42,152 bases of DNA from Patescibacteria group bacterium (GCA_040389345.1 JAZKAE010000001.1:1-42152), one strand, 5' to 3'; shown: positions 1-42,152, counted from the first letter of the stretch. A program made the numbers and translations. The notes: generated by a model from the sequence alone, not told the origin.

Positions 1-1589
1 GAACGAGTGAGGCCGGTTGAGAAGGTCAGAGCATTTTCATAGTCTGTGCCGGCGACTGCGCCTATTACTGAGCCGTTGGCATTAGTTTTCAAAAGCTTTG
101 AAACAATGGAGCTCACAGCAAACGCTGAAGTAGTGGCATTCGTAGTAGTAGACCTCGTAATGTTATCGAAGATATGAGCTCCGGTCCAAGTGCCTCCTGC
201 TGTGTAGTCAATGGCAAAGCTTCTATTAGTAGAGAGGTCACCTCCGCCGGTCAGGCCTGCTCCTGCGGTGAGGGTAGTTGATTGAAGTGCATAGTTTCCT
301 GCAGCCTGGTAGTCCGTACCAGCTACTGCTCCTATTACTGAGCCGTTGGCGTCGGTTTTGAGGAGTTTAGAGGCGATACTTGAGATAGCGAAGCGTGAGG
401 TGGTGGCTTGGGTGCCGGTCGAGTTAGTGAATGTGAAATTTTGGAGAGTAGAAGAGCCTGTGACCAAAATATTAGCTGCCGTTAAAAGACCAGAGAGGGT
501 TTGAGTTCCTCCGTTTGAATTTGTGAAATAAAGATTTGTGAGGGATCCGGTTGTTGAATAGAAGTTCGTCGTAGTTGCCTGGGTCGATGTAGAATTGCGC
601 GACGTAAAGTCTTGAAGTGTAGTAGAACCGAGAGTAAGGAGGTTTTGGAATGTTCCAAGTCCGCTTGCAATGAGCGATCCTCCTTGAGCTTTAGTGAAGA
701 ACAATGACGAGGTCGTAGCTTGAGACCCAGTGGCATTCGTAAAGGTGAATTCTTGGAGCGTAGTCGAGGCAGAAACTTGGATGCCTCCAACGACCTCAAG
801 TTTTGCATTCGAGGTTGTAGCTGAGCCGCCGATCAACACTTGATTCGTGGTGGTAGCAAGCATGATCCCCGATCCATTGAAATATGACCAATTCACATCC
901 GTACCTCCGCCAGAGCCTGAGATCGTGTGGCAGCTAAATGTCCCCGCATCCCACATCAGAGCTGAGGTAGCGTTGTTGCATGAGGTGAGACCTGCACCAC
1001 TGATAGTGCCTGCAGTAAAGTTTGTCACCACCCCTGTGGTTGAGAAGGAGTTGGTGGTTGTTGCTGCGGTGGTGGTTGAATTACCGACGATGTTGAGATT
1101 ACCATTGATCGATGAAGACGTGTCGCTTCGTACGAACTGTGTCGAATCAAGACCGTTCAAAGTGTAGGCGGTCATCGCTGCAGGCACTGCCCCCAAGACC
1201 TTGCGAGGAGTCATCTCACCGTCCCAGGTTGGAGCCCCCGTGCCTCCGATCTCGATCGTAAGATATAGTGTCTGATTAAAATCTATGGTCGTAAGCGACG
1301 TGAGCGCGCCGAGCATGACGGAGAAAAGGCCCGAGGTCACTTGAACCTGATTGGCTCCGGTCAGAGTTTCTGTCCAGATTGGCACTCCGCCGGATGAGAC
1401 GGTGTACAGATTAAACCTCATATTATAGAGGCCATCGGCTACTGCCGTATCAGCTGGAGTAACAAGTCGGCCTTGGTAGTTGATCTCAGGATTAAAGCTT
1501 GCGTTCCACGTTGCAGCAGTAGCTACCGAGCTCATCATGAAAGAAGAGACAAAGAGGAATGTAAAAATGTAAGCAATGATCCTATTCAT
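1..1589 (-). CDS. Large secreted Ser/Thr-rich fibre/adhesin-like surface protein (5' part; runs off the left edge)
   Basis: Not in the ORF track; translated by hand. ATG at 1589, no stop down to base 1 (>=529 aa). Signal-peptide-like MNRIIAYIFTFLFVSSFMMSSVATAA, then NPEINYQGRL..DGLYNMRFNLY..GGVPIWTETL..VTSGLFSVMLG (N-terminus typical of tail-fibre-like surface proteins), then Thr/Ser/Asn/Gly-rich repeats. Confidence 0.85.
   Translation of the reverse strand, partial: MNRIIAYIFTFLFVSSFMMSSVATAATWNASFNPEINYQGRLVTPADTAVADGLYNMRFNLYTVSSGGVPIWTETLTGANQVQVTSGLFSVMLGALTSLTTIDFNQTLYLTIEIGGTGAPTWDGEMTPRKVLGAVPAAMTAYTLNGLDSTQFVRSDTSSSINGNLNIVGNSTTTAATTTNSFSTTGVVTNFTAGTISGAGLTSCNNATSALMWDAGTFSCHTISGSGGGTDVNWSYFNGSGIMLATTTNQVLIGGSATTSNAKLEVVGGIQVSASTTLQEFTFTNATGSQATTSSLFFTKAQGGSLIASGLGTFQNLLTLGSTTLQDFTSRNSTSTQATTTNFYSTTGSLTNLYFTNSNGGTQTLSGLLTAANILVTGSSTLQNFTFTNSTGTQATTSRFAISSIASKLLKTDANGSVIGAVAGTDYQAAGNYALQSTTLTAGAGLTGGGDLSTNRSFAIDYTAGGTWTGAHIFDNITRSTTTNATTSAFAVSSIVSKLLKTNANGSVIGAVAGTDYENALTFSTGLTR
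61..350. repeat. Intragenic direct repeat, 270-bp (90-aa) period
   Basis: cctattactgagccgttggc is identical at 61-80 and 331-350; both copies encode SKLLKT(N/D)ANGSVIGAVAGTDY. Confidence 0.9.
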
Positions 1590-3018
1590 GGCGGGTTCTA
1601 AATAGGTATGCAGCAATGGCGAACAGGATCAGGATAACCAAGAGATATGCAAGCAGGCGGTTTATATCTTCCTCAGAATAGTTAGCCAGATCTCCTGAAT
1701 GCACGACCATAGCTCCGTTTATCTTCTTTAATCCTTGATTCTTGAAATCAATGATCGTGATCTTCAATCGATAGCTGTCGGTCTTACCCAAAGATCCGAT
1801 CGTCGCCTCATAGCGAGTCTTTGCAGTATTGGCGCGAAGAATGAAGGTAAATGATTTTGGATGTTGGTCGATGGTCACAAGCGTCACCGCGATCGTCTTC
1901 AACACTTGGGGAAGATCTGTGTACTTGAGAGATATCTTCAAGTTCTTGTTACCGTCGATCGTGACGATCGCATCGCTTGGATCGATGATCACACCATCTT
2001 GGCTAAAGGTGAAATTCGCGAGGGTAAGGCCTGAGATGAGAGGGTCTACATCTGTTGCATCAGGGATCGTATCAAGCGGAGTAGAAGTGGCTGCTGGTTC
2101 GCCGAGAAGTAAGATGCGGGCCGAATCGATAACACCCGAAGAGAAATTTCCTGCGAGATCTTCTGTAAAGATCGCATAGTAGTAGGTCACGCCTGATTTT
2201 ACTTTTGTGTCCACGAAGCTCTCCGAGCTTCCCATGCGTTCGCTAAATATCGTTTCCCCGTCTTCTGGAGTCGACGGATAAAAGGATGTTGAGCGGACGA
2301 GGCGTTCTGCGACGACGTTCGAATCGTTCGGAAGCGTCCACCTCAAGTCGATCGTGTTCGTCCTTGCGGTGGCGCTAAACGATGTGACGTTCAAAGGGAG
2401 GTTTGAAAGCGGAAGTGCGAGAGTGGCGAACTCGATATTCTCATACGTGTTTGATCTGCCTGTATCCGTTGTGATGACGGCGCGGAGCGTGTATGTCGTA
2501 TTTGGTGTGAGATTTTTTATGAGGAATTTGTGATAAGTTCCATAGCCAACTTCTGTGACAGACCCAGCTGCATACGATCCTCCAGTGCCCCACGAGATCC
2601 CTGCAGTGACATCATTGTTTGTCCTAAAGATGACCATGGCACTCGTATCACTTGGCACTATATAGAAGAGCGGTTCTCCCTGAGAGCTCACCACAATCGG
2701 ATGAGAGGAGTTTGGGGACGATCCGCCGGATGTGGGCGCAGGTGTAGGACTGACTGACCCTGCCCCAGCTACAGGATGGAGATACCCCGCATCAAACAGT
2801 CCATAGCTTGCTCCTGCAAGCCTCCCAGTACTGCTCTCGCCCAAAGCCGACTCTCCTTTATATGTAGCACTTGCTCCGAGTCCTCCGGCAAAGTTGATGC
2901 TGTCGGATTGGATCTTATATATAGAAGAAGACCTTACTTGAGCGAATGAAAGGGTTGGAGTCGACATCGCGACCACAAGCAAAGATATGAGGATCTTTTT
3001 AGACAGAGGGTGCATCAT
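1582..3018 (-). CDS. Secreted, C-terminally membrane-anchored protein with fibronectin type III-like domains
   Basis: Signal peptide (..TLSFA), Ser/Pro linker, Fn3-like motifs (IKNLTPNTTYTLR; IDLRWTLP..FVDTKVKSGVTYYYAIFTED), C-terminal TM helix with basic tail. Confidence 0.8.
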   Translation of the reverse strand: MMHPLSKKILISLLVVAMSTPTLSFAQVRSSSIYKIQSDSINFAGGLGASATYKGESALGESSTGRLAGASYGLFDAGYLHPVAGAGSVSPTPAPTSGGSSPNSSHPIVVSSQGEPLFYIVPSDTSAMVIFRTNNDVTAGISWGTGGSYAAGSVTEVGYGTYHKFLIKNLTPNTTYTLRAVITTDTGRSNTYENIEFATLALPLSNLPLNVTSFSATARTNTIDLRWTLPNDSNVVAERLVRSTSFYPSTPEDGETIFSERMGSSESFVDTKVKSGVTYYYAIFTEDLAGNFSSGVIDSARILLLGEPAATSTPLDTIPDATDVDPLISGLTLANFTFSQDGVIIDPSDAIVTIDGNKNLKISLKYTDLPQVLKTIAVTLVTIDQHPKSFTFILRANTAKTRYEATIGSLGKTDSYRLKITIIDFKNQGLKKINGAMVVHSGDLANYSEEDINRLLAYLLVILILFAIAAYLFRTRHE

Positions 3019-3953
3019 CTCTTTTGTGACTTAATAGGCACGAGCACATATGCATAGCCTTCAGTGTCATCTCCTGCATGGAATTCAGGAGTGATCACTC
3101 CTGAATCTCCACTTGGGTCAGAAAGCACACTGACATCGTCTGAAAATACTTTTTTTATCCGTGCCACTTGCGTGCTGTGTTCCTCTGTAGACGGAGGCAA
3201 GACAACGAGTCCTCCATCGACAGTTTGGGCTTGAGTTACAACCGGACCTCCCTGCGGAACAGGGATCTTGGGATCAGAATTGAGACCAAGGATTCTTCGA
3301 AAAGTAGGGGTCATCTCTACCTTAAAAAGCCCGAGGATGGTCGCTGCCTGATTTGCCTTTCCATGTAAAGAATCCATTGATGAAGCGATACCTATGCTGA
3401 ATTTTTCAGAAACTTGAGGCAATCCATATTCCATCCATGGCATACCTGCCGAGACAAGCACAGTGATCATGGCCACAGCCACTGCAGTGCGCTGTACAAA
3501 ATTCCCTTTTTTCTTAGGCGCTATTTCACGTTTTAATAACTCGGGTAGCCGAGGTTTTACATCGGATTCATATCTAAAAAAGGTTTTGGGAGATGAAGCA
3601 ATTGTGTCTTTTTTTACAACAGGAAATGCAAAGACGGGCGCATCGCTATGCATTACCTCATCATTGGCAGGGACAATCGTCCTGGGAGCTTCTAGAGCCT
3701 CTACAGAAGCAATTAATGGGACAGGGGCAGAAGCATTAACAGAATAATTCTGTTTTTTTGATTTTCGATTTTTTTTATGCGCAACGAGAGAATCGTAATC
3801 AACGTACCAAGACCTTCCGATCATGCGCCCAGGAACTTTGCCAGTTCTTATAAGTGCACCAATATAATCTTGTGCATAGTTAAGCTTCTCAGCTGCTCGG
3901 CTTGCCGAGATATATTCTTTGCCGTCTAGAGAAAGACCTTTATTCATCAACAT
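3015..3953 (-). CDS. Membrane-anchored helix-turn-helix protein (excisionase/HTH_17-like N-terminus, one TM, extracytoplasmic C-domain); start may be 3947
   Basis: GKEYISASRAAEKLNYAQDYIGALIRTGKVPGRMIGRSWYV; hydrophobic TAVAVAMITVLVSAGM after a basic stretch; TATAAT 8 nt before ATG 3947. Confidence 0.8.
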   Translation of the reverse strand: MLMNKGLSLDGKEYISASRAAEKLNYAQDYIGALIRTGKVPGRMIGRSWYVDYDSLVAHKKNRKSKKQNYSVNASAPVPLIASVEALEAPRTIVPANDEVMHSDAPVFAFPVVKKDTIASSPKTFFRYESDVKPRLPELLKREIAPKKKGNFVQRTAVAVAMITVLVSAGMPWMEYGLPQVSEKFSIGIASSMDSLHGKANQAATILGLFKVEMTPTFRRILGLNSDPKIPVPQGGPVVTQAQTVDGGLVVLPPSTEEHSTQVARIKKVFSDDVSVLSDPSGDSGVITPEFHAGDDTEGYAYVLVPIKSQKR

Positions 3954-4043
3954 AAATTATAAATCTCGGCTCAACAATTCCCTAACTCCAATTTATTTTT
4001 TTGGGGATAACTATTTAGAAATATCAGCAGATGTTTAGTGAAG

Positions 4044-4061
4044 AATATTTGCTCAAATATT
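4044..4061. promoter_or_regulatory. Perfect 8-2-8 inverted repeat in the divergent intergenic region (candidate operator)
   Basis: aatatttg-ct-caaatatt between two divergent HTH genes; the AT-rich context lowers its significance. Confidence 0.35.
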
Positions 4062-4229
4062 GATTGAAAATAGGAAATATACGCCTTATATCCTAGAAGT
4101 GATCCCTTCTTGGCATCAGAGAAAGTTATTTTGCAAACTTAGGTTATTAACATATAAACCTTAATAGGTATTGCTAGATTATGATAAGATATTTATATAA
4201 GATTATTAATGTTTATAAATGATATACAT

Positions 4230-4481
4230 ATGAGAGAAGTCTATTTTTCGATTAAGGAAGCGGCTGAGATCCTTGGAGTTTCTCCCCTCACTCTTCGCAA
4301 CTGGGACAAGTCTGGTAAGTTTAAAGCAAATAGGCACCCCATGAATAATTACCGAGTGTATAAGCTCTCTGCTCTAGAACACGTTATTGAAGATATTGAA
4401 AGTGGTACGAGCAAATCAAATGCAGAAAAAAGGATCAAGAAACTGATGATCAGACATCTAGAGGATGAAGTTAAAGACTAA
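4230..4481 (+). CDS. Small stand-alone MerR-family HTH DNA-binding protein
   Basis: YFSIKEAAEILGVSPLTLRNWDKSGKF..RHPMNNYRVY MerR-type winged HTH; ATG at 4230 preferred over 4209. Confidence 0.85.
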   Translation: MREVYFSIKEAAEILGVSPLTLRNWDKSGKFKANRHPMNNYRVYKLSALEHVIEDIESGTSKSNAEKRIKKLMIRHLEDEVKD

Positions 4482-4493
4482 AATAGAAAATAA

Positions 4494-4523
4494 AAAAGCA
4501 CCCTCTGATCAGAGGGTGCTTTT
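4494..4523. terminator. Bidirectional intrinsic terminator (perfect 30-bp palindrome)
   Basis: aaaagcaccctctga/tcagagggtgctttt between the convergent MerR-like gene and gatB, with A/T tails on both sides. Confidence 0.85.
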
Positions 4524-5904
4524 ATTTTAGGATCTCTTGGAATATCTCTTTCAACACGGCGGGGTTAGCACTTCCCTTTGAAGCTTTCATCCCTTGCCCA
4601 ACTAAAAACTGAAGCGAGGCTATTTTCCCGTTCTTGTATTCTGAGACTGCCACAGGGTTCTCTGAAATTATTTTTTCTGCAATTATTTTAAGTTCGCCTT
4701 GATCGCTTTTCTGCAAAAGTCCTTTTTCTTCCGCAATCTGCTTTGGATCAACATCACTCTCATGCAAATGCTTCAGGATATCTTTGGCTCCACGAGATGA
4801 TATATCTCCCTGTCCAACCATGCGGATGACCTCTGCAACATGGGCGCTTGTGATCTTTTCTTGGAGGTCTGAAAGGATGTAGTTTGAAGCAAGTTGATAG
4901 TAGGCACTATCTCCTAGGACCTCGGCCACCTCTTCAAAGTAGCTCCCCCACTCGACATCGCGAACATAGATCTCGATGTCCTCTGCCTTGATCCCAAACG
5001 ACTTTTCGAACCTCTCTCTCCTTTCCCAAGGCAGTTCGGGCAGTGAAGCGAGCAGGGCGTCACGTGAAAATTCTTTGATCTCGCTGATGAATAATTTAGG
5101 AAGATCAGGGTCAGGAAAATATCTATAATCATGGGAATCTTCCTTGGCTCTTTGAGAAAAGGTAGCTTCTTTATTCTCATCCCATCCCCTGGTCTCTTGC
5201 ATCACCTTCTCCCCCTTCTCCAAAAGAGCGATATGCCGATCAACTTCGTAGCGGATCGCTTTCTCCAGAGCCCTGAAGGAATTTAAGTTTTTAACTTCAA
5301 CCTTGGTGCCCAAGGTAGCATCCTTTGAGACAGAGATGTTCGCTTCGACACGCATCTCCCCTTTTTCCATATTCGCAAAGCTTGCACCAAGATACACCAA
5401 CAGGAGTTGAAGTTCCTTGGCAAAACGGGCTGCGTCTTCTGCATCATGGATGACCGGCTCGGTCACAAGTTCCATAAGAGGAACTCCGGCGCGATTAAAA
5501 TCTAGAAGGCTCTGATCCCCGCTGTCGTGCGTTGATTTCGCAGTATCTTCTTCCAGATGCACGCGGGTCAATTTCACTCCGGCGATCTCTCCGTCTTTTA
5601 TAAGGGGATATGCATATTGGCTGATCTGATAGCTTTTTGGAATATCCGGATAGAAATAATTCTTGCGATCAAACTCCGTATAATCAGAAATTTCGCCGCC
5701 GACCGCAGCGCCGAGCGAAAGCACAAGGCGAACAGCTTCTTTGTTTATCACTGGAAGGGTTCCTGGGTAGCCCATGCAGACGGGGCAGATGTTCGTATTT
5801 GGGCGCTTCTCCTCGGTGTCATTCTTGGAGCTACAAAACATCTTCGTGTGTGTACGAAGCTCTGCGTGGATCTCTAGGCCTATAGTGGGAGTATATCCGC
5901 TCAT
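4522..5904 (-). CDS. gatB: Asp-tRNA(Asn)/Glu-tRNA(Gln) amidotransferase subunit B
   Basis: IGLEIHAEL, FDRKNYFYPD, HLEED, DFNRAGVPLMELVTEP, YRYFPDPDLP, FLVGQGMKASKG motifs. Confidence 0.98.
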   Translation of the reverse strand: MSGYTPTIGLEIHAELRTHTKMFCSSKNDTEEKRPNTNICPVCMGYPGTLPVINKEAVRLVLSLGAAVGGEISDYTEFDRKNYFYPDIPKSYQISQYAYPLIKDGEIAGVKLTRVHLEEDTAKSTHDSGDQSLLDFNRAGVPLMELVTEPVIHDAEDAARFAKELQLLLVYLGASFANMEKGEMRVEANISVSKDATLGTKVEVKNLNSFRALEKAIRYEVDRHIALLEKGEKVMQETRGWDENKEATFSQRAKEDSHDYRYFPDPDLPKLFISEIKEFSRDALLASLPELPWERRERFEKSFGIKAEDIEIYVRDVEWGSYFEEVAEVLGDSAYYQLASNYILSDLQEKITSAHVAEVIRMVGQGDISSRGAKDILKHLHESDVDPKQIAEEKGLLQKSDQGELKIIAEKIISENPVAVSEYKNGKIASLQFLVGQGMKASKGSANPAVLKEIFQEILK

Positions 5905-6860
5905 GTCTTACGTGAAAGTATATCCTGAAATGCTTTTATGAGCGTATCATCTATGACCGACATTGGGTAGACTTCCTTGCCTATGGTTCTAAGAAGGGCA
6001 AGTTTCTCCTCCTTTTCTTCCTCACCTATCATATCGACCTTGGTCAAAAGAAGTATCTCTGGCTTCTTTAAAATTGCTTTGTTATACAGTTCAAGCTCAC
6101 GCTGTACAACCTTATAAGTCTCTAATGGATCTTGCTCCTCAGAGGAGATAAGGTGTATCAACCCTTTAGTACGTTTTATATGTCTTAAGAACTTATGTCC
6201 AAGGCCTTTCCCCTCTGCAGCGCCTTCGATGAGGCCGGGGATATCTCCAAGAATTACTCCGTACATATCTCCTAAAGAAGGCTCCAAGGTGGTAAAAGGA
6301 AATGCTCCAACCTTCGAACGGGCTCTGGTGAGAGCGTTTAAGAGACTGGACTTGCCTGCATTGGGCAATCCGATAAGACCAAAGTCAACAGCCAATTCTA
6401 CCTCAATATGAAAGTCCGCCTCTTCTCCATCAACGCCTGGAGTGGTTTCCTCGGGTCTCGTATTAGTGGATGATTTAAAATGTTCGTTGCCCAATCCTCC
6501 TCGTCCTCCGGTTAAGAGTTTGATCCTCTGGCCATCTTCCATAAGCTCGAACACATGCCCGGTCTCAAGGTTTGTGACGATGGATCCAATCGGAAATTTT
6601 ATTTCTATATCTTCGCCGTCTGCTCCATGCCATGTATTCTTTGCGCCGTCCTCTCCGCGCTTTGCTTCAAATATTTTTTCTTTTCTATACGAAGCGAGAA
6701 CTCCTATATCGCGAACTGCCACAGCGATGACGCTGCCGCCTTTGCCGCCGTTCCCACCCGAAGGACCGCCCAGGTCCTTGCCCTTCTCATGCAGCCAACG
6801 CTCGACCCCGTCCCCTCCCCGGCCGGCTTTCAAATGTAGTGTGATCTCGTCTATGAACAT
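5901..6860 (-). CDS. obgE: GTPase Obg/CgtA
   Basis: Gly-rich Obg fold (GGPSGGNGGKGG), G1 GLPNAGKSS, PFTTLEP, DIPGLIEGA. Confidence 0.97.
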   Translation of the reverse strand: MFIDEITLHLKAGRGGDGVERWLHEKGKDLGGPSGGNGGKGGSVIAVAVRDIGVLASYRKEKIFEAKRGEDGAKNTWHGADGEDIEIKFPIGSIVTNLETGHVFELMEDGQRIKLLTGGRGGLGNEHFKSSTNTRPEETTPGVDGEEADFHIEVELAVDFGLIGLPNAGKSSLLNALTRARSKVGAFPFTTLEPSLGDMYGVILGDIPGLIEGAAEGKGLGHKFLRHIKRTKGLIHLISSEEQDPLETYKVVQRELELYNKAILKKPEILLLTKVDMIGEEEKEEKLALLRTIGKEVYPMSVIDDTLIKAFQDILSRKT

Positions 6861-6869
6861 ACCGGTACC

Positions 6870-7742
6870 TTACGAGTTTAAAGCGATCTCTGCAAGCTGC
6901 ATCGCTCCTTCCTTCGAATCTGCCGTTGCGATGAATCGTCCATTGTGGCAAAAGACCGCATCAGGCACTCCCGAGACTTCGGCTAACTCTTCCTTAGACT
7001 TTCCTACCCATGCCGCTGGAAAAAGTTTTTTTCGATCAAATCCGAACTTCTTTACTGGTACCCCCTTGGCTCCCCAGTTACCCTCTCTTCTTTTGTATAC
7101 CACAAACATTACCTCATGAATTGGAGACAATACAGGTTCCCAAGGAAGATCCTCTCCGAGCACAATTATTCTTTTGTCTGGAGAACTTTCATATATCTTA
7201 CGAACTTCTTTCATGCCCAGTGCGCGTTCTTCTGCTTTGGTAATCTCTCTCTCAAGAATTCCCTTAGCATGTTCAACGGCCACCATAAATGCTTCGTTCA
7301 ATCGACTTTCTGAACGATCATCATAGCTGAGGTATGAATATATATAATCCCGTACAGTGTAAGGTTCAATATCTTCAAACTTAGGTTCATATATCGACAC
7401 TCCATTGTCCGGTCCGTCTATGGGGATGACGAGCTTTTCTTCGATGATGTCTTTGCCTTCGCGAGCGAGTCTAAACCCGTATTCTCTCCAGACCAGACCG
7501 AATGATGCATAGGGTATGCCGTTGGGGCGCACGTCCGCTCCGCCTTCCTGATGGTGATCGAACCTCAGCTTTTCTGAGTCATAGACCATCCCCACATCCA
7601 CGACGATATCAGCGCTATCGATGACCTTGGGGTCGCGCGACCGTATCACCTTTGCATCCGGGTAGACCAAGAGAACCGTAGCTACGGCAAAGATATCATC
7701 AATATGGAACATTCCGCTGTGTGTGACGATGGTCTTTTTCAT
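6870..7742 (-). CDS. MYG1 (UPF0160) family DHH-type nuclease/hydrolase
   Basis: THSGMFHIDD, RSRD, VVDVG, FDHHQ, ASFGLVW, AVFCHNGRF motifs. Confidence 0.92.
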   Translation of the reverse strand: MKKTIVTHSGMFHIDDIFAVATVLLVYPDAKVIRSRDPKVIDSADIVVDVGMVYDSEKLRFDHHQEGGADVRPNGIPYASFGLVWREYGFRLAREGKDIIEEKLVIPIDGPDNGVSIYEPKFEDIEPYTVRDYIYSYLSYDDRSESRLNEAFMVAVEHAKGILEREITKAEERALGMKEVRKIYESSPDKRIIVLGEDLPWEPVLSPIHEVMFVVYKRREGNWGAKGVPVKKFGFDRKKLFPAAWVGKSKEELAEVSGVPDAVFCHNGRFIATADSKEGAMQLAEIALNS

Positions 7743-8272
7743 TACATTCTTTTATAGAGCTTGCGGCACAGGGCAATGAGAAGAAGACCGAGAGCTACAG
7801 TGAGCGCCATAGTGGGGATAGTGATATATCCGAACTCGTTCACGAATACCTTGGCGCATGCCGCTCCTTCGGCGGTACACGGCAGGACCGAGCGAGTTCC
7901 ACCGAGCTGTATGTATGAATGATACAGAGCGATAACTCCTGCAAAGATAGACAGCACAACGCTATATGCAAATACTCCGCCGTCCTTTTTATAGAGCGCG
8001 ACGCCAAAAAGCACGACTTGAGGATACAAGAAGATCCTTTGCCACCAGCACAATTCGCAAGGCGCATATCCGACGACCCCTGAGTACAAGAGACTTCCAA
8101 GAACTGCAGCGAGCGCGCTCAGAAATCCGAGGATAACGGCGTGTCTGCCGATCGCTTCTACCAGAGGTTTGCCCCACGATCTGTAGAAAATGCAGGAAAG
8201 GATAATAACCACAAACAAGGCGTGGGCGATAATTGTGGCATAAGAAAAAAGAGGAGTAATGAGCGTGTCCAT
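7742..8272 (-). CDS. Disulfide bond formation protein, DsbB/BdbC family
   Basis: PCELCWWQRIFLYP motif, second Cys pair (PC..ACA), FGYITIPTMAL, multiple TM helices; start reset to ATG 8272. Confidence 0.92.
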   Translation of the reverse strand: MDTLITPLFSYATIIAHALFVVIILSCIFYRSWGKPLVEAIGRHAVILGFLSALAAVLGSLLYSGVVGYAPCELCWWQRIFLYPQVVLFGVALYKKDGGVFAYSVVLSIFAGVIALYHSYIQLGGTRSVLPCTAEGAACAKVFVNEFGYITIPTMALTVALGLLLIALCRKLYKRM

Positions 8273-8283
8273 AGGTATGAGGA

Positions 8284-8673
8284 TTAAGCTGCGGGAAGCT
8301 CGCAAGAGCTTTTTTCGGCAAGGGTTTCAAATGTCTGCTCCCCCGTCAAGCGTTCGCCGTTCGGGAATTCCCACGTCGGATAGCTTGTGATCTTTGCAGT
8401 ATTACACGTCTCGTTCTGAGAATTGCCGTCAGGATTTGAGCATTCAACATAGGGCAAAAGTTTTTGCGCGCTGCCAAAAAGGGCTTTTTGCGCCTGGCAG
8501 TGTGGACACCAGAAAGCTCCATAAAACGTTACCCCCTTATCTTTGAGGCAGGTAGCAAACCCATCATATTTTGAAACGACCTGCCTTCCTGGTGTGCGAA
8601 TAAGCCATACAACGAATCCGATAAAGAGAACTAGAATGGCGAGCCATACGATGTGTTGTTTCTTCATGTTCAT
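8284..8673 (-). CDS. Membrane-anchored thioredoxin-like thiol-disulfide oxidoreductase (DsbA-like partner)
   Basis: N-terminal TM; FYGAFWCPHC, YVEC, SYPTW as in VKOR-associated Trx-like domains. Confidence 0.88.
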   Translation of the reverse strand: MNMKKQHIVWLAILVLFIGFVVWLIRTPGRQVVSKYDGFATCLKDKGVTFYGAFWCPHCQAQKALFGSAQKLLPYVECSNPDGNSQNETCNTAKITSYPTWEFPNGERLTGEQTFETLAEKSSCELPAA

Positions 8674-8674
8674 A

Positions 8675-9220
8675 TTATAGATTAAATAAATGAGTGAAGA
8701 CAGCTTCTCCGCCCATTCGCAGGATCACCAAGGTTATCATCACTCGAATAAATATGCCGATGAATGTGAGCAGTGCATATTTCCACGGCTTCATGCGGAT
8801 AATGCCCGCCACAAGGGTCACGGGCATCGTCGGCATAAGCGGCACAGCTCTGAAGAATAGAAACAAAAGCTCGTCATACCAGTTGTTCTGAAACCTGCCT
8901 TCGAATTTTTCGAACTGGTCTCCTTTAAGACGTAGCCGGGTCTTTAATCCTTCAAGCGCAGGCCTCCCTCCGGCATATGCTGCTCCATAGATCACAAACG
9001 ACCCGATGGTAGTGCCAAGGGCAATGGGAAATCCGACAAAGAACACAAGCTGGTTGAGGGTCTCAATTGTGATCGGATTCTTTAAGAACAAAAGTTCTCC
9101 GACCAGTATGAGCGAGGAAGGAATAGGGGCGATGATCTCATCAATACCAGAAACCAAAAAGAGCCCGACGGCCCCCCATATCCCCGGCTCAAGTATAAGG
9201 TGTCGGAGAAATTCGGTCAT
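8675..9220 (-). CDS. DedA/VTT family membrane protein
   Basis: EIIAPIPS, GSFVIYGAAYAGG, FFRAVP..AGIIRMKPWKY. Confidence 0.85.
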   Translation of the reverse strand: MTEFLRHLILEPGIWGAVGLFLVSGIDEIIAPIPSSLILVGELLFLKNPITIETLNQLVFFVGFPIALGTTIGSFVIYGAAYAGGRPALEGLKTRLRLKGDQFEKFEGRFQNNWYDELLFLFFRAVPLMPTMPVTLVAGIIRMKPWKYALLTFIGIFIRVMITLVILRMGGEAVFTHLFNL

Positions 9221-11730
9221 TACCCTTTATGATGAGGCGCATTAATAAGTCCGCACTGTTTGTATTTATAAGGCTTGCCCGTCTCTGGGTTCACTGCTCC
9301 ACATGGGCAAGGATCATTTCTGCCGATCATCTCGCCAGGCACAGAGCGCAAAGTATCAGTGACGGCACTTGCATCAAGCTCGATCGCCGTCGCCCTGACC
9401 CCGTTAAATGCTTCAGGTTCAAGAACTGCCAAAAAATCACCCACTTGTCGTGCGACAGAATTCTCCATATTTTTGAAATACTGAAGCCCTTCTCTCTTGT
9501 ATTCGACCAGAGGGTCGCGCTGACCATAGGCCCGGAGATTCACCGAATTTCTCAGATAATCCATCATTTCCAAATGATCGACCCAGAACATGTCGATAGT
9601 CTGAAGGATCACTCGCTGGAGCGCTCCGAGGATCTCTGGCTTTTCAAGGGCTGTTCTCTTTGCCTCGATCTTTGAGGCTACCTCTGGTTCCACGGAAGCG
9701 ATCACATCGTGCAGATAGGCATCGACCTCTTGCGCGCCTCCTGTGAGTATTCCTCTCCTGCGGTTATAGATGATAGTTCTTTGATAATTGAGCACATCAT
9801 CGAATTCAAGCACGTGTTTTCTGGCATCAAAATTGAACCCTTCTATCTTCTCCTGAGCCTTCTCAAGCGAATTTGTGATGAGTTTATTCTCGATTGCTTC
9901 ATCCTCGGGGATATTAAATCTACCCATCATTGATTTGATAGCATCAGTGGCAAATATCCTCATGAGAGAATCTTCAAGAGAGACAAAGAATTGCGTCTCG
10001 CCGGGGTCTCCCTGCCTGCCTGATCGTCCCCGTAGCTGGTTGTCGATCCTGCGCGCATCATGTCGTTCGGTGCCCAGGACAAAGAGTCCTCCAAGCGATC
10101 TGATCTCTTCTTGAGATTCAGGGGTTCCTGGATTTCCGCCGAGCTTGATGTCCACTCCTCGGCCGGCCATATTGGTCGCGATGGTCACAGCTCCACGCTT
10201 GCCTGCTTGGGCGATGATCTCTCCCTCGCGCTCATAGACCGACGCGTTCTTTGCGTTCAAGGTCTCATGTTTGACACCTTCGCTTGAAAGATAATTTGAG
10301 AGAAGCTCATTGTTCTCTATGGAGACCGTACCGATAAGGACGGGCTGGCCCTTCTCATTCAACTCCTTGACCTTTTGGGCCACCGCCTTCATCTTGCCTA
10401 CCTGAGTTTGGAAAATAAGATCGTTATGGTCTATGCGGGCGACTGACTTGTTGGTTGGAATGACATATACCTCAAGTCCATAGACCTTGTAGAACTCTTC
10501 TTTTGAGGTCTGAGCCGTACCGGTCATGCCGGCAAGCTTTTTGTACATCCTAAAATAGTTCTGAAATGTGATAGATGCAAAGGTGCGAGACTCTTCCTTT
10601 ATATTCACACCTTCCTTGGCTTCGATAGCCTGATGAAGACCCTCTGACCACCTGCGCCCTGGTTGGATGCGTCCGGTAAATTCATCAACAATAAGGACTT
10701 CCCCGTCCTTCACCACGTACTCATCGTCTTTATGAAAGAGGGCCTTGGCTCTGACCGCCGTCTCAAGATGGTGTACATACTTAACTCCTCCTTCAGTGTA
10801 GATATTCTCAAGCCCGAGGATGGATTCAGCCTTGGTAATCCCTGCATCAGTGAGACTGATAGATTTCAGCTTCTCATCTACAGCAAAATCTTCATCTTGG
10901 ATCATCTTCTCTGCTACAGCAGCAAATTTCCCATAGAGCTCTCCTGCGGCTCCGGTGTTTGAGGAAATGATAAGAGGGGTACGAGCCTCATCAATGAGGA
11001 TCGAGTCGATCTCATCAACTATGGCATAAGCAAATTCACCTTGGGAAAGGTCTTCCTTTCTATATATAAGGTTGTCTCTGAGGTAATCAAAGCCGAATTC
11101 GTTGTTTGTGCCGTACGTAATATCAGCCCGATACGCTTCCTGCTTGGTGGCCGGTCTCAGATACTCATGGACCACATGGAACGATCCGGTCTCATCGCGC
11201 TTTTCATCCGCATTTTCCGGCTGGTTCACATGAGCAGGGTCGTAGATAAAAGAAGCCTCGTGGTTCAGCACGCCGACCGAGAGCCCGAGGTACGAATAGA
11301 TCTGCCCCATCCACACAGCGTCGCGCCTTGAGAGATAGTCGTTCACTGTCACTACGTGCACTCCTTTGCCTGAAAGAGCATTGAGGTATGCAGGCAGTGT
11401 GGCGACCAAGGTCTTGCCTTCTCCGGTGCGCATTTCTGCGATCCCTCCTTTATGGAGCGCAATGCCTCCGAGCATCTGCACATCAAAATGTCGTTGGCCG
11501 AGCGTGCGCTTTGAAGATTCGCGGATCAGCGCAAAAGCTTCAGGCAATAGATCATCAAGGCTCTCGCCCTTACCTAGGCGGTCTTTAAATTCCGCCGTCT
11601 TTGCCTTCATTTCCTCGGCTGTGAGCGCGGTATATACTTCCTCAAACGAATTCACCTCTGTCACCAGAGGGCTCCATGAGGCCAATTTTTTCTCTTCCGG
11701 TCCCTTGAATAGTGATCCAAAAAGTCCCAT
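9220..11730 (-). CDS. secA: Preprotein translocase ATPase SecA
   Basis: AEMRTGEGKT, VDEIDSILIDEARTPLIIS, ATNMAGRGVDIKLGG, RGRSGRQGDPG, C-terminal GRNDPCPCG. Confidence 0.99.
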   Translation of the reverse strand: MGLFGSLFKGPEEKKLASWSPLVTEVNSFEEVYTALTAEEMKAKTAEFKDRLGKGESLDDLLPEAFALIRESSKRTLGQRHFDVQMLGGIALHKGGIAEMRTGEGKTLVATLPAYLNALSGKGVHVVTVNDYLSRRDAVWMGQIYSYLGLSVGVLNHEASFIYDPAHVNQPENADEKRDETGSFHVVHEYLRPATKQEAYRADITYGTNNEFGFDYLRDNLIYRKEDLSQGEFAYAIVDEIDSILIDEARTPLIISSNTGAAGELYGKFAAVAEKMIQDEDFAVDEKLKSISLTDAGITKAESILGLENIYTEGGVKYVHHLETAVRAKALFHKDDEYVVKDGEVLIVDEFTGRIQPGRRWSEGLHQAIEAKEGVNIKEESRTFASITFQNYFRMYKKLAGMTGTAQTSKEEFYKVYGLEVYVIPTNKSVARIDHNDLIFQTQVGKMKAVAQKVKELNEKGQPVLIGTVSIENNELLSNYLSSEGVKHETLNAKNASVYEREGEIIAQAGKRGAVTIATNMAGRGVDIKLGGNPGTPESQEEIRSLGGLFVLGTERHDARRIDNQLRGRSGRQGDPGETQFFVSLEDSLMRIFATDAIKSMMGRFNIPEDEAIENKLITNSLEKAQEKIEGFNFDARKHVLEFDDVLNYQRTIIYNRRRGILTGGAQEVDAYLHDVIASVEPEVASKIEAKRTALEKPEILGALQRVILQTIDMFWVDHLEMMDYLRNSVNLRAYGQRDPLVEYKREGLQYFKNMENSVARQVGDFLAVLEPEAFNGVRATAIELDASAVTDTLRSVPGEMIGRNDPCPCGAVNPETGKPYKYKQCGLINAPHHKG

Positions 11731-11769
11731 AAGAACGCTATTTTAACACATTTTTCAGCTTTTTTGAAC

Positions 11770-11808
11770 AAACAAAAACACCTTCCTTGCGGGGAGGTGT
11801 TTTTGTTT
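11770..11808 (-). terminator. Intrinsic terminator downstream of the basic peptide gene
   Basis: Minus strand AAACAAAAACACCUCCC-GCAA-GGAAGGUGUUUUUGUUU: long stem, GNRA loop, U-rich tail. Confidence 0.85.
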
Positions 11809-11818
11809 AGCCTTTCGA

Positions 11819-11908
11819 CTATGCTCGCTTCTTTGAAGACTTCTTTGCTGCCTTTTTCTTAGGAGCTGCCTTTCGCTTCTTTGAAGCTGCTTTCTTTTTT
11901 GCTGCCAT
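11819..11908 (-). CDS. 29-aa Lys/Ala-rich histone-H1-tail-like basic peptide (not in ORF track)
   Basis: ATG 11908 to TAG 11819: MAAKKKAASKKRKAAPKKKAAKKSSKKRA; followed by its own terminator. Confidence 0.8.
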   Translation of the reverse strand: MAAKKKAASKKRKAAPKKKAAKKSSKKRA

Positions 11909-12060
11909 GATGTTGTTTGGTCCGTACGGACACAAATTACTGGTAAGGTCGCAGAGAAATATTTTTTGTAACTTGCGAAACAAAAATATTTTTCTACGTG
12001 CGACTCGTTAATAATTATCGTACGCGAAGATGTTGCAAACAAGAGAACTTTGAAAAAATG

Positions 12061-12069
12061 TGTGGATAA
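12061..12069 (-). promoter_or_regulatory. Perfect DnaA-box consensus TTATCCACA
   Basis: tgtggataa on the + strand next to a very AT-rich tract; a one-mismatch copy (TTATCCCCA) lies at 4002-4010. Confidence 0.45.
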
Positions 12070-12161
12070 CTTTTTATTTTTGAAAAATATTTTTTCAATT
12101 TATTTTTATTTTTTTCAAACTATTTTGATCGATCGGTTTCTAATCCAAAAAACACTAAAAC

Positions 12162-12183
12162 AAAAAAACCGCCGAAGCGGTTT
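12162..12183 (-). terminator. Intrinsic terminator of the ligase gene
   Basis: AAACCGC-UUCG-GCGGUUU followed by a U run, just after the stop at 12189. Confidence 0.85.
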
Positions 12184-12188
12184 GTTGT

Positions 12189-14351
12189 TTATTTTATCGT
12201 TCCGTTCTGGATGCCTTGTATGAACTGATCGGCTTGGGCTTTGGCCGCTGGGATATTGTCTCCCATCTGCCGAAGTGTCTGAAGCGCCATGGCTCTGTTG
12301 CCTGCTTTCAGATAGGCGGCAGCAAGAGAGGTATACGCTTGGCCGCTATCTGGAAAATCCTTTACTTTGGTTTGGAGGAAGATAATAAGGTCTGAGAGCC
12401 GATTCGTCGCCAGGAGCGCTCCGGCGATGCGATCATCCCCTACGAGATCCTTCTCGGGGATCGTCGATGAAAGCTCACTCGCGAGCTTATTGTCCCCCGC
12501 ATAGATCGCAGCAACGAGGTAGAGATGCTGCGCTTCGCCGTATTCCGGAGCCATCTCATAAGCTTGCTTGAAGGCAGCGAGCGCACCTTGATAATCTTTT
12601 TTGCTGATCAAGGTTTGGCCGATCTCAAAGTAGACAACTTGTTTGCCTGGGATGAGTTCCTTGGCGCGATTCAAATACTTTAAGGCGTCTTCAGAGAATC
12701 CTGTTTTCATAAAGAAGATCCCAGCGATCATCTGATACCTTGCATCCGTTGAAAGATCAGCCGCTTGCTTCTCTACTGCTTGCTTGGCGAACAGATAGTA
12801 GTCGTTCTTCTCTTGGGTGGTCAGGTTGCTGCCTAGGATGCTTTCAGCGGATGATGAGATCCATTCGACGGTCTCAGGTCTGCCGAGGCGGGTCGAGTAA
12901 GCACTCTTAAAATCCGTAAGCGATGCAGCCATGGCACCTCCTTCGCTTTGAGAATCCTGAAGTGCGCGGATCAAAGACGCATTCGCTGACATCGGATGGA
13001 AGTTCCATGAATACAAGAAAAACCCAAGAAGAAGTACTGCAACAGGCACCCCGTATGAGAGTACCTTCTCTTCGCTTACACCTATCTCCCCCGCCGTCTC
13101 AGATACCGAGAGCGCATGGATGAATGCGAGGATGGAAATGAACATAATGTAGCTCACTAAGTGATCGAAGACGAAGAGGTTATGGAAGAAGTATCCGGCC
13201 AAGAGTCCTGTGAGGATCGACTTCTCTATATATGACACTCCTCGAGCTTTCTTCCAGACACAATATAAGAAGAAGACATAGAGCGAGAGGTACGCGAGGA
13301 GCCCGAGGATCCCTCCTGCCACTCCCCAATCCAGGAAGATGTTATGAGCGCGATCGAACCATGGTTCGAGCCTGTACATCTTTGGGTTGTAATGCTCGCT
13401 GAATACATAGCTGAAGTTGTCCTGCCCCCAGCCAAGGATCGGTTTCTCTTTGATACCTTGTATAGCCATGGGCCATACGAACGAACGGCCTTCGGTCTTC
13501 AATTCCTTCGCTGTGATCGATGAGAAGCGCGACAACACAGGACTATTCACTACAAAGGATGCAGTGCGCATAAGGTAGAACCCGCCAAGGAGGATGACGA
13601 TCCCTACAATGGTGCCAATGCTCCACTTTCTGACAGAAGCCGATTCCTTATTCCTGATGTTTAAGAGGGCGATGAGCAAAAATCCTCCGATAACTCCGAG
13701 GATCGCCCCGCGAGTCGCTGTAAAGTAGAGGACCAGAAGTTCAAGGAAGACCAATATACTATATATAGAGCGGAGCATCATGTTCCCCTTGGAGCGGACA
13801 GCATACATACAAGCGATAAAGGTCATGAACAAGAGATAGACGGCCAGGTATGCAGCGTTGCCAAGTGTCCCATCTACACGCACCCCTCCCTGATGAATAG
13901 CCGCGAGCCCGAGGAGTTGGCCGAAGCAGTAGAGCACCATGAGAAACGAAGCTATGAGGTTAGTGTTCCACCACCAATTCCACTCTCGTTCCTTAAAGAA
14001 AGAACCGACGACCACAAAGAAAGCCCCGAGGTGCAGGAGCGTGATGAAGCCTTCCATGCGTTCGTAGTTTGACCAAAAGCTCTTAAGTGGGGCGACGCCG
14101 AAGATATCCGCCAAGCCGATGATAGCTATGAAAGCGAGAAGCCCGTACAAAATATATGACTTTCGCACTCTATATTGAGGGGCAAGAAGAGCGAGGAGCA
14201 CCCAGGCAGCAAAGACCACTTCGACGAGGATCCTCCAGACGAATGCCTTGGTCGTGATGAATGGAAAGAAGAAAGATCCAGAAACAAGGAAAGGAAAAAA
14301 AGGAATAAGGAAAAGCCCAGCGTAGACAATGTTTTTCAGATATTTTTGCAT
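12189..14351 (-). CDS. O-antigen ligase / O-oligosaccharyltransferase family membrane protein with C-terminal TPRs
   Basis: About 12 TM helices, GTLGNAAYLA, TATRGA, PILGWGQDNF, FDRAHNIFLD..GGILG (Wzy_C), TPR-like helices; start reset to ATG 14351. Confidence 0.9.
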   Translation of the reverse strand: MQKYLKNIVYAGLFLIPFFPFLVSGSFFFPFITTKAFVWRILVEVVFAAWVLLALLAPQYRVRKSYILYGLLAFIAIIGLADIFGVAPLKSFWSNYERMEGFITLLHLGAFFVVVGSFFKEREWNWWWNTNLIASFLMVLYCFGQLLGLAAIHQGGVRVDGTLGNAAYLAVYLLFMTFIACMYAVRSKGNMMLRSIYSILVFLELLVLYFTATRGAILGVIGGFLLIALLNIRNKESASVRKWSIGTIVGIVILLGGFYLMRTASFVVNSPVLSRFSSITAKELKTEGRSFVWPMAIQGIKEKPILGWGQDNFSYVFSEHYNPKMYRLEPWFDRAHNIFLDWGVAGGILGLLAYLSLYVFFLYCVWKKARGVSYIEKSILTGLLAGYFFHNLFVFDHLVSYIMFISILAFIHALSVSETAGEIGVSEEKVLSYGVPVAVLLLGFFLYSWNFHPMSANASLIRALQDSQSEGGAMAASLTDFKSAYSTRLGRPETVEWISSSAESILGSNLTTQEKNDYYLFAKQAVEKQAADLSTDARYQMIAGIFFMKTGFSEDALKYLNRAKELIPGKQVVYFEIGQTLISKKDYQGALAAFKQAYEMAPEYGEAQHLYLVAAIYAGDNKLASELSSTIPEKDLVGDDRIAGALLATNRLSDLIIFLQTKVKDFPDSGQAYTSLAAAYLKAGNRAMALQTLRQMGDNIPAAKAQADQFIQGIQNGTIK

Positions 14352-14401
14352 GGGGCCATTATACCGCAATTTATAGGCGTTTTTCTTTTTATGTATAAGG
14401 C

Positions 14402-14429
14402 TTGAAATAAAAGGTTGAAATGTTATAGT
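14402..14429 (+). promoter_or_regulatory. Sigma70-type promoter of the epimerase gene
   Basis: TTGAAA-16 nt-TATAGT with an extended -10 TG. Confidence 0.5.
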
Positions 14430-14473
14430 TTTGCCGGACTACGCACCAATATCACCCACAAGCGGAGACTACC

Positions 14474-15442
14474 GTGCAGAAAAGAGCACTTGTTTGCGGA
14501 GCCGGAGGATTCATTGGCCACAACATGGTCAAGTTCCTCAAGGCCCGAGGGTGGCAGGTCATCGGGGTGGATCTCAAGGAACCATCTTTCGAAGATTCAC
14601 CTGCTGACGTATTCAACCGAATCGACTTGAGGGACCCGCGATATGTGGGTCAACTTCTCGATCAGGAGCCTCAGTTTGACCGCGTGTACCAGTTCGCTGC
14701 AGACATGGGCGGGGCGGCGCACGTGTTCAGTGGGGATTTTGATTCAGAGATCCTCGTGAACTCGGCACTCATCAACATGAACATTCTTCGTCGTCTGGCG
14801 GAGATCAAGTTCACCGGTATCGTGTTCTACTCCTCATCGGTCTGCATCTACCCCGATGAGATCGAGGGACTCGAGCATGAGGCCTACCCGGTTCACCCGC
14901 CCTCGAACTACGGCTACGAGAAGATGTACAGCGAACGCATGTACCAGGCCTTCGCTCATAACTACGGCCTGAACATTCGCATCGCACGTTTTCACAACTG
15001 CTTCGGCCCTGGTGGAGTGTACGAAGGCGGTAGGGAGAAATCCCCCGCCGCAATCTCACGCAAGGTGGCTTTGGCCACAGACGGCGGCGAGATCGAGATC
15101 TGGGGGGACGGTGAACAGCTTCGCCCGTTCATCTACATCGATGATCTTATCCTGGGCATCGAAGCTCTGATGACCTCAGACTTCGAAGGGCCAGTGAATC
15201 TCGGTCCGGACGACTCGAAGTCGATCACTATCAACCAGCTCGTGGACATCATCTCCGACGCTGCAGGAAAGAAGCTCGTGAAAAAGCACATCGACGGGCC
15301 GACGGGTGGGCAGATCCGCCACGCGAACAACGATCTCGCCCAGGAGAAGCTCGGCTGGAAGCCGGAAGCAGATCTCTGGGATTCCCTCGCCGAGACCTAT
15401 CACTGGATCGCCGGAGAGATCAGCAAGAAGTCAACAATGTAA
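14474..15442 (+). CDS. NAD-dependent epimerase, GDP-mannose 3,5-epimerase-like
   Basis: GAGGFIG, AADMGG, YSSSVCIYP, YGYEK, GGREKSPAA, IWGDGEQ; GTG start. Confidence 0.88.
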   Translation: MQKRALVCGAGGFIGHNMVKFLKARGWQVIGVDLKEPSFEDSPADVFNRIDLRDPRYVGQLLDQEPQFDRVYQFAADMGGAAHVFSGDFDSEILVNSALINMNILRRLAEIKFTGIVFYSSSVCIYPDEIEGLEHEAYPVHPPSNYGYEKMYSERMYQAFAHNYGLNIRIARFHNCFGPGGVYEGGREKSPAAISRKVALATDGGEIEIWGDGEQLRPFIYIDDLILGIEALMTSDFEGPVNLGPDDSKSITINQLVDIISDAAGKKLVKKHIDGPTGGQIRHANNDLAQEKLGWKPEADLWDSLAETYHWIAGEISKKSTM

Positions 15443-15445
15443 CAC

Positions 15446-15469
15446 CCCGACCATTTGGTCGGGTTTTTT
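15446..15469 (+). terminator. Intrinsic terminator after the epimerase gene
   Basis: CCCGACC-AUUU-GGUCGGG-UUUUUU. Confidence 0.85.
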
Positions 15470-15510
15470 CTTTGAAAAAACCCTTATTTCTGCTACACTG
15501 GGCGGACAAT

Positions 15511-16344
15511 ATGGCCACACACAAGGCGGAAATAACGGTCATCCGCCCCAAAAAGACCTTTAGTATGGGCGACTTGCGAGAGATCTGGCAGTACAAAGAA
15601 CTCCTCTACTTTTTCACCTGGCGAGACCTCAAGGTGAGATACAAGCAGACCGCCATCGGCGTCGCCTGGGCGATCTTCCAGCCGTTTATGACCATGATCG
15701 TTTTCTCGGTGTTTTTCGGACGACTTTTGAAGGTGCCTTCGGACGGCGTTCCTTACCCGATCTTTGTCTACACCGGACTCCTCTTTTGGCAGTTCTTCTC
15801 TGGAGCCTTGTCTGACACCTCAAATGTCTTGCTTGGAAACCAGTCGATCATCACCAAGGTCTACTTCCCTCGCCTCATCCTGCCGCTTTCCGCAGTGATC
15901 ACTCAGCTCGTCGACTTCCTCGTGGCCACAGCCATGCTTGTCGTTCTCATGTTCTACTATCATTACACTCCTCATTTGGCCGGACTTTTTATTCTGCCCC
16001 TCCTTCTCCTCATTACCTTTCTCGCTGCGGTCGGCGGTGGGCTCTTCCTCGCTTCGATCAATGTGAAGTACCGCGATGTCCGCTATGTGCTCCCCTACTT
16101 CATCCAGATCCTTCTCTACATCACCCCGGTTATCTACCCAGCATCTGTTGCTGGTAAGTATTCTTGGATCCTGGCGATCAATCCGATGACCGGCGTGATC
16201 AAGGCCGCACGAGGAGCGATCCTTGGGACCGAGCCCGTGAACTGGATGCTCCTCTTTATCTCATTTATCGCAGTATCCATCCTCATGACCATCGGTGTGT
16301 ACTTCTTTAAAAAGACCGAGAGGTATTTTGCAGATATCGTATAA
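15511..16344 (+). CDS. wzm: ABC-2 polysaccharide exporter permease
   Basis: RDLKVRYKQTAIG.AWAIFQP, KVYFPR, YRDV, TPVIYP, INPM; start reset to ATG 15511, preceded by TTGAAA-16-TACACT. Confidence 0.93.
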   Translation: MATHKAEITVIRPKKTFSMGDLREIWQYKELLYFFTWRDLKVRYKQTAIGVAWAIFQPFMTMIVFSVFFGRLLKVPSDGVPYPIFVYTGLLFWQFFSGALSDTSNVLLGNQSIITKVYFPRLILPLSAVITQLVDFLVATAMLVVLMFYYHYTPHLAGLFILPLLLLITFLAAVGGGLFLASINVKYRDVRYVLPYFIQILLYITPVIYPASVAGKYSWILAINPMTGVIKAARGAILGTEPVNWMLLFISFIAVSILMTIGVYFFKKTERYFADIV

Positions 16345-16346
16345 AT

Positions 16347-17618
16347 ATGGAACCAATAATCACAGTCAAAGGGCTCTCAAAGAAGTACAACATCACGCAT
16401 CAGCGCGGAGGTTATATTGCTCTGCGTGACATCATCGCCAATGTTTTCAGACACCCTTTCCAATTTTTGAAGAATCGAGCCAAAAAGATCATCGGCCGAG
16501 AGATCAAAGAGGATTTTTGGGCGCTCAAAGGTGTAGATTTTGAAGTGATGAAGGGCGAGGCTATCGGCATCATCGGATCAAACGGCGCAGGCAAATCCAC
16601 TCTTCTAAAGATCCTCTCAAAGATCACTCCTCCTACCGAAGGCGAAGTGATCCTGCGCGGACGTGTCGCTTCTCTCCTTGAAGTAGGCACAGGTTTTCAT
16701 CCGGAGCTCACCGGACGTGAGAACATTATGCTGAACGGTGCAATACTCGGCATGACTCGCAAGGAGATCGCCGAGAAGTTCGATGACATCGTGAAGTTCT
16801 CAGGCGTCGAGAAGTTCATCGACACGCCGGTCAAGCGCTACTCGTCGGGCATGTATGTACGCCTCGCCTTCTCTGTGGCCGCTCATATGGAGCCAGATAT
16901 CCTCATTGTTGATGAAGTGCTTGCGGTCGGTGATGCGGAGTTCCAGAAGAAATGCTTGGGCAAGATGGATGAGGTTACTCAGTCGGCGCATCGCACCGTT
17001 CTCTTTGTGTCCCACAATATGTCTGCCATCCAAAAACTCTGCAAGCGCACGGTTCTCCTTGAACACGGCAAGGTCAAAATGATCGGCAAGACCGACGAGG
17101 TGATCGCAAAATATTTAGAATCGAATCCTCTTACTCAAGAAGGAGGTCTCTCAGCCCGCAAGGACAGACGTGGGGAGGGCAACGTAAAATTGTCGTCCTT
17201 CTTTGTTGAGAATGAAAAGGGCGAGCGAGTGAACGAGATCTATTCTGGAGGATTATATACATTCTGCTATGGCTACGAATCCAAAGACGAAAAAGAAGTT
17301 TCAAACCTCAATGTCGCCTCAGCTATTACAGGAGCAGACAACGCTCCCCTTGCCTTGAATTGGTCCAAATATACGAACCAGGATAAAAATACTGCCCCAG
17401 CCAAAGGCATTATCCGCTGTGAGATCAAACAAAAATTCCCTTTCGCTCCGGGTCTCTATCACATATCAGCTAATCTTTTCAGCGGGGAAACGATCCAGGA
17501 CTATATAAAGAACTTAGGAGTGTTTGAGGTACTTGAAGGCGACTTCTATGGCACAGGTGCAGACATCAAACACAGCCCCATCCTTCTCGAACAGGAATGG
17601 AGCATTACTTCTGAGTAA
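16347..17618 (+). CDS. wzt: ABC polysaccharide exporter ATPase with Wzt C-terminal domain
   Basis: GSNGAGKST, YSSGMYVRLAF, VDEVLAVGDAEFQKKC, C-terminal extension of the Wzt_C type. Confidence 0.95.
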   Translation: MEPIITVKGLSKKYNITHQRGGYIALRDIIANVFRHPFQFLKNRAKKIIGREIKEDFWALKGVDFEVMKGEAIGIIGSNGAGKSTLLKILSKITPPTEGEVILRGRVASLLEVGTGFHPELTGRENIMLNGAILGMTRKEIAEKFDDIVKFSGVEKFIDTPVKRYSSGMYVRLAFSVAAHMEPDILIVDEVLAVGDAEFQKKCLGKMDEVTQSAHRTVLFVSHNMSAIQKLCKRTVLLEHGKVKMIGKTDEVIAKYLESNPLTQEGGLSARKDRRGEGNVKLSSFFVENEKGERVNEIYSGGLYTFCYGYESKDEKEVSNLNVASAITGADNAPLALNWSKYTNQDKNTAPAKGIIRCEIKQKFPFAPGLYHISANLFSGETIQDYIKNLGVFEVLEGDFYGTGADIKHSPILLEQEWSITSE

Positions 17619-17619
17619 C

Positions 17620-18516
17620 ATGGAGGGGCTCACTACACCCGTCCTTCTCATAGCCTTTAATCGACCGGACACAGCAAGCGCGGTGTTTGAGACGATACGT
17701 AGGGCGAGGCCACAAAAGCTCTTTATGTTCGTCGATGCACCGCGCACCGATAGGCCTGAAGAAACAGTGTTATGCGAAGAGACAAAGAGCATTATTAAAA
17801 AAGTCGACTGGCCATGCGATGTGCATACACTTTTTCCTGATGAGAATCTTGGAGCAGGCCGCGGTCCGGCCAAGGCCATCACTTGGTTCTTTGAGAACGT
17901 TGAGTCAGGGATCATCCTTGAAGATGATTGTGTCCCTAACGATTCGTTCTTCAAATTCTCTGAGGAAATGCTCGAGAGGTACAAAGATGACGAGCGGATC
18001 ATGGTAGTGAGCGGGAACAATTTCCAAGAGGGCCATATGCGAGGCGATGCAAGCTACTACTTCTCTGTGTATCCTAATACCTGGGGCTGGGCAACGTGGA
18101 GAAGGGCGTGGAAGCACTTTTCGTATACAATAGAACCCCTTGCTCACCTTGAGTCTATCGTAGGGAAGGAGGCCATAGGCCATTGGGATGAGGCGTTCAG
18201 ATCGGTCCAAGGAGGAACACGCAAGGATGTGTGGGATTATCAATGGGTCCATGCTGTGTGGACCCATAAAGGTCTATCAGTTGTCCCAAACAAAAATCTG
18301 GTCTCAAACATCGGACATGGCGAAGTGGCCACTCACACAAAAAAGATGGATACGCGCGCCCTGGAGCTTCCCAGAGAAGAAATGCTGTTCCCTCTTGTAC
18401 ATCCGTCTTCAATAACTTCAGATAAAAAGGCAGACCAATTCCTTTTCAAAAATTTTTTCCAAAGAAATATTGGCAGAAGGCAAAAGATAAAGAATTTTAT
18501 ACAAAGACTTATATGA
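17620..18516 (+). CDS. GT-A fold glycosyltransferase (nucleotide-diphospho-sugar transferase)
   Basis: PVLLIAFNRPD, IILEDDC, WGWATWRRAW, WDYQW, NLVSNIG; start reset to ATG 17620. Confidence 0.88.
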   Translation: MEGLTTPVLLIAFNRPDTASAVFETIRRARPQKLFMFVDAPRTDRPEETVLCEETKSIIKKVDWPCDVHTLFPDENLGAGRGPAKAITWFFENVESGIILEDDCVPNDSFFKFSEEMLERYKDDERIMVVSGNNFQEGHMRGDASYYFSVYPNTWGWATWRRAWKHFSYTIEPLAHLESIVGKEAIGHWDEAFRSVQGGTRKDVWDYQWVHAVWTHKGLSVVPNKNLVSNIGHGEVATHTKKMDTRALELPREEMLFPLVHPSSITSDKKADQFLFKNFFQRNIGRRQKIKNFIQRLI

Positions 18517-20093
18517 ATATCCCTATCCTCCTCACAGCATTCACTCGCTACGATACGACAAAGAGAACTTTTGATGAGATCCGCAAAGCAAAGCCAGAAA
18601 AATTATTCTTTTATGTGGACGGCCCCCGAGATAGCCACCCCGACGATGCGGCTCTGGTTGAGAAGGTGCGCAGCCTAATCAAAGAGGTGGATTGGGAATG
18701 CGAAGTATCCACTCTCTTTCCTGAGAAAAACCTTGGATTTATAGAAGGCATGGGCTCCGCCCTTAATTGGTTCTTTGAAAATGTTGAGGAAGGCATCGTG
18801 CTCGAAGACGATTGCCTTCCTGACTCAACGTTCTTTCCATTTGTTAGAGAAATGCTCGATAAATATAAAAATGATGAACGAGTGATGCATATCTCAGGGG
18901 ATAACTTTCAATTCGGACAGAAGCGCGGGGAGGCAAGCTATTATTTCTCTGCGTATCCAAACAGCTGGGGATGGGCGACATGGAAACGGGCCTGGAAACA
19001 TTTTGATCCAAGCATGAAAGACTTTCCTGTCTTCAAAACTTCAAAAAAAATAGAGCAGATCCTTCCTACCCAAGACGAACAAAAAGTCTGGATGGACACA
19101 TTTGAAAAGTCATACACGGGCGAGTTTAAAACTTGGGATTATGTATGGGTCTACACTATATTTGAGCGAGGAGGCTTATTCATCATCCCAAATGTAAACC
19201 TTGTATCCAATATTGGATTCGGCGCGCACGGCACACACACAGTGTCGAGCACAAGCATATTCGCAAATATCCCTACCGAGCCAATGATGTTCCCCCTTAC
19301 ACATCCTGTGGAGATGCGCGCGGACCGAGAAGCTGATAGGCTGGTATTTAACAATCTGTTCAAAAGTAAGCTACGCCTAAAACGAATGATCAAAGCCCGC
19401 ACATTAAAGATGACACCTAGATGGATGAAGGATGTAGGTAAGATGATCCTCGCCTACCCTGACACAAGGCAAAATAAAAAACTCCAACAGAAGTATCGAG
19501 ATTTCACCATGATCAGATCAAAGGTCTTCATTGAGAACCTTACTCTGGCTGGCTCCTTCTCTTCTATAAAGGGCGCCGTAGTCGAATGCGGGGTGTGGCG
19601 AGGCGGGATGAGTGCGGCTATGGCCGAAAAGCTCGGAGTCGACCGCGAATACCACCTGTTCGACAGCTTCGAAGGCCTCCCTCCGGCCAAGGAGATCGAT
19701 GGCGAACGGGCCAAGGCTTGGCAAAGCGACAAGACCTCTAAGATCTACTTTGATAACTGCAAAGCCGAAATGAGCTTTGCGCAAATCGCTATGGAGATGT
19801 CCGGGGCCACGAATGTGACCCTCCACAAAGGCTGGTTCTCAGACACACTCCCTAATTTCACGCCTAGCTTCCCTATCGCAGTACTGCGCCTTGATGGAGA
19901 TTGGTACGACTCGACCATGCAATGCCTTGATGGACTGTTCAAATATGTGGCCAAGGGTGGAGCGATCATCATCGACGATTACTATACATGGGAAGGCTGC
20001 TCCAAAGCGGTCCATGACTTCCTCTCTAAGAACAACTTGAAAGAGACTGTTCATGAATCCAAAGGTGGAGTCGCTTATATCATCAAACAATAA
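18513..20093 (+). CDS. Glycosyltransferase fused to a TylF/MycF/NovP-type O-methyltransferase
   Basis: N-half is a paralog of the upstream GT; C-half has VECGVWRGG, LFDSFEGLP, KGWFSDTLP, LRLDGDWYDST, IIDDY. Confidence 0.92.
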   Translation: MNIPILLTAFTRYDTTKRTFDEIRKAKPEKLFFYVDGPRDSHPDDAALVEKVRSLIKEVDWECEVSTLFPEKNLGFIEGMGSALNWFFENVEEGIVLEDDCLPDSTFFPFVREMLDKYKNDERVMHISGDNFQFGQKRGEASYYFSAYPNSWGWATWKRAWKHFDPSMKDFPVFKTSKKIEQILPTQDEQKVWMDTFEKSYTGEFKTWDYVWVYTIFERGGLFIIPNVNLVSNIGFGAHGTHTVSSTSIFANIPTEPMMFPLTHPVEMRADREADRLVFNNLFKSKLRLKRMIKARTLKMTPRWMKDVGKMILAYPDTRQNKKLQQKYRDFTMIRSKVFIENLTLAGSFSSIKGAVVECGVWRGGMSAAMAEKLGVDREYHLFDSFEGLPPAKEIDGERAKAWQSDKTSKIYFDNCKAEMSFAQIAMEMSGATNVTLHKGWFSDTLPNFTPSFPIAVLRLDGDWYDSTMQCLDGLFKYVAKGGAIIIDDYYTWEGCSKAVHDFLSKNNLKETVHESKGGVAYIIKQ

Positions 20094-21010
20094 TGGTACT
20101 CTCTCCTCTCACCGGCTTAAATTCTAAGAAGATCAAAGATATCCAAGTCCGAGATATTGTCCGTGGGTACAAAGAAGAGCTTGGTATTGATACGGAGAAA
20201 TATTTTGAAGGGCTTGATTCGATCAGTATTTACGAGGATGAGATGACGGGATACAGGTTTTATCACCCCCTCACCCTTGCTGGAGATGGCGAATTTTACG
20301 AACAGCTTGAAAAGTATCCTTGGTACTACGTCACCACAAAGATAGAACACGAAGATGCTCTTACATATATTGATGGAGCAAGCAGCCTCCTTGAGATCGG
20401 ATGTGGCCGAGGAGAATTTTTGGAAAAAGTACAGAAACAAAACATCAAAGCCACGGGACTTGAGCTCAATGAAAGCGCAGTGAGAGAAGGCCAAGCCCGA
20501 GGATTCAAGGTGCTCCATGAATCGATCGAGGAGCATACTAAGGCCCATCCTGGTGAATATGATGTGGTTTGCTCTTTTCAAGTTGTCGAGCATATTGCAG
20601 ACATAGGCACCTTTATGAAAGCCTCGATCGATGCGTTGAGACCAGGAGGTAAACTCATTATTTGCGTGCCAAACAATGATTCAGTGCTTTTCCATGCCGG
20701 ACAAGAGATATATCTCAATATGCCCCCGCACCACATGGGCATGTGGGATATTCATTCGCTCACAGCACTTACTCGCGCCTTCCCTCTAACACTTTTTGAT
20801 ATACGATTAGAATCCCTGCAGTCTCAGCATGTTGGATTCGCGCGCAAAGTAGCCTTGAGATCTGTTCTAGAAAAACTCGGGCGCAGGAATCTTGCGTGGA
20901 TCCCCGGTCTCGGTTTTATCGCCGAGAAGATACTCCGCATGGGAGCGTACGCCCTTGCTCCACACATGATCGGCCACAGCATCACGGCAGTGTATACAAA
21001 AAACTCATGA
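20093..21010 (+). CDS. Class I SAM-dependent methyltransferase
   Basis: LLEIGCGRG, DVVCSFQVVEH, LRPGG, NMPPHH. Confidence 0.9.
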   Translation: MVLSPLTGLNSKKIKDIQVRDIVRGYKEELGIDTEKYFEGLDSISIYEDEMTGYRFYHPLTLAGDGEFYEQLEKYPWYYVTTKIEHEDALTYIDGASSLLEIGCGRGEFLEKVQKQNIKATGLELNESAVREGQARGFKVLHESIEEHTKAHPGEYDVVCSFQVVEHIADIGTFMKASIDALRPGGKLIICVPNNDSVLFHAGQEIYLNMPPHHMGMWDIHSLTALTRAFPLTLFDIRLESLQSQHVGFARKVALRSVLEKLGRRNLAWIPGLGFIAEKILRMGAYALAPHMIGHSITAVYTKNS

Positions 21011-21747
21011 AAAAAGCCCTCCTTTTCTATCGCACGATGAAACGAACGCAGACGAGCATTCACTCGAGGCTTTCGGGTCTCTTCTCGTTCTTTTCCGATC
21101 TTAAGTCATACAAGAACCTCAAAGCGAACTCTGCCTTCGCTCTCAGGGATGAGAACTTAAAGCCCATGATCTTTGATAAGACCACTAACACTCCTGTCGA
21201 CCCGGTCTATTTCTATCAGGATGCGTGGTGCGCAAAAAAAATATTTGAAAATAAACCCACGCATCACACAGATGTAGCCTCAGAAGCTGGATTCATAGGG
21301 ATCGTCTCTCAGTTTGTCCCCACTACCATGGTAGACATTCGCCCAGTCGATCTGCGCATGCCCGGGTTTGAGTTCAAGACGGGCGATGTCACCCATCTTC
21401 CTTTCCCAGATAACTCCATTGAGTCCTTGAGTTCGATCTGTGTGATCGAGCACATCGGCCTCGGCCGCTATGGTGATCCGCTGGACCAGTTCGGTTCGGA
21501 GAAGTCAGCAGAAGAACTGAAGCGTGTGCTAAAACCAGAGGGTAATTTGTACATCTCTGTGCCAATAGATAGAGAAAGCCGGATCTATTTTAATGCTCAC
21601 AGAGCCTTCACACGGGAGCATGTTCTCAAGCTCTTCTTGCCTCTTTCACTTGTTGAAGAAAAATACATCTATAAGCGGGACCTCTTTGATTTATATGACC
21701 CAGAAAGAGGATTTGGTACGGGCTTGTATCATTTTAAAAAGCAGTGA
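21007..21747 (+). CDS. DUF268-type methyltransferase-fold protein
   Basis: YFYQDAW, VDIRP, LPFPDNS, IEHIGLGRYGDP, FNAHR; start reset to ATG 21007. Confidence 0.85.
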   Translation: MKKALLFYRTMKRTQTSIHSRLSGLFSFFSDLKSYKNLKANSAFALRDENLKPMIFDKTTNTPVDPVYFYQDAWCAKKIFENKPTHHTDVASEAGFIGIVSQFVPTTMVDIRPVDLRMPGFEFKTGDVTHLPFPDNSIESLSSICVIEHIGLGRYGDPLDQFGSEKSAEELKRVLKPEGNLYISVPIDRESRIYFNAHRAFTREHVLKLFLPLSLVEEKYIYKRDLFDLYDPERGFGTGLYHFKKQ

Positions 21748-22760
21748 AGCAATATAATTTCTATACCATATTCGCTAAAGAGTTTTTAGCGAAGGCTCTT
21801 GCCCAACATGACTCTCTGCTCCGACATGTTCCAGGAGATTTTAATCTCTGGATGCTGTGCTTAGACGACCTTACGTATGACATCCTTCAGAAATTGCATT
21901 TAAAAAATGTCATTCCAATTAGGGTATCAGAGATCGAAGATGACGAGCTTCGTGAAGCCAAGAAGGACCGGACCATCTCAGAGTACAGTTGGACACTTAA
22001 GCCTTCGATGGCAACATATATCCTAAAAAAGCATCCGGAGATTAAAATACTCTTCTACATAGACACAGATATTTATTTTTATTCTTCAATTGAACCACTC
22101 TATGAGGAAATGGGAGATGCTTCAGTTATGCTCTTCCCGCACAGGCTTCCTAAGGGCAAAAAATATAAGGAAGAGGAAGTAGGCAAATATAACGGTGGGA
22201 TGATCATGTTTAGAAATGTTGATGAGGGCAAAAGGATCATTGAATGGTGGAGACAGCAGTGCAATGAGTGGTGCTACCTCAAAGCTGAACCAGGGAAACT
22301 TGGAGACCAAAAGTATCTTGACTATTTTGAAGAAAAATTCGAAGGAGTAAAGATATCGGAGAACCTCGGGGCAGATGTTGCTACATGGAATATAAAGAAT
22401 TACCGAGGAACTGTACAAAAAATTGATGGCCAGGTGTATGTGCTCGGAGTACCTCTAATATGCTTTCATTTTTCGGTGTTCAGGCATTATTATCCATCAT
22501 ATTTTTTTCTGCCGAATGGGCCAGCAACGGGCTATGATTACACCCTTCCCTCTCCTGAAAAAACATGCATCTACGATGAATATATGGCACAGGTCTATGA
22601 AGGATTCGAGAGGATAAGGATCGTACATCCTGGATTTAGATATGGAGCGACAACTCGACCCTCCCTATGGAGGCAGGTCAAAAAGGATATATTTCTACTA
22701 GTTCGAATGAAAATGAGCGAACTAATAGACCGTATACTGGGCAGGACCTCTCACCCTTGA
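21744..22760 (+). CDS. Putative GT-A glycosyltransferase
   Basis: LWMLCLDD, EYSWTLKP, YIDTDIYFY (DxD), YNGG, GDQKYLD. Confidence 0.78.
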   Translation: MKQYNFYTIFAKEFLAKALAQHDSLLRHVPGDFNLWMLCLDDLTYDILQKLHLKNVIPIRVSEIEDDELREAKKDRTISEYSWTLKPSMATYILKKHPEIKILFYIDTDIYFYSSIEPLYEEMGDASVMLFPHRLPKGKKYKEEEVGKYNGGMIMFRNVDEGKRIIEWWRQQCNEWCYLKAEPGKLGDQKYLDYFEEKFEGVKISENLGADVATWNIKNYRGTVQKIDGQVYVLGVPLICFHFSVFRHYYPSYFFLPNGPATGYDYTLPSPEKTCIYDEYMAQVYEGFERIRIVHPGFRYGATTRPSLWRQVKKDIFLLVRMKMSELIDRILGRTSHP

Positions 22761-22795
22761 TTTCCCCCTATTTAGGCATACAATAAGCCATAAAT

Positions 22796-23536
22796 ATGAA
22801 AGGCGTCATCTTAGCAGGCGGCAAGGGTACGCGCCTTTATCCCCTTACTAGGGTAACTAATAAACATTTATTACCTATATATGACAAGCCCGTCATATAT
22901 TACGGAATCGAGAAGCTAGTATCTGCTGGGGTCGATCATATTATGATCGTCTGCCCTCCCGACTATCTAGACAGTTATGTCAGACTCCTAGGCTCAGGGG
23001 AAAACTTCATTTCGAAGGGAACTGGTAAACAAGTGCAGATCGTGTATGGGATCCAAAACCAAGCATCTGGTATCGCTTACGGACTATACATAGCCAAAGA
23101 TTATGTCGGTTACGACAACTGTATTCTCTATCTAGGAGATAACTTACTAGAGGATGACATTTCCGAGCACGTCCGCAATTTCAGTCATGGAGCAACTGTA
23201 TTTCTCAAGAAGGTAAAAAATCCAGACCAGTTCGGCATCGCTGTTGTAGATGATAACAATGTGGTCAAAGAAATAGTGGAGAAACCCAAAAAGAATATAG
23301 GGGATCTTGCTGTGGTTGGAGTATACATCTACGACAACAGTGTCTTTGAGAAAATGGTAGGACAAGAAGCCTCCAAGCGCGGTGAAAAAGAGATAACGGA
23401 TATAAACAACGCGTATATACAAGAAGGAACCCTCAGGGCTGTGACCCTAAAGAAAAGCTGGTTTGATATAGGAAGCATAGATGCCTTGGTCGAAGCATCT
23501 GTCTACTATCAAAAAAAGAAAAATAATGGCAAATAA
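22796..23536 (+). CDS. rmlA: Glucose-1-phosphate thymidylyltransferase (short RmlA/SpsI type)
   Basis: GVILAGGKGTRLYPLT..NKHLLPIYDKP, LGDN, EKP, RGEKEITD, WFDIG. Confidence 0.9.
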   Translation: MKGVILAGGKGTRLYPLTRVTNKHLLPIYDKPVIYYGIEKLVSAGVDHIMIVCPPDYLDSYVRLLGSGENFISKGTGKQVQIVYGIQNQASGIAYGLYIAKDYVGYDNCILYLGDNLLEDDISEHVRNFSHGATVFLKKVKNPDQFGIAVVDDNNVVKEIVEKPKKNIGDLAVVGVYIYDNSVFEKMVGQEASKRGEKEITDINNAYIQEGTLRAVTLKKSWFDIGSIDALVEASVYYQKKKNNGK

Positions 23537-24476
23537 AAGAACTATATTAGTTACCGGAGTCGCAGGCTTCATCGGCTCAAATTTCTTGAACTTCATGGTC
23601 AAGAAATACCCTTCTTATAGTTTTATTGGGGTTGATTCGCTTACCAGTATTGCTAGTAAAGACAATATAGAAGTATGGGGAAAGAAAAATTTCATCTTCT
23701 TTAAATGTGACATTAGAGATCGAGTAGAGCTCAAAAAGATCTTTCATGACAATGCCATAACTGATGTGATCCATTTGGCAGCCGAAACCCATGTTGATCT
23801 AAGCATCAAAAATCCCATTCTCTTTTCTGAAGTGAATGTCAATGGGACGAACAACCTTCTCTATCTTTCTCATAAGTACGGCCTTAAGCGATTCCATCAT
23901 ATTTCAACTGATGAAGTATATGGAGCCCTTCAAAAAGAGGATGCTCCATTCACTGAAGAATCTCCGCTTCAGCCGAACAATCCATATAGTGCCTCGAAGG
24001 CAGGAGCAGAATTCTTTGTTCGCGCTTATCACAAGACATTTGGGATGGATACGGTTGTTACTCGATGTTCTAACAACTACGGCCCTCGGCAAGACGCTAC
24101 AAAACTTATCCCTCTCTTCCTTAAAAAACTTCTTGCTGGGGAAAAGGTTCCTCTCTATGGCAGGGGTGCTCAGATGCGTGAATGGCTCTATGTAGATGAC
24201 CATGTTCGGGGCCTTGACCTTGTATTCCATAAAGGAAGATCAGGGGAGGTCTATAATATCGGGGCAGAAACTGAATACCCAAATATTGAAGTAGTGGAGA
24301 AGCTTTTAAGGCTCACTGGTAGAGATAAAAAATCTATCCATTTTGTTCCGGATAGACTCGGACATGATTTCCGTTATTTCCTCGATATTTCAAAGATCCA
24401 GAAACTGGGCTGGAAACCCAAAGTAAGCTTTGAAGAAGGCTTGAAAAGAACCCTTGCGTTCTATAGATCAAAATAA
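23526..24476 (+). CDS. rmlB: dTDP-glucose 4,6-dehydratase
   Basis: GVAGFIGSNF, AAETHVD, ISTDEVYG, PYSASKA, RCSNNYGP, GHDFRY; start reset to ATG 23526. Confidence 0.95.
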   Translation: MANKRTILVTGVAGFIGSNFLNFMVKKYPSYSFIGVDSLTSIASKDNIEVWGKKNFIFFKCDIRDRVELKKIFHDNAITDVIHLAAETHVDLSIKNPILFSEVNVNGTNNLLYLSHKYGLKRFHHISTDEVYGALQKEDAPFTEESPLQPNNPYSASKAGAEFFVRAYHKTFGMDTVVTRCSNNYGPRQDATKLIPLFLKKLLAGEKVPLYGRGAQMREWLYVDDHVRGLDLVFHKGRSGEVYNIGAETEYPNIEVVEKLLRLTGRDKKSIHFVPDRLGHDFRYFLDISKIQKLGWKPKVSFEEGLKRTLAFYRSK

Positions 24477-25369
24477 TGAAAAAGAGAATCATAATTCTCG
24501 ACCACAACGGCGGAAGGCTGGCTAATCAGCTGTGGAATTTTATGAGCCTGTACGCGTATTCCTTAGAAAAAGGATATACACTTGAGAATTACTCTTTCTG
24601 GAGATATGCCGCTGATTTTAATATTCCCTTCCCACGAAACTATTTCATACAGTTTATTTTGTTTGGAGAACTTATCAAGCATAAGTGGTACCGCATGATC
24701 GGTGCGCCAGATAAATTTGTCAGAGCAATGAAATACCTCTACTCTGAGCAGGTCATATCTGATGATGGCATCCACCCCATCTATCTTCCTCCTTCAAACA
24801 AAACAGATCCCCTTTCATCACAAGATGAGAAGACCATATATACTATCGGCTGGTTATTTAGGAACCCGGTCGGCATAGCAAAATACAGAAAAGAGATACT
24901 CGCGTACTTCAGGCCTAAAGACAGGATCACTAAAAAAATTGAAGAAAGAATTGCCGGTCTTAGAAGAAACACAGACCACCTCGTCGGTGTTCATATTCGA
25001 CAAGGAGATTACAAGACCTGGGCAGGCGGACAATACTATTTTGAGCAGGGCGCTGTTCGAAATATTCTCGATGAATATCTCAAATTTTTGGGCAAGTCTG
25101 CCACCTTTGTCCTTTGCTCAGACGAGAACATAGATGTGGATGCATTTAAAGGATTAAATATCCAAGTTTCAAACGGCTCGCCTGTCGAGGATCTATTTCT
25201 TCTCTCCAAAACAGATGCCATCATTGGCTCTAATAGTACCTTTGGAGCTTTTGCTTCTTACTATGGGAATATTCCTTACATCGTATTCAACGAAAATATA
25301 GACTGGGAATATTATCGAGATAAACGTGAGTATTTTGAGAATAAATACAGTACTCTAGTACACTACTGA
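24476..25369 (+). CDS. GT11 (alpha-1,2-fucosyltransferase-like) glycosyltransferase
   Basis: GGRLANQLW, VGVHIRQGDY, DLFLLS..IIGSNSTF. Confidence 0.88.
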   Translation: MKKRIIILDHNGGRLANQLWNFMSLYAYSLEKGYTLENYSFWRYAADFNIPFPRNYFIQFILFGELIKHKWYRMIGAPDKFVRAMKYLYSEQVISDDGIHPIYLPPSNKTDPLSSQDEKTIYTIGWLFRNPVGIAKYRKEILAYFRPKDRITKKIEERIAGLRRNTDHLVGVHIRQGDYKTWAGGQYYFEQGAVRNILDEYLKFLGKSATFVLCSDENIDVDAFKGLNIQVSNGSPVEDLFLLSKTDAIIGSNSTFGAFASYYGNIPYIVFNENIDWEYYRDKREYFENKYSTLVHY

Positions 25370-25370
25370 C

Positions 25371-26312
25371 ATGAAAGACAAAAAGATCCTCATTTTGGGC
25401 GGAAGCGGATTCATCGGAGCGCATCTTACTAAACGGCTTATACATGAAGAAGCCCTAGTAACGGTCCTTTGCAGAGATCCTAAAGAACTTCAGAATATCG
25501 AAGCATATCAGAATGCGCGCCTGTTGAATGGTGATATTACACACTATGATGACGTCGCTTCTGCAATCAAAGATGCTGACATCATAGTGAACTTAGCGAC
25601 AGTTGTACAAACAACTAAAACCTTTGATCCGTATACTGACTTCAATGTGAACTTGAAAGGCCAAATAAACGTCCTTGAGGCGCGCAAGAACGTGAACCCG
25701 CATGCTACCTATATCTACATAGGCTCAAGTATGCAGTTTGGCCAGGTCAAAGAAGAGCATCTTCCTGTAGCTGAAAATCACCCCCAGAAGCCAATTTCTT
25801 TGTATGGCGTTCACAAAGTAGCTGCAGAGGAATACTGCTATATCTATGAGAAGGCCCATGGCCTGCCTTCGATCATTGTTCGGTTCCCTCCGATATACGG
25901 CCCTTCCCTGACAGGCAAGCCGACTCGAAGTGTTATAGAGAAGTTTGTAAAAATGGCTCTCAACAGCGAAACATTTCATGTTTATAGCCATGGCAGTGAT
26001 CGCAAAGATCTTATCTATATCGATGATGTGGTAGAGGTTCTCATTAAACTCATGGCTATACCTGAGAAAAAAGGAGTGTACAACGCAGGGTCTGGCACTC
26101 AAGTGCTTTTCTCGGAAGTGGCTCAAATGATCGTGGATGAAAGCGGTAGTGGGAACTTTATTCTTATGCCTTCACCCGATGAGTTCAAAGGGTTCGATAT
26201 TGGAAGCTTCTATTTTGATATCTCAAAAATAAAGCATGAACTTGGCTGGACCCCAAAGATAGATATACGAGAAGGATTGAAGAGGATGATCAGTTTTTAT
26301 AAAAACAAATGA
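25371..26312 (+). CDS. NAD-dependent epimerase/dehydratase/reductase (extended SDR)
   Basis: GGSGFIG, YGVHK (YxxxK), IYGP, DLIYIDD, YNAGSG. Confidence 0.9.
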   Translation: MKDKKILILGGSGFIGAHLTKRLIHEEALVTVLCRDPKELQNIEAYQNARLLNGDITHYDDVASAIKDADIIVNLATVVQTTKTFDPYTDFNVNLKGQINVLEARKNVNPHATYIYIGSSMQFGQVKEEHLPVAENHPQKPISLYGVHKVAAEEYCYIYEKAHGLPSIIVRFPPIYGPSLTGKPTRSVIEKFVKMALNSETFHVYSHGSDRKDLIYIDDVVEVLIKLMAIPEKKGVYNAGSGTQVLFSEVAQMIVDESGSGNFILMPSPDEFKGFDIGSFYFDISKIKHELGWTPKIDIREGLKRMISFYKNK

Positions 26313-27292
26313 GTACTTGCAAAGTCTGTGGTGCGGAGCTCCGACCTTACAAGAAACATGTGTTTGATGACAGATATGGCTATCCCAAAGCCTTTGATAT
26401 CTCTCGCTGTACCTCATGCGGACTTTTGATCACCCTTCCCCCGCTCACAGAGGCAGAGATCGGACCTTTGTATTCAGACCATTATCCTTACAACGACGTC
26501 GACCCAAAAAAGATCAGAGCTGGATTCAAACCGGAAACAGACAAGGATTCGCGACGCAGCAATTGGCTGAAGGGCAACCACAAGATCCACTTTATGCTTC
26601 CTCCAGGAACTGGGAGAGTGCTTGATGTCGGATGCGGAGACGGGCGCTCTCTTCTTCAGCTTGAGGCACTCGGGTATGAAGCTCATGGCATAGAAGCAGA
26701 TGAGAACATCAGGCGCATCAAAGATGAGCTTCGTCTGGATATCTATATAGGTACGATCGAAGACTATCCATCCTTGCCGGAGAAATTCGACATCATTATT
26801 GCAAACCAACTCATCGAGCACATTATAAACCTTGAGAGCTTCATGAACTCGGCTTATAAGCTCTTAAAGCCGGGCGGTACTATCATCATGAGCACGCCCA
26901 ATGCAGGGAGTATCCAAAGATTTATGTTTGGCCGCGCTTGGGTCAACTGGCACATCCCTTATCATCAACAGATCTTCACTAAAGATTCTCTGCGCCTTCT
27001 CCTTGAGAAGTTTGGATTCAGTGTGACAGAAACAAGAACTGTGAGCCCTACCGCCTGGACACTTCATCACCTGCATGCAATTCGTCATCCCCAAAAGCTC
27101 GGAGTGAAGAACCCGTACTGGAGCGGCAAGCCTAAAGAAAAAACCAAGGATTCAACTGGTGAGTCTTCAAAAGCTCTTTCCCTCAAGCCTTATATATTCA
27201 AATTCATCGTCGCCTGCGTCACTGTGTTCAACAGGATCCTAGATGTATGCGGACTTGGGGACTGCCTCATCATCACAGCTACTAAGCAATGA
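26309..27292 (+). CDS. Class I SAM methyltransferase with N-terminal CxxC..CxxC
   Basis: CKVC..CTSC, VLDVGCGDG, LIEH, LKPGG..STPN, HIPYH. Confidence 0.9.
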   Translation: MSTCKVCGAELRPYKKHVFDDRYGYPKAFDISRCTSCGLLITLPPLTEAEIGPLYSDHYPYNDVDPKKIRAGFKPETDKDSRRSNWLKGNHKIHFMLPPGTGRVLDVGCGDGRSLLQLEALGYEAHGIEADENIRRIKDELRLDIYIGTIEDYPSLPEKFDIIIANQLIEHIINLESFMNSAYKLLKPGGTIIMSTPNAGSIQRFMFGRAWVNWHIPYHQQIFTKDSLRLLLEKFGFSVTETRTVSPTAWTLHHLHAIRHPQKLGVKNPYWSGKPKEKTKDSTGESSKALSLKPYIFKFIVACVTVFNRILDVCGLGDCLIITATKQ

Positions 27293-28110
27293 TCTATATC
27301 ATCCTCCCCATACTGAACAGAAAGCAGCTGACACTCGAACTCCTTGCTTCACTTTCTCTACAAACGTATAAGGATTTTGATATTACCATTGTTGATGATG
27401 GCTCGACCGATGGTTCGAAAGAGGAGATTCGCGTGCGCTATCCGGATATCCAGATCATAGAAGGCGCTGGAGACTGGTGGTGGGCTGAGTCTGTGAACAT
27501 GGGGCTTCGATTCGTGCTGCCCAAAGCAAAAGAAGGAGATTTCGTGCTTATTATCAACAACGACGTTGAGGTAAAATCGAATTATCTGGATGAGCATATA
27601 AGGACAAGCACAGAAAACGGCCGGGCTGTCGTCGGATCTCTTGTGAAAAATTTTTATGATGACCGTATTCACGATGCAGGGATCTTGATCGACTGGAGCA
27701 CCTACTCTTTCCCAAATAGAGAATACGATCCAAGCACAAAGACAAAAAAGGTGGACGCGCTGACTACCCGAGGCGTTTTGGTGCCAGTTGAAGTGTTCAA
27801 AAAAACAGGTCTCTTTACTTCTCTACTTCCCCATCATGCGGCGGATATGAATTTTTCACTATGTGCAAAGAGAGCCGGGTTTCCTCTCATCATGTCCTAT
27901 GAAGCCGTAGTCTACAGCAAAGAAAAGAAGGGTGAGAAAGCCTGGCCCTTTCTCACCAAGTATTTTTCCCGCCGATCATCATCAAATCTTGGAGCAAATA
28001 TGATGTTCGCTATGTTAAATGCCCCTACCCTCTACCTCAAAATAAAAAGCATTATGCTTATTGTGTGGAGATTTTTGAGAGAATCTTCAGAGCGCGTTTT
28101 TCCCAAGTAA
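27289..28110 (+). CDS. GT2 family glycosyltransferase
   Basis: IVDDGSTDGS, WWAESVN.G, INND. Confidence 0.9.
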   Translation: MIYIILPILNRKQLTLELLASLSLQTYKDFDITIVDDGSTDGSKEEIRVRYPDIQIIEGAGDWWWAESVNMGLRFVLPKAKEGDFVLIINNDVEVKSNYLDEHIRTSTENGRAVVGSLVKNFYDDRIHDAGILIDWSTYSFPNREYDPSTKTKKVDALTTRGVLVPVEVFKKTGLFTSLLPHHAADMNFSLCAKRAGFPLIMSYEAVVYSKEKKGEKAWPFLTKYFSRRSSSNLGANMMFAMLNAPTLYLKIKSIMLIVWRFLRESSERVFPK

Positions 28111-29170
28111 AGTTTTCCACATCCCTCCGGGCTTCTGCGCCAGTGTCCCTAAGATCATGAATGGCTGCCTTAAGGGCCTCAGCGCTTCCGGGAGTAATGA
28201 GAGTCGCGTTTTTTTCATTCAAAATTTCTCGCATCGAAGGCATATCTGAGGCAATGATCGGTCGCCCGCTTGCCATATATTCAAACATCTTAATAGGAGA
28301 GGTATATTTCTCTGACTCAATAGAAATAGGAATATTGGGGATAAGAAGCGCATCTGAGGCCCTGAGGAACTCAGGAAGCGCCTTCTGCTCTTTATGGCCC
28401 AAAAGCATCACATTATCCAAAGCATTATTCTGGACTAAGTTTTTATATTTCTCGATGTCCTTCTGTGTTCCCCCCACCAATACAAAAACTACATGCGGAT
28501 CATCCTTCATAAGAGACGCCGCCTTAAACACCACATCTACACCCTTCCAGGCATATAGATGTCCGGTATAGAGGATGACCTTCTTATCTTGTGGTAATCC
28601 GAGCTTCTCCCGAAGAAGTATTGGATCAGCTTTAATATCAAACATTGAGAGGTCTACCCCATTTGGGACAGCCAAAGTATTCATTCCTCTTTTTTTGAAT
28701 TCTTCTTCAGTGCCTCCTGAATTACAGACGATAAGATAGACTTTCGAAAGCAGTCTTACAAAAAGGGATATCTTCGTCTCCGGCCACACATGCGCTTCAA
28801 ACACGGTTTTATACCCACGCATAGAAAAAAGCCACGCCACTTCGGTGCTCCTTGTATATACAATGGTCTCCTTTGGAACCCTAAGAAGTGCAAGTCGAGA
28901 TAAAAATCCCGCTACTTGAAGGCGAAAAGCAAGGGCTCCGAGATATTTCTCAAACCGCATAAGGCTTGGGCTTTTGATCTTTCGAATACTGAATATTCTC
29001 TCTACGCCGTAGTAGTCAAAAGGGTCCTTTTTTATTGGGTTCTCTCGATCTGGGATGATGAGTTCCACGGTGGCCCCAGAGAGCACAAAGGCTTCACAGG
29101 ACTTCATAATCTGGACTCCGTGGGCTTTCTCCGTGGGAAGCCTCACATCCGCTATATAGGTGATTTTCAC
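28058..29170 (-). CDS. GT4 family glycosyltransferase
   Basis: PNGVD, YTGHLYAWKG, SPIKMFEYMASGRPIIASD; GTG start at 29170 preferred. Confidence 0.92.
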   Translation of the reverse strand: MKITYIADVRLPTEKAHGVQIMKSCEAFVLSGATVELIIPDRENPIKKDPFDYYGVERIFSIRKIKSPSLMRFEKYLGALAFRLQVAGFLSRLALLRVPKETIVYTRSTEVAWLFSMRGYKTVFEAHVWPETKISLFVRLLSKVYLIVCNSGGTEEEFKKRGMNTLAVPNGVDLSMFDIKADPILLREKLGLPQDKKVILYTGHLYAWKGVDVVFKAASLMKDDPHVVFVLVGGTQKDIEKYKNLVQNNALDNVMLLGHKEQKALPEFLRASDALLIPNIPISIESEKYTSPIKMFEYMASGRPIIASDMPSMREILNEKNATLITPGSAEALKAAIHDLRDTGAEARRDVENFTWEKRALKILSKISTQ

Positions 29171-29185
29171 GGCCTTATAGTACAA

Positions 29186-29800
29186 CTATTTGGTTAAAAA
29201 GACATTGTAACCGCTCGTTTGTTTGGAATTGAGTTTCCCTGTGAGGCGATCTAGAAGATACGCCAGGTCATTCAAAAATCCTATTCTGCCAAGCGGAGAG
29301 ATCTTGATCCAGGTTTCGATCGCTCCCCGGACATTAACGATCTCAACGCCAGAAAAGTCTTTGGCCAAGAGTCTGAGCGAATCCTCTGTATATCTCCAAT
29401 AGTCCTTATAGTAGCCTTTTTCTCCATGATAATAGTAGAGAAATGGTACATAGATAAATGCATACCCTCCGGGAGCGAGTACACGATGTATTTCTTTGAA
29501 CGCCTGTTTCGGGTCTTCAACATGTTGAAGGATGGCGATAGCAAACAACCCTTCAATGCTTTCATTCGAAAGTGGCAAAGCATGAATATCTCCCACAATG
29601 TCTGGGTGATACGTATCGATCACATCGAGCACCTTGTAATCGGTTTTTTCTATATACGACCTGATCCATTCTCGTTGAGCATCATATCTATTCCCTTTCT
29701 CTTTGATCACCCTGAGTCCTCCGCCAATATCCAAAATGATCTTTTTCTCATTAAAGATCTGCTTTGTCCTTTCCTTAAAAAAGATTTCCCAGGGCTTCAT
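29186..29800 (-). CDS. Class I SAM methyltransferase (type 11-like)
   Basis: LDIGGG, GDIHALP, LQHVEDP, RVLAPGG, DYWRYT. Confidence 0.88.
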   Translation of the reverse strand: MKPWEIFFKERTKQIFNEKKIILDIGGGLRVIKEKGNRYDAQREWIRSYIEKTDYKVLDVIDTYHPDIVGDIHALPLSNESIEGLFAIAILQHVEDPKQAFKEIHRVLAPGGYAFIYVPFLYYYHGEKGYYKDYWRYTEDSLRLLAKDFSGVEIVNVRGAIETWIKISPLGRIGFLNDLAYLLDRLTGKLNSKQTSGYNVFLTK

Positions 29801-30561
29801 TTTTTGAATATTTTTAGTCGTACTCTTTCAGCGAACCACAAGATGTTACAGACATACTTATATAAGAGTATATATCCGTAGTTTGTGTCCTTATTCTTAA
29901 ATTCTCTCCATAGATAGGTTCGGCTTGGTAAATTAGGATCAATGAACTTTATATAATCCCTGTCCCCGCTTTTGTCCTCAGCAAGGTATCGATCAAGCTT
30001 TTCCTGCATCTTTGCTCGGTCCACATAGCCATAATGTTTCAAGCGATAGGGGGACAAAAAGCTCTTTCCTGGTACACCAAAAATATCCCCATTGTGGAGT
30101 TTTTTATTTCTAAAATATGCGCTTGGCACGTTCTTCCACATGCTTCTTTGTGGGTGGAGGTTGTAGAGATAATACTGGCTGTCGAACCTGCAATGTTTTC
30201 TATCGAGCCAAAAATTACACATTCGAAACGTGATGCGATTATAACCTGACCTCATATACTGCTCTGCGACAGCCCTCGTAAAGTGATCTTCGAACACTTC
30301 GTCCGCATCGATCCAGAGTATCCAATCGGGACTACGAAGCTTGGCTTCCTCAAGGAGCATGATCTTATCCCGGCCTTCATCATACCCTTCGGTATACATG
30401 ATCTTTATGATCTTTGGATACGCCTTATACCTTTCCAGAGTCCCATCGGTCGAGCCGTTGTCTATGAGAATGATCTCATCGACAATTCTTGAGAGCTTTG
30501 AAAGGCATTCGTCGATCGTGGCAATCTGATCTTTTATTCTGAGTATGGCAAGAAGGTTCAT
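29797..30561 (-). CDS. GT2 family glycosyltransferase
   Basis: IDNGSTDGT, DWILWIDADE, LKHYGY. Confidence 0.88.
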   Translation of the reverse strand: MNLLAILRIKDQIATIDECLSKLSRIVDEIILIDNGSTDGTLERYKAYPKIIKIMYTEGYDEGRDKIMLLEEAKLRSPDWILWIDADEVFEDHFTRAVAEQYMRSGYNRITFRMCNFWLDRKHCRFDSQYYLYNLHPQRSMWKNVPSAYFRNKKLHNGDIFGVPGKSFLSPYRLKHYGYVDRAKMQEKLDRYLAEDKSGDRDYIKFIDPNLPSRTYLWREFKNKDTNYGYILLYKYVCNILWFAERVRLKIFKK

Positions 30562-31631
30562 ATGATCATATATAGGTCTCGCAGGAATTCTTCAACCAGC
30601 TCCTTTGGGGAAAGCTTCTCTTTAAAGAGATCGAGGGCTCCTTGTCCGATCTTTTTCTTTAGATCTTCATTTGCCTCAAGCTCAAGGACCTTTGTAGCCA
30701 GGTCTTCGGGATCTCCCGCCCTGCACATAAGCACATTTTCTCGATCAGTAAAAAGCTCCCTCATGCCTGGAGTATCCGCAGACACCATCGCCTTACCGAA
30801 CACCATACCTTCAAAGATCTTATTCATGATCACCCAATGTCCTCGTTCTGTCGTGCCAAAAGCTCCGAGGAGAACGTCACAATCGTCGATCCGTTTCAGC
30901 ACATCCTGATAATCTGGGATGCGTCCAAAAAATTCCATGTTTTTAAGACCGGTGGATTCGGCCAAATTTTTCATCTCTTTTTGAAGCTGCCCGCCGCCGA
31001 TCATATTGAACTTGATACGAGGATTCCCTTCGACGATCTTGGCCGCTCGGATGATATGTTCGATCCCATGAAGACCGATGAAGGTCCCATGGTAATGCAC
31101 GATGAACTCAGGCCTTCCGCTCGTATCCTTGGGATGATCCACGGGCTTCAGAGCCGAGCTTAAAAATATGCGGATCGATTTCTCTTTCTTGAGCCCGTAC
31201 TTTCTTCCGAACGCCTTGATGTGCTCGTCGGCGTCGATCACCACCACATCCGCAACCCGTATGCTGTACCAATCCAAAAAGTAATCTTTGAATGCCTTGA
31301 GACTCCAGGGCGCATGCACTTTCCTGTCTACGACGTTCGATGCATACTGAGAAATAAATATATCGAACACTATTTTCTTGTTCGGGAACAGGATCTTGGC
31401 GAGCCATACGCAGGTATGGCCTGGGAAAGCCACGAACACAAAATCAACATTTTCGACCTTTATCTTTTTAGCTTCTTTAATGAGGAGCCAGTATTTTTTG
31501 ATCCCTTTGTGGATCTTTGGATCAATATTGGTATGCACGATCTCATATCCATTCTCAAGAAGCCCTTGGATGATAACCTTGTTTCGAGAATACTCTCTAT
31601 CATAGATACCGAAGAAAAGGACTTTTTTCAT
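30558..31631 (-). CDS. GT4 family glycosyltransferase
   Basis: YSRNKV, YHGTFIGLHG, NKIFEGMVFGK. Confidence 0.88.
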   Translation of the reverse strand: MKKVLFFGIYDREYSRNKVIIQGLLENGYEIVHTNIDPKIHKGIKKYWLLIKEAKKIKVENVDFVFVAFPGHTCVWLAKILFPNKKIVFDIFISQYASNVVDRKVHAPWSLKAFKDYFLDWYSIRVADVVVIDADEHIKAFGRKYGLKKEKSIRIFLSSALKPVDHPKDTSGRPEFIVHYHGTFIGLHGIEHIIRAAKIVEGNPRIKFNMIGGGQLQKEMKNLAESTGLKNMEFFGRIPDYQDVLKRIDDCDVLLGAFGTTERGHWVIMNKIFEGMVFGKAMVSADTPGMRELFTDRENVLMCRAGDPEDLATKVLELEANEDLKKKIGQGALDLFKEKLSPKELVEEFLRDLYMII

Positions 31632-32308
31632 ACTATTATTTCATCATCTTTTCTCCAGCTCTCAAAGAAGAAAGGATAATCATATGTTAAATGATGGGTC
31701 TTCTTTAGAGAACTTCTAATATTTTCTCGAAGCTTTTCTGCATCTGGATAAAAATGATGGAATTCTATCTGAAGGTCTTTACACTTAGATATCATATCGT
31801 TCTCTATCATCCGCGGGAGCACGGCGTATTCTCCCCCTTCGATGTTCATTTTTAAAAGATCAACGTTCTTGATGTGGAGCTCTTCAAAAACTGTCTTTAT
31901 ATCTCGCAGTTTTATGGATGTTCCCTTTCCAGCTACAAAGACACTCGAAGCCACCCCATTCAGGGAGATCGTTGTTTCTTCATCTTTATCTGAAACTCCA
32001 AAGGTATATATATGAACTTTCTTATTGTCTTTAAATCTTTGAATAGCTTGGTCGGCGAACTCTTTGACTGGTTCAAAGATGTAGATCGTACAGTCATACA
32101 TAGTGGATATCCTTTCTGCCCATTCACCCACATATCCTCCGAGGTCTACCACAACACTGTCTTGGTTCAATGGGTAGACATATCTAAGTCCTCGCTCTGC
32201 GTTATCCAGTTTAAATTGCTCTCGAGCTATGAACAGCTCATCAACCACCACATATCTTTTAATGAAGGTTTTTATCTTCTCTATGATCCTGTGAAGCCTT
32301 CTTTTCAT
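31628..32308 (-). CDS. FkbM family methyltransferase
   Basis: VVDLGGYVG, FEPV, DLLKMNIEGGEY, QIEFH. Confidence 0.92.
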   Translation of the reverse strand: MKRRLHRIIEKIKTFIKRYVVVDELFIAREQFKLDNAERGLRYVYPLNQDSVVVDLGGYVGEWAERISTMYDCTIYIFEPVKEFADQAIQRFKDNKKVHIYTFGVSDKDEETTISLNGVASSVFVAGKGTSIKLRDIKTVFEELHIKNVDLLKMNIEGGEYAVLPRMIENDMISKCKDLQIEFHHFYPDAEKLRENIRSSLKKTHHLTYDYPFFFESWRKDDEIIV

Positions 32309-33333
32309 TGGAGCCTGTGCATTATGTTACCGATCACTGTAGTAACGCTATATTCTTGGCTCATCTTTTCTCTAAGGCCTGAAAGTATTGATGATCGAGT
32401 ATCATGTGCCATGGACCCAAAAGCCTGGATTCGATCGGCAAGAGAAACCTCATCTCCATAAGCGTATGAGAAGGTATCCCAATATTCTCCGAACACATTT
32501 CTAAAGGCACTATTTGAGGCAAAGGTAGGAACACCTGTCGCCAATGATCCCAAGACCGCCTTATCCATCCCACCATCAGGGGAGGCATTCACAGAAACGG
32601 ACCCTGAACTGAACATCTGGTCATCCTTCATCTCTTTCACAAAAGTTACTCTATCTTGAATCTTGAGCTCGCTTGCAAGTTTTTCGAGGGCGATCTGATA
32701 AGTTTGATCTTCTACAGTAACACTGGGACCGATAAAGCGAATATGAGAAACCTGAGGCAAGAGAGCCCCGGCTCGAAGAATCGTCTCCAAATTCTTTATC
32801 TTGCTTATACGCCCCAAATATACAAGTTCGATACCTTGCGAAAGATCTGAGGAAACAGGTGGAAACTTATTAGCGTCTATCCCATGCCCAACCACGTGCA
32901 CTTTGCTACTTTGTATGCCGAATCCTTCTTTAGAAGCGGTAAAGATCATGTCGGCGAACTTCTCTGCAATCTTGAGCTTCTCATCAACTTCACGATGAAC
33001 ATACCACAGAGCTATCTTTTTGTTCCAGATCTTCCAAAGCAACCCGCCCAAGATCACATACTCCGGGTTCATATGGACAAACACAGTGTCGTACTCTTTC
33101 CTGGTTTTCCAAATGAATTTATAGAAATTTCTCAGATACCCTAGGCGAGTCCTGCCCTTGTCCTTGCCTAGAGAAAACACTCGAACATTTCGAGGCAAAT
33201 GATGCTCTCCTTCTTCAAGGCAGACAACGGTTACCTGGTCACAGAGTTTGGCAAACTCTTCGACCCACGAGTGAAAAAATCCCAAAATAGGGTCTTGTTG
33301 GTCGATCTTTTGAGTGCAGATAAGAAGCCTCAT
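32305..33333 (-). CDS. GT4 family glycosyltransferase
   Basis: GHGID, LGRISKIK, DKAVLGSLATG. Confidence 0.88.
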   Translation of the reverse strand: MRLLICTQKIDQQDPILGFFHSWVEEFAKLCDQVTVVCLEEGEHHLPRNVRVFSLGKDKGRTRLGYLRNFYKFIWKTRKEYDTVFVHMNPEYVILGGLLWKIWNKKIALWYVHREVDEKLKIAEKFADMIFTASKEGFGIQSSKVHVVGHGIDANKFPPVSSDLSQGIELVYLGRISKIKNLETILRAGALLPQVSHIRFIGPSVTVEDQTYQIALEKLASELKIQDRVTFVKEMKDDQMFSSGSVSVNASPDGGMDKAVLGSLATGVPTFASNSAFRNVFGEYWDTFSYAYGDEVSLADRIQAFGSMAHDTRSSILSGLREKMSQEYSVTTVIGNIMHRLQ

Positions 33334-33354
33334 TTAGGTTATTATACAGGGATA
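33334..33354. promoter_or_regulatory. Candidate bidirectional promoter with overlapping -10 elements
   Basis: 21-bp gap between divergent ATGs holds TATAAT (- strand, 33346-33341) and TATTAT (+ strand, 33340-33345). Confidence 0.6.
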
Positions 33355-34287
33355 ATGTGGAAGACCTTCATCATACGCCTTCTGTACGCTTTGGGCATCC
33401 CAGGCCTTTTTAGAGCGCTCCATACGCATGACCTGACCATACTCCTGTATCACGGAGTAGCTCCCACTGAAGCCCGAGGCATGTATAACTACCGAGGCAA
33501 GTTCATCGCACCTGAGGTCTTTAAAATGCATCTTTCGTATATCAAAAAATATTACACGGTACTTGATCTTGATGAAGCGCTTGAAAAACAAAAAGCAGGA
33601 ACCCTGCCTCCACATTCTCTCGTGATCACTTTCGATGATGGATATAAGAATTTTTATACCTATGCATTCCCCCTGCTCAGAGATGGAGGAGTTACTGCTA
33701 CATTCTTTATTCCTACAGATTTTGTATTTGAAAAGAAAGCGTTGTGGATGGACCGTCTCGAATATATCGGACTCAAGAATGATGCAACTGTACGGCACTC
33801 ATTAAAATTGATGCCGGATGTGGATAGAGCAGCAGAGATTGAACGCCTCGAAAACGAATATCAAAAAAAACTTTTTGATTTCGAAGAAGTCAGATCGGTG
33901 TATGCTCCATTGTCCATAGAAGGGATCCGGGAAATGCAGAACGCCGGCATGAAATTTGGAGCTCACACTCAGTCTCATCCGATACTCAGCAAAGTGAACA
34001 GAGAGCGTCTTGAAGAAGAGATCCTCGGTTCAAAAAAAATACTTGAAGAAAAGATCGGCTCAATTTCTCGCACCTTCTGTTATCCGAACGGCCAAAAGGA
34101 AGACATGAACAATGATACAAAAATTGTGATACAGAAAGAATTCTCAGCCGCCTTGAGTACCATCGAAGGGATAAACAAGAAAGGTACAGACCCGTATGAA
34201 TTACAAAGGATCTCCATGGATGCGCTTACGACGAAAGCGGGGGTTGCAACAGCGATCTCAGGCGCCCGAAATTTCTTTAGGCCTTAA
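33355..34287 (+). CDS. Polysaccharide deacetylase (CE4/NodB, IcaB-like)
   Basis: LLYHGV, ITFDDGY, GAHTQSHP, FCYPNG; start reset to ATG 33355. Confidence 0.92.
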   Translation: MWKTFIIRLLYALGIPGLFRALHTHDLTILLYHGVAPTEARGMYNYRGKFIAPEVFKMHLSYIKKYYTVLDLDEALEKQKAGTLPPHSLVITFDDGYKNFYTYAFPLLRDGGVTATFFIPTDFVFEKKALWMDRLEYIGLKNDATVRHSLKLMPDVDRAAEIERLENEYQKKLFDFEEVRSVYAPLSIEGIREMQNAGMKFGAHTQSHPILSKVNRERLEEEILGSKKILEEKIGSISRTFCYPNGQKEDMNNDTKIVIQKEFSAALSTIEGINKKGTDPYELQRISMDALTTKAGVATAISGARNFFRP

Positions 34288-35434
34288 CCTTCTCGGCGGT
34301 CTCGATCCATGCCGCCAAAAGCCTCTGCATATACTCTTCTTTAGAGATAAGGATGGTGTCGAGCTTGTGCTTCAAATTGGCCGCTAAAACCTGCCTTTTC
34401 TCATTATTCTCAAGGAGGTCATACATGGCATTAAACATGTATTCTGGGTCATTTTGGGGGCAAATATAGGCCTCTAGGCCGTTTTTAAGCTCCTGGGCTA
34501 TCCCCACTGGGGTGGTTACCACGGGGGTACCAGATATCCCCGCTTCGATGAGCGAGAGCCCGTATCCCTCAAATCGTGAGGTCTGAAGAAAGATATTGGC
34601 GCTCTTATAATATGACGCGAGATTCGATTGCCAGCCGGCAAACGCTACGTTGTTTTTTATGCCAAGTTCTTTCACTTTTGATCTAAGACTTTCTTCTTCC
34701 GGACCGGAACCAACGATCACAAGGCCTGAATCTGGAAAAAATTTCCTCAGGCGCGCAAAGGCTTCAAGTCCAAGTGGAATATTCTTCTCTGGAGTTAAGC
34801 GAGAGACCATCAACACGATAAAAAGCCATCCGTACCTCGCATGAAGGTCGAACACAGCCTTCTCCTCTGCGATCTTTTTTGTATCCATATAGATCGGAAG
34901 AACCGAGATGCTCGCCTCAGGAAGTGAGAATTTTTGCATAAGAGCATCACGCAGAGGGGCTCCAACCACACGGATAGAATCCGCGGATCTCACCACCTTG
35001 TCTGCGATCTTCTGTCGAATAGAATTCAAAAAACCACTAAAATAAGGAGAAAAGGGGTCCGTGTGAAGCTGCACCTCAAGCGGGATCCTCCATGCATTCT
35101 TTATAGATCGCCCCGCCCATCCGCACTCAAAAGGATCCTGCGCGGTAATAAGCGATCCCCCACGCACGAACTTTTTATCAAAGACGAGTTTCTTCCCGAG
35201 CTTTGCCGCACCGAACGGACGCAGCCATCGTGAAGGAGAATTCGTAGGATAGACCCACGTGTTCTTTGAAAGCTGTACATTCTTGAGTCCATGCTTGGCA
35301 TCAGACATGAGGACGATGTGGAGCTCTTCTACAAGCTCGCCATATTCTTTCATCCTCTCGGCTGCCCGAGTTCCAGGAACTGCTTCGTTCCTGTCGTTTG
35401 AGATCATGAGCACTTTTAGGCGGGAGCTTTCCAT
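34277..35434 (-). CDS. GT4 family glycosyltransferase
   Basis: VSRLTPEKN, GSGPE, EGYGLSLIEA; start reset to ATG 35434. Confidence 0.92.
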   Translation of the reverse strand: MESSRLKVLMISNDRNEAVPGTRAAERMKEYGELVEELHIVLMSDAKHGLKNVQLSKNTWVYPTNSPSRWLRPFGAAKLGKKLVFDKKFVRGGSLITAQDPFECGWAGRSIKNAWRIPLEVQLHTDPFSPYFSGFLNSIRQKIADKVVRSADSIRVVGAPLRDALMQKFSLPEASISVLPIYMDTKKIAEEKAVFDLHARYGWLFIVLMVSRLTPEKNIPLGLEAFARLRKFFPDSGLVIVGSGPEEESLRSKVKELGIKNNVAFAGWQSNLASYYKSANIFLQTSRFEGYGLSLIEAGISGTPVVTTPVGIAQELKNGLEAYICPQNDPEYMFNAMYDLLENNEKRQVLAANLKHKLDTILISKEEYMQRLLAAWIETAEKVKA

Positions 35435-36426
35435 CAGCCTATTATACTCAAGTATTCGTGGGCAAGTTCGCTCCACGACCTCGACGTTGCAGTAGAAAGT
35501 TTCTGGACAAAAGAAGCGTAGATCTCAGGATCCAGCATTCGCTCGATCGCCCGTTCGAGTTCTGTCTGATCTTTCGGATCGATGAACGCCCCTCCTTCCG
35601 GATAGATCTCTGGTATGCCTGTGTACTTGGTCATAATAAAAGGCTTGTTGAACGAAGCTCCTTCAAGGATAAAGTTAGGACAAACATCCGAAAGCGATGG
35701 AAGGATAACGGCATAGCAAGCTTTCAGCTTGGCCTCGAGATCTTCGCGAGACAAGTTCGTGATCATCTCAAGTCTGACCTCCGGATATTTGGTACGAATC
35801 TTCTCTATGGCACAACCAAGGATCTCGAGATTCTTCAAAGTGATCTTTCGGCCTGCCCATATAAAATTCTTTTCTTTTGGTATTTCTCCTTGTTTCTTTT
35901 CAGGAATAAAATTCTTGACCAGACGAGCCCGAGCGAGATCAAGTTCGTATGGTTTTTCCCAGATAGAACGTTGCCACTCAGTATTAAAAGCAAGGATAGA
36001 TGAGTGAGCCAAAAATTTCGTGCAGGCAATTATGATGCGCTCTTTTATGGTGAAGACTGGGTGGGATTCGTAAAATGCTGGCAGAGGCAACTTTTCTTTA
36101 GTTCGGTTTATATATGATTCCCACAAGAAATCCCCGCCTACTCGGACTATCGAACGCTTGCCCAAGAGATTCGCTGCGGCGACAGAAGGCACTCCTACGC
36201 TAAAGGTATCGAGGGCCAGCACAAGATCTGCGTTCCAGACTTTTGGCAGGATCCGTTCAAAGAACCACAGATGACGGATTCCCACCGGGAGCTTTTTCTC
36301 GACTCCATAACAGATAACATCGACCTCATGCCCGAGCTTTTTCAGCTCGCTGGCCAAATTCGGCGCATACTGTGCTGGCCCTCCGATGTCTCTTGCCGAA
36401 AGTCCTGATGTAATAAGAATACGCAT
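35434..36426 (-). CDS. GT4 family glycosyltransferase
   Basis: DIGGPAQY, AGRKITLKN, ILPSLSDVCPNFILE. Confidence 0.88.
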   Translation of the reverse strand: MRILITSGLSARDIGGPAQYAPNLASELKKLGHEVDVICYGVEKKLPVGIRHLWFFERILPKVWNADLVLALDTFSVGVPSVAAANLLGKRSIVRVGGDFLWESYINRTKEKLPLPAFYESHPVFTIKERIIIACTKFLAHSSILAFNTEWQRSIWEKPYELDLARARLVKNFIPEKKQGEIPKEKNFIWAGRKITLKNLEILGCAIEKIRTKYPEVRLEMITNLSREDLEAKLKACYAVILPSLSDVCPNFILEGASFNKPFIMTKYTGIPEIYPEGGAFIDPKDQTELERAIERMLDPEIYASFVQKLSTATSRSWSELAHEYLSIIG

Positions 36427-36427
36427 G

Positions 36428-37564
36428 TTATTTTGTGAATATTCGCTCTCTCATTTCCTTAGCCACGAGGTTCCAATCGTATTTTTCTTCAGCAAGTTTC
36501 TTTCCGTTTGAGACAAGTTTCTCGCGAAGCTCTTTGTCGTCTATCAACCGCAGGATTTGAGTCTTAATGCTTTCTGGATCCTTTACATTCACAAAGAGGC
36601 CAGTAGGCGGCATGTCGTGGTCTTTGTCTGGATCGAACACAAAATCAATGATCCCCCCAACCGCAGTGGCAATCACAGGAAGCCCCGCTGCCATGGCTTC
36701 GATGAAGGAGTTGCCAAAACCTTCAGAAAGCGAAGGGCGAATAAAAATATCCGACGCGTGGAGGTAGAGAGGTATGTTTTTATACTCAACGTATCCAAGG
36801 AACTTTACCTGAGTCTCCACTCCGCATCTGCGTGCCAAGCTCTCGAGTATCTTTTGATCAGGACCTGTCCCCAGGATCAGAAACTTTACGGTCTTAGGCA
36901 AAAGCGCGACCGCCTTGATCACATCATCGATCCCATTCTTTTTTACCAACCTTGAAGTCGTGATGAGATAGGTCTCTGTATCCTTTTTTTCAAATCTCTC
37001 AAGTATTTCCTGCATTCGATGAGGGTCAGGAAGCTCGGCAAATGACTTGTAATCCACTCCGTTGGGGATGACCTCGACCTTGCCCTTATACCCCATCGCT
37101 TCCGCAAAGTCTGCGAGAAAATATGAGATGGCCTGGATCTTGTCCGCTCGCATGAATATTTTTCGAAAGATCGGAGAGACGAACCATGTCTTGGCTTTGA
37201 TGGATTCGATCGGATCTCCTTCCTGCAAGGTCAATATATAGGGCACCTCCGGATGCGACATCTTGAAGAACAAACTGGCAAACCCGGCATACGCCGCCAT
37301 GATGGACCAGATCGCATCGAACTTTTTCTCTTTATGAAGGGATTTGCCATAAAAAGAGGCTTCAAATGGAAACATAAGTTTGGAGGTATTGATGCGGTGC
37401 ACGACAACATTACCAATACGCTCTACCTTTGGATGAGAAGGATCGAACTGGAGAGTCACCATCTCAAACTCATGTTCGGGCAAGCGGTCCGTGATCTCTT
37501 TGACCGCGACCTCTGCGCCACCGATCATAGGATGATAGGCAATGGAAAATATAAGTACCCGCAT
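36428..37564 (-). CDS. GT4 family glycosyltransferase
   Basis: IGGAE, IPNGVD, SRLVKKNG, EGFGNSFIEAMAAG. Confidence 0.93.
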   Translation of the reverse strand: MRVLIFSIAYHPMIGGAEVAVKEITDRLPEHEFEMVTLQFDPSHPKVERIGNVVVHRINTSKLMFPFEASFYGKSLHKEKKFDAIWSIMAAYAGFASLFFKMSHPEVPYILTLQEGDPIESIKAKTWFVSPIFRKIFMRADKIQAISYFLADFAEAMGYKGKVEVIPNGVDYKSFAELPDPHRMQEILERFEKKDTETYLITTSRLVKKNGIDDVIKAVALLPKTVKFLILGTGPDQKILESLARRCGVETQVKFLGYVEYKNIPLYLHASDIFIRPSLSEGFGNSFIEAMAAGLPVIATAVGGIIDFVFDPDKDHDMPPTGLFVNVKDPESIKTQILRLIDDKELREKLVSNGKKLAEEKYDWNLVAKEMRERIFTK

Positions 37565-37565
37565 A

Positions 37566-39293
37566 TTATTCTTCTACGCCTAAGAGCGCTCTCAATTCAG
37601 CTTCAGGAACCTCTTTGGCGTGAGCTTGAGGAGCAGACTTCTGAACAGGGGCTGGGGCGGGAGAAGGTTTTGGTTCTGCTTTTACGATGTTTGCGAGGAC
37701 ACTTCTAAGATCTGATATATTCTTGGGGCTTGGCTGTCTTTGGTTATCGTTTTTTTTGTTAAAATCCGCAAGAGAGATCGAAGCAAGTGGTTTAAAATCA
37801 TCATGAACAGGAGGAAGAGGCGTTTCTTTTTTTATTTTGGTTTCTTCTCTTTTCCCACGCATGTCGATTGGCATAGGTTCTGATCTGCGAGGCATTGGAG
37901 ACCTGCGATCTCCTCCCCTTTCAAATTGATCGGCTGGTCTATCAGTAGATCTCTGCATAGGGCGTTCAGATCGTTCCGGGGCGCGAGCAGGCCTTTCTAC
38001 CTTACCTTCTTCGTGCCAATCATTGATATTCTTCTCAACTTCAGCTCTGGGCTTCGTATATTGAGCGCGAGAATTTGCGATCGCTTCTTCCTTGTAGCTC
38101 ACGGCTGGTCGCGGGATGGGAGCCGTAGTAGTAGCTGAGAAAGGCTGAGAGGACACTCCGTCTATCATGAGTTTGAGATACACCTGCGTGAATCCTAGAT
38201 TCACCAAGTCCTCTGCGGTAAAGGTCGGGGCAAATTCCTTTTCGAGGACTTCTGCGTCAAATGCGCCGACCCTGAAGGCGATCATGGTACCAACGTTTCC
38301 GAACACCGCATCTCTCACTTCTTCTTCCATCTGTTCGATGTATTGGTGCGCGATAGTGAGGTTGAGTTTATATTTGCGCGCTTCAGACAAAATGTCTGCG
38401 AAAGATTTGTTCGCGAAAGATTGGAACTCGTCCACATAGAGATAGAAGTTAGGAAGCTTTTGAAGTTCGGCTTCGCTTCGATCAGCGCGGGACATCGCGG
38501 CGAGGTAGATTTTTGTTATGAGCATCGAACCGATGAGGTTCGCGTTGCCTTCCCCAACGCGCCCTTTAGAAAGGTTCACAATGAGGATCTTCTTCTCATC
38601 CATGAACTTTCGAATATCAAACGTCGAGACACTCTGACCGATGAGGTTTCGCACAAGAGGATTTGAAGTAAATTGTCCGACCTTGTTTTGGATGGCAGGA
38701 GTCGCTTCGGCCGCAAATTTTTCGGTGTAGCCCGCAAATTCTTCGGTCCAAAATGCTTTGACCGATGGATCCTTCACATTAGAGACAACTTTCTTTCTGT
38801 ATTCTTTGTCTGCGAGCATCCTGTTTACACCAAGAAGTGTTGCTCCTGGGAACTCAAGAAGAGCAAGCAGGGTGTTGTTCAAAATGTAGGCCATTCTGGC
38901 GCTCCAGGCATCGACCCAGATCTTCTCGAATGTGGACATGAGGCCATTCACCACGAGGTGTCGCTTATCCGCGCCGACATCTTCCATGACGTTGAATGAG
39001 ACGGGATGCTCGAGGTCAAACGGAGCAAAGTAGAGCACGTCCTTAAGGCGCTCTTGAGGAATGTATTCGAGGAGCTTTTCCGCCGTGCCTCCGTGCGGGT
39101 CGATGAAGGCTACACCATTGCCGTTTTGAATGTCTTGAATAGCAAGGTTCTCAAGCAAGGTCGACTTTCCCATGCCAGTTTTCCCAATCACATACATATG
39201 CTTGGCACGATCCTTGGACTTTATACCAAACGCCACGCGTTTGTTTCGAGAATCTGTCTCGCCGAAATATGTGACCTTATTTGGATCGTCCAT
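37566..39293 (-). CDS. VirD4/TraD/TrwB-like (HerA/FtsK superfamily) ATPase without a transmembrane anchor
   Basis: HMYVIGKTGMGKS (Walker A), IDPHG, LYVDEFQ (Walker B), SEARKY, AHQY..Q, GNVGT; low-complexity C-tail; start reset to ATG 39293. Confidence 0.9.
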   Translation of the reverse strand: MDDPNKVTYFGETDSRNKRVAFGIKSKDRAKHMYVIGKTGMGKSTLLENLAIQDIQNGNGVAFIDPHGGTAEKLLEYIPQERLKDVLYFAPFDLEHPVSFNVMEDVGADKRHLVVNGLMSTFEKIWVDAWSARMAYILNNTLLALLEFPGATLLGVNRMLADKEYRKKVVSNVKDPSVKAFWTEEFAGYTEKFAAEATPAIQNKVGQFTSNPLVRNLIGQSVSTFDIRKFMDEKKILIVNLSKGRVGEGNANLIGSMLITKIYLAAMSRADRSEAELQKLPNFYLYVDEFQSFANKSFADILSEARKYKLNLTIAHQYIEQMEEEVRDAVFGNVGTMIAFRVGAFDAEVLEKEFAPTFTAEDLVNLGFTQVYLKLMIDGVSSQPFSATTTAPIPRPAVSYKEEAIANSRAQYTKPRAEVEKNINDWHEEGKVERPARAPERSERPMQRSTDRPADQFERGGDRRSPMPRRSEPMPIDMRGKREETKIKKETPLPPVHDDFKPLASISLADFNKKNDNQRQPSPKNISDLRSVLANIVKAEPKPSPAPAPVQKSAPQAHAKEVPEAELRALLGVEE

Positions 39294-39330
39294 TTGTCTC
39301 ATTATATAACAAAGCGGAGTTTTAGGCATG

Positions 39331-39354
39331 AAAAAACCGAGATTTCTCTCGGTT
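39331..39354 (-). terminator. Intrinsic terminator
   Basis: AACCGAGA-GAAA-UCUCGGUU-UUUU immediately after the stop at 39356. Confidence 0.85.
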
Positions 39355-39355
39355 C

Positions 39356-39721
39356 TTACATCTCTGTTTCTTCCTCTTCGATGATAGGAGGCGGCACGGG
39401 CACCACAGGATCTGAGGCACGGCGACCAAAGCGGGCGCGAGTTGTAGGGACAGGAACAGGGATAGACTCAGCTAGGTCAGAAGCTCTCCTGCCGAATTGG
39501 ATCTCAGGGTTAGACTCGACGACTGCACGTTTGCGCGCTTGGCGTTTCTGAACTCGTGCTTTCAAAGATAGTCGTCGATCAACCGATATGAGAACAGACA
39601 ACAGCACAATAGAGAGTCCAAAGAGGACCTGAAAGAAAGACTCCCATGAATGTGGAAAGCCCATCACAGGCAGAAGCGCTGTGAGGAAACCGAGTGTGAG
39701 AATGATCTTTGATTTTGGCAT
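39356..39721 (-). CDS. Small two-TM membrane protein with charged/Pro-rich tail
   Basis: MPKSKIILTLG..LPVMGFPHSW..; two FGRRASD repeats; start reset to ATG 39721. Confidence 0.8.
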   Translation of the reverse strand: MPKSKIILTLGFLTALLPVMGFPHSWESFFQVLFGLSIVLLSVLISVDRRLSLKARVQKRQARKRAVVESNPEIQFGRRASDLAESIPVPVPTTRARFGRRASDPVVPVPPPIIEEEETEM

Positions 39722-39731
39722 TTCTAGTATT

Positions 39732-40226
39732 TTAACCCAAAAAGAGTAAGTATCCAATTGAGAGATACAGAGCTGGATAGACCAGAGCCACACAGATCGT
39801 ATAGAAGAAAAAATCACGTGGTCTCAGCCTTAAAGCCCCACAAATAAGTGGATTGACCATTCTCCAGCCGGGAACAAAATGAGAGACAAAAACCAAAAAG
39901 AATGCCCGCCTTCCTGAAGCGCCAGTGTATTTTTCTATCCATTCTGCTCTGATCTTTTTAGAGGTTTTCTCTGCCAGGGCCGAGCCGGTGTATCCTAGCC
40001 CAAACAAAATAACGTCATAGCAAAACACCGCGAGAACTGCAGTGACCCAATATCCGAGAAAACTTCCTCCATGTGATGCCAAGATCCCAAGGCCAATAAA
40101 AATTATTCCTTCAGGCAGCGGCAGCGGGTGACCACTCGCCAAAATGATCAAGAATATCTCCGGATAGTTCAAATGAGCAAGGTGCGCCAAGGTGGCTGGG
40201 ATAGATTTGAGATAGAAATGGTGCAT
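39732..40226 (-). CDS. DedA family membrane protein
   Basis: PLPEGIIFIGLG, FGLG, HFVPGWR..GAL; start reset to ATG 40226. Confidence 0.8.
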   Translation of the reverse strand: MHHFYLKSIPATLAHLAHLNYPEIFLIILASGHPLPLPEGIIFIGLGILASHGGSFLGYWVTAVLAVFCYDVILFGLGYTGSALAEKTSKKIRAEWIEKYTGASGRRAFFLVFVSHFVPGWRMVNPLICGALRLRPRDFFFYTICVALVYPALYLSIGYLLFLG

Positions 40227-40227
40227 G

Positions 40228-41079
40228 TCAGTTGCCGTAAATACTGTCGATGATGTCTTGATCTTTATTGCTTTTTTTGAGAAGGGCGATGTTCTTGTCT
40301 CTAATCCCTTCAAGCGCCCGGGCTCCCTCTTCATCGCCGATTGTATCTTTATAAAATCCAAGGAGCGCTTCAAAATCTTTGGGAAAACAATGTCCGCCCG
40401 CACCTCTACCTTTTGATCGCTCAGATGTATGCACTGGCTGCATATGGCTTTCGCCGATCCTATGGTCCTTCACTACCGCTTCACTCACCTGGCTCCAATC
40501 AGCGCCGATCATTTCCGCCAAGTCATACATCATGTTCATGAACACCACCTTTGAATACAAGAAGTTATTGCCTATATATTTTATGAGTTCGGTCTCTTTT
40601 GAAAGGAGGACCTTCGAATAAGGAGCCTTGGGCAAGATAGAGAGCACAAGCTCAGCCTTCTCCCTGAACTCTGGAGTATCTTTCGGAATACCGATAAGGT
40701 TTCTCTCCGGATGTTGAGTATCAGCTTTGGCGGTTGCTGCCACTAAAAATTCTGGAGAGTGCAAGACAAAGATATTCAGGTTCTCGTTTTGGATAGATTC
40801 GGTCGACCCTGGCAGTATGGTCGACTTGATCACGATGGTCTTCCCCTCACCCACCAATTTCATCTCACCTCGAAGGATCGAGTCGTCAAAGCCAGAAGGT
40901 CTCGTAGGGGTCGGGACTGCAATAAAGACAATGTCGCATTCTTTTATTCTTTCCTTATTCCCTGCATATTCAGGGTCCAGAGAATAACGAACAACAGAAA
41001 ACCCTCTCTCTTCAAAGTCATCAGCCAAATTTTTGCCGACGAATCCCTGACCAATAAATCCTATAAGAAGATTTTGCAT
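40228..41079 (-). CDS. Short UDP-glucose/GDP-mannose 6-dehydrogenase family protein
   Basis: GQGFVG, FIAVPTP, IKSTILPG, SPEFL, ELIKY..N, GGHCFPKD. Confidence 0.9.
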   Translation of the reverse strand: MQNLLIGFIGQGFVGKNLADDFEERGFSVVRYSLDPEYAGNKERIKECDIVFIAVPTPTRPSGFDDSILRGEMKLVGEGKTIVIKSTILPGSTESIQNENLNIFVLHSPEFLVAATAKADTQHPERNLIGIPKDTPEFREKAELVLSILPKAPYSKVLLSKETELIKYIGNNFLYSKVVFMNMMYDLAEMIGADWSQVSEAVVKDHRIGESHMQPVHTSERSKGRGAGGHCFPKDFEALLGFYKDTIGDEEGARALEGIRDKNIALLKKSNKDQDIIDSIYGN

Positions 41080-41357
41080 TAAAGATGTTCTTTGAGCTTC
41101 TCTTCAAGGATCGTTAATTTCTTTTCAGAAAGATGATAGACCTCTGGATTATTTCTGAGTGCTTCAACTCCTCGTTCGATCTCATCTTTATCTATGCCCT
41201 TGTCTATCGATCGTTCTTCGTTCATATCTCCGGAGAAGAATGATTCGACAAGGTCGAGTTCTTTACTCGTAAAGTCATGCATGGCCAAAGAATTGCGGAC
41301 TTTTTTGAATTCCTCTTTGCTCACATGCGGCTTTGTATCATCAAAGAATATTCCCAT
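41079..41357 (-). CDS. Small acidic hypothetical protein
   Basis: 92-aa ORF coupled (TAATG overlap) to the dehydrogenase gene; function not recognised. Confidence 0.75.
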   Translation of the reverse strand: MGIFFDDTKPHVSKEEFKKVRNSLAMHDFTSKELDLVESFFSGDMNEERSIDKGIDKDEIERGVEALRNNPEVYHLSEKKLTILEEKLKEHL

Positions 41358-41359
41358 AG

Positions 41360-41432
41360 TGCGCGTGCCAGGGGTCGAACCTGGGACCTACCGAGTATCA
41401 GTCGATTGCTCTACCAGCTGAGCTACACGCGC
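41360..41432 (-). tRNA. tRNA-Ile (anticodon GAU), CCA not encoded
   Basis: Acceptor stem GCGCGUG/CACGCGC, D arm UAGCUCAGCUGGUAGAGC, anticodon arm AUCGA-CUGAUAC-UCGGU, T arm CCAGG-UUCGACC-CCUGG. Confidence 0.95.
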
Positions 41433-41554
41433 AAGTGAGGAGGAATGAAAAAGCTTGTTTTTTCATGATCTCCGAACCCAGCGCAGGTCTAGAATAGACA
41501 CGCGCAGCCCTCTTCGGATGTGCGAAGAATATATCAAAAATAGCCTATTTAAAC

Positions 41555-41580
41555 AAGAAAAGACACCCCGAGGGGCGCCT
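41555..41580 (-). terminator. Intrinsic terminator after the small membrane peptide
   Basis: AGGCGCCC-CUCG-GGGUGUCU followed by UUUCUU. Confidence 0.7.
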
Positions 41581-41731
41581 AGTGAAAAAGCTTGCTCACG
41601 CCGATACAGATCGGCAACAGGACGAGTCCGAGGAGGGCTATGCATACAAGCCCTCCGATCACTTCGCCGATACCGATCGGCTTTTCGACAGACTGCATGG
41701 GTGCAGCGATGTTGGTGATTCGTCCGACCAT
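41579..41731 (-). CDS. Putative 50-aa single-TM membrane peptide
   Basis: MVGRITNIAAPMQSVEKPIGIGEVIGGLVCIALLGLVLLPICIGVSKLFH; AAGGAG 6 nt upstream; terminator at the stop. Confidence 0.55.
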   Translation of the reverse strand: MVGRITNIAAPMQSVEKPIGIGEVIGGLVCIALLGLVLLPICIGVSKLFH

Positions 41732-41792
41732 GTGCATCTCCTTGTTGAGGTGTCTTTTCGCACTGTACACTTTTTGGTTTTGTGTTGCAAGC

Positions 41793-41816
41793 AAAAACCG
41801 CCCGAAGGCGGCTTTT
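41793..41816 (-). terminator. Intrinsic terminator downstream of the 16S rRNA gene
   Basis: CCGCC-UUCG-GGCGG-UUUUU on the minus strand. Confidence 0.85.
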
Positions 41817-41988
41817 ACTTTTATCGTTCTCTATTCTGTTCCGTTCTCTTTACCCTATATTTTACTATTGGGCTGCGCTTGTCTTTCCAAGTGTCATAGA
41901 GGTTCTAGGAATCCTCTACAATCCATTATATGGTCAATTGAGCCATACAATATCGACTCGATCAGCGCGTCAAAGACGGCGTGTTTCA

Positions 41989-42152
41989 AATTGAATTACT
42001 CCACGAGCAGCTTCCGCTACCCGTGCCTTGTTACGACTTACTCCCTGTCGATGAGCTTACCGTAGGCCCGCATAAACGGGACTTCGGGTACTCCCATCTC
42101 CCTTGAGTTGACGGGCGGTGAGTACAAGACTTGAGAACGTATTCACCGCAGT
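41989..42152 (-). rRNA. rrs: 16S rRNA, 3' end (h44-h45; gene continues beyond the right edge; exact 3' end approximate)
   Basis: Reverse complement contains GCGGUGAAUACGUUC, UUGUACUCACCGCCCGUCA, AAGUCGUAACAAGG and the h45 hairpin with GGAA loop. Confidence 0.97.

Follow-up and report, generated by a model that had tools for sequence, protein, structure and literature searches.

The stretch of DNA analysed here (the window, 42,152 nt) is the entire contig C1 of the MAG assembly G000, which comprises 552,921 bases on 32 contigs and is 92.5% complete. The contig ends within a 16S rRNA gene on the minus strand, and because the gene is cut by this end, only its 3′-terminal 164 nt are present in the assembly. 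With cmscan, the fragment from 42152 to 41989 (-) matches the Rfam model SSU_rRNA_bacteria (RF00177) at 118.9 bits (E 1.3e-33, model positions 1356-1533), the match being truncated on its 5′ side by the contig end. Further along the minus strand, the gene is followed by a structured trailer with a terminator, a small hydrophobic ORF, and a tRNA gene with a start codon directly behind it (Table 1).

Table 1. Features at and behind the 16S rRNA 3′ end in the window
Feature	Position	Strand	Basis or remark
3′-terminal 164 nt of 16S rRNA gene	41989..42152	-	Rfam RF00177, 118.9 bits
AAGUCGUAACAAGG	42039-42026	-	directly before h45
Helix 45 (10-bp stem, GGAA loop), intact	42002..42025	-	cmscan alignment
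h45 5′ strand CACGGGUAGC	42025-42016	-	
h45 loop GGAA	42015-42012	-	
h45 3′ strand GCUGCUCGUG	42011-42002	-	
3′ tail GAGUAAUUCAAUUUGAA, without CCUCC, in place of GAUCACCUCCUUA	41985..42001	-	sequence and cmscan
GA after h45	42001-42000	-	
GUAAUUCAAUUU after GA	41999-41988	-	
GAA closing the tail	41987-41985	-	
First trailer hairpin, variable	~41958-41981	-	trailer alignment
Second trailer hairpin, conserved, GUCGAUAUUGU...AUAAUGGAU	41921..41957	-	RNAalifold, 10 sequences
Third trailer hairpin (UAGAGG...CCUCUA)	41897..41918	-	RNAalifold, 10 sequences
Conserved trailer block GAACGGAACAGAAUAGAGAACGAUAA	41821..41846	-	nearly invariant, 10 sequences
Intrinsic terminator GCCGCC-UUCG-GGCGGUUUUU	41792..41818	-	hairpin and U-run conserved, 10 sequences
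Small hydrophobic ORF (50-52 aa), AAGGAG 6 nt before second ATG (41731)	41579..41737	-	window sequence
tRNA-Ile	41360..41432	-	Rfam tRNA 69.3 bits, aragorn
ATG of 93-aa gene, 2 nt past tRNA-Ile	41357-41355	-	ORF call

Helix 45 (h45) is intact, as the initial annotation had held, and all ten of its pairs are invariant among ten sequences from the genus and family. On the minus strand of the window the helix is followed by GGAGUAAUUCAAUUUGAA instead of the canonical GGAUCACCUCCUU, and the last ten model positions (cACCUCCUUu) align to UAAUUCAAUU in the cmscan alignment. The GAUCACCUCCUUA that stands immediately past h45 at a canonical 16S 3′ end is thus replaced by GAGUAAUUCAAUUUGAA, and the altered tail described in the initial annotation holds to the base. 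Neither CCTCC nor CTCCT occurs in the 300 nt past h45 of the window. The observation of a 16S rRNA without the anti-Shine-Dalgarno (anti-SD) sequence is confirmed and real. The mature 3′ end of this rRNA would lie at or just after ...AAUUUGAA.

A displaced anti-SD further downstream could mimic such a loss. Ten sequences from the genus and family have the trailer elements in common and in the same order, with the terminator ~200 nt past the 16S gene. The second hairpin is strongly covarying, with 7 of 15 pairs changed on both sides (RNAalifold, 10 sequences), while in the third hairpin all six pairs show compensatory changes, with some broken cells. The CCUC within this third hairpin is paired inside the stem, and its sequence is not conserved. 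The conserved trailer block, which reads GAACGGAACAnAAUAGAGAACGAUAA in the 10-sequence trailer, may be the 3′ half of a pre-16S processing stem. From the structured trailer and the terminator it follows that the 16S gene is its own transcription unit, with no 23S gene next to it and no displaced CCUCC; as no 23S gene lies behind the 16S in any of the ten genus and family members, the rRNA genes are unlinked. Displacement of the anti-SD by an insertion or intron was rejected, there being no conserved CCUCC downstream in the ten aligned trailers up to the terminator and never one in the genus, in agreement with what had been stated from the window alone. The first hairpin was also considered as a degenerate displaced anti-SD. 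Its 5′ strands are pyrimidine-rich (CUCU, CCUC, CUUCUC, GUCC) in some species, and the idea was dropped because G000, which has the strongest class of AGGAG-led genes (see below), reads GCCGUC there.

The position of the tail near a contig end raises the question of an artefact, that is, chimerism at the contig end, an rrs pseudogene in truncated form or wrong binning, with the real 16S rRNA still carrying CCUCC. The gene is indeed cut after 164 nt, and we found no second rrs copy and no other 16S or 23S piece in the 92.5%-complete assembly. Hence no other copy with CCUCC came to light, but the RF00177 profile search of the G000 contigs gave 0 matches and missed even the known 164-nt fragment, so that its negative is weak. 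Short rRNA fragments at contig ends escape this profile search, whereas cmscan scores the fragment in the window at 118.9 bits.

Comparison with related genomes speaks against an artefact. Among 40 relatives searched, 19 gave a 16S match, which included the 3′ end in 18 (eight of the same genus, one of the same family and nine of other families of the same order). CCUCC is missing within 20 nt of h45 in 18 of these 18, so that the tail is a property of the lineage and does not stem from misassembly. The tail GGAGUAAUUCAAUUUGAA is identical in all eight same-genus relatives, including G007, a 100% complete assembly in three contigs with a single full-length 16S gene. The ten further family and order genomes have related tails without CCUCC, and those of the other families are variants keeping GGA-N-U-N-N-UUC. 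Anywhere in the 300 nt past h45, CCTCC occurs in 3 of the 18 relatives, at 116, 183 and 212 nt, which are unrelated positions, and in none of the genus. The canonical combination of h45 and CACCUCC was found in 178 of 401 sampled genomes of the phylum, a count of pattern presence rather than of loss frequency, in 5 of 16 other genomes of the class, and in 0 of 8 genomes of this order (G000 counted).

The conservation of the trailer, with its covarying hairpins and terminator, speaks against an artefact as well. In addition, a 655-nt Logan contig of run X1 bridges the junction, spanning trailer, tail and h45 (41700-42029) with 0 differences; as X1 is probably the source sample, this contig is not independent support. 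Further X1 contigs share the tail and have different trailers beyond it. Six RNA runs contain only 9-13% of the sampled words, and in the three RNA runs compared, contigs cover only the conserved part of the 16S; one RNA contig of a relative (X16) extends into a trailer. Taken together, the artefact reading is effectively already refuted, and the chance that we leave to it is practically negligible.

As CCUCC is absent both from the tail and from the ~200 nt of trailer before the terminator, the ribosome cannot make canonical SD pairing. The SD-independent ribosomes suggested in the initial annotation are supported by G-poor regions upstream of the genes, a peak of promoter boxes at -12 and frequent overlapping starts. 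Gene starts were examined on 592 ORFs of at least 80 aa, called at the leftmost ATG with no motif information and covering 88.8% of the genome; given such simple calls, the fractions of gene classes below are rough. A 50-kb stretch of E. coli K-12 with 61 genes served as positive control. G is depleted before G000 starts (14-20% at -13..-5), while the same script finds 34-46% G at -12..-7 in E. coli. The frequency of SD 5-mers was determined at -13..-8 and compared with a control window at -43..-38. In G000, 45 of 572 genes carry such a 5-mer against 14 in the control window, and the counts are 57 of 737 (control 24) in G010, 31 of 592 (control 14) in G007 and 15 of 305 (control 12, a weak difference) in G034, compared with 17 of 61 (control 1) in E. 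coli. The genome-wide picture is therefore divided: SD motifs are mostly scarce, as expected for an SD-independent ribosome, but there is a weak, positioned enrichment in accessory genes, to which we return below. Scarcity of SD motifs alone does not prove loss of their reader, because G099, a genome of the same phylum with the canonical GGAUCACCUCC tail, also lacks SD enrichment (9 of 368 genes versus 12 in the control, first 400 kb). G099 displays a modest peak of -10 boxes at -12 (42 of 368).

The conserved tail might itself be a re-coded anti-SD, in which case mRNAs would have a motif complementary to it (within AAAUUGAAUUACUCC) ahead of their start codons. Its conservation, identical in the genus and UUC plus A/U-rich across the order, is what such a role would predict and shows that the tail is under some constraint. 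However, when -20..-1 is compared with -60..-41 or with internal ATGs, no 5-mer or 6-mer complementary to the tail is enriched. Duplex energies between the tail and positions -22..-3 are no better than those of the same two controls, with a mean of -2.22 versus -2.44 and -2.61 kcal/mol (one-sided p 0.99). Complementarity between upstream regions and the new tail, which had been raised along with the tail itself, thus finds no k-mer or duplex-energy support, and we regard a re-coded anti-SD as exceedingly unlikely. On these measures the new tail is not a replacement docking sequence; our guess is that it is conserved for a role in 30S assembly or 3′ processing.

The dominant start signals in this genome are of two other kinds, a -10 box 7 nt before the A of the ATG and an overlap or close spacing of stop and start codons. 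The top enriched upstream words are TATAAT, TATACT and GCTATA. The pattern TANNNT peaks only at -12, where it occurs in 97 of 572 genes of G000 compared with 9-32 at other offsets (-40 to -6), and 47 of these 97 genes have the extended form TGnTAnnnT. The same position is occupied in 134 of 592 genes of G007, 114 of 737 of G010 and, over 323 kb, 42 of 305 of G034, which belongs to another family of the order. Internal ATGs (0-1%) and E. coli (1 of 61) lack the signal. In same-start orthologue pairs the -10 box is kept in 56 of 71 cases with G007 and in 75 of 89 with G010. A -10 hexamer at -12..-7, fixed ~7 nt upstream of the start with no peak at internal ATGs, has the geometry for transcription starting on the start codon, pointing to leaderless mRNAs; we infer these in G000 from promoter geometry.

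Coupled starts are similarly frequent. The genome has 384 pairs of neighbours on the same strand; in 47 of them the genes overlap by 4 or 1 nt, and in another 60 they are 0-10 nt apart. When start classes are made exclusive, the 592 genes of G000 divide into 141 leaderless-type, 139 coupled, 40 SD-like, 256 unclassified and 16 contig-edge starts. The 42 genes of the window comprise 9 leaderless-type (-10 box at -13..-11), 16 coupled, 1 SD-like and 16 unclassified starts, bearing out the leaderless and coupled starts noted there from the outset. Leaderless transcription as the main replacement for SD-led initiation in this lineage, starts behind tRNAs (below) included, is supported by quantitative data that agree across four genomes of the order.

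A further group of starts lies directly behind tRNA genes. The ATG of a called gene follows within 6 nt of 4 of the 39 tRNAs in G000, 5 of 42 in G007 and 3 of 46 in G010. The tRNA-Ile and 93-aa gene of the window, an arrangement also present in G010, are predicted to form a tRNA-punctuated, near-leaderless start. Three such pairs are conserved between species, namely tRNA-Ile with the 93-aa gene, tRNA-Val with a ~250-aa gene and tRNA-Thr with an RF2-like gene; tRNA-adjacent starts elsewhere include G007 C2:244805-244886, G010 C2:71442-71517 and G010 C7:1494-1569. The RF2-like gene adjoins its tRNA in G007 (C2:244884-245762) and G010 (C2:70561-71442), where it is one open frame with no SD-dependent +1 frameshift site. 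In G000, the only release factor assembled is RF1-like (C5:7155-8126), although TGA stops occur in 28 of the 322 G000 genes with a G007 orthologue.

Punctuation of transcripts by tRNAs is known from mammalian mitochondria. By analogy, tRNA processing would release near-leaderless mRNAs here in a mitochondria-like manner. The likeness extends to the ribosome, as the mammalian mitochondrial small-subunit rRNA is also without an anti-SD (PMC10582724). A -10 box that lies close to the ATG and at constant spacing is shared with leaderless-dominated systems such as Deinococcus and mycobacteria, and in Deinococcus deserti 47% of mRNAs are reported to start exactly at the start codon. The present lineage differs from Deinococcus and mycobacteria, in which the anti-SD has been retained together with many SD-led genes. 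For leaderless starts in Parcubacteria or CPR we found no published statement in the accessible parts of the literature, PMC12641178, PMC12641261 and PMC6851277 included.

These results are best accommodated by an explanation in which the whole order has replaced the anti-SD tail GAUCACCUCCUUA by a conserved A/U-rich tail (GAGUAAUUCAAUUUGAA in this genus), so that its ribosome is unable to dock mRNAs through canonical SD pairing. Most operon-first genes would be transcribed as leaderless mRNAs and loaded directly, as their start signals suggest, and some leaderless mRNAs would be released by tRNA processing. Downstream operon genes would be translated via termination-reinitiation coupling. A minority of ~5-8% of genes, almost all of them accessory, would retain leadered transcripts in which an AGGAG-type motif sits at the SD distance from the start. 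We consider this explanation very probable as a whole: an order-wide loss of the anti-SD, initiation that is mainly leaderless and coupled, a tail that is no docking site, and a 16S rRNA gene that is ordinary and functional in a Parcubacteria (CPR) bacterium.

Marker genes place the lineage more closely. The tallies cover 41 genomes, of which 36 are at least 90% complete; they include G000 and the unpublished G018, which enters the counts but contributes no sequence. Ribosomal protein uL1 (PF00687) was found in none of the 41, G000 among them, while 14 of 14 controls matched; the tail-binding assembly GTPase Era (TIGR00436) gave no match above cut-off in the 41 genomes, only other GTPases being matched. 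Era recognises GAUCACCUCC (PMC10582724) and is reported to be absent from most CPR (PMC12641178). IF3 and KsgA are present in G000. Concerning the two ribosomal proteins bS1 and bS21, whose status bears on SD-independent initiation according to the initial annotation, G000 has bS1 as a 393-aa protein with four S1 domains. For bS21 there are only sub-threshold matches (14 of 41 genomes), the candidate in G000 being an 84-aa basic protein with 22.1 bits against TIGR00030 (cut-off 28.95). The 0.55-Mb genome, the lack of matches to uL1 and Era, and relatives of 0.4-0.9 Mb fit membership of the Parcubacteria.

Tsurumaki et al. (2022, RNA 28:1041, PMC9297842) detected the CCTCCT anti-SD motif in no more than 48% of Parcubacteria, with an overlap between its loss and the group that lacks uL1. 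Both marks of this subgroup, a missing CCUCCU at the 16S 3′ end and the absence of uL1 (0 of 41), are found here, as is bS1 with four S1 domains, and the lineage matches the anti-SD-less, uL1-less Parcubacteria described there. In nothing essential does it differ, as far as a comparison with the accessible part of PMC9297842 goes, which gives detection rates and does not single out this genus. The replacement tail, the leaderless promoter geometry and the residual SD-like class are not described in that part, supplements aside. The loss of the anti-SD is thus already known for this lineage. It had initially been ranked among features reported in only a few reduced lineages, but it is published for about half of the Parcubacteria (PMC9297842) and is thus more widespread than that. 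Few departures from this near-universal trait of bacterial ribosomes are known, and the window adds one more example of a published loss.

A 2024 survey lists Ca. Campbellbacteria, Ca. Wolfebacteria, SR1, Carsonella, Hodgkinia, haemoplasmas and Flavobacteriia as anti-SD-less. These taxa share with G000 the lack of CCUCC and a low proportion of SD-pairing genes (2-8% there, 7.9% here by the 5-mer measure), with the difference that pairing in the survey is measured against the tail that each organism actually has. The tail of G000 finds no pairing partners, and it is the canonical tail, now lost, that the residual motif would fit. Bacteroidota likewise have SD-poor genomes and A-rich, G-poor start regions (summarised in PMC10783764). 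They differ in that CCUCC is still in their rRNA, where it is sequestered (PMC10783764), while here it is gone.

In Bacteroidota, sequestration of the anti-SD is combined with a bS21-dependent release. Such a mechanism cannot apply here, because CCUCC is gone from the rRNA. A class of genes in G000 that retain an SD-like motif is hard to explain. AGGAG starts at -12, -11, -10 and -9 in 4, 9, 4 and 2 genes (19 in total), where ~1 per offset is expected from its genome frequency, and other upstream offsets have 0-1. The motif, AGGAG, GGAGG or GAGGU, lies 5-7 nt before the ATG (e.g., C4:4049, C10:2929 and 3403, C19:14151, C32:7310). Motif and spacing are those of SD-led genes, while the complement in the organism's own 16S tail is absent. 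Leaders of this class are C/A-rich (C 29-41%, G 8-15% at -25..-13), and almost no TANNNT occurs in their last 30 nt, with TTGACA, TAGGGT and AGAGTA words further upstream. G-poor leaders, the scarcity of TANNNT near the start and the upstream promoter words make the class look leadered and SD-led.

An example lies in the window itself, in the small hydrophobic ORF behind the 16S terminator (motif and second ATG at 41731-41745, minus strand). With fewer than 80 aa, this ORF fell below the length threshold of the gene calls. In five relatives (L003, L006, L007, L016 and L018), the genes occupying the corresponding position also have GGAGG/GAGG-type motifs ahead of them. At least two members of the AGGAG class are miscalls: one is an ORF antisense to the 16S trailer, and for KsgA the start was set too far upstream.

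One account of this class is that the motifs are unread relics, not yet decayed, of genes acquired horizontally from SD-using donors. Consistent with it, 39 of the 45 class genes are without a blastp match in G007, compared with 206 of 531 other genes (Fisher p 4e-10). Their GC3 (0.604) exceeds that of core genes (0.537) and of other accessory genes (0.517). The motif is found mainly in accessory genes, in 34 of 172 non-coupled accessory genes as opposed to 3 of 150 shared ones. The class consists of genuine genes, apart from the miscalls: among 20 class genes tried, 11 have Pfam matches (E up to 0.01), seven of them above the curated cut-off, and the domains include ABC transporter, ClpP-like, Clp_N, SPFH, NUDIX, PEP-CTERM and response-regulator receiver. 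The PEP-CTERM sorting motif, which would be unexpected in CPR, is C-terminal in a 271-aa accessory protein of the SD-led class (G000 C16:183-998; 27.4 bits, cut-off 20.7).

Several features fit less well with relics. The genes occur singly among core genes on more than 20 contigs, a scatter that also rules out contamination as their source. Of ten same-start orthologues in the sister species G010, nine are syntenic, and seven retain an SD 4-mer at -15..-7 (an eighth has GGGGG), compared with 2 of 124 non-SD genes, at protein identities of no more than 34-83% (genome median 85%). Because some leaders are still alignable, this retention suggests selection and is not proof of it. The leaders are uniformly G-poor apart from the motif, resembling a maintained design. 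No near-identical donor emerged for the one gene tried, an ABC transporter gene, whose best match outside the lineage is 43% identical and comes from a DPANN archaeal MAG. Weighing both sides, we consider relics of horizontal transfer plausible, if somewhat short of probable.

The persistence of the motif is hard to square with a ribosome unable to read it. One way out would be that the signal is read without a classical anti-SD, by a protein, another RNA or a leader-trimming enzyme, providing a second initiation channel reserved for fast-evolving accessory genes; we rate this as unlikely but conceivable. CsrA was considered as a reader of GGA and dropped, since no CsrA was found and the one weak match lies within the S1-domain protein.

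Alternatively, an anti-SD could still be present elsewhere, behind an insertion, on a small RNA of its own or in a different exposed stretch of rRNA, and read the AGGAG-led genes. The positioned and conserved class with its G-poor leaders and promoters further upstream would agree with this, and the mix of motif variants is as expected from complementarity to ...ACCUCCU.... Against it stands, besides the lack of a conserved CCUCC in the ten trailers, that the pyrimidine runs of the first hairpin covary as a stem and differ between species. Internal CCUCC sequences in the full-length 16S of relatives are, by eye, not conserved or lie in predicted stems. As to a CCUCC-bearing RNA encoded in trans, 63 intergenic segments are conserved in G000, G007 and G010. 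The 19 run against Rfam, a weak test, comprised those bearing CCTCC or CTCCT and some others; 11 contain a tRNA and 8 gave no match. We therefore judge a hidden anti-SD to be very unlikely; the remainder of our expectation for this class is made up of it and of explanations that we have not thought of.

If the AGGAG class is truly read, SD-like signals can work without an anti-SD; if it is a relic, it can serve to gauge how fast, and from where, CPR genomes take in genes. We did not find either this class or the tRNA-adjacent starts in print, where supplements may contain more. One further stretch conserved in the genus lies on contig C31 of G000, which contains Ns: ~1.2 kb (365-1530) without an ORF of at least 80 aa and without an Rfam match is 93-96% identical to G007 and G010.
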